From Candidatus Jordarchaeales archaeon (lineage in GTDB: Archaea > Asgardarchaeota > Jordiarchaeia > Jordiarchaeales > Freyrarchaeaceae): 32,000 bases of DNA. This document shows positions 1 to 32,000 of the stretch, in pieces. Both the position numbers and the translations under genes were made by a program. A model generated the notes under the pieces. That model did no database searches. It saw only the letters and a program-made list of their open reading frames with translations, and was not told the DNA's origin. Location: positions 8,063 to 40,062 of the forward strand of contig JAWAHN010000003.1 of the NCBI GenBank assembly GCA_038889235.1. The letters run 5' to 3'. Position 1 is the stretch's first letter, and each line of letters starts with the position of its first letter.

Positions 1-224
1 TCTTCGAAGCGCCTGTTGAAGTCCTCTCTGAGCGTCACGAGCTCCCTGCGCAGCTCGTTGGTCTCCTTGCGCAGCTCGGCTATCTCCTTGCTGTGCTCTT
101 CGAAGCGCCTGTTGAAGTCCTCTCTGAGCGTCACGAGCTCCCTGCGCAGCTCGTTGGTCTCCTTGCGCAGCTCGGCTATCTCCTTGCTGTGCTCTTCGAA
201 GCGCCTGTTGAAGTCCTCTCTGAG
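1..224. repeat. Exact 96-bp tandem repeat (at least 2.3 copies) with internal 21-bp sub-periodicity
   Basis: Unit TCTTCGAAGCGCCTGTTGAAG... restarts at 1, 97 and 193. Copies 1 and 2 are identical; the partial third copy ends near 224. Confidence 0.95.
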
Positions 225-368
225 AGCCTTGATTTCCTCGATGGCCTGCCTTATCTCTGTCTTGGTTACAACGCTTTCTGAAAGGATGCCTATTACCATG
301 TAGCGAAAGTTTTCGTCTTTTTTAAGTGCTTCGATTATCTGTTGTTTCAATGTGTCTGCTGCAACCAT
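1..368 (-). CDS. Coiled-coil repeat protein, N-terminal part only (continues past window start); resembles archaeal coiled-coil proteins that often end in a PD-(D/E)XK/DUF3782-type domain
   Basis: Not in ORF track (no stop inside window). ATG at 368 preceded by AGGTGA. Reads MVAADTLKQQIIEALKKDENFRYMVIGILSESVVTKTEIRQAIEEIKA then repeats of LREDFNRRFEEHSKEIAELRKETNELRRELVT, open to base 1. C-terminal domain not visible. Confidence 0.85.
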   Translation of the reverse strand, partial: MVAADTLKQQIIEALKKDENFRYMVIGILSESVVTKTEIRQAIEEIKALREDFNRRFEEHSKEIAELRKETNELRRELVTLREDFNRRFEEHSKEIAELRKETNELRRELVTLREDFNRRFE

Positions 369-593
369 CTTTTTTCACCTGTTGTCTCGGAAAAAATATG
401 GTTGTTGGCTTTTAAAAAGATGGTGTTGCTTAGTGTGGGTAGTGGGGGTGCTGTGGCAGCGGAGAAAGCTTTGCTCTAAGTTTTGGTGTATGCTAGCGTA
501 TTGTAGACTGGAAATGTCGGCGGCACGCTGCCTTTCTACAAAATCTTTAAATTCTTTAAGTTTTACTGGGATGAAGAGGGATTTAGAGGAGGG

Positions 594-2078
594 TTGAACG
601 TGGGGGGCAAATGGGTTAAGCTTACGGCTTGCGCCTTCACTGTTCTGCTAGTTTTCGTCGCAGTGTCGCCTTTGCTCCAGGGCGACGCTAAATTGGGCTA
701 CGCTGCCGCGCTTGTGCTTGCTTCGATGCAGCCGTCTACAGCTTCTTCGGAGCAGGTTGCTGTGAAATGCGGGGAAGACGGCTTGGCGTTTGCTCCCTCG
801 GGGAAGTACCCGGTGGTTTTGATTCCGGGGTGGATGACGGACGAAAAAGCCGCGTTTCTCATGGACTCCTTGAAGGTTAAGCTGGAAGAGGCCGGCTTCG
901 AAGTAGTGGACTTTAAGGGCGTCCTCGGTAATCCAACGCATACCATAGTCTACGATCCACTGGATCCAAGCGGTAGGTCTTACGATGGTGTAATAACGGG
1001 GAGCAAGGGTGTGGCTCAGCTCGCTGAGGACGTTAAAGCACTGATAGAAGCTAAGCTTGGTCCCAGCCAGCCGTTTGACATAGTGGCTCACTCCATGGGC
1101 GGGCTTGTGGCTAGGTGGCTTGTGGAGAAGCTTGGAATGTCTTGGAGAGTAGATGACTTGATAACCCTAGGAACCCCACACCACGGGGCTCCACTGGCCG
1201 ACGTGGTTGAAGAGATCGCCACGCTGGGAAACATTCTTCCAACAGACTTCGTTAGCGACTTAATCCTTGGACTCCTCCCACCCTTAGGCAAGTGGCTGGC
1301 GAGCGGTTACGACATGAAGCCGGGCAGCGCTTTTCTCCGTGACCTAAACGTTTGGGGGAGCGTTAAGGGCGCCTTTAAGGCGCCGCCCGGAAACAAGTAC
1401 ACGTGTATTGCCACCACTGTCAGCTGCGGCAACGCGATGTGGCTTGTAACCGAAGTCCTCGACCTCCTGGCGAGCCACGACATGAACGAATACTGGCCCT
1501 ACACGAGCAACGATGGCGTTGTTCCAACGGACGGCGCCCTACTCTACGGGGCAAAGTACAATTTCGTGGTGGAAGACGTGAACCACATCGAGCAACCACT
1601 ACACCCAGAAGTTTTAAAGCTCATAATACATGCCCTTTCCGACGACCCGGAAGAGCAAAGCAGCGTGGTTGTCAAAATGACTGCTGCAAAAATAAATGTG
1701 AACTGCGACTCGTGGCCGTTCAGCCCTGGCGAAATATACTTCTCCTCGTGCGTAGGCCAAGTGCACTCCTTTAAGGTTCAGAAGACGTTCGGTTACGCTC
1801 ACGGGGGTTCGTCGCTCAACTATGGCAACTGGCGTAAAGGGGAGTGGAGGGCTATTCCCTCAGCGGACCAAGTTCTCTTCGACTGCAAGGTAGCTAAGGG
1901 CGCAAACATACAGATCGCCATCTCATGCTACGACTACGACACATTAGACGAGGACGACGAGCTGTGCTCGCCGCTCAACGTGGTGATAAACATTAGCAGG
2001 GTGCCGCAGAACACCTGGACACGCTACGTTTACAACTTGGGCGAGTGGGAGGTCGAAATACAAATCCTGGTGAAATGA
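594..2078 (+). CDS. Secreted/membrane-anchored alpha/beta-hydrolase (lipase/esterase) with C-terminal C2-like domain
   Basis: N-terminal hydrophobic signal; VVLIPGW oxyanion segment; nucleophile elbow AHSMGG; [10 protein letters not shown]; NDGVVP (Asp); VNHIE (His). C-terminal ~140 aa beta-rich with [13 protein letters not shown] start after GAGGAGG. Confidence 0.85.
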
Positions 2079-2090
2079 CACCACTCTCGC

Positions 2091-2102
2091 TCTTTTTATT
2101 TA
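2091..2102 (+). terminator. Oligo-T terminator candidate after lipase gene
   Basis: TCTTTTTATTT 13 nt after the stop at 2078. Confidence 0.45.
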
Positions 2103-2123
2103 GCAATTTCGCCTCAGATTAGC

Positions 2124-2867
2124 TCATTTTCCATACCATTTCACTTCTTTCCTCAAATAATGGTACTTCCTGTCCAGCAGCTGTACGAAGTAACCTGATA
2201 AGACTCCAAGCACGAGGGTAGGATTCTGGGTTGCAAGCGCGGACACCAGGAAGAGGAGTGAAACAGCGAAGGATAAGGGTACCGTTACCTTCAAATACCT
2301 TCTCCGTGCGCTCGCGAAATCCTCCATGAGCTCCTCCGGCGGCTCTCTCCTGCTGAGCACTGCAGCCGCCACGGCTCCTGAAGCACGGCAGGCGACGTCT
2401 AATGCTACTCTCGCGTCACCTTGTGGTCTAAGCTGCCTAATGACCTTCTCCACGTAGTGTGGTGAACTCACGGCGGCAGCTACTCCCTCCCTAACTGCCC
2501 CGACAGGGACCTCTAAAGATGCGACCCTATCTTCCCTTGAGTCGTGGTGCAGCCCCAGGATGCCCTTCGAAACGCTCATGTCTTGAACGTAGTGCAGTGC
2601 TCTCCCCAGGTTTCTCAGCGCCTCGTGCTCCCTCTCTTCTAAATAGCTCCTCCTCGCCTTCCACACGTGTCCCATAATTAGTCGCAGGCTGGGGTTGTGG
2701 TGGGATATGCGGACAGCGTAAGCCCCCCTGCCGCTAACTCGAAACTTAACGTCGGGTCTCTTGTCGGGCTCTATTGATCCGGTGATCAGCGCCCTTCTTG
2801 CCTCTCTACCTAAGCCGAGCACGTCAGCTACGGTTTTCGCTATGGCGATGTGAGTACGCCACTTCAA
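2124..2867 (-). CDS. Zinc-dependent phospholipase C / S1-P1-nuclease-fold protein with C-terminal transmembrane helices
   Basis: TTG at 2867 gives MKWRTH (N-terminal W..H zinc ligands), GSIEPD, SHH, LGRALHYVQD, HHDSRE; two hydrophobic helices near the C-terminus. The ORF track start at 2990 adds non-homologous sequence. Confidence 0.75.
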   Translation of the reverse strand: MKWRTHIAIAKTVADVLGLGREARRALITGSIEPDKRPDVKFRVSGRGAYAVRISHHNPSLRLIMGHVWKARRSYLEEREHEALRNLGRALHYVQDMSVSKGILGLHHDSREDRVASLEVPVGAVREGVAAAVSSPHYVEKVIRQLRPQGDARVALDVACRASGAVAAAVLSRREPPEELMEDFASARRRYLKVTVPLSFAVSLLFLVSALATQNPTLVLGVLSGYFVQLLDRKYHYLRKEVKWYGK

Positions 2868-2900
2868 AAGGCACCATCCCCCGAAAGGGAAGGGGGAAGG

Positions 2901-2928
2901 GAGAAATATTAAGTGTTTCTCACTTAAT
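2901..2928. promoter_or_regulatory. Divergent promoter/operator with overlapping inverted repeats
   Basis: ATTAAGTG-TTTCT-CACTTAAT (2908-2928) and GAGAAA-N9-TTTCTC (2901-2921) overlap TATA-like hexamers between the PLC-like gene and rubrerythrin. Confidence 0.45.
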
Positions 2929-3064
2929 GTGAAGGGTTGTCGCGAATGCCCCCTCGAGTTGCCCATTGTTCCAGTGCTGTGTTCGCTCAACTCAGAGCAG
3001 ACATTGGGAAAGTATATATCCCTGCTCGCGGTTAATGGTTTAAAAAAGAAACGTGTTGGTTTGT

Positions 3065-3610
3065 ATGAAGCGAGAGATGACCGAGTTGAACCTACACAGC
3101 GCCTTCGCAGGGGAGAGCCAAGCTCACATGAGGTACACTATTTTCGCTGAGAGAGCCGGGAGAAGCGGGTTTGAGAACGTTGCAAGGCTCTTCACGGCGA
3201 TAGCGTTCGCTGAAAAAGTCCACGCTTCAAACCACTATTCAGCCACCTCGTCCAAAGGAGACTTTCTCACGTTTTCCACGGCAGGCTTCGGCTCAAAAAC
3301 TGTTTCAGAAGACCTAGAAATCGCCATAAATGGTGAAACATTCGAGGTGAACGAAATGTACCCCGCGTACATTGCTGTGGCTAAAATGCAAAACCATGAG
3401 GATGCCTTGAAAAGCTTCACCTGGGCTTTAGAGGCGGAAAAAACGCACGCCGAGCTATTCAGGAAGGCGAAGCAAGCCGTGGACAGCGGGAAAGACGTAA
3501 AACTTGGAACAATTCAGGTGTGCTGCGTCTGCGGCTACACGGTTGAGGGAGAAGCGCCAGACAAGTGCCCAATATGCGGCTCCTCGAAGAAAGCCTTTAG
3601 GTCATTTTAA
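3065..3610 (+). CDS. rbr: Rubrerythrin
   Basis: AFAGESQAHMRY, AEKVHA, GETFEVNEMYP, AEKTHA diiron motifs and C-terminal CCVCGY...CPICG rubredoxin-like site; ATG at 3065 preferred over the track TTG at 3053. Confidence 0.95.
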   Translation: MKREMTELNLHSAFAGESQAHMRYTIFAERAGRSGFENVARLFTAIAFAEKVHASNHYSATSSKGDFLTFSTAGFGSKTVSEDLEIAINGETFEVNEMYPAYIAVAKMQNHEDALKSFTWALEAEKTHAELFRKAKQAVDSGKDVKLGTIQVCCVCGYTVEGEAPDKCPICGSSKKAFRSF

Positions 3611-3689
3611 ACTCAGCGCTCCTCACTTTTAACATGCTCTCCCAAGGGAAAGGTGCCCTCACGGTCTCCCAGCCTCTTCTCTCGTTTAT

Positions 3690-3697
3690 TTTATAAA
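3690..3697 (+). promoter_or_regulatory. TATA box of fprA
   Basis: TTTATAAA about 50 nt upstream of ATG 3745. Confidence 0.5.
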
Positions 3698-3744
3698 TTC
3701 GAGTTCCCACTATTATGTTAAAAATCTTCTTAGGAGTAGTGGTT

Positions 3745-4926
3745 ATGTTGGCTTTAAAAGTTGCGGACAGCGTTTATTGGGTTGGAGCCGTGGACTGGAA
3801 TTTACGCTTCTGCGGCTCCTACACCACTCCCCTAGGAACGTCCTACAACGCATACCTGATAGTTGACAAGAAAACGGTGCTGATAGACGCAGTTAAGGGG
3901 ACGCATGCGGCTGAGATGATTAGTAGAATTAGGAGCGTCGTCGACCCGGAAAAGATAGACTACTTCATAATTAATCACGCCGAGCTCGACCACGCAGGCG
4001 CCTTCAAAGAGGTGCTTAAAGTCGCCCCCAACGCTGAGGTGATATGCTCAGATAGGGGGAGGGACTCTCTGAAGGGGCACTTCGACTTCGACAAGGATCT
4101 GACGATAGTCAAAACAGGTGACGAGCTTAACATAGGAGGCAGAAATCTCCTCTTCATAGAAGCCAGAATGCTACACTGGCCCGACAACATGATGACCTAC
4201 CTTAAAGAAGACCACATACTCTTCTCGAACGACCCATTCGGCCAACACCTAGCGACGTCACAAAGGTTTGCCGACGAGCTCGACGAAAACTTCGTAATGG
4301 ACCACGCCGCAAGGTACTTTGCTCAGATAGTCATGCCCTACTCCCAGCTCGTCCTAAAGAAACTGGAGGAGGTCAAGTCTCTTAACGTGCCAATCGACAT
4401 TATATGCCCGGCGCACGGGCTCATATGGAGGAAAAACCCCGAAAAAATACTGAAGGCGTACGAGCGGTGGGCGAAGGGGGAGGCCGAGGACAGGGCGGTC
4501 ATATACTTCGACACTATGTGGGGGAGCACCGACATCATGGCGAGGGAGATAGCCAAGGGCATATCCGATAGCGGGATCCCAGTAACCGTCTACAACACGC
4601 GGACATCAGAGTGGAGCATCATGGCAAGAGACCTGCTCCTGTCGAAGATAGTGCTGGTGGGCTCAGCGACCCTAAACATGACGATGATGCCGTCAGTCGC
4701 AGCCCTTCTCTCGTTCTTCAAAAGCCTCAGACCACCACCAAAAGTGGCGTCAGCATTCGGCTCCTTCGGCTGGGGGGGCGGAGCAGTAAGAGACATAATC
4801 AACACACTCAAAGAAATGAAGTTCAATGTCGTCGAACCCGGACTACAAATCAAATGGATGCCAAGAGCCGAGCAACTAAAAGAGTGCTACGAGTTCGGTA
4901 AACAAATAGCTCAAAAAATAAAGTAG
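3745..4926 (+). CDS. fprA: Flavodiiron protein FprA (metallo-beta-lactamase + flavodoxin domains; O2/NO reductase)
   Basis: YWVGAVDW, GTSYNAYLI, NHAELDHAG (HxExDH), LHWPD, PAHG, flavodoxin YFDTMWGST and AFGSFGWGGGA; likely start ATG 3745 (track start 3715). Confidence 0.95.
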   Translation: MLALKVADSVYWVGAVDWNLRFCGSYTTPLGTSYNAYLIVDKKTVLIDAVKGTHAAEMISRIRSVVDPEKIDYFIINHAELDHAGAFKEVLKVAPNAEVICSDRGRDSLKGHFDFDKDLTIVKTGDELNIGGRNLLFIEARMLHWPDNMMTYLKEDHILFSNDPFGQHLATSQRFADELDENFVMDHAARYFAQIVMPYSQLVLKKLEEVKSLNVPIDIICPAHGLIWRKNPEKILKAYERWAKGEAEDRAVIYFDTMWGSTDIMAREIAKGISDSGIPVTVYNTRTSEWSIMARDLLLSKIVLVGSATLNMTMMPSVAALLSFFKSLRPPPKVASAFGSFGWGGGAVRDIINTLKEMKFNVVEPGLQIKWMPRAEQLKECYEFGKQIAQKIK

Positions 4927-5904
4927 TAGCCCCCTTCCCCATTTTTATCATCAAAACAAGAGGATACCATTCAACCAGTTGAATTTACCCCGCATGCAAA
5001 CCGAGCTCTCTCCCAAAAGAACACCCAGCTCTTAAAGCTTAACCTCATACTTCTCCAGGTTCGTTCACCCCTCAGAATCCACCGCCAACTTCCCATTAGG
5101 TAACCTGCAAAAACACACCCAAACTTCTGCCCCTCGGGAGCCCTAAAACTCGACCGTCACACCACCACAAAAAGTGCCATACTGCTTGTTATCAGTTATC
5201 CCTAAACGAAGCCCATAAACCGCGGCCTCATACTCCGCAGAGTCACTCTCTAACTTTCAACGAAAAGCGACCAACCCCTCCCTTCACTTCATGCTCCCGC
5301 CATAAGGAAAAGTTGAGGGCTCCAATTATGAACGCACACACCATTAGGCACCTTTTAAATTCACTGAAAAAGAGAAGGCTAAGCAAAGTATAGTTCTCTT
5401 AAAGTCAAGAAATACCAGAGCCAACGCTATAAACACCACCGAGAAGAGCACGCAATCCACTAATATATTAAAATATTAAAATAACGTATTTATTTATTAT
5501 TTATTAATTGATAGACGGCAGTAGGAAATGACATGTGGTAATGGAGGGCTTTTAACTATTAAACTAGTTGGTTTTAGGATGTTTGCGTGTGGACGGGGGT
5601 TTAGTGAATTTCTGGATGCTAGTAATTTGTCTGGTATTGTCGAATGCTCTTGTGCGGTTTCTGTTGGTGGCTCTACGATACTTGCTTGAGTGGTAGCTGA
5701 ATGTTTAGGCGTTGAGTCAGCTGTTACGTGATGCCTACGTCTTTAACTCGGGGTTTTTGAGTGTGACTTTTAGGTGGCTCTAGTGGTGTCGGCGAGGACT
5801 GGCGAATTGCAGATTTCGGCTGCTTTACCTGTTTTCAAAAATTTGAGAGAACAGTTTTTAAGCAATTGTTTCTGTGAGTATTACTCGGCCTTGGGGGGAG
5901 AGAG

Positions 5905-6708
5905 GTGATCGTTGACTTTCACGTGCACCCCTATATAAATAACGGTGCGGGGAAACGTTTCAGCGTGAAGGACTACTGGACGCTGGAACTCTGCCGTTAT
6001 GCTCTCAAGTACCTGCACTTAGAAGCCGGCGCTAGATGGGTGTGCCGTTATCTTGAATCCCGCCTCGTGCCCAGAGGGGTAGGCTTCTGCGTGCTTTCCG
6101 CTGCGGAGCTGCGCCTCATGGATCTGATAAAGGCTATCGTTAGGCTTCGCCCCGATTTCTTCGTGGGATTTTGTACAGTTGACCCCCACGCGCCGGATGT
6201 CGACGTTCAGCTGGTAAGGCGAGTGAAGCTGGACGGGTTTAAGGGACTGAAGGTTCACAGCCTCATGCAGTCCTTCCGCCCCCCTGACGTCCCGAAGCTT
6301 TGGGAGGCGGTCTCTAAGCTTAAGTTAACCGTCCTAGCTCATGGAGGCAAAATATGGGTGAACGATCCAGACTATGCTAACCCTGCATACTATAACGAGG
6401 TCCTCGACACATACCCATTCACGCTCGTTGTAGCTCATATGGGGGGCAACTATGCGAAGGAAGCTGTAGAGCTGGCGAGGCGGTTTGACAGCGTCTACCT
6501 CGAAACATCGGGTGCCTCGAAGAAGAGGATAATGTACGCTCTCGAAAGCCTTGGATGCGAAAGAATAGTCTACGGAAGCGATACACCCTACATACCGTGG
6601 GGGGACCCGGTGAACGAAATAGAGAAGATTAGGAGTCTGCCTATAAGGGAGTGGGAAAAAGAAAGAATACTTGGAGAAAATGCGAAGGAGCTTCTCGGCC
6701 TAACTTGA
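5905..6708 (+). CDS. Amidohydrolase family protein (amidohydro_2 TIM barrel)
   Basis: VDFHVH, FKGLKVH, LAHGG, VAHMGG, YLETS, YGSDTPY. Confidence 0.9.
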   Translation: MIVDFHVHPYINNGAGKRFSVKDYWTLELCRYALKYLHLEAGARWVCRYLESRLVPRGVGFCVLSAAELRLMDLIKAIVRLRPDFFVGFCTVDPHAPDVDVQLVRRVKLDGFKGLKVHSLMQSFRPPDVPKLWEAVSKLKLTVLAHGGKIWVNDPDYANPAYYNEVLDTYPFTLVVAHMGGNYAKEAVELARRFDSVYLETSGASKKRIMYALESLGCERIVYGSDTPYIPWGDPVNEIEKIRSLPIREWEKERILGENAKELLGLT

Positions 6709-6711
6709 CCT

Positions 6712-7116
6712 CTAAACTTGTATGAGCTCTATGACGAAGCCTAAAGCCTTGTCGGTGTCTAAATAGGCGTATTTGACCCCTAGCACCTCCCCTCTCTCGG
6801 TTACCTTGAACCCCTTCTCCTCGAAGCTTTTTATGGTGCCTTCTATGTCCTTGACGAAGAAGCCTAGATGGTGGAGCCCCTCGCCTCTCTCCCGGATGAA
6901 GCGGCTGTGGATCGACTCGCCCTCCACAACTTGTATGAGCTCAAGCTGGACGCCGCCTAGGTTGACCAATCCCACCTTCAGCCTAGCTGAAGCATGAGGT
7001 ATCTCGATTGAGGAGAAGTGCCCAAACCCAAGGTCCTCCAGTATCCTGGCGGTCTTCTCGAAGTCCTTGACAACTATCCCTATCTGCCCAACTTCTGGAA
7101 GACTGATTTTCCCCAA
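6712..7116 (-). CDS. VOC family protein (methylmalonyl-CoA epimerase/glyoxalase-like)
   Basis: GQIGIVVKD, QLELIQ, GEGLHHLGFFVKDIE, YLDT...IELIQ. Confidence 0.9.
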   Translation of the reverse strand: MGKISLPEVGQIGIVVKDFEKTARILEDLGFGHFSSIEIPHASARLKVGLVNLGGVQLELIQVVEGESIHSRFIRERGEGLHHLGFFVKDIEGTIKSFEEKGFKVTERGEVLGVKYAYLDTDKALGFVIELIQV

Positions 7117-7227
7117 TGGGGACCACCCTGAAACTATAAGTTGTAAAACAATAAAAAGATCTCCTCCCCTCTTGAAACCCTCTAGAGAGGGGTGGAGGCT
7201 TCAACCTTCAGCACAGGCTTCCTTACG

Positions 7228-7251
7228 CGAAAATTATAAATGGTGTTTTCG
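7228..7251 (+). promoter_or_regulatory. TATA box of superoxide reductase gene flanked by inverted repeat
   Basis: CGAAAA-TTATAAATGGTG-TTTTCG. Confidence 0.4.
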
Positions 7252-7293
7252 TTTATATTTTAAACCAGCGAAGAGGGGTTCGGAGGAGTCAAA

Positions 7294-7668
7294 ATGAGCT
7301 CGTTTGGAAACTTAATCTATACGCCTGAGAGAGCCACCGGGGAAGCGGTCAGCAAAATAGAGTCGCACACGCCGAAGATAGAGGCGCCGGACAGCGTCAA
7401 AGCAGACCAACCCTTCGAAGTGAAAGTATCAGTCGGCCCCCACCCGAACACGGTCGAGCACTCAATAAGAGCCATCGAAGTCTACTTCTACGAGGAGGGG
7501 CGCGCGTTTAACCCAATACTCTTAGCGAACATCACGTTGACACCAGTCTACACGCAGCCAACTGTGAAGCTCACACTGTCACTCAAAAAGAGTGGCACAA
7601 TATATGCAGTGGAGTATTGCAACCTCCACGGACTATGGGAAGCCAGAAAGAATATCACAGTAACCTAA
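7294..7668 (+). CDS. sor: Superoxide reductase (class II SORL / neelaredoxin-type)
   Basis: ESHTPKIEAP, HPNTVEHSI, YCNLHGLW iron ligands; no N-terminal desulforedoxin domain. Confidence 0.9.
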   Translation: MSSFGNLIYTPERATGEAVSKIESHTPKIEAPDSVKADQPFEVKVSVGPHPNTVEHSIRAIEVYFYEEGRAFNPILLANITLTPVYTQPTVKLTLSLKKSGTIYAVEYCNLHGLWEARKNITVT

Positions 7669-7681
7669 ACAAAACCCCTAC

Positions 7682-7690
7682 TTTTTTATT
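7682..7690 (+). terminator. Oligo-T terminator candidate after sor
   Basis: TTTTTTATT 14 nt after the stop. Confidence 0.45.
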
Positions 7691-7738
7691 CAGGAATAGT
7701 ACAAAACTTGCGTGAAGCACAGAAGCAACTCAAACAAG

Positions 7739-8083
7739 TTATATCTCCCTATAGACATCAATGAACCTCTTGTATGTCTCCCACTCTTTCGGGGTCAGAA
7801 GGTGTACTTCTAGAGAAGAGTCATCAAACCCTTCAGTCAACTTCAATCTGACCTTCGTCCTCTCGGTAGCCCCCTCAGGCACACCGGGGGAAACCACTGC
7901 CACATCTACGTCAGAAAACATCGGGTGGTAGTCCCCCCTCACCACGCTTCCAAAAACGTAAACCTTCACTTCGGGAAGCAGACTCATAGCCCTCACTTTA
8001 ACCTCCTCAACGTATTTCTCCCACCGCTCAAAAAACCCCTTCCTCTTCTCGTAAATCCTCCTGGCGAGCTCAACGGGCCTCAT
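7739..8083 (-). CDS. Minimal nucleotidyltransferase (MNT) antitoxin
   Basis: VYVFGSVVRGDYHPMFSDVDVAV (GS..DxD); likely ATG at 8083 overlapping the HEPN stop (track start 8113). Confidence 0.9.
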   Translation of the reverse strand: MRPVELARRIYEKRKGFFERWEKYVEEVKVRAMSLLPEVKVYVFGSVVRGDYHPMFSDVDVAVVSPGVPEGATERTKVRLKLTEGFDDSSLEVHLLTPKEWETYKRFIDVYREI

Positions 8084-8453
8084 AACTACAAACCAGCCTC
8101 CACAATTCCTCAAACACTACAAACAAACCCTCAACGTCCTCCCTCATATACCTTCTCCCAAGATACCTTGAAGCTATATATGCGTCCTCGAGAACTCCAA
8201 GCTTATCCCTAAACTTCTCACGAAATCCGGAAATCTCCACGAAAACCTCGGCGGCCTCGCTGAGCAATTTACCCAAACTATGCGTCCTAGAAAAATAACC
8301 TATCCTAAAGGCGAGAAGGTACTTGATAAGAAGCTGGCATGCCTGCTCAAGAAGAAAAACCGCCCAATCATAACTCCCGTCCTCGAAAGCCTTCTTCGCC
8401 AACTCAAAGCCCCTCAGCGCCCTCTCCCTCAGAAGGGCAACATCTTCTCTCAT
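8070..8453 (-). CDS. HEPN domain protein (toxin partner of MNT)
   Basis: AFEDGSYDWAVFLLEQACQLLIKYLL, RTHSLGKL, YIASRY typical of COG2250-type HEPN; directly upstream of MNT. Confidence 0.9.
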   Translation of the reverse strand: MREDVALLRERALRGFELAKKAFEDGSYDWAVFLLEQACQLLIKYLLAFRIGYFSRTHSLGKLLSEAAEVFVEISGFREKFRDKLGVLEDAYIASRYLGRRYMREDVEGLFVVFEELWRLVCSYEAR

Positions 8454-8899
8454 AGCAGAGACAGGGAACCAACAAAATAAATATCTTTACCCAACAGAGA
8501 GAACAAGCACGTAAGCAAATAAGACTAGCTCACCGTCAACGAGTGCCCAAAATGTAGCAAGCCACCTCGCTAAATTAAAACCCGAAATATATTGGTTTTA
8601 CGAAAACTTTACAGCAAAAGTCCTTCCTCCACTTGTGGGAGAGGTTACCCTTTTGAAGTAAAAGCACCATTTCGCCGCAGCCGCAATTTACTTTTGCTAT
8701 TCGCCGCCATTGCACCCCTCAGCGACCTCTGCCGCCATACCCGGGTCCAAAAAATGTCAGGCGAAAACGCCATTTGGTTTCTCAGAACAATGGAAATACA
8801 ATACTCTTACAAATATGAGGAGCGGGGGCAATACAACGGCAACAATACACGTTGTAACAGTTTTTGCTATTGCCGAAAGACGATCTAGCCTCCCACTTT

Positions 8900-10426
8900 T
8901 TATATTGTTATGGTTTGCGATGCTAGTAGTGTGATTAGCTGTTCTGGCGTTATTGTGTTCCATCCGAGTATTATGGTGAACATGTAGATCAGTGCTACTC
9001 CGACCAGTATAGATGAGACCATTATGGGGACGCTGTGTTTCATGAATGTTGTCCACGAGATTGGCTTGCCTTCTCTGCTGAGTATGGATAGGGCGAGTAT
9101 TACCGTGGTCTCCCCTACCGGAGTGAGTATTGAGCCTAACTTGGTGCCGTATAGCAGGGCCCAAGCTATAGCCTTCTCTGATACGAGGGCGCTGAGGGCG
9201 GCAACTGGTATCATGTGAAGCAGAGTCACGGCTACGGCGACGTCCTCTAGGACTCCTGACAGCACAGATGATAATGTTATCGTGAGGGATACTAACATCA
9301 GGGCGTTTCCCTGTGATATCGCACCTAACGCTTCCCCCGCCGCTCCCAGGATCCCGGTGCTGTATACTCCTCCAACGACTATGAATATCCCTATTAGGAA
9401 CAATAGGAGCTCCCAGTCGACCTCCATTATCGCTTTTCTGGGGTCGATGTTCCCCAATAACAGGAAGGCTACTGCAAATACGAGCATGACGATGTATATT
9501 TGAACTCCTAGGGGGCTAGCGATTATCAATCCTACTATCATTAGTATTAGGAGAATTATGGTTCTCTTGAAGACTGCCTTATCTTCTATTAGACTGGACT
9601 CGTCGAGCGACATGATGCGCACTCTCAAGGTTTCAAACTCCGCGTTTTCTGGTTTCGCAATAGATTCCCTAAACGACCTCTGGACTAGGAACATGGATAT
9701 GGCTGAGCAAGCTAATGCGAACGGTGTTCCTAGTAACAGGAAGCCAGTGTAGTCTAGGAGGTATGACGGGTTCATCTGGTAGTGTGACGCGATTACTATG
9801 TTGGCCGTTGTGCCTATGAGTGTTGACATCGCAGCGTAGTTGTTCACGAAGAGCTCCCCCAGAATGTATGGCCGGGGGTCTATTCCAAGGGAACGGGTGA
9901 GCGTGACAGTTAAAGATACGATGACTATGAACGCGGGAATTAAGCCCATTGCCAATGTTAAAAGGTAAGTGAGGGCGCAGAAATATACGAAGAGAACCTT
10001 TGGGTCCCCTCCCCCCCTCTTGATGACCTTGACCACTATGTACTCGAATAAACCCGACCTGGAGACCGTCGAGGAGACTATGAGCAGTGCTATCACTATC
10101 ATTATTGTCTGCCAGTCTACCATCTCGGTGAGAACTTGCTCGCTTGTGAAGAGCAGGGGCTTCATAGTCGGGTACCTGCCTTGTGCTACGTCAAGCACGG
10201 CGCCGGTGAGGGGAACCCAGCTGAAAACCGTTTCAAAGTACTTGCCGGCGAGTATTGTTGCAGCAGCTCCGCACAGGGCGGCTAAGGCCTTGTTAACTTT
10301 TTCAGTGGCAAGCAGGATGAGCGTGATGGCGAATATTGCTATGAAAACGACGTAGACGAAGGCAGGAGGGGTGTAAATCCACTTTTCTAAAAACTCTGCA
10401 AAGTAGCTCTGCACTAACCCTTGCAT
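8900..10426 (-). CDS. ArsB/NhaD (IT superfamily) secondary transporter with divergent signature motifs
   Basis: About 12 hydrophobic helices; KVNKALAALCGA, VDWQTI, SGLFEY, STLIGTTANI, VDWELLLFLIGIFIVVGG; likely ATG at 10426 (track start 10579). Confidence 0.85.
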   Translation of the reverse strand: MQGLVQSYFAEFLEKWIYTPPAFVYVVFIAIFAITLILLATEKVNKALAALCGAAATILAGKYFETVFSWVPLTGAVLDVAQGRYPTMKPLLFTSEQVLTEMVDWQTIMIVIALLIVSSTVSRSGLFEYIVVKVIKRGGGDPKVLFVYFCALTYLLTLAMGLIPAFIVIVSLTVTLTRSLGIDPRPYILGELFVNNYAAMSTLIGTTANIVIASHYQMNPSYLLDYTGFLLLGTPFALACSAISMFLVQRSFRESIAKPENAEFETLRVRIMSLDESSLIEDKAVFKRTIILLILMIVGLIIASPLGVQIYIVMLVFAVAFLLLGNIDPRKAIMEVDWELLLFLIGIFIVVGGVYSTGILGAAGEALGAISQGNALMLVSLTITLSSVLSGVLEDVAVAVTLLHMIPVAALSALVSEKAIAWALLYGTKLGSILTPVGETTVILALSILSREGKPISWTTFMKHSVPIMVSSILVGVALIYMFTIILGWNTITPEQLITLLASQTITI

Positions 10427-10642
10427 AGCCAAAACTTTCTCCTCCAGCGGTATATTTCTCGCGCTCCGAACGCCTCTGTCGTTAAAACTTTCGAAATGAT
10501 TTGCTAAAATCTTTTTCCTTTCCGCTCCCGCTTTCTGGTGAGTTCTCCAATGAGCACACAGCAGCCTGCTTAGGCGCAAAGCACGTTAGGATGTTTTTTG
10601 TAGGCGGCCTCTTTTCCGGCTGGATTTAACTGAACCTTTAGC

Positions 10643-12637
10643 CTACTCGCCTTCCAAACTATACTTAAACTCGCAGAACTCGTCCCCGCATCCCATCCTC
10701 CGCGTTCTCTCGAGGACTATTTTCGGGTTCACTGTTTCAGCCCAGCTCCTGTAAACCGCCTCGCAAACCTCGCCACACATCGCTGGGATGACGTGCCTCC
10801 TCCCGGACTTCACGACCGCCTCGAGCCAGGGGCAAACGTAAACCCTCATTACAGCCTCCCTCTCACTGAGGGAGTGCGTCTCGAACACCCACTTCTCCAT
10901 TCTCCACCTAAGTGAGATGCTCTTCACCAACGCGTCCAGCCCATCTCCCTTGACGTCAAACTCCCTCATTATCCTCTTGGCGAGTATCCTCGCAAACAAT
11001 CTCCAGACACGTGCGTCAAGCTCAGCCGCCTCGCTTAAGCCATACTTTTCCTCAACGCTCATGAACCAAACGCCGTCAATGGCGGCGTAAGCGCCACGAA
11101 AGAACTCGGCCACCCTCTCAGGGGGTATGTACTCAACGCTAGAACGGCCTCCCCCAACACCAGCGTCAACGCTCCCCCCTCCCGAATACGCCTCCACCCT
11201 CCTCCTAAACTCCCGGTACTCCACCATCTTCGCCAGACACCTTGCAGCCCTCGTAGGTGATGTAAAGACAGGAACACCTGCTTCAGCCATCATTTTAAGC
11301 AACTTCTCATCCCTAGCGACCACGAAAACCGGCTTACTGTGCTTTTTCACCACTCCAGCCACATGGTCAACCATGTTCCTCCTCAGCGAGTTCATGAATG
11401 CCTCAGCCCCTTCCTCGCTGCCGACGATTCGCCTCACCCCTCCGGAAACATCGTAAGCCATGCTTTCCACAATCAACATGTCTACTCCTCCTTCACCTAA
11501 GAGAAGGTCGTAACACCACGCGTAAAGCTCCATGTCCATGCTGGCGGCTAAATCCACGGGGTTTCCACGGCTCCAGTAATAAGGAGCCCTAGCACTAATC
11601 TTCTTCACCACGCTCTCCGGCAACTGAACCAACTCTAACCCGTGCTCCTCGCACGCGTCAGCGGCCAGAACACCCCACCCTCCACCACCCGTCACCACAC
11701 CTATCCTTCGCCCCTCAGGCAGCGGGCTCAGGGAGAACGCGACAGCCAGGTCTATCAGCTCCTCACAGTCGGATGCAAGGATAATCCCCGTCTGCTTCGC
11801 CACACCTTTGAAAACCTGGAGCGAGCCCGCAACTGAGGCCGTGTGGGAGCGCGCAGCCCTAGCCCCAGCCCTAGTCCTACCCCCCTTAAGGCATATGAGT
11901 GGCTTCTTCTCCGCCACCTTCCTCGCAACTTCCATAAACCTCCTTCCGTCCCTAACCCCTTCCATGAAAACTGCGACAACCTTTGTCTCTGGGTCATGGG
12001 CGAAGAATTCAAGGTAGTCTTCTAACCTCACCTGTGCCTCGTTTCCGCTACTAACGAACCTAGCCACCCCACTTCCACGTTGCGACAGCGAGTCCATGAG
12101 CATCATGCCTACTGTTCCACTCTGGCTCACGATCGAAACACTCCCCTTGCGCGGGAAAAGCGGGTTCATGAGGGCGTGAAGGTTGCTAGATGCGCTGTAA
12201 ACTCCCATGCAGTTTGGCCCGACGAGGCTCATGCCGCTTTCATTGCATATCTTCACGAGTTCCTCCTGCATGCGCTCCCCTTCGCCGCCAATCTCCCTGA
12301 AGCCAGCTGTTATGACCACACACCAGTTCACACCTTTCTCGGCGCACTCCCTAACAGAGTTTACGACGCTCTTAGCCGGAACCGCTACTATTGCTAGGTC
12401 GACGTCGCCGGGAACCTGTTTAATACTATGATACGCCTTAAATCCTAAGACGCTCTCAGTGCTCGGATTCACGGGGTAAACATCTCCCTTAAAGCCCCCT
12501 GTCACAATGGTGGAAAACAAGATCATGCCTATTTTTCCCGGCGTATTGGAAGCACCGATAACAGCCACGCTTCTAGGGTTGAAGAGCCGCTCCCATTTGA
12601 GCTCGCGCCCGCTCATTACGACCACCATACCGCACAT
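10643..12637 (-). CDS. NDP-forming acyl-CoA synthetase alpha subunit fused to a C-terminal DUF6125/ATC-hydrolase-like (V4R/HNOX clan) domain
   Basis: FNPRSVAVIGAS, YPVNP, GPNCMG, SQSG, SSGNE, ARSHTASVAGS (phospho-His), TGGGGWGVLAAD, NPVDL; Gly-rich linker; then AIDGVWFMSVEEKYG...CPW...C...C...CGDEFCEF. True start may be ATG 12628 or 12616. Confidence 0.85.
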   Translation of the reverse strand: MCGMVVVMSGRELKWERLFNPRSVAVIGASNTPGKIGMILFSTIVTGGFKGDVYPVNPSTESVLGFKAYHSIKQVPGDVDLAIVAVPAKSVVNSVRECAEKGVNWCVVITAGFREIGGEGERMQEELVKICNESGMSLVGPNCMGVYSASSNLHALMNPLFPRKGSVSIVSQSGTVGMMLMDSLSQRGSGVARFVSSGNEAQVRLEDYLEFFAHDPETKVVAVFMEGVRDGRRFMEVARKVAEKKPLICLKGGRTRAGARAARSHTASVAGSLQVFKGVAKQTGIILASDCEELIDLAVAFSLSPLPEGRRIGVVTGGGGWGVLAADACEEHGLELVQLPESVVKKISARAPYYWSRGNPVDLAASMDMELYAWCYDLLLGEGGVDMLIVESMAYDVSGGVRRIVGSEEGAEAFMNSLRRNMVDHVAGVVKKHSKPVFVVARDEKLLKMMAEAGVPVFTSPTRAARCLAKMVEYREFRRRVEAYSGGGSVDAGVGGGRSSVEYIPPERVAEFFRGAYAAIDGVWFMSVEEKYGLSEAAELDARVWRLFARILAKRIMREFDVKGDGLDALVKSISLRWRMEKWVFETHSLSEREAVMRVYVCPWLEAVVKSGRRHVIPAMCGEVCEAVYRSWAETVNPKIVLERTRRMGCGDEFCEFKYSLEGE

Positions 12638-13077
12638 GGTAAAAAAAAGAGTTTAATAAGCCGCTCGCTGCCGTCCACGTAACTACCGTTAGAAGAGTTT
12701 CAACACGCTGGAGGGAACGAAAAGGTTCTCTTAAACAAGTGAAACCCGGTTCAAGTGCGAAATGTCGTGGAGGTGAAAACTTCCTTCTGGAAGCAAAAGG
12801 GGCTGTGAGTGCAGCTTTAGTCACAGGTGACTGCAGACGAAACAGTCATCTTTCTAGGAGAAGGCTAATTGGAAGAACAAAGTGGTTAAAGGGCTAGGGG
12901 TAATGTGGTGTAAAATGCTGCCGTGCACCGACTTTCAGCCAATCAATATGCCTGGAGTACAGCTCCAGCGTTGTGGACTGGCATGTTGAAGGGTGCTGCA
13001 GGGAAGAAAGTTTTAATGTTTACCGGTGAAGTATATCTCAAGTTATGATAAAGTTATGAAAGACGGGGTTAGGGAGG

Positions 13078-14277
13078 GTGGCTTCGCCCGGGGATCTAAG
13101 GGAAGTCGATGAGATAAAAAGTAGGATTACGATTGACGGGTGGCGGATCGTCTATTTGGGTATGCGGTACGCTTTCACGGCCCGAGACCTCTTTATGAGA
13201 GTAGCTAAGGAGTTAACCAGCTTTTTGGGTTCGTCTGTCAGGAGCGTCATACTGCAATTTACCTCCCTTTCCGGTCTAACGGAGATGGAGCGCCTGCTTA
13301 AAGTGGGAAATCTGTCTCCTGACGAGGCCCTTGAGAGGTACGCTAGCTTTCTTACAGCGTCAGGGTGGGGGGTAACCAAAGTTGTCGAGTTGGACTTAAG
13401 CAAAAGCGAGTTCGTGTTCAGAGTGCACGACTCCGGTTTTGCGGCATGGCTTAGAGACAACCTGGGGAACGTTGAGGAAGTCTTTCCGTTTTATGACTGC
13501 GGACTGCTAGGCTACCGCTTAGTCGGTGCTACCACAGCGGTTCTAGAAGAATCGGGTGTGAAGGAACCGTTATCCTACGAGGAAGTGGAATGTTTAGCCA
13601 GAGGTGGGCGCTACTGCGAGTTCCACATTAAAAAGAACGAGGAAGCCGCCCCGATACGTAGGCTTGAGGGGGAGATTCCGAGGCCCATGTTTAGCTACGA
13701 CGAAGTGAGAGCGGCCTCGTGCGGCGTTAACCTCTCTAAGAAAAATCCGAGAAGCGTGATCGGCCACTTTGTTAACTCATTAAAGGTGGAAGAAGGCTCA
13801 CTCAGAGTGGGAAGGGAGACAGTCTTCTTCGTGCCGTCATTCCTCCACTCCATCGCATACTGGATGCTGCCCCTCGAAAAGTTCGGTAACTTCATATACA
13901 CGGTATACCGGAAAGCAGTGAACGAGTACGGTAGGACGCTTGCGAAGGAGAGTGAAAAGTACGGGTGTATCGGTGTAACCGAGTTTTTCCTAAACTCGAC
14001 TTCAGCCATGGGGTGGGGGGGAATAGAAGTAGAGGAGTTCAGCGACTCTAGGGTATCCTTCAAGATATACCACTCACTCCTCGGCGAAGACGTTAAGGCG
14101 TATGCGTCGTGGAAGGGCTTAAATCTTCAGCCATCATGCAACCTAATAGGATACGTTGTTGAAGGCATACTAAACTACTTTGCTAGGCAGAAGGGGGAAG
14201 TTTTCACAGCCAGAGAGGATAGATGCATAGCAGCAGGCGACCCACTCTGCAAATTCACGATAGAAAAAGAAAGGTAG
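13078..14277 (+). CDS. Stand-alone tandem V4R (4-vinyl reductase) domain protein
   Basis: Two internal repeats: SGWGVTKV...C...EEVECLARGGRYCEF and MGWGGIEV...C...EDRCIAAGDPLCKF; no HTH or ATPase domain seen. Confidence 0.85.
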   Translation: MASPGDLREVDEIKSRITIDGWRIVYLGMRYAFTARDLFMRVAKELTSFLGSSVRSVILQFTSLSGLTEMERLLKVGNLSPDEALERYASFLTASGWGVTKVVELDLSKSEFVFRVHDSGFAAWLRDNLGNVEEVFPFYDCGLLGYRLVGATTAVLEESGVKEPLSYEEVECLARGGRYCEFHIKKNEEAAPIRRLEGEIPRPMFSYDEVRAASCGVNLSKKNPRSVIGHFVNSLKVEEGSLRVGRETVFFVPSFLHSIAYWMLPLEKFGNFIYTVYRKAVNEYGRTLAKESEKYGCIGVTEFFLNSTSAMGWGGIEVEEFSDSRVSFKIYHSLLGEDVKAYASWKGLNLQPSCNLIGYVVEGILNYFARQKGEVFTAREDRCIAAGDPLCKFTIEKER

Positions 14278-14530
14278 CCTCCACAAGCTCGAACTACAAA
14301 CTTAGCCGCCTAAAAGCCTTCCACGGACACACTGCCCGGAAGGAGTCTAAACGTGCAGTTTCACAACACCGAAACGCTTTATGGAGGCTCAACGGTCCAC
14401 TCACGCTCCCTCTAAGCTCCGCGACGCGAAGAAGCCACTTTTATCCACTCTGCCTTCAGAAATTTCGTCTTCATTGAGATGGGAAAACTATTTTTTATTT
14501 TTCTAGCTTTGGTCTCCACGTGGTGGTGAT

Positions 14531-15247
14531 TTGCTGGGTATTTTTGTTGGGACGAGCGGTTGGGCTTACTTTTGGAACCCTGAAGGAAGCTTCGACTGGT
14601 ATCTTAAGAACAGCGGTTTCAACGCCGTCGAGCTCAACGCAAGCTACTACAGGTTTCCTTTTCCGAGCCAGGTTAGAGGCTGGGCTAAGAAGACTCCTGA
14701 GTGGTTTAGGTGGGCTGTCAAGGTCTCTCGCTTTATAACACACGTGTTCAAATTCGGTGAGCGCGCATACCAAACCTGGCAAAAGTTTAGAAATCTTTTC
14801 GCCCCCCTCGACGAGAAAATCAGCTTTTACCTCTTCCAGCTTCCACCCAACATGAAGCCGACTGAGAAGAACGTTGAGAAAATAGAGCGGTTCGCCGAGG
14901 AGTCGGAACTTGGGCCGCGCTTCGCACTGGAGTGGAGGAACGAGGAGTGGTTTAGCGAGAAGTGGGTTAACTGGGCGCGCAGATTAAACATAACTATAGT
15001 CTCAGTTGACGCCCCCGAACTGCCACGCGACATCATGGTGTCTAATGGAAGAGTCTACCTTAGAATGCATGGCAGGACGGCGTGGTACTCCCACGTCTAT
15101 AGCAGGGAGGAGCTTGAAGAGGTCGCTGAGAGAATAGTTGCCGAGGGACCCGAGCTCGTCTACGTCTTCTTCAACAACGACACGGGAATGCTTCCAAACG
15201 GAAGGGAGATGCTGCAAATACTGAAGCTTAAGCTTGCACCACAATAA
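14531..15247 (+). CDS. DUF72 (YecE-like) protein
   Basis: FVGTSGWAY, FNAVELNASYY, FRWAVKVSRFITH, LFQLPP, ALEWR, YLRMHGR, YVFFNND. Confidence 0.92.
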   Translation: MLGIFVGTSGWAYFWNPEGSFDWYLKNSGFNAVELNASYYRFPFPSQVRGWAKKTPEWFRWAVKVSRFITHVFKFGERAYQTWQKFRNLFAPLDEKISFYLFQLPPNMKPTEKNVEKIERFAEESELGPRFALEWRNEEWFSEKWVNWARRLNITIVSVDAPELPRDIMVSNGRVYLRMHGRTAWYSHVYSREELEEVAERIVAEGPELVYVFFNNDTGMLPNGREMLQILKLKLAPQ

Positions 15248-15369
15248 ACCCTTGAGCACCCTCCAGCGACTGGTAGCATGCTGACCCCGGGGGGGAGACT
15301 TTTCTACCGTAATTTTTAAGATGACTCTTCGATAAGAATAGTTTCAAGGGGTTATCGGAGGGGAGGGCT

Positions 15370-15867
15370 TTGTCGGAGTATGTTGAGGTTATTGTAGACC
15401 ACGATTTGAAGGACGTGACTCCAGAGATGATCGATTGGTGGTGGGACAACATAAATGAGGAAAGGTACAAGCTCTGGCACCCGAAAGACCACAAGGGGTT
15501 CAAGTGGGAGGTTCACCCAAAGGAGAAAGGCCACGTTGGCGCTATACACGTGGCGGAAGAAGACATCGGCGATATGACCGTGACGCTGCGCATACGCTGG
15601 GAGGACCCGAAAAACGTACCTATACCTGTAACTATGAGCCACGCTGTCGCGGCAAGCATAATCGACGAGAACGGAGAACCGATGGCTTGGCTGGTACACC
15701 AGTACGAGGCAACGCCGAATGGGACCAGAATGCGTTCAACGTTCAAGATACCCGCGATACTTTCAGAGTACATCGCTAAAGGGCTCTACAGGCACTGCAA
15801 AGAAGAGATGGGAAACCTGCCAAAATTCCTCCCAAAGTTGTACAAGGAGGAAAAGAAGGAACAGTGA
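15370..15867 (+). CDS. DAPG hydrolase (PhlG)-like START-fold protein
   Basis: VTPEMIDWWW, YKLWHPKDH, EEDIG, GTRMRSTF, LYRHCKEEMGNL. Confidence 0.75.
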   Translation: MSEYVEVIVDHDLKDVTPEMIDWWWDNINEERYKLWHPKDHKGFKWEVHPKEKGHVGAIHVAEEDIGDMTVTLRIRWEDPKNVPIPVTMSHAVAASIIDENGEPMAWLVHQYEATPNGTRMRSTFKIPAILSEYIAKGLYRHCKEEMGNLPKFLPKLYKEEKKEQ

Positions 15868-15940
15868 GTGAGACCTTACCCTTCACCGTCCAACTAATCT
15901 AAACCCAACATTCCCCCTTTAACCATTTTTTGCGTTTCAC

Positions 15941-17149
15941 TCATTTAATTGTCACCAATTGTGTTTTCAACACTCTCGAAACTGCCGGGTCGACTCTCTT
16001 CTCCAGCTTTGTCCTACTAATTTTTTCGAGTAAAGGAATGCTGGCTAGGGTGAGCGCGGCTGCCAATATGAACAGTACCGGGTAGCCGAGGTTTTCCGCC
16101 ACAATACCGCTCAGGAAAGACCCAATTATCGACGATAGAAAGATTGCCGCGTTGTAGACGCCCATCACCCTCCCCCTTCTCCCTTGAGCTAGCTTCATGG
16201 CTGCTGTTGGCCCTGTTACGTTCAGTATGGCCCACGTGAACCCTGAGAGCGCCATGACGACTACAACAAACAAAATTCCGCTCCTATTTCTAACGAGTAG
16301 CGATAAGAGGGTGAACGCCACCATTATGAGCACTCTCCCAGCTGAAGCCCAGGATTGCGCGCGGACGTCATCACCCTTAGAAAGCCGCTCAATCTTGGGG
16401 TATGTTAGAATAGAGGCGATGGTGCTTGTGACGTAAGCTAAAAAGACCTCGCTGCTCGTACCCCTTATACTCACTATGAAGGATGGGAGGAGAGAGTAGC
16501 CGAGGGCTGTAGAGGTGAATATCAGGAACGTCGAAGCCATGTAGAGAGATATTAACTTCTTGTCTTGCGCGCTGCTTTCTGTAACCGCTTCAACATGCTT
16601 CACACCTCCCAACTCTACGGGTCGCTGCCTGAGCACGGCGAAAGCGTAGGCGAAGCTCACTATCGAGAGCATTGCTGACGTCACGAAAAGCTCCCTCCCC
16701 TTAGAAAGGAGGGACCAGAACGCGCCTACAATTAATCCCATAAGCCAACCTAGGTCGCTAATCCTGTTGAACGAGCTAATCTCTTTGCTCCACGACGAGT
16801 GTTTGTTTGTCTCAGCTATCAACAGGGGGGCTGCTATGGCGCATATCGCCGTTGCGAAGCCTGCTATGGCGCTGGCAAGGAAAATGTGGACGACGCGGGA
16901 GGTTGTGTAGAACACCACGCTTGACAGAGCGACCCCAAAGAACCCTACGAGGATGTAGCTCCCTAGAATTCTCGCATTCGAAAACCTACCGGAAACTATG
17001 GATGTGAGGGCGGCAGCAGAGTTGAAGATGGCTACAGCTAAGCCAGCATCTACCAGGCTTCCACCTAGCATGCCTACGTAGACGGGTATCAGTGGAATCG
17101 TGACCGCGCTCGCCACTCTAAACGGGAAATAAGCCTTGTACCACTTCAC
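15941..17149 (-). CDS. Major facilitator superfamily transporter
   Basis: 12 hydrophobic helices in two halves; motif-A-like SGRFSNAR; RGRVMGVYNAAIFLSSIIGSFLSG. Confidence 0.9.
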   Translation of the reverse strand: MKWYKAYFPFRVASAVTIPLIPVYVGMLGGSLVDAGLAVAIFNSAAALTSIVSGRFSNARILGSYILVGFFGVALSSVVFYTTSRVVHIFLASAIAGFATAICAIAAPLLIAETNKHSSWSKEISSFNRISDLGWLMGLIVGAFWSLLSKGRELFVTSAMLSIVSFAYAFAVLRQRPVELGGVKHVEAVTESSAQDKKLISLYMASTFLIFTSTALGYSLLPSFIVSIRGTSSEVFLAYVTSTIASILTYPKIERLSKGDDVRAQSWASAGRVLIMVAFTLLSLLVRNRSGILFVVVVMALSGFTWAILNVTGPTAAMKLAQGRRGRVMGVYNAAIFLSSIIGSFLSGIVAENLGYPVLFILAAALTLASIPLLEKISRTKLEKRVDPAVSRVLKTQLVTIK

Positions 17150-17388
17150 GCTTCATGCCAGCTTACACACCTTCTGTAGCTTTCCGTTAAACTCAGGGAA
17201 ACTATTTAAAGTTAACTCAGCGAGCAATAATGCTTCCAGTAACCCTCCTTCTCAAGCTGGAGACTGCGACTTGGCGAGTGCACTCTTTCCTCTATCACCC
17301 CTTCTGAGGAGCGCGCCGAGAAATACCAGCATGTGCCTCGCTACCCCCTTGGTAACACTTAAATCTCTTCACCTTCGATGTTGGCTGG

Positions 17389-18177
17389 GTGAGCGGCTTG
17401 CACGACTGCGACCTGTCATTCCTAGACATACCTGAGGTTTTGAGGTTCGTCTTTTACCCCCGAAAGGACTTCTCCACATGGCTTGGATCCGTGTGCTTCG
17501 TTGATGTCGGTGGAGGGGTACGCTTAGCGTGCAAGTTCTACTCGTGCGACGAGGGGAGGCCTGCGCTCTTGTACTTTCACGGTAACGGTGAGACTGCGGG
17601 AGACTACGACGAGTTCTCGTGGTTTTTCACAAAGAGGGGCCTGAACCTCTTCGTCGCAGAGTATAGGGGGTACGGGCTGAGCGGGGGGAGCCCCACTATA
17701 ACAAGCCTGCTTCGCGACGCGCACATCGTTTTTGGGAGGTTTAAGAGTGTGGCTTTCGAGGAAAAGTGGGGTGGCATGTTCATCATGGGTCGCTCACTCG
17801 GAAGTATTCCGGCAATCGAGCTGGCATACCACTACCAAGATGAGATAAAAGGGTTGATTGTCGAAAGCGGGATAGCTAACACTTTTACCCTTTTCCTAGA
17901 CTTTTTTGGGATTAAAATTAGTGATGAGCTGAGAGAGCAGCTTGAATCCGTGTCGAACAAGGCGAAAATAAGGAAGATAAAGGCTCCGACACTAATAATA
18001 CACGCCGAAAACGACACATTGATACCAGTAAGCGAAGCCATAGAGCTGTACGAAAACTCCGGCGCGGAAGACAAAGAACTCTTCATAATTCCAGGAGCAG
18101 ACCACAACGACCTGTGGTTCGTTGCAGGTGAAAAGTATTATGATAAAATAAAGGCCTTCGTCGAAGAACACTCCTAA
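17389..18177 (+). CDS. Alpha/beta hydrolase, ABHD13/ABHD17/Bem46-like
   Basis: LYFHGNGE, AEYRGYGLSGGSP, MGRSLGS (Ser), IHAENDTLIP (Asp), GADHND (His). Confidence 0.88.
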   Translation: MSGLHDCDLSFLDIPEVLRFVFYPRKDFSTWLGSVCFVDVGGGVRLACKFYSCDEGRPALLYFHGNGETAGDYDEFSWFFTKRGLNLFVAEYRGYGLSGGSPTITSLLRDAHIVFGRFKSVAFEEKWGGMFIMGRSLGSIPAIELAYHYQDEIKGLIVESGIANTFTLFLDFFGIKISDELREQLESVSNKAKIRKIKAPTLIIHAENDTLIPVSEAIELYENSGAEDKELFIIPGADHNDLWFVAGEKYYDKIKAFVEEHS

Positions 18178-18700
18178 AACTTTTCCGCCGTCGTTTGGCC
18201 TCCAGTTCCTCTTTCACGCTTTTTGCACCGCTTTTCCGAGCTAAAGCCCGGTTTTTCTGAGCATAGTCTTGGACTATCACAAGCGCCACGCTTTACGTTG
18301 AAGCTGTTAGAGTTACGCTTAGCATAGCTGTTTTAATGAAAAAGTCAAAGTGGTCGACGCACCGACTGATATTGGTCTTCTCCCCGCACAATGCCCCGAT
18401 AAACTAGCTATTAATTAACTCTATGTGGCAGTGCGCTCTGACGTGGCGCCTGAGGATATAGAGCTCTAACGTTTAATGTAATGGTAGAGCTTGGCGGGTA
18501 CCATTCTAGCTTTTGTCCCCCTCAACGCGATCGGCAAAATGTTCGTTGACGTGGCGGCTTCCAGAGGTCTCGGGGTTACCGGGTCACAAGCTAACCGGAA
18601 AACTAAAGAAACACGCTTCCCCTATTCCATTATTTTAAAGACAAAGCCCCCTTTGAACTTCTTAAACTTTCTCGTGGAGATTGTAGCGGCGGGTGGTGTT

Positions 18701-19240
18701 ATGAAAAAATTTAAGCTCACGATAGAGCTTGTCCCCACCCCACTCTGGTTTTCATCTCTGTACAACCTTTACAGGAATGCTGGGATTCCTGAAGAGTGGC
18801 GTAGGATTAAAGCCGAACTTTTCAGAAAGGAGGGGAGAAAGTGTTGGATCTGTGGCAGGGAGGATAGGCGCTTGGAGGCTCACGAGTTCTGGGAGTACGA
18901 TGACGAGAGACATGTTCAGAGACTTGTCGCTATACACCATCTGTGTGACCTCTGCCACAAGGTTAAGCACATAGGGTTCTGGTGTTACACTGAGGAGGGC
19001 AGGAGGAGGCTGAGGAGTGAGGGATTAAGCGAGGAGCATCTGATCGAGCACTTCTGTAGGGTTAACAACTGTTCCAGGGAAGAATTTGAGAAACACAAAA
19101 ATGAGGCTTTCAGAGTTTGGATGGAGAGGAACATGCACTCGTGGACACAGGACCTCGGAGAATACGACCCTGAAAAGAGGAGGGCGAGGCTGCGGGGGCG
19201 TGAACCCAGCTCAAAAACGCCTACTAAGATGCCTTTATAA
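18701..19240 (+). CDS. HNH-endonuclease-like zinc-binding protein
   Basis: ATG at 18701 after GGTGGT; KLTIELVP, CWICG, LEAHEFWEY, LCDLCHKVKH. Track start 18491 adds non-coding-looking sequence. Confidence 0.7.
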   Translation: MKKFKLTIELVPTPLWFSSLYNLYRNAGIPEEWRRIKAELFRKEGRKCWICGREDRRLEAHEFWEYDDERHVQRLVAIHHLCDLCHKVKHIGFWCYTEEGRRRLRSEGLSEEHLIEHFCRVNNCSREEFEKHKNEAFRVWMERNMHSWTQDLGEYDPEKRRARLRGREPSSKTPTKMPL

Positions 19241-20726
19241 GTGGGATTTCCTCCTCACCCTCACGATGAGCCGCCTTCCTCCTCGCCAGGAAGTCGTAGT
19301 ATGTCTTGGCGTTTCTCAGTGCGTCGCACAGCCTCCTCATGTCCGGGTAAACAGGTATCCTCTCCTTGGCTAGTATGTCCCTCAATTTAACCCATAGTGC
19401 CTCGTCACCTATGGGTGAGAGAACCACTGCGAACGGCTTCCCTTCTTTTATGGCTTTCTTGCCTGAACTCACCAGCGCATCGGTGAACTCTCCTTTGAAC
19501 GCGTCACTCTGCCTCCAGTTGTAAGCCAGGTACATTACAGGAAGATCGAAGACTATCAAGTCTATGTTTGGGTCGCTTGCAATAGCATCTATGACGGTTG
19601 AAACAACTACCGGGTTGTAGTATGCACCCGACACGTCGACCGGGTTCGTGGCACTTATCCCCTCCGGGTAAACTCGTCTAACTTCCTCCTCTATCACTCT
19701 GACAGTTTCCTCGCTTAATGGGGGAACCTTGAACCCAGCCTCGGATAGGAGGTCGCTTATCGTAACGCTTGCTCCGCCACTAATGGACACGCTGCCAACC
19801 CTGTTCCCCCTCAACGGTGGAAGGAACGAGAATGTGAGCGCTGTGTCAACAAGCTCTTCAAGCGTCTTAACTTCGACAACACCCGTCTGCCTGAAAACCG
19901 CGCTCCATATCCTGTAGCTCCCAGCTAGAGACCCTGTGTGAGAGGCGCATGCCCGTGCCCCGTCCTCACTCCTCCCTCCTTTCCACACTACCAGAGGCTT
20001 CTTTAAGGAGACTTCTAGGAAAGCTTCTGCAAGCCTCTCAGCGCTCTTAACTCCCTCAATGTAGGCAGTCACAACACGCGTCTCCTCGTCATCCTTAAAG
20101 TACGACAGCAGTTCTTCAAGCCCTATATCGCAAGCGTTGCCGTAGCTCACAACCTTGCTAAACCTCAACCCCCTAGTATAGCCGTAAAGTATCACAAGGT
20201 TAGCCAAGCCTCCACTTTGGCTCACGAAGGCGACGTCTCCGGGTTCAAGGGGGAGGTTTATCCTCCAGGCGAGACCCACCCTGGGGTTGTAAAGGCCGAG
20301 GCAGTTCGGTCCAAGCACACGCGTGCGGGTCCCTTTAATGGTCTCCTTAATCTTTTCCTCCAGTTCTATGCCCTCCCTGCGCCCCGTTTCGCTGAAACCC
20401 GCCGTGAATATGGCGACGAGTTTTGCTCCTTTCTCGACGCAGTCCTTAACTATCTCTGGAACCGTGTGCGCCGGGGTTTCTATGAAGACGTAGTCGACTT
20501 TGTCCGGGATATCCGTCACTCGGGGGTAGACCTTTAACCCCAACTCCGGTATCTCGCTCCTACTGGGATTAACCACGTACACTCTTCCCTTGAACCTTAG
20601 GAAAGACCTAAGGAAGAAATAGCCTCTTTTGCTTGAAGCCCCAACGTCAACTACTGTTTCAGGGTTAAAGGCTTCGTCTAACTCGCTCTTCAAGTTGCAT
20701 AGCCTCCGACCGGAAGTCCATTGCAA
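19224..20726 (-). CDS. NDP-forming acyl-CoA synthetase alpha subunit (CoA-binding), stand-alone
   Basis: FNPET..VGAS, YVVNP, FTAGFSE, GPNCLG, SQSGG, VSYGNACD, ASHTGSLAGS, SGGASV, NPVD; likely TTG start at 20693. Confidence 0.9.
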   Translation of the reverse strand: MQWTSGRRLCNLKSELDEAFNPETVVDVGASSKRGYFFLRSFLRFKGRVYVVNPSRSEIPELGLKVYPRVTDIPDKVDYVFIETPAHTVPEIVKDCVEKGAKLVAIFTAGFSETGRREGIELEEKIKETIKGTRTRVLGPNCLGLYNPRVGLAWRINLPLEPGDVAFVSQSGGLANLVILYGYTRGLRFSKVVSYGNACDIGLEELLSYFKDDEETRVVTAYIEGVKSAERLAEAFLEVSLKKPLVVWKGGRSEDGARACASHTGSLAGSYRIWSAVFRQTGVVEVKTLEELVDTALTFSFLPPLRGNRVGSVSISGGASVTISDLLSEAGFKVPPLSEETVRVIEEEVRRVYPEGISATNPVDVSGAYYNPVVVSTVIDAIASDPNIDLIVFDLPVMYLAYNWRQSDAFKGEFTDALVSSGKKAIKEGKPFAVVLSPIGDEALWVKLRDILAKERIPVYPDMRRLCDALRNAKTYYDFLARRKAAHREGEEEIPLIKAS

Positions 20727-20890
20727 AAATTCACTTGCCCGCCTGTAAGTCCGGGCGGGTTATGAACACTATCCTCTCACCTTTGTTTTTTAAGTTTTCC
20801 CTTTTTCGTTTCAAAGAGCATTACGGTAGGAGAAAAATAAATAACGCTTCCTTCCCTATTTTCTTTTTGCTAAAATGGGGGTCGAGTGCC

Positions 20891-21226
20891 TTGGAGGAGC
20901 CTAGTTCTGAGGACAGCAGTTTTAGCAGCGGGCTCCTTCCCGTTTTAGCTGAAATAAAGAGGCGTCTCGAAAACGTCTGTAGGGATAAGATCGTCGACAT
21001 AATACCATTCGGGATCGAACGGTCTAAGAACCTAGAAGGCGTTGACGCGGCAATAGTGTTGAAAGAGGAAGAAGAACTTAACAATAGTGCGAAGAGGATA
21101 AGCAAGGTTCTAGAAGAGGTTCTTAAAGAGAAGAAGATAAGGGTGCGCTTCATATCACAGGAGAAGCTCGAAAAAACCATGTGGCCCCTGTACATTCAGA
21201 GGAAGTCTGTTAGGAGGGCGCAGTGA
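20891..21226 (+). CDS. Degenerate nucleotidyltransferase-fold-like small protein
   Basis: EIKRRLENVC.DKIVDIIPFG...VDAAIVL...IRVRFISQEKL follows the MNT layout but lacks GS and DxD; TTG at 20891 chosen (track start 20735); stop overlaps the sirtuin GTG. Confidence 0.5.
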   Translation: MEEPSSEDSSFSSGLLPVLAEIKRRLENVCRDKIVDIIPFGIERSKNLEGVDAAIVLKEEEELNNSAKRISKVLEEVLKEKKIRVRFISQEKLEKTMWPLYIQRKSVRRAQ

Positions 21227-22041
21227 CCCCGCCAGCTCGGGGTGTTAATCATCCAGTGTCCTCCTGGGGGAGGGGTTCGTTTCTGGGCGTTAGTCGTGAA
21301 ATGCTGGCTAAGCTCGTAGACATACCTGTGAGTAAGCGTTTACGCGTCGTAGCGTTAACTGGAGCCGGTGTTTCAGCCGAGAGTGGTGTCCCCATTTTCC
21401 GGGGCCCGGGATCCATGTGGGAGATTCCAGAGGTTAGAGAGCTTGCCCGTAGGGCTGGTCCACCGTGGAATAACAGGGAGACATGGGAGTTCTACGAGTG
21501 GAGGAGGGGGCTTGTGGCGCGCTGCAAGCCTAACGCCGCCCACCTAACGCTTGCGGAGATGGAGCGTTACTTTGAAGACTTCTGCCTCATAACGCAGAAC
21601 GTCGACGGGCTCCACTGGAGGGCTGGAAGCAAGCACGTCCTCGAGCTTCACGGCAGTATGTGGAAGGGACGGTGCCCCAAGGATGGAGCCGTAGTAGATC
21701 TTCCCGAAACGCCTCTCAAGAGCATTCCGCCAGTGCACGAGTGTGGAACCCCAATGCGCCCCCACGTCGTGCAGTTCGGAGAGCCAATAGACCCCGACGT
21801 TTTGAGGAAGGCTGTGGCCGCGAGCAGAAAGGCTGACCTATTCCTCGTCATCGGCACTTCCGGCGTTGTGGCACCTGCATCCCACCTTCCTCTCATAGCC
21901 CTCGAAAGAGGGGCGAAGCTCATAGAAGTTAACCCCAGAACCACAGTCCTGACTCCATACATGCACCTCTCCGTCAGGGGTAAAGCTGCAGAAGTTTTAC
22001 CAAGAATTTGGAAGATACTTGTCGGCGAAGAAAAATATTAA
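21223..22041 (+). CDS. cobB: NAD-dependent protein deacylase, class III sirtuin
   Basis: LTGAGVSAESG, PNAAH, TQNVDGLH, ELHGS, RPHVVQFGE, VIGTSG, EVNP; YEWR (YxxR) class III motif; alternative start ATG 21301. Confidence 0.93.
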   Translation: MTPPARGVNHPVSSWGRGSFLGVSREMLAKLVDIPVSKRLRVVALTGAGVSAESGVPIFRGPGSMWEIPEVRELARRAGPPWNNRETWEFYEWRRGLVARCKPNAAHLTLAEMERYFEDFCLITQNVDGLHWRAGSKHVLELHGSMWKGRCPKDGAVVDLPETPLKSIPPVHECGTPMRPHVVQFGEPIDPDVLRKAVAASRKADLFLVIGTSGVVAPASHLPLIALERGAKLIEVNPRTTVLTPYMHLSVRGKAAEVLPRIWKILVGEEKY

Positions 22042-22109
22042 TCCGCGTACCGCACCTGTTTCTTTAGTGTTGTTTTGAGCAATAAGTCAGAGGTGGGGGT
22101 GGTGGAGGG

Positions 22110-22910
22110 TTGCCTTACGCTAAAGTTAGAGACATAAACATGTACTACGAGGTTTACGGCAGCGGTTTCCCGTTGGTCATGATCATGGGACTTGGAGCAA
22201 ACACTTACTGGTGGGACCCGTACCTGATAGACGAGTTTTCAAAGCACTTCAAGGTTGTGGTTTTCGACAACAGGGGCGCCGGAAGAACAGATAAGCCCGC
22301 CGTGGACTACACCATGAAAATGTTCGCCGACGACACTGTTGGGCTAATGGACTACCTGGGAATAAAGAAGGCGCACATTCTAGGCGTTTCGATGGGTGGA
22401 ATGATAGCCCAAGAGATCGCACTAAACTACCCTGAGCGCGTCGAAAAACTTGTCCTGTGCGTCACAGCTCCAGGTGGACGTGTAACAGTTCCACCCAAAC
22501 CTGAAGCGATGGCCCTGCTGACAATGGATAGGAGTAAGCTCACCGACGAGCAAATAGCGATGGAAACCATCAAGGTCCTCTACCCCAAAGAATTCATCGA
22601 GAAACACCCAGAAATAGTCAAAGTCTCCTTGGAGAGACTCTCGAAGTACGTGATCCCGACGGACGCTTTCATGAGACAGATTAACGCCATATTAAAGTTC
22701 GACGCCTACGATAGGCTGAGCCACATCAATAAGCCAACGCTGGTCGTCTCGGGAGGAAAAGACATACTGGTCCCACCGGAAAACGGAAAGCTTATCGCAG
22801 AGAAGATACCGAATGCCAAGCTGGTAATATTCGAAGAGTCAGGCCACGGACTTATAACGCAGGAAAGGGAGAGGTTCGCCAGCCTAGTAATAGACTTCCT
22901 CAAGAAATAG
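22110..22910 (+). CDS. Alpha/beta hydrolase (enol-lactone hydrolase/CatD-like)
   Basis: VMIMGLG, FDNRGAGRT, LGVSMGGMIA, GGKDILVP, ESGHG. Confidence 0.9.
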   Translation: MPYAKVRDINMYYEVYGSGFPLVMIMGLGANTYWWDPYLIDEFSKHFKVVVFDNRGAGRTDKPAVDYTMKMFADDTVGLMDYLGIKKAHILGVSMGGMIAQEIALNYPERVEKLVLCVTAPGGRVTVPPKPEAMALLTMDRSKLTDEQIAMETIKVLYPKEFIEKHPEIVKVSLERLSKYVIPTDAFMRQINAILKFDAYDRLSHINKPTLVVSGGKDILVPPENGKLIAEKIPNAKLVIFEESGHGLITQERERFASLVIDFLKK

Positions 22911-23202
22911 CAGTATCCCCTTGTTTCCCACGAGCAGACAGGAAATTCCGGAAGGACCGGGGCTCCCGATTTATTAATTTTTGTGGAGTTGAAAATAGCT
23001 GGTGCTATATGCCTCTCAACACGCACTAAATAACTTTTTTGTAGCGTGTAAAACCCTACTTGTCCGGCGTGCGGCGTGAAGGTTGAAGTTCCTGGAATAT
23101 TCCTGTGAATGGTATATTCGAAGCTCAACTTATTGAGAGGTTCACGCTTTGTGATGGTTGAAAGTCTCTCGTTCGTCTCGCCTATGCAGCATAAGGCTGT
23201 TT

Positions 23203-23634
23203 TCACCACCAGAACAGAAGTTTAACTCTCGGCTTTGAAAGGTACCAAACTGCTGCCAGTCCGAGGAAGATGACTGCTACTCCGCTTACGACGTTAAAGT
23301 AAGGGAATTTCTGTGAAAGCAAGGCGATGAAAGTGCTTCTCGAGGAAAGCTGGTCGGGGGAGACGAAAATTCCAACCAAGCCGGCAAGTACCATGAACGA
23401 GGAAAACACTATGATGATTAACCTCCCCCAGTTTTTGAGCTGGAAAAGAGCTACGGCGGAAACGCCAAACGTCAGTCCTACCGCGAGAAACATTGCGAGT
23501 AAAGCTGCGTCCAAAGGCTGGAGGAGACCCCAGCTAATCAGGTTTTCTAAGCCCCAAATAGAAACGGCGACCAAGAGAGCGCCAAAAGCGCAATATGCCA
23601 GGCTGAAAAAAGTGATCCCCTTAGTGCGCTCCAT
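23203..23634 (-). CDS. Hypothetical 4-TM membrane protein
   Basis: Four hydrophobic segments; LKNWGR loop; ends YLSKPRVKLLF; ATG 23634 follows GGTGA (the track GTG at 23643 is part of the RBS). Confidence 0.75.
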   Translation of the reverse strand: MERTKGITFFSLAYCAFGALLVAVSIWGLENLISWGLLQPLDAALLAMFLAVGLTFGVSAVALFQLKNWGRLIIIVFSSFMVLAGLVGIFVSPDQLSSRSTFIALLSQKFPYFNVVSGVAVIFLGLAAVWYLSKPRVKLLFWW

Positions 23635-23893
23635 GCCAATCACCCTTTTAAATCAGAGTATACCACCCCGCTCAGGAACCTATTCTACTTAACTCCTCCG
23701 AAGCAAATGTAGCACCGGGCAACGTCCATTAAACATGAAATAGATGGGCGGCTCTTCCTCTTTTTTATTTCTGTCGAACCTCCTCTCAGTCGGCAGTTTT
23801 CCACGTGAACATCTTTCTCGCTACGGGCAGCCCCCTAAAGGAGGAAATCTTAAAAAGGGTTTTTAATTCTTATACGGGTTGGGGGGGTTTGTA

Positions 23894-24940
23894 ATGTCAT
23901 TTCTTAAGCCTCCATCTCCCGATGAGGTCTTCTCGATATGGGTTAGCGGGATGAGAGATGACGAGGTCGAGGAGCTTTTCGCCCGAAAGGATATGCCGTT
24001 CGATAGGTCAAGCGTGTCTGCCGCGGAATTTGTTAAGGAAGTTGACAGGAAGATCGCAGTATTTTTCATGTCAAAGGTTGAAACCGAAAGTTTAGAGTCT
24101 GAAAAGAAGGAGAGCAACTACGAAGGACTGCTAAAAGTTAAATTCTACGAGTTCCCTAAGGGGAAGGTTTCACCCGAACTCAAGCTAGACTCTAGGCTCC
24201 CCATGTTCAACTCGCTAGAGAAAGTTGAGTGCTCTGAATGTGCCGGTAAAGGCTATCTCGAGTGCGATAAGTGCGGTGGAAAAGGAACTTTACCTTGCAG
24301 TGAATGTGGCGAGAGCGGAGAGGTTTCTTGCGATGAGTGTGATGGATCCAAAGAGATTACGCTAACCCTGAGCGTTATTTCGAATGGAGAGGAAGTGGAG
24401 AAGGAGCTGAAAATCCAGTGCCCCACGTGCTTCGGCTCCGGAAAAGTGGTGTGTGGCAAGTGTGGCGGGCTCACCAAGCTCGTCTGCAACGAGTGCGAAG
24501 GAGACGGCAAGTTCCCCTGCAAGAAGTGTAAAGGCGCCGGCATTGTTTTCTCATACAGCATCTCGCCCCCGCCTGTTTCAGGGAAAAAAGCTTACCTCAT
24601 ATACTCTAAGCCCGAGATAGATGAAGCTTTATCAGAAATGCTGGTGGATAAGATAAGCCAGCTTGAAGCCGTAAAGGTGAACGACTACAAACAACTTAAC
24701 AAAGACGACCTAGAAGCCCTGCTCGGCTTCTACAACAAGGACGTAGACAGTAAAGCCAGCAGGGCGAGGAAACTTTTCGCTGAACTCGAAAAGAAAGCCG
24801 ACAAGACTGGTGAAACACCACTCTACCCAATATACATATTCCCGATAGTAAGGCTGGACGTAGAAACAGTCAAAGGGAAAAGAATACAAGTGTTTGCGGT
24901 GGGGGGCGAGAAAAACTACACCACAATCACACTGCGATGA
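23894..24940 (+). CDS. CxxCxGxG repeat zinc-finger protein without J domain (SSUH2-like architecture)
   Basis: Eight CxxC units: CSECAGKG, CDKCGGKG, CSECGESG, CDECDGSK, CPTCFGSG, CGKCGGLT, CNECEGDG, CKKCKGAG; no HPD motif. Confidence 0.8.
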   Translation: MSFLKPPSPDEVFSIWVSGMRDDEVEELFARKDMPFDRSSVSAAEFVKEVDRKIAVFFMSKVETESLESEKKESNYEGLLKVKFYEFPKGKVSPELKLDSRLPMFNSLEKVECSECAGKGYLECDKCGGKGTLPCSECGESGEVSCDECDGSKEITLTLSVISNGEEVEKELKIQCPTCFGSGKVVCGKCGGLTKLVCNECEGDGKFPCKKCKGAGIVFSYSISPPPVSGKKAYLIYSKPEIDEALSEMLVDKISQLEAVKVNDYKQLNKDDLEALLGFYNKDVDSKASRARKLFAELEKKADKTGETPLYPIYIFPIVRLDVETVKGKRIQVFAVGGEKNYTTITLR

Positions 24941-25160
24941 AATCAACCTCCCCTTTTTCGACTACGAACAGCCCCCCACAAAAAGGGGACAACATCTTTC
25001 CCTCCCTTAGGAAAAGCAAGTTGGACCATCAAAGGAAATGGCGAAAGGAATAACGCTTTTAAGATAGACGCTAGGCAGCTTTCAGCAGAGTTTTTATATA
25101 TCTTAAAGGTGAGGTTTCTTGAAAAAGGTAATCAGTTAAACCTCCGTTGGAGGATTAGGC

Positions 25161-25556
25161 GTGGATTTAGACAAAGCAATCGTGGTAGTCGCTAGGCGCA
25201 TGAATAAACGCGCAGAGGAGCTGAGAGGGAGAACTCCAATTGTCGAGGTAATCGATCATGTTATGAGCGAAACTAAGTGTAAGAATTATGAAGAATTCTT
25301 TAGAATTCTTCTTGAGAATCCAAGGGTGCTTTATGATCTGGCTTCACTAAGAGTGAAAAACGCGATAGTTGACTCGTTTTTAAGCATGTTGTTCACGGAA
25401 ATTTTCTCGAGGTTTGGCTTAGGAGAGTTGGGCCCCCTCCTCCTCGAAGCTATAAAAGCCGGGGACAAGGCAGAAGTCAAAAAGATTTTTCTGAAAGTTG
25501 CTGAAGCCGTGAAGGAAGCAGAAGAGAAAGAAAGTAAAACCTCTATCGAAACATAA
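25161..25556 (+). CDS. Hypothetical small helical protein
   Basis: 131 aa, GGAGG RBS, TATA-like TTTTATATA at 25092-25100, T-rich tract after stop, Glu/Lys-rich amphipathic composition; no family recognised. Confidence 0.75.
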   Translation: MDLDKAIVVVARRMNKRAEELRGRTPIVEVIDHVMSETKCKNYEEFFRILLENPRVLYDLASLRVKNAIVDSFLSMLFTEIFSRFGLGELGPLLLEAIKAGDKAEVKKIFLKVAEAVKEAEEKESKTSIET

Positions 25557-26107
25557 TTTTTCTCTTACCTTTTGCTCATTACGAAAAAGGGAAGGGGGCT
25601 TGAATGCTCCTCAGCTCGCCGGGCTAGAAAGTGGCCACCAAGCTTTGGTGTAAGTGAAGCTTAAATTAGTCGACTTCGTTGTCATGTTGCTTACATGGGA
25701 AGCTTTGTCCGCGAATGTAATTTTAGAAAAACAGGAAACATTCTCTTGCCTGCTTAAGGCTTAACTTGGCATTGCTGAGATTTTCTTGAGGCAAGCGTTC
25801 TTCTGTCGGAGCTGTGTCACTCAACCCGGCGCTTGTTCTTTCAACCATACGAGCTTTAACGAGCGAAAACTTGCTTCCAAGTACATTTCCGTCTCTCTCA
25901 CAATTCCTCGTATTGCAGCGACTTATAGGCGTCCCGGCGTTTGCTGTTTTTCCAGAAGTGCTACTGAAGTTTCACCTGTTTTAATTTCTTTTGCAGCCCT
26001 CATACGCTGCTTCCTGAGCTTGGGTCTTCTGAGGACATTTTCCAGCGCGCATGTGATACCGTTCGTTTGGAAATGTCGTTTCACACTGTTCGAATTAAGA
26101 CGTAAAA

Positions 26108-26140
26108 TTTAAAACTTTGGTAATACTTTTTTGTAAAACA
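26108..26140 (+). promoter_or_regulatory. Promoter of ECF operon with candidate operator motifs
   Basis: TTTAAAA (26108-26114), then GTAATAC (26120-26126) and TTGTAAAACA (26131-26140) before ATG 26152. Confidence 0.45.
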
Positions 26141-26151
26141 GTAATATCAAT

Positions 26152-26946
26152 ATGAGGGTGTGCACCGTGCGCGGCTACTTTACGACGCGAGACCTAGCAT
26201 ACGTGTCCGTCACAACCGTGATGGTCTACGTGGTTGCTTTTGTGGCCATAATGAGTGTTTCGGCGTTCACAGCATTTCCGGGAGCTAAGTCCATCGCGTC
26301 AGCCTTCTTCACGGCGATAGTGCTCGCCTTGGGCGCCATGAGGGTCAGAAAAATCGGAGTGATGAGCTTCGTAACACTCCTGTGGGGCCTAATAAGCGCC
26401 TTCCTCTTCCCAGCAGTCCCCATACTCCTCCCCGCTACGCTAAGTGGTGGAGTAGCCGCAGACATCCTAGTCTTCCTTCTCAGAAAGGACTACTCAAGTG
26501 AGAGCGCGACCACCATTGCTTGCGGCGTCAGAAGCGGCGTCTCAACGCTCGTTGTGCTGTTGCTGGTGCTGGTTTTCGGCTCAAGCTCGCTTAGAGGCGC
26601 ACCGCTCATCTTCCAATTATATGGTGCCACGCTGAGAGTGCAGGCTTTCCTCATGTTCATCAGTTTGGCGGGTGTTCCACCAGATGTCGCGTCGCTCTTC
26701 GGAGTGATTCTTACCGTGGGTGTTCTAGGCGCCTTCATGCCGAACTTGGGTGTTCCGGGGGAAATTGTGGCGTTTGCCGCGCCACTCCTGAAATTGCTAG
26801 GTGTTCAGGCTGGTGGCGTTGAAGCAGTGTTAACCCCATCGCTGATCGTCGTTATTTCGGCTCTTTGCTTCGCTCTTGGAGCCGCTGGCGGGTATGTTGG
26901 GGCACGCATAGGCAGGGAGCTTAAACTCGCGGGGGTTTACAGGTGA
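26152..26946 (+). CDS. ECF transporter S component (MptD/TIGR02185-like), longer than typical
   Basis: FTTRDLAYVS, MRVRKIG, GGVAADIL..L.RKDY, GAAGGYVGARIGRELKLAGV; first gene of S-T-AA operon. Confidence 0.8.
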   Translation: MRVCTVRGYFTTRDLAYVSVTTVMVYVVAFVAIMSVSAFTAFPGAKSIASAFFTAIVLALGAMRVRKIGVMSFVTLLWGLISAFLFPAVPILLPATLSGGVAADILVFLLRKDYSSESATTIACGVRSGVSTLVVLLLVLVFGSSSLRGAPLIFQLYGATLRVQAFLMFISLAGVPPDVASLFGVILTVGVLGAFMPNLGVPGEIVAFAAPLLKLLGVQAGGVEAVLTPSLIVVISALCFALGAAGGYVGARIGRELKLAGVYR

Positions 26947-27713
26947 TGCTGAGAGGGCTTCAGCTGACTAGCACTAACACGTTTCTTAACGGCGTCGATC
27001 CGAGAGTCAAACTAGTGTTCGTTGCGGCTGTGAGTGTACTAAGTCTCGCTTTGAGCTCCTTTACCTCCCTTCTTTTTCTAGCACTGCTTCCAACTCTCAC
27101 TCTGTCACTCGCTAGGGCGCTTGGCAGGGCTAGATTCTTCATTGTTTCGTTTCTCGTATTTTCTGCTCTGAGCGTTTTCGTTGTCTACCTTTTGAGGTTT
27201 GGCAGCGCTCTGGAATTTGCCAAGTTCTTTGTTAGGGTCTTCGCAGTGATGAACGCCGGCTTGTTCTTCGCTTTTACCACCTCACCCAACAAGTTTTCTA
27301 GGGGGCTTGAAAAGCTAAAGGTTCCGCGTTCAGTCTCCTTCACACTCACATTAACTATCAGGTTTATCCCTGTCTTTTTAAAGGAGGCGGAAGAAGTGTT
27401 GTCATCGTTGAAGGTGAGGGGGGTGAAGCTTGGGATAAGGGGGTTCATCAAAAACCCGAAGGTAGTATTACGGTCCTTGACCATACCTCTTATTGTACGC
27501 ATGGTAAAAACCTCGGACGACCTGGCATCCGCCCTGGAGTCTAGAGGGTTTGGAAGCCCAGCTAAGAAGACCAGCCTTCACGAGGTGAAGGTAGGGAAGG
27601 TTGACTTAGCCTTCCTGTCCATCACTATGGCTTTCCTCGTCTCCCTCCTCTTGTTGGACCCATCCTTCTTCAGCTTTCTCGACTTTACAGCTTTCTGGAG
27701 GTTTATGGTTTGA
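26943..27713 (+). CDS. ecfT: ECF transporter transmembrane T component
   Basis: VDPRVKL, TTSPNKFSRGLEKLKVP, TIRFIP, IPLIVR, ALESRGF; GTGA overlap with upstream gene. Confidence 0.93.
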   Translation: MMLRGLQLTSTNTFLNGVDPRVKLVFVAAVSVLSLALSSFTSLLFLALLPTLTLSLARALGRARFFIVSFLVFSALSVFVVYLLRFGSALEFAKFFVRVFAVMNAGLFFAFTTSPNKFSRGLEKLKVPRSVSFTLTLTIRFIPVFLKEAEEVLSSLKVRGVKLGIRGFIKNPKVVLRSLTIPLIVRMVKTSDDLASALESRGFGSPAKKTSLHEVKVGKVDLAFLSITMAFLVSLLLLDPSFFSFLDFTAFWRFMV

Positions 27714-29365
27714 GCGTTGAGGTCGAGCGTTTAAGTTATCGCTATCCCAACGCGGAAAGTGACTCGCTCGTCAACGTCGACTTGAAGGTTAGTAGAGGAG
27801 AGTTCGTTCTCCTCGTTGGTAGAAGCGGTTGCGGTAAGACGACGCTGGCTAGGTGCATCAACGGACTTATACCACACGTGTTCAAGGGCGAACTCAGGGG
27901 GGTAGTTAGAGTTGACGGGGTCAACGTGGCTGAGACTCCCGTGTATGAGATGGCTAAACTCGTCGGCATGGTTTTTCAGAACCCTGACACTCAGCTCTGC
28001 ACGTTAACTGTGGAAGACGAGGTTGCCTTCGGCCCTGAGAACATTGGAGTTGAGAGAAGCGAAATTGAGGAGAGGGTTAAGTGGTCTCTTTCAAGTTTAG
28101 GGTTGGAAGGTCTTAGGTGGCGGAGCACTTTCAGTTTGTCCGATGGAGAAAAACAAAGGGTGGCTGTGGCGGCCGCCCTATCCATGCTTCCAAAGGTTCT
28201 AGTGCTTGATGAGCCAACGGCGAACCTCGACCCGAAAGCCTCCGAGATGCTCGTCGACACACTGAGAAAGTTGAGAGACAAGTATGATACCACGATTATA
28301 CTAGTTGAGCACAGAGTTGACAGGTTCATTGAAGCGGCTGACAGAGTTGTCGTGATGGATTCAGGGAGAATAGTCGAAGACGGGCCTCCAGAAGTTGTAG
28401 TCAGGAAGGCCGACGTATTGGAGAAGTTGGGAATTCGAGTGCCTGAAGTCGTCGAGCTGTGTAAAGCGGTTGGGATACCCCTAAACGGGGGGTTAGACGA
28501 ACTTAGGTTCCTGGCCTTAGAGAGGATGAGGGAGCTGAGAGAGGCGAGCTTCGTCAACGACTGTTCGAGTCGCGGCGAGGAAATCCTGAGAATGGAGGAT
28601 GTTGTGCTCAGTTACGGCGGTGTGTTCAGCCTTAGAGTTGACTTCTTCTCATTGTGCAGGGGGGAAGTTGTTGCTGTTATAGGTGGTAACGGCTCAGGAA
28701 AGACGACTCTCGCCAAGCTCATAGCTGGGCTCGTGAAGCCGAAAAAGGGTAGCATAAAAAGAGCGAAGGGTCTTAGGGTTGGGATGGTTTTCCAGAACTT
28801 CGAGGTTCAACTTTTCAGAAGTTCTGTCTTCGACGAGGTTGCCTTTCAACTCACCGAGAAGCTAGACCCAAACCACGTTAAACGTAGGGTGGAATCCGTC
28901 CTGGCGGAGATGGGGCTCCTAAGTCTAATCGGCAGACACCCTCACTCCTTGAGCCAGGGTGAGAAGCAGAGAGTAGTCATAGCGTCTTTGATCGTCGACC
29001 CGCCGGACATACTCATACTCGACGAGCCGACAACAGGACAGGACGGGCATCACCTCAAAATACTGGAGGAAGCGGTGAAGAAAATGAAGATGAGCGGCGT
29101 GGCCACCGTTGTCATAACACACGACTTGTCCTTCGCCGCAAGGGTGGCAGAGCGGGCGGCGGTGGTGAGCGGCGGGAGAATCGCGATGACAGGAGACATC
29201 AGAGACATTTTGTACAAAATAGACGAGCTTGCAGGCTTCACCCCTCCAGAAACCGTTAAACTAGCGAGGGAAGCGGGATTAAGAGGGATTATTAAGCCAG
29301 GGGACTTTCAGGGTGTGTTCTGCAGCAAAGATGTGAGGAGTAGTATCGTCCAATGGGGTTATTAA
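27710..29365 (+). CDS. ECF transporter ATPase with two fused ABC domains
   Basis: GRSGCGKTT, VFQNPD, LSDGEKQR, VLDEPT, VEH; second domain GGNGSGKTT, VFQN, LSQGEKQR, ILDEPT, ITHD; TTGA overlap. Confidence 0.95.
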   Translation: MSVEVERLSYRYPNAESDSLVNVDLKVSRGEFVLLVGRSGCGKTTLARCINGLIPHVFKGELRGVVRVDGVNVAETPVYEMAKLVGMVFQNPDTQLCTLTVEDEVAFGPENIGVERSEIEERVKWSLSSLGLEGLRWRSTFSLSDGEKQRVAVAAALSMLPKVLVLDEPTANLDPKASEMLVDTLRKLRDKYDTTIILVEHRVDRFIEAADRVVVMDSGRIVEDGPPEVVVRKADVLEKLGIRVPEVVELCKAVGIPLNGGLDELRFLALERMRELREASFVNDCSSRGEEILRMEDVVLSYGGVFSLRVDFFSLCRGEVVAVIGGNGSGKTTLAKLIAGLVKPKKGSIKRAKGLRVGMVFQNFEVQLFRSSVFDEVAFQLTEKLDPNHVKRRVESVLAEMGLLSLIGRHPHSLSQGEKQRVVIASLIVDPPDILILDEPTTGQDGHHLKILEEAVKKMKMSGVATVVITHDLSFAARVAERAAVVSGGRIAMTGDIRDILYKIDELAGFTPPETVKLAREAGLRGIIKPGDFQGVFCSKDVRSSIVQWGY

Positions 29366-29689
29366 GAAAAGTTACCCGCCTCCAAGCATGAAAGGGAAGA
29401 GCGCAAGGCGCTCCCCGTCATAGATTGACGAAAGCACCTATCCACCACAACCCCACCTTCGAATGCTGGGCGAAACCCTTCCCAATTTTCTGGCTTCGAC
29501 GCCATGAACAACTTTTAGTTGAGAAACAGCTGGGTTAAACAGCATTCACGTGCTCCTCTCTAGTTATGGCAGCATTTCACCTTTTACATCGTTCATCCCG
29601 TTAGTTACGCCGTTTGTCGATTTCCTCTGAAGGAGCCCGGGGTGTTGGAAGGCGAAAGTAGCCGCTACCCGGGCGCTTACCCCTTTTTC

Positions 29690-30514
29690 CTAGCTGGAAA
29701 ATATCATTCGTCCATTCACGAACACGAGGAGTTTTCCCGGCTCGACCGACCTCCACTTTTCGTTAGTGAGGTATACTGGTTTAGGTGAGTAGTTGAGGGA
29801 GAGAGTTGTCACCAGGACGCCTTGCAGGCCTTTTTCCTTCCCTTCTTGCAGGATGACTTCTTCCTCACTGTCTATTAGTCGCGTAGTTGGGAACGGCGCC
29901 ATCCTAAAGGTTAACGCCATGCCATTGTAGCCTTCACTGTCATGGTAGACGAAAAGGTGTTCCCCGTCGCTCATGGCGCAGTTGAGGAAAAAGTATTCGT
30001 TGATCTCGGCGAGCTTGTCTGCGAGCCACGAGAAGCCGTCTTCATCCCACGTCTCCACTCCACTCTCCATGCAGGCGAGAAGGTGGCAGAAAATGTACTC
30101 AGAACCCGTCTCGCCGTACGGTTTAAAATTTCCCAGCGGAAACCTCCTCTTAAACTCCAACCTTCTAAAGTTCCGCTTGAGGGAGCCGTTGTGCGCGAAA
30201 ACATAGGTTTTGCCCTTCAGCTCCCTGCGAAAAGGGTGGGTGTTCTCGCAAGATGGGGGAGATAAACGCATGTTTGACGCGCGGCGAACGTGTGCAACAA
30301 AAATTTTGGATCGCACTTGCACGTCGGTTATCAGTGAGGTAAAAAGCCTGCTTTCCAGCGCCGTAGCAGGCTCCTTAACCACCCGCGCGGCTCCATCCTG
30401 GTACCATGCAACACCCCACCCATGCCAGTTAAACTTGCCCTTCACTCTAAAACCCCTAAGAGAGAAAGAAGCTGTAACAGGCTTATTGAAGCACATCGCT
30501 AGGAGGTCACACAA
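29690..30514 (-). CDS. Class II (Ntn) glutamine amidotransferase, YafJ/EgtC/Dug3-like
   Basis: N-terminal MCDLL (Cys nucleophile), HGWGVAWY, AHVRRAS, ENTHPF, FAHNG, GETGSE, LNCAMSDG. Confidence 0.9.
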   Translation of the reverse strand: MCDLLAMCFNKPVTASFSLRGFRVKGKFNWHGWGVAWYQDGAARVVKEPATALESRLFTSLITDVQVRSKIFVAHVRRASNMRLSPPSCENTHPFRRELKGKTYVFAHNGSLKRNFRRLEFKRRFPLGNFKPYGETGSEYIFCHLLACMESGVETWDEDGFSWLADKLAEINEYFFLNCAMSDGEHLFVYHDSEGYNGMALTFRMAPFPTTRLIDSEEEVILQEGKEKGLQGVLVTTLSLNYSPKPVYLTNEKWRSVEPGKLLVFVNGRMIFSS

Positions 30515-30568
30515 GCCACGACCCCCTGAAAACTAACACTTTCAAGCTTCTCATTAAAGGCCTCTCTT

Positions 30569-30590
30569 AAATAGTTGTGCCCAACTATTT
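30569..30590. promoter_or_regulatory. Perfect 9-bp inverted repeat, candidate operator of the amidotransferase gene
   Basis: AAATAGTTG-TGCC-CAACTATTT, 55-76 nt upstream of the start at 30514, overlapping a TATTTAAG box on the minus strand. Confidence 0.55.
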
Positions 30591-31054
30591 TCAAGGCTCC
30601 TCCTCTACCGTGTTTTGCCACATTTCGAGGTGTCATGTCCTAGTAAGAAAGTTTCTCGTTGACAGGAAGGCTGAGCTCAGCCGCGCCCCAAACCATAAAG
30701 GCTCAAACTTCTCAGCCTACCGCAGATAAAAGGCTTCTTCCCAGAGCTAGATAGGCATAGAAAAGTAGTAGACCTAGAAGCAATAAGCAGAGCGCACAAC
30801 TAAAGTGAGGGTAGGCTGCATGTGAACCTCCTAATAACTGAGCCCCATTTTTTAAAGTGACCCTTTCAATCCTACCGCTAGGTGCTTCGAAGACTCGACT
30901 TACACGCTGAAAGTCAAACTGGCGTTACGGAACAGTGGGCCCCTTGCCCAAAAGGTCAAAGGCGAGGGTGCCACGTACCTCTGCTGAGCCCTCTCCAGGG
31001 GGCGTAAAGCTTGTATTCCTCGCCGCCGCCTTTCTTGGTGGCTGGTGGTGGCGT

Positions 31055-31759
31055 TTGCAGGGAGAAAACCTATCGTCGCTGAAGAGGATAATCGACGAAC
31101 ACATGAAAATGGTTTCAGGGTTAAAGGAGCACTGCGAAAGGTGCCTTAGGACTGAAAGGTGGGGTGGGAGCGTCGTGCTCATGGTTGTCGATGCAGCCTT
31201 CACCTCGATAGGGCTAAACTATTTCACAGCGGTTGTGCCAAAAGTCGAAGAGTTCAGTAGAAGGTTTGTTGAAACGGGGCGTATAACCCGCTTAAGGGAC
31301 CTCGCAGAATCCAGCTTAGAGGAGCTCACAGCCGTCTGGCGCAACAAGAGATCGCTAATGGTTGCCAAAGAAGTAGCAGCCTACCTTTCAACCTTGAGCG
31401 AGGACGACAGGGAGGCTTTAAGAAGCTGGGCTAGGAGTGCAAGAATAGAGGAGTGGAAGCGCGACCCCATAGGAAGAATAAAGGGGGTCGGCTTAGTCAC
31501 ATTCCAATACCTGAGGATGATGGGTGGAATAGACACGGTGATGCCCGACAAGATAGTCAAAAGAGTGATAAACGGGATACTTGCAGAAGCAGGGCTTAAA
31601 CCTGTCGAAGACGACCTAGAATTCGTGAGAACAGTGGAGCGGCTGGCTGTTGTGTGCGGTTACAGGCCAATAGAGCTCTGCTGGATGACGTGGCTCATAC
31701 AACCAGAAGGAAAAAAGATGAGGATGGAAAAATACGCCCCACTACTCCAAAAAATATGA
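31055..31759 (+). CDS. Helix-hairpin-helix (HhH-GPD-like) DNA glycosylase-fold protein
   Basis: VVDAAFTSIGLNY, DPIGRIKGVGLVTFQYLRMMGG, VMPDKIVKR; TTG 31055 after GGTGGTGG preferred to track GTG 30935. Confidence 0.7.
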   Translation: MQGENLSSLKRIIDEHMKMVSGLKEHCERCLRTERWGGSVVLMVVDAAFTSIGLNYFTAVVPKVEEFSRRFVETGRITRLRDLAESSLEELTAVWRNKRSLMVAKEVAAYLSTLSEDDREALRSWARSARIEEWKRDPIGRIKGVGLVTFQYLRMMGGIDTVMPDKIVKRVINGILAEAGLKPVEDDLEFVRTVERLAVVCGYRPIELCWMTWLIQPEGKKMRMEKYAPLLQKI

Positions 31760-31964
31760 CCGAGAACGGTGGACCCCCTTAAAAGAAGCACCTCCAGCTC
31801 AATGGATGAAACACACCTTGAAACTCCACCTCAACCCCCCGTGCTTCCATAGGTTCATCGAAAGCTGCAAATACGCTTGAAGCGCAACTCTTTCTGAGGG
31901 GTTATAGTGGCAGGCTGCCCGGCCCTCCGCCTGCTTGTTTAAAGAGGGCTCCGCGGGCCATGTG

Positions 31965-31994
31965 AGGAAAAGTTTATAAAACATTTGGTATTAC
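31965..31994 (+). promoter_or_regulatory. BRE/TATA promoter for a gene beyond the window end
   Basis: GAGGAAAAG-TTTATAAA (TATA 31973-31980) followed by GTATTAC (31988-31994). Confidence 0.45.
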
Positions 31995-32000
31995 TTTAAG

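Follow-up and report, generated by a model that had tools for sequence, protein, structure and literature searches.

The window analyzed here, a 32,000-nucleotide stretch of a contig from a Jordarchaeales archaeon, carries on its reverse strand a gene for a protein, P0001, that is made up of three parts: the alpha subunit of an acyl-CoA synthetase (ACD), a Gly/Ser-rich linker, and a DUF6125/ATC_hydrolase domain (Table 1). The gene immediately downstream encodes an anion transporter, the real start of which probably lies near 10426 to 10450, and a divergently transcribed gene encodes P0002, a protein with two V4R domains. When archaea ferment peptides or sugars, the last, ATP-conserving step is catalyzed by ACDs; we know of no description of an ACD with a built-in ligand-binding or regulatory domain.

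TABLE 1 Features of the fusion locus, in window coordinates
Feature	Coordinates	Strand	Basis
Whole fusion gene P0001	10643..12637	(-)	Single 664-aa ORF
ACD alpha-subunit part, residues 1-485	11183..12637	(-)	Pfam, NCBIfam, PDB relatives, AF2
Glu226 codon	11960-11962	(-)	Alignments of alphas
His265 codon, predicted phosphohistidine, SHTAS motif	11843..11845	(-)	Alignments of alphas
Gly/Ser-rich interdomain linker, residues 486-505	11123..11182	(-)	AF2, three-species comparison
DUF6125/ATC_hydrolase domain, residues 506-664, V4R/Bet3/H-NOX-like fold	10646..11122	(-)	Pfam, AF2, Foldseek, VIA
Putative metal-site cysteines C602 (10832-10834), C621 (10775-10777), C625 (10763-10765), C655 (10673-10675)	10673..10834	(-)	60-member alignment
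CitMHS/ArsB-family anion transporter	8900..10579	(-)	Pfam, synteny
P0002, two V4R domains	13078..14277	(+)	Pfam V4R match
Desulfoferrodoxin, syntenic with the fusion	7294..7668
Flavodiiron ODP/flavodoxin protein, syntenic with the fusion	3715..4926
Rubrerythrin, syntenic with the fusion	3053..3610

One gene joins an ACD alpha subunit to a DUF6125/ATC_hydrolase domain

The translated frame of P0001 is free of stops and frameshifts across all 664 aa. Because database homologs are 656 to 659 aa long and the Atlas record begins at residue 8, the true start is probably M8 (12614-12616), which would give a protein of 657 aa. The fusion claimed by the original prediction is real: the ORF is continuous, both domains are matched by Pfam, and the frame is kept in three species. 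The motifs quoted there are also found in P0001, namely, SHTAS with His265, the linker stretch GGGSVDAGVGGGRSS (residues 486 to 500), IDGVWF...EEKYG (residues 519 to 535), and CPW with the cysteines. An artifact, in which two neighboring genes were joined through faulty assembly or sequencing of the linker, is effectively refuted, given that the same continuous frame (656 to 668 aa) occurs in three species-level genomes and is continuous as well in independent Logan and JGI assemblies, that the linkers of the three species differ through in-frame indels, and that relatives without the fusion do not even have the alpha and domain genes side by side. The ACD alpha-DUF6125 fusion is a genuine single gene. 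Its linker is hypervariable in both sequence and length among the three species (pN, 0.45 to 0.48), and residues 487 to 520 are modeled by AlphaFold2 (AF2) as disordered, with pLDDT values of <50; the domain would thus be tethered to the alpha subunit by a flexible segment of 20 to 35 residues.

The alpha part comprises a CoA-binding Rossmann domain, a phosphohistidine-loop (Succ_CoA_lig, flavodoxin-like) domain, and subdomain 5. Pfam matches are CoA_binding_2 (PF13380) at residues 22 to 147 (E = 2.5e-23), Succ_CoA_lig (PF13607) at residues 164 to 300 (E = 1.9e-48), and Ligase_CoA_2 (PF19045) at residues 314 to 378 (E = 3e-07). The NCBIfam model for ACD alpha, TIGR02717, spans residues 16 to 474 (model positions 2 to 446 of 447) with 457 bits, below the curated equivalog cutoff of 567; judged by this score, the alpha part is a paralog and not the acetate-CoA ligase (ADP-forming) enzyme. 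Relatives in the PDB include 2csu (E = 1e-96), the SHTGS motif of which aligns with SHTAS of P0001, and 4xyl (E = 6.6e-91). The core is modeled with pLDDT values mostly above 90 over residues 20 to 480 (AF2), and alignments of 21 to 23 alpha paralogs and orthologs show no variation at either His265 or Glu226. The alpha subunit of about 480 aa with a phospho-His motif that had been predicted is therefore complete (residues 1 to 485). Most likely, it is catalytically competent and works as other archaeal alphas do; the reaction would proceed via phospho-His265, converting acyl-CoA, phosphate, and NDP to acid, CoA, and NTP.

No match to ATP-grasp_5 (PF13549) was found within P0001 by Pfam, so that the protein is not a single-chain alpha-beta ACD. 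Across the genes of the window, no ATP-grasp beta gene was found either, as originally noted, but this absence is nothing special. A genome-wide scan identified about 12 alpha genes but only two betas, of which one is a free, orphan protein and the other is part of a 700-aa alpha-beta fusion; ATP-grasp_5 matches are confined to contigs C1 and C2, and 10 other alphas likewise lack an adjoining beta. The free beta is a 235-aa ATP-grasp_5 protein (G000:C1:729296-729958) that matches the full model. In Pyrococcus furiosus, all ten pairings of five alphas with two betas are active, with the beta acting in trans (PMC3942289). Because those alphas work with either trans beta, the appended domain need not stand in for a beta, and we infer that the fused alpha pairs in trans with the single free beta of its genome, which would yield an alpha2-beta2 enzyme.

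The domain does begin where ATP-grasp starts in the genome's own alpha-beta paralog (residue 477), that is, at the usual position of a fused beta, as had been proposed. This shared onset, along with the repurposing of the ACD scaffold in the Pat acetyltransferase and the dimethylsulfoniopropionate (DMSP) lyase DddX (both PDB matches), could suggest that the domain replaces the beta and that the protein, uncoupled from nucleotide, is a CoA-binding, thioesterase-like or transferase-like enzyme. We consider such a replacement extremely improbable: the phosphohistidine and Glu226 are kept under strong purifying selection, ten other alphas stand without an adjoining beta in a genome that has a free one, and nucleotide-binding features are absent from the domain.

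Family, fold, and cysteines of the appended domain

Residues 517 to 650 match DUF6125 (PF19620; E = 2e-16; 60.8 bits against a cutoff of 27; model positions 19 to 147 of 164), and residues 522 to 659 match ATC_hydrolase (PF14196; E = 5e-11; 44 bits against a cutoff of 28.1; model positions 10 to 145 of 145). The latter match covers the full length of the domain, and MetOD1 (PF18546) is matched weakly. The family-invariant residues, DGxWF, D..VW, CPW, and the C-terminal CxF, are all found in P0001, and W545, C602, and C655 are invariant among 60 family sequences. A literature search for DUF6125 found no paper naming the family.

The domain (160 aa) was modeled by AF2 with a pLDDT of 94.6. The best Foldseek matches were Bet3, MopR, PoxR, and DmpR (E = 4e-5 to 1e-3; TM of ∼0.6). 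A VIA structural search yielded Z scores of 12.1 for Bet3, 11.5 for DmpR, 10.9 for PoxR, 9.1 for the V4R protein MJ1460, and 8.2 for H-NOX, in alignments of 134 to 156 residues, each about 150/160 of the domain. By these two independent aligners, the modeled domain belongs to the Bet3/V4R/H-NOX fold. At the sequence level, the V4R profile (PF02830) gave no match to the domain in Pfam at E values up to 1, comparison with the neighboring V4R protein P0002 by hhalign gave a probability of 4%, and searches of the PDB with the single sequence and with a 60-sequence profile found nothing meaningful, including any solved V4R protein. The predicted membership in the V4R clan is thus borne out by the fold (Foldseek; VIA Z scores of 8 to 12) but is not matched by the V4R Pfam model, and the kinship rests on the fold together with published iterative searches (PMC5847659).

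The five-cysteine pattern originally described is present in full (C602, C621, C625, C650, and C655), but conservation does not extend to C650, even among the closest fused homologs. Positions 602 and 655 are Cys in 60/60 family members; position 625 is Cys in 47/60 and Asp in 10/60; and C621 is Cys in 30/60 overall and in 11/12 of the close subfamily. This conservation pattern fits a putative metal site, and the domain may carry a conserved Cys3-4 site, probably binding Zn. A conserved polar cluster (D521, E529, D541, W545, and R613) is also present. Three conserved cysteines are common to the V4R domains of PoxR and MopR, the ATC_hydrolase domain, and MetOD1 (Galperin et al. 2018, PMC5847659); because the domain has no sequence match to V4R proteins, its cysteines are no more than candidate counterparts of the Zn ligands of MopR and PoxR. 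About 10 of the top 150 representatives of the DUF6125 family carry two domains in tandem, an arrangement suggestive of a dimeric unit.

Distribution and genomic neighborhood of the fusion

The fusion is present, in frame, in three species of the window's genus (G000, G002, and G003), two further assemblies of which also carry it, and is confined to this genus. In the sister genus G004 and in family f2, the domain and the alpha ortholog are encoded by separate, unlinked genes (the domain homologs show 63% identity in G004 and 47% in f2; the alpha ortholog, 53%). Members of the DUF6125/ATC_hydrolase family occur in 271 of the 400 genomes sampled from the phylum, and also in bacteria, but an ACD fusion accounts for just 1 of the 394 DUF6125 family clusters, and word-based searches found no other long architectures with the domain beyond the three fusion clusters. 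The fusion is of recent origin: within a single genus of a Freyarchaeia-like lineage of Asgard archaea, an alpha subunit would have gained a formerly free-standing DUF6125/ATC_hydrolase gene as its C-terminal domain. Both parts are under purifying selection, with dN/dS values of 0.06 to 0.09 for the alpha and 0.17 to 0.21 for the domain across the three species. No description of this architecture was found in the literature searched, in line with the original prediction, which knew of no characterized example.

The adjacency of the transporter and the fusion is kept in all three fusion species (loci L018, L019, L052, L023, and L024). P0002, which weakly matches the NCBIfam model of MsvR, was rejected as a conserved partner: its G003 ortholog is on another contig, and in G003 other small ORFs fill the slot by the fusion. 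In the window's genome, two genes encoding proteins with two V4R domains each are followed, 101 nt downstream, by a second alpha gene. Such proteins beside ACD alphas were considered as a broad Asgard theme, but their homologs are restricted to the window's family (4 of 400 genomes), so that the pattern is lineage specific. The synteny of the three oxidative-stress genes with the fusion carries little weight because it is common only to very close relatives.

Several close stand-alone relatives of the domain lie in acyl-CoA settings of their own, independent of the fusion. For example, a close relative (L056) adjoins a non-orthologous ACD alpha and a 2-hydroxyacid dehydrogenase, the gene of another (L191) overlaps a 4HBT thioesterase gene, and a further one adjoins a DUF35-type zf-ChsH2/OB protein; Fer4 proteins and aldehyde:ferredoxin oxidoreductase (AFOR) are also found adjoining or near such relatives. 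Among 40 stand-alone DUF6125 loci sampled from the phylum, no universal neighbor was found, and loci with an ACD alpha inside 8 kb are about as frequent as expected by chance; therefore, the link to ACDs is not general to the DUF6125 family. Within-family synteny only, with no common partner, was seen at 20 canonical DUF6125 loci, the neighbors of which include a xylose-isomerase-like TIM barrel, a methyltransferase, UbiA, and Yip1. The same holds for 20 close-subfamily loci, where an ACD alpha is nearby in L150 alone; in one family, the neighbors are a ZIP transporter, Amidohydro_2, and a restriction-modification methylase.

Candidate roles and relation to known systems

Taken as a whole, the data are best explained, with a likelihood that we put slightly above even, by an alpha subunit that uses a trans beta and bears an appended ligand-binding module that tunes the enzyme or hands over a metabolite. 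The domain itself is most likely an accessory module that, tethered to the alpha, binds a ligand or a metal. It would bind a small molecule, most plausibly an acyl or aryl acid moiety or a related metabolite, and, once loaded, could adjust synthetase activity allosterically or retain the substrate or product and pass it on; it probably acts as a dimer to which each alpha of the alpha2 core contributes its tail. Ligand and metal binding, dimerization, and any effect on catalysis, including the originally proposed gating or channeling of substrate, are properties that we infer for the domain. A docking prediction between the alpha core and the domain scored 0.01, which carries no weight for or against contact.

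A bifunctional enzyme, in which the DUF6125 domain is itself catalytic, for example, as a C-S/C-N hydrolase like L-ATC hydrolase, appears unlikely. The domain scores above the cutoff for PF14196, a sister family named after an enzyme, the founding member of which is annotated as L-ATC hydrolase and not as a sensor; nearly invariant D521, E529, D541, and R613 lie beside the Cys site; and relatives are in operon-like arrangements with the 4HBT thioesterase, with the ACD alpha and 2-hydroxyacid dehydrogenase, and with AFOR. A related enzymatic activity has also been proposed for the cognate MetOD1 domain (Galperin et al., PMC5847659). Such a domain might catalyze the step that precedes or follows the synthetase reaction for the same metabolite. 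Nevertheless, the structural neighbors of known function are all binding, sensor, or scaffold proteins, the domain is closer to DUF6125 than to ATC_hydrolase, thiazoline/cysteine-pathway genes were not found nearby, and Cys3-4 metal sites are usually structural. Decidedly less probable is a redox or metal switch, with the Cys cluster sensing oxidants or metal and stopping the synthetase under oxidative stress. In the methanogen regulator MsvR, sensing of oxidants or metal has been reported for the V4R cysteines, and the conserved cysteines of the domain, the weak MsvR match of the adjoining P0002, and the syntenic desulfoferrodoxin, flavodiiron ODP, and rubrerythrin genes would all suit such a switch; yet that synteny exists only among very close relatives, and replacement of Cys by Asp at position 625 in 10/60 sequences is easier to reconcile with a stable metal ligand than with a reactive thiol.

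We find it quite improbable that the domain is a ligand-free tail that only dimerizes or docks the synthetase, for instance, to the downstream transporter. Bet3/TRAPP and BcsD, among the best structural matches, are protein-protein scaffolds, tandem DUF6125 proteins exist, and the CitMHS gene is conserved beside the fusion, but the polar and Cys conservation exceeds what an interface usually needs, and the transporter adjacency is limited to one genus. Very improbable, in our estimate, is the notion that V4R-fold proteins are dedicated ACD accessory subunits in this lineage, with the invariant Cys and pocket of the domain capturing the acyl group and so coupling the ACD to acyl hand-off or protein S-acylation in place of simple acid release. 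Capture could be covalent, much as Bet3 acylates itself with acyl-CoA; the alpha gene 101 nt from V4R genes and the rank of Bet3 as the best structural match are hints in this direction.

As a natural "Rosetta stone," the fusion connects the DUF6125/ATC_hydrolase family with the metabolism of acyl-CoA and organic acids and offers a handle on the ligand of the DUF6125 family. If the appended module regulates or feeds the synthetase, this would be the first demonstration of a V4R-type module acting on a metabolic enzyme and not on a transcription factor. Asgard archaea are the closest archaeal kin of eukaryotes, and eukaryotic Bet3/TRAPP proteins have the same fold.

Among known systems, Bet3/TRAPPC3 (2cfh and 6aq3; Asgard TRAPPC3, 7yh2 and 7yh3) is the best structural match to the domain, but identity is only 11 to 14%, and the TRAPP partners are absent here. 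In structure 6aq3, Bet3 is covalently palmitoylated and thus contains an acyl chain, a thematic link to acyl-CoA. The archaeal heterotetrameric ACDs (P. furiosus ACS1-5, PMC3942289; "Candidatus Korarchaeum" ACD1, 4xyl; Pyrococcus horikoshii, 2csu) share the three-subdomain alpha and the phosphohistidine loop with P0001, as well as the pattern of many alpha paralogs and few trans betas seen in the window's genome, but no characterized alpha is known to carry the extra 160-aa C-terminal domain. Single-chain alpha-beta ACDs, such as 4-hydroxybutyrate-CoA ligase (ADP-forming) (8wzu) and the 700-aa paralog, likewise carry a second module after ∼480 residues; theirs is an ATP-grasp, whereas that of P0001 is V4R-like and cannot bind nucleotide by the ATP-grasp route. 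Pat/YfiQ acetyltransferase (9it0) and the DMSP lyase DddX (7cm9) show ACD-superfamily cores with added function, combining alpha and beta parts with a GNAT domain or with altered chemistry; in contrast, P0001 has the alpha only, an intact His, and a non-catalytic-looking fold appended. L-ATC hydrolase (AtcB; PF14196) and the MetOD1 output domain (PF18546) are Pfam siblings that have the conserved Cys cluster in common with the P0001 domain (PMC5847659), but MetOD1 is fused to receiver domains, not enzymes, and there is no sign of thiazoline metabolism near P0001. Finally, the V4R sensors DmpR, MopR, PoxR, and XylR and the archaeal MJ1460 (2oso) have a similar fold over the whole domain (Z scores of 9 to 11.5), a GDxxCxF motif that the C-terminal Cys-containing motif of P0001 resembles, and the same attachment in cis to an effector module; the Cys spacing of P0001 (C-x18-C-x3-C-x29-C) differs from theirs, and where their partner is an AAA+ or HTH regulator, that of the P0001 domain is a metabolic enzyme.

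The fusion gene and its distribution

The gene joining an NDP-forming acyl-CoA synthetase (ACD) alpha chain to a C-terminal DUF6125/ATC_hydrolase domain is one ORF of 664 codons with zero internal stops, and its Pfam domains bear out the original prediction of an alpha chain with an extra domain in a single gene. A Gly/Ser-rich stretch separates Ligase_CoA_2 from DUF6125, and a weak MetOD1 match also falls on the C-terminal domain. M8 is the likely start codon; database homologues are 656 to 659 aa long, and the Atlas record starts at residue 8. The NCBIfam ACD alpha model TIGR02717 covers residues 16 to 474 end to end at 457 bits, below the equivalog cutoff of 567 bits, and the alpha part (residues 1 to 485) is therefore regarded as an alpha paralogue rather than the acetate enzyme. 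The nearest solved structures are 2csu (P. horikoshii) and 4xyl (“Ca. Korarchaeum” ACD1 alpha). SHTAS of the fusion aligns with the SHTGS phosphohistidine motif of 2csu, and every alpha in alignments of 21 to 23 sequences from the window’s genome and related genomes retains His265 and Glu226.

In an exhaustive HMMER search covering 1.84 billion representatives, the domain family fell into 394 clusters, nearly all of them stand-alone (155 to 185 aa) or tandem two-domain (about 340 to 390 aa) proteins; an ACD fusion occurs in only one cluster and a P-loop-kinase fusion in one, and word-based searches concur. Among the 11 species genomes of the class, only three, all from the window’s genus, carry the long frame, namely, the window’s genome (G000), G002, and G003; G001 (73% complete) gave zero matches. 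Similarly, the close subfamily of the domain is present in 83 of 400 genomes of the phylum, with a frame of at least 660 aa only in these three. The Logan and JGI contigs with the fusion come from the species of G003 and G002, which leaves three independent species with the fusion. The NCBI label of the sister-genus orthologue and a taxonomy check place the host among Asgard archaea of the Freyarchaeia type. The sister genus (G004) encodes a 187-aa stand-alone orthologue of the domain (63% identity), and a related family encodes 170-aa orthologues (47% identity) as well as unfused alpha orthologues of 493 to 495 aa (53% identical). In that family’s closed genome, G005, the alpha orthologue and the DUF6125 gene are roughly 0.7 Mb apart. 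The best match to the alpha part in G004 (60% identity) spans residues 14 to 353 only, contains two in-frame stops, and may be a decayed orthologue.

The linker, where a stop or frameshift would have split the gene in two, is read in the same frame in all three species; it is almost unconstrained (pN about 0.45 to 0.48), and its indels are in-frame. The dN/dS ratio is 0.06 to 0.09 for the alpha part and 0.17 to 0.21 for the domain. At the level of sequence comparison, the shared frame, the in-frame indels, and the dN/dS values exclude an assembly artefact. The architecture is genus-restricted and selectively maintained; no published description of it was found.

Fold and conserved residues of the C-terminal domain

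Residues 490 to 664, modelled from a 60-sequence alignment (mean pLDDT, 94.6), form three long helices, a beta-hairpin, two helices, and a second hairpin. Foldseek matches in the PDB were Bet3/TRAPPC3, the phenol-sensing V4R domains of MopR, PoxR, and DmpR, and H-NOX. A Foldseek-independent all-versus-representatives search yielded the identical set of fold relatives, with Z scores of 12.1 for Bet3, 11.5 for DmpR, 10.9 for PoxR, 10.5 for BcsD, 9.6 for Thorarchaeota TRAPPC3, 9.1 for the MJ1460 V4R domain, and 8.2 for H-NOX; each match aligns about 135 to 156 residues. The proposed V4R-clan assignment thus holds for the fold in two structure searches but not at the level of sequence, where the V4R profile and solved proteins gave zero matches to the domain, making the link structural. 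This link matches the relationships drawn among MetOD1, HNOB, V4R, and ATC_hydrolase by Galperin et al. (2018) (PMC5847659), who noted three conserved Cys common to MetOD1, the PoxR/MopR V4R domains, and the ATC_hydrolase domain.

C602 and C655 are invariant across the 60 family members aligned; position 625 is occupied by Cys in 47 of them and by Asp in 10, and C621 is Cys in 30 (11 of 12 in the close subfamily). The additional Cys of the pattern noted at first, C650, is not conserved. The Cys/Asp alternation at position 625 is the pattern expected of a metal ligand and marks a putative metal site. A second conserved cluster, polar and on the first helices, comprises D521, G522, W524, E529, D541, W545, and R613. 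In the full-length model (pTM, 0.71), the alpha core is confident, the linker is disordered (pLDDT of <50 over residues 487 to 520), and the domain lacks confident packing.

Genomic context of the fusion and its relatives

Coordinates of the fusion, its domains, and other features (G000, the window’s genome, unless another locus or genome is given)
Feature	Location	Details
ACD alpha-DUF6125 fusion	window 10643..12637 (-)	664 codons
CoA_binding_2	fusion residues 22-147	Pfam
Succ_CoA_lig	fusion residues 164-300	Pfam
Ligase_CoA_2	fusion residues 314-378	Pfam
DUF6125 + ATC_hydrolase	fusion residues 517-659	Pfam; PF19620, E 2e-16; PF14196, E 5e-11
Rubrerythrin	window 3053..3610	oxidative-stress set
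Flavodiiron-type ODP/flavodoxin	window 3715..4926	oxidative-stress set
Amidohydro_2	window 5905..6708	
Desulfoferrodoxin	window 7294..7668	oxidative-stress set
Minimal nucleotidyltransferase and HEPN	window 7739..8453 (-)	7739..8113 and 8070..8453; genes overlap
DUF72 + DAPG-hydrolase-like	window 14531..15867 (+)	DAPG-hydrolase-like product short (165 aa)
Second ACD alpha paralogue	window 19224..20726 (-)	500 aa; 32% identical to fusion’s alpha part
ORF without Pfam match + Sir2-family deacylase	window 20735..22041 (+)	ORF of 163 aa; divergent from second alpha
Cluster L156	G000:C3:83242-89436	outside window; co-directional
ACD alpha of L156	G000:C3:83242-84687	481 aa
Orphan free beta	G000:C1:729296-729958	235 aa; flanked by GPN-loop ATPase and KH-domain genes
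Kinase-DUF6125 fusion	L021:1682-2662	326 aa; GCA_054799135.1 contig
Match to alpha part in G004	G004:C37:2118-3137	locus L045

A CitMHS/ArsB-family anion transporter gene directly follows the fusion gene in all three species, an adjacency that is weak evidence because it is known from one genus only. Among close stand-alone relatives (33 to 65% identity), several gene neighbourhoods point to acyl-CoA or organic-acid metabolism. For example, 190 nt separate the P0014 gene from a downstream, non-orthologous ACD alpha, after which comes a D-2-hydroxyacid dehydrogenase; the P0015 gene overlaps a 4HBT acyl-CoA thioesterase gene; the P0011 gene adjoins that of a DUF35-type zf-ChsH2/OB protein; and the gene for P0012, a kinase-DUF6125 fusion, immediately precedes those for ferredoxin and aldehyde:ferredoxin oxidoreductase, a pair also found near the sister-genus DUF6125 orthologue. 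The neighbours of other relatives are unrelated. These contexts are suggestive of a link between the close subfamily and acyl-CoA metabolism. Across the phylum, no universal partner of DUF6125 genes emerged from systematic surveys of 40 loci, and ACD alphas were not enriched near them; the link therefore does not extend to the family as a whole.

Two of the four V4R-gene loci of the window’s genome have an alpha gene no more than 500 bp away (P of about 0.003 under random placement). The two-V4R-domain neighbour P0002 is divergent from the fusion gene, an adjacency not kept in G003. In cluster L156, the alpha lies 101 nt downstream of a pair of genes for two-V4R-domain proteins (400 and 412 aa), which are themselves behind a ChlI/D-like AAA+-VWA gene (642 aa); a metallo-beta-lactamase-fold protein is also encoded. 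The gene order recurs in G003 (contig C7), and this operon type and homologues of its two-V4R-domain proteins occur in the window’s own family only.

Several other neighbours were recorded. The L021 kinase is a P-loop kinase (AAA_33/APS_kinase-like), and only 4 nt separate its gene from the ferredoxin and aldehyde:ferredoxin oxidoreductase genes downstream. In a large Asgard family (f20, loci L142 to L155), the close-subfamily DUF6125 gene has a divergent ZIP zinc-transporter gene in 7 loci and a preceding Amidohydro_2 gene in 6. The DUF72 and DAPG-hydrolase-like genes are conserved neighbours of the fusion locus in L018, the Logan contig, and in G003, and DUF72 is also near the P0015 gene (L191). 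The JGI contig (L019) shows synteny between the oxidative-stress set and the fusion locus. The HEPN/nucleotidyltransferase overlap is an arrangement typical of toxin-antitoxin modules; a similar pair adjoins the fusion gene on its opposite side in L018.

Role of the appended domain and supply of beta subunits

The fusion would be a standard, beta-dependent ACD alpha with a recently gained, tethered V4R-fold module. Most likely, the Cys site of this module binds a metal and its conserved pocket binds a small molecule, and the module would act as a regulatory or substrate/product-handling appendage of the synthetase. Dimerisation of the module across the alpha2 core is plausible because tandem-domain family members exist. 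The original interpretation is supported in part: the fold is borne out, and gating or channelling of substrate by a ligand- or metal-sensing domain is a proposed role. Two alternatives are live: the domain, which matches ATC_hydrolase in Pfam, may be catalytic in the manner of that family, or its cysteines may serve as a thiol or metal redox switch. A pure scaffold, for a domain with an invariant Cys pair and a conserved polar cluster, is less likely. Through the fusion, the orphan DUF6125 family gains a link to acyl-CoA chemistry that can be tested.

Replacement of the ATP-grasp beta subunit is also less likely. The domain does occupy the position where beta sits in the genome’s single-chain alpha-beta paralogue, and, as first noted, the window contains no beta gene. 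However, the 2.14-Mb genome (95% complete) encodes only two ATP-grasp_5 modules, the orphan free beta, whose flanking genes are unrelated, and one within a 700-aa alpha-beta fusion (starting at residue 477), alongside about 12 alpha-type genes; relatives have 9 to 23 alphas per genome. This alpha-family expansion exceeds even that of Thermococcales. The five alphas and two betas of P. furiosus combine into ten stable, active isoenzymes, with acyl specificity set by alpha (PMC3942289). Many alphas served by few betas is the Thermococcales situation; therefore, a window without a beta gene is unremarkable, and the appended domain need not replace beta.
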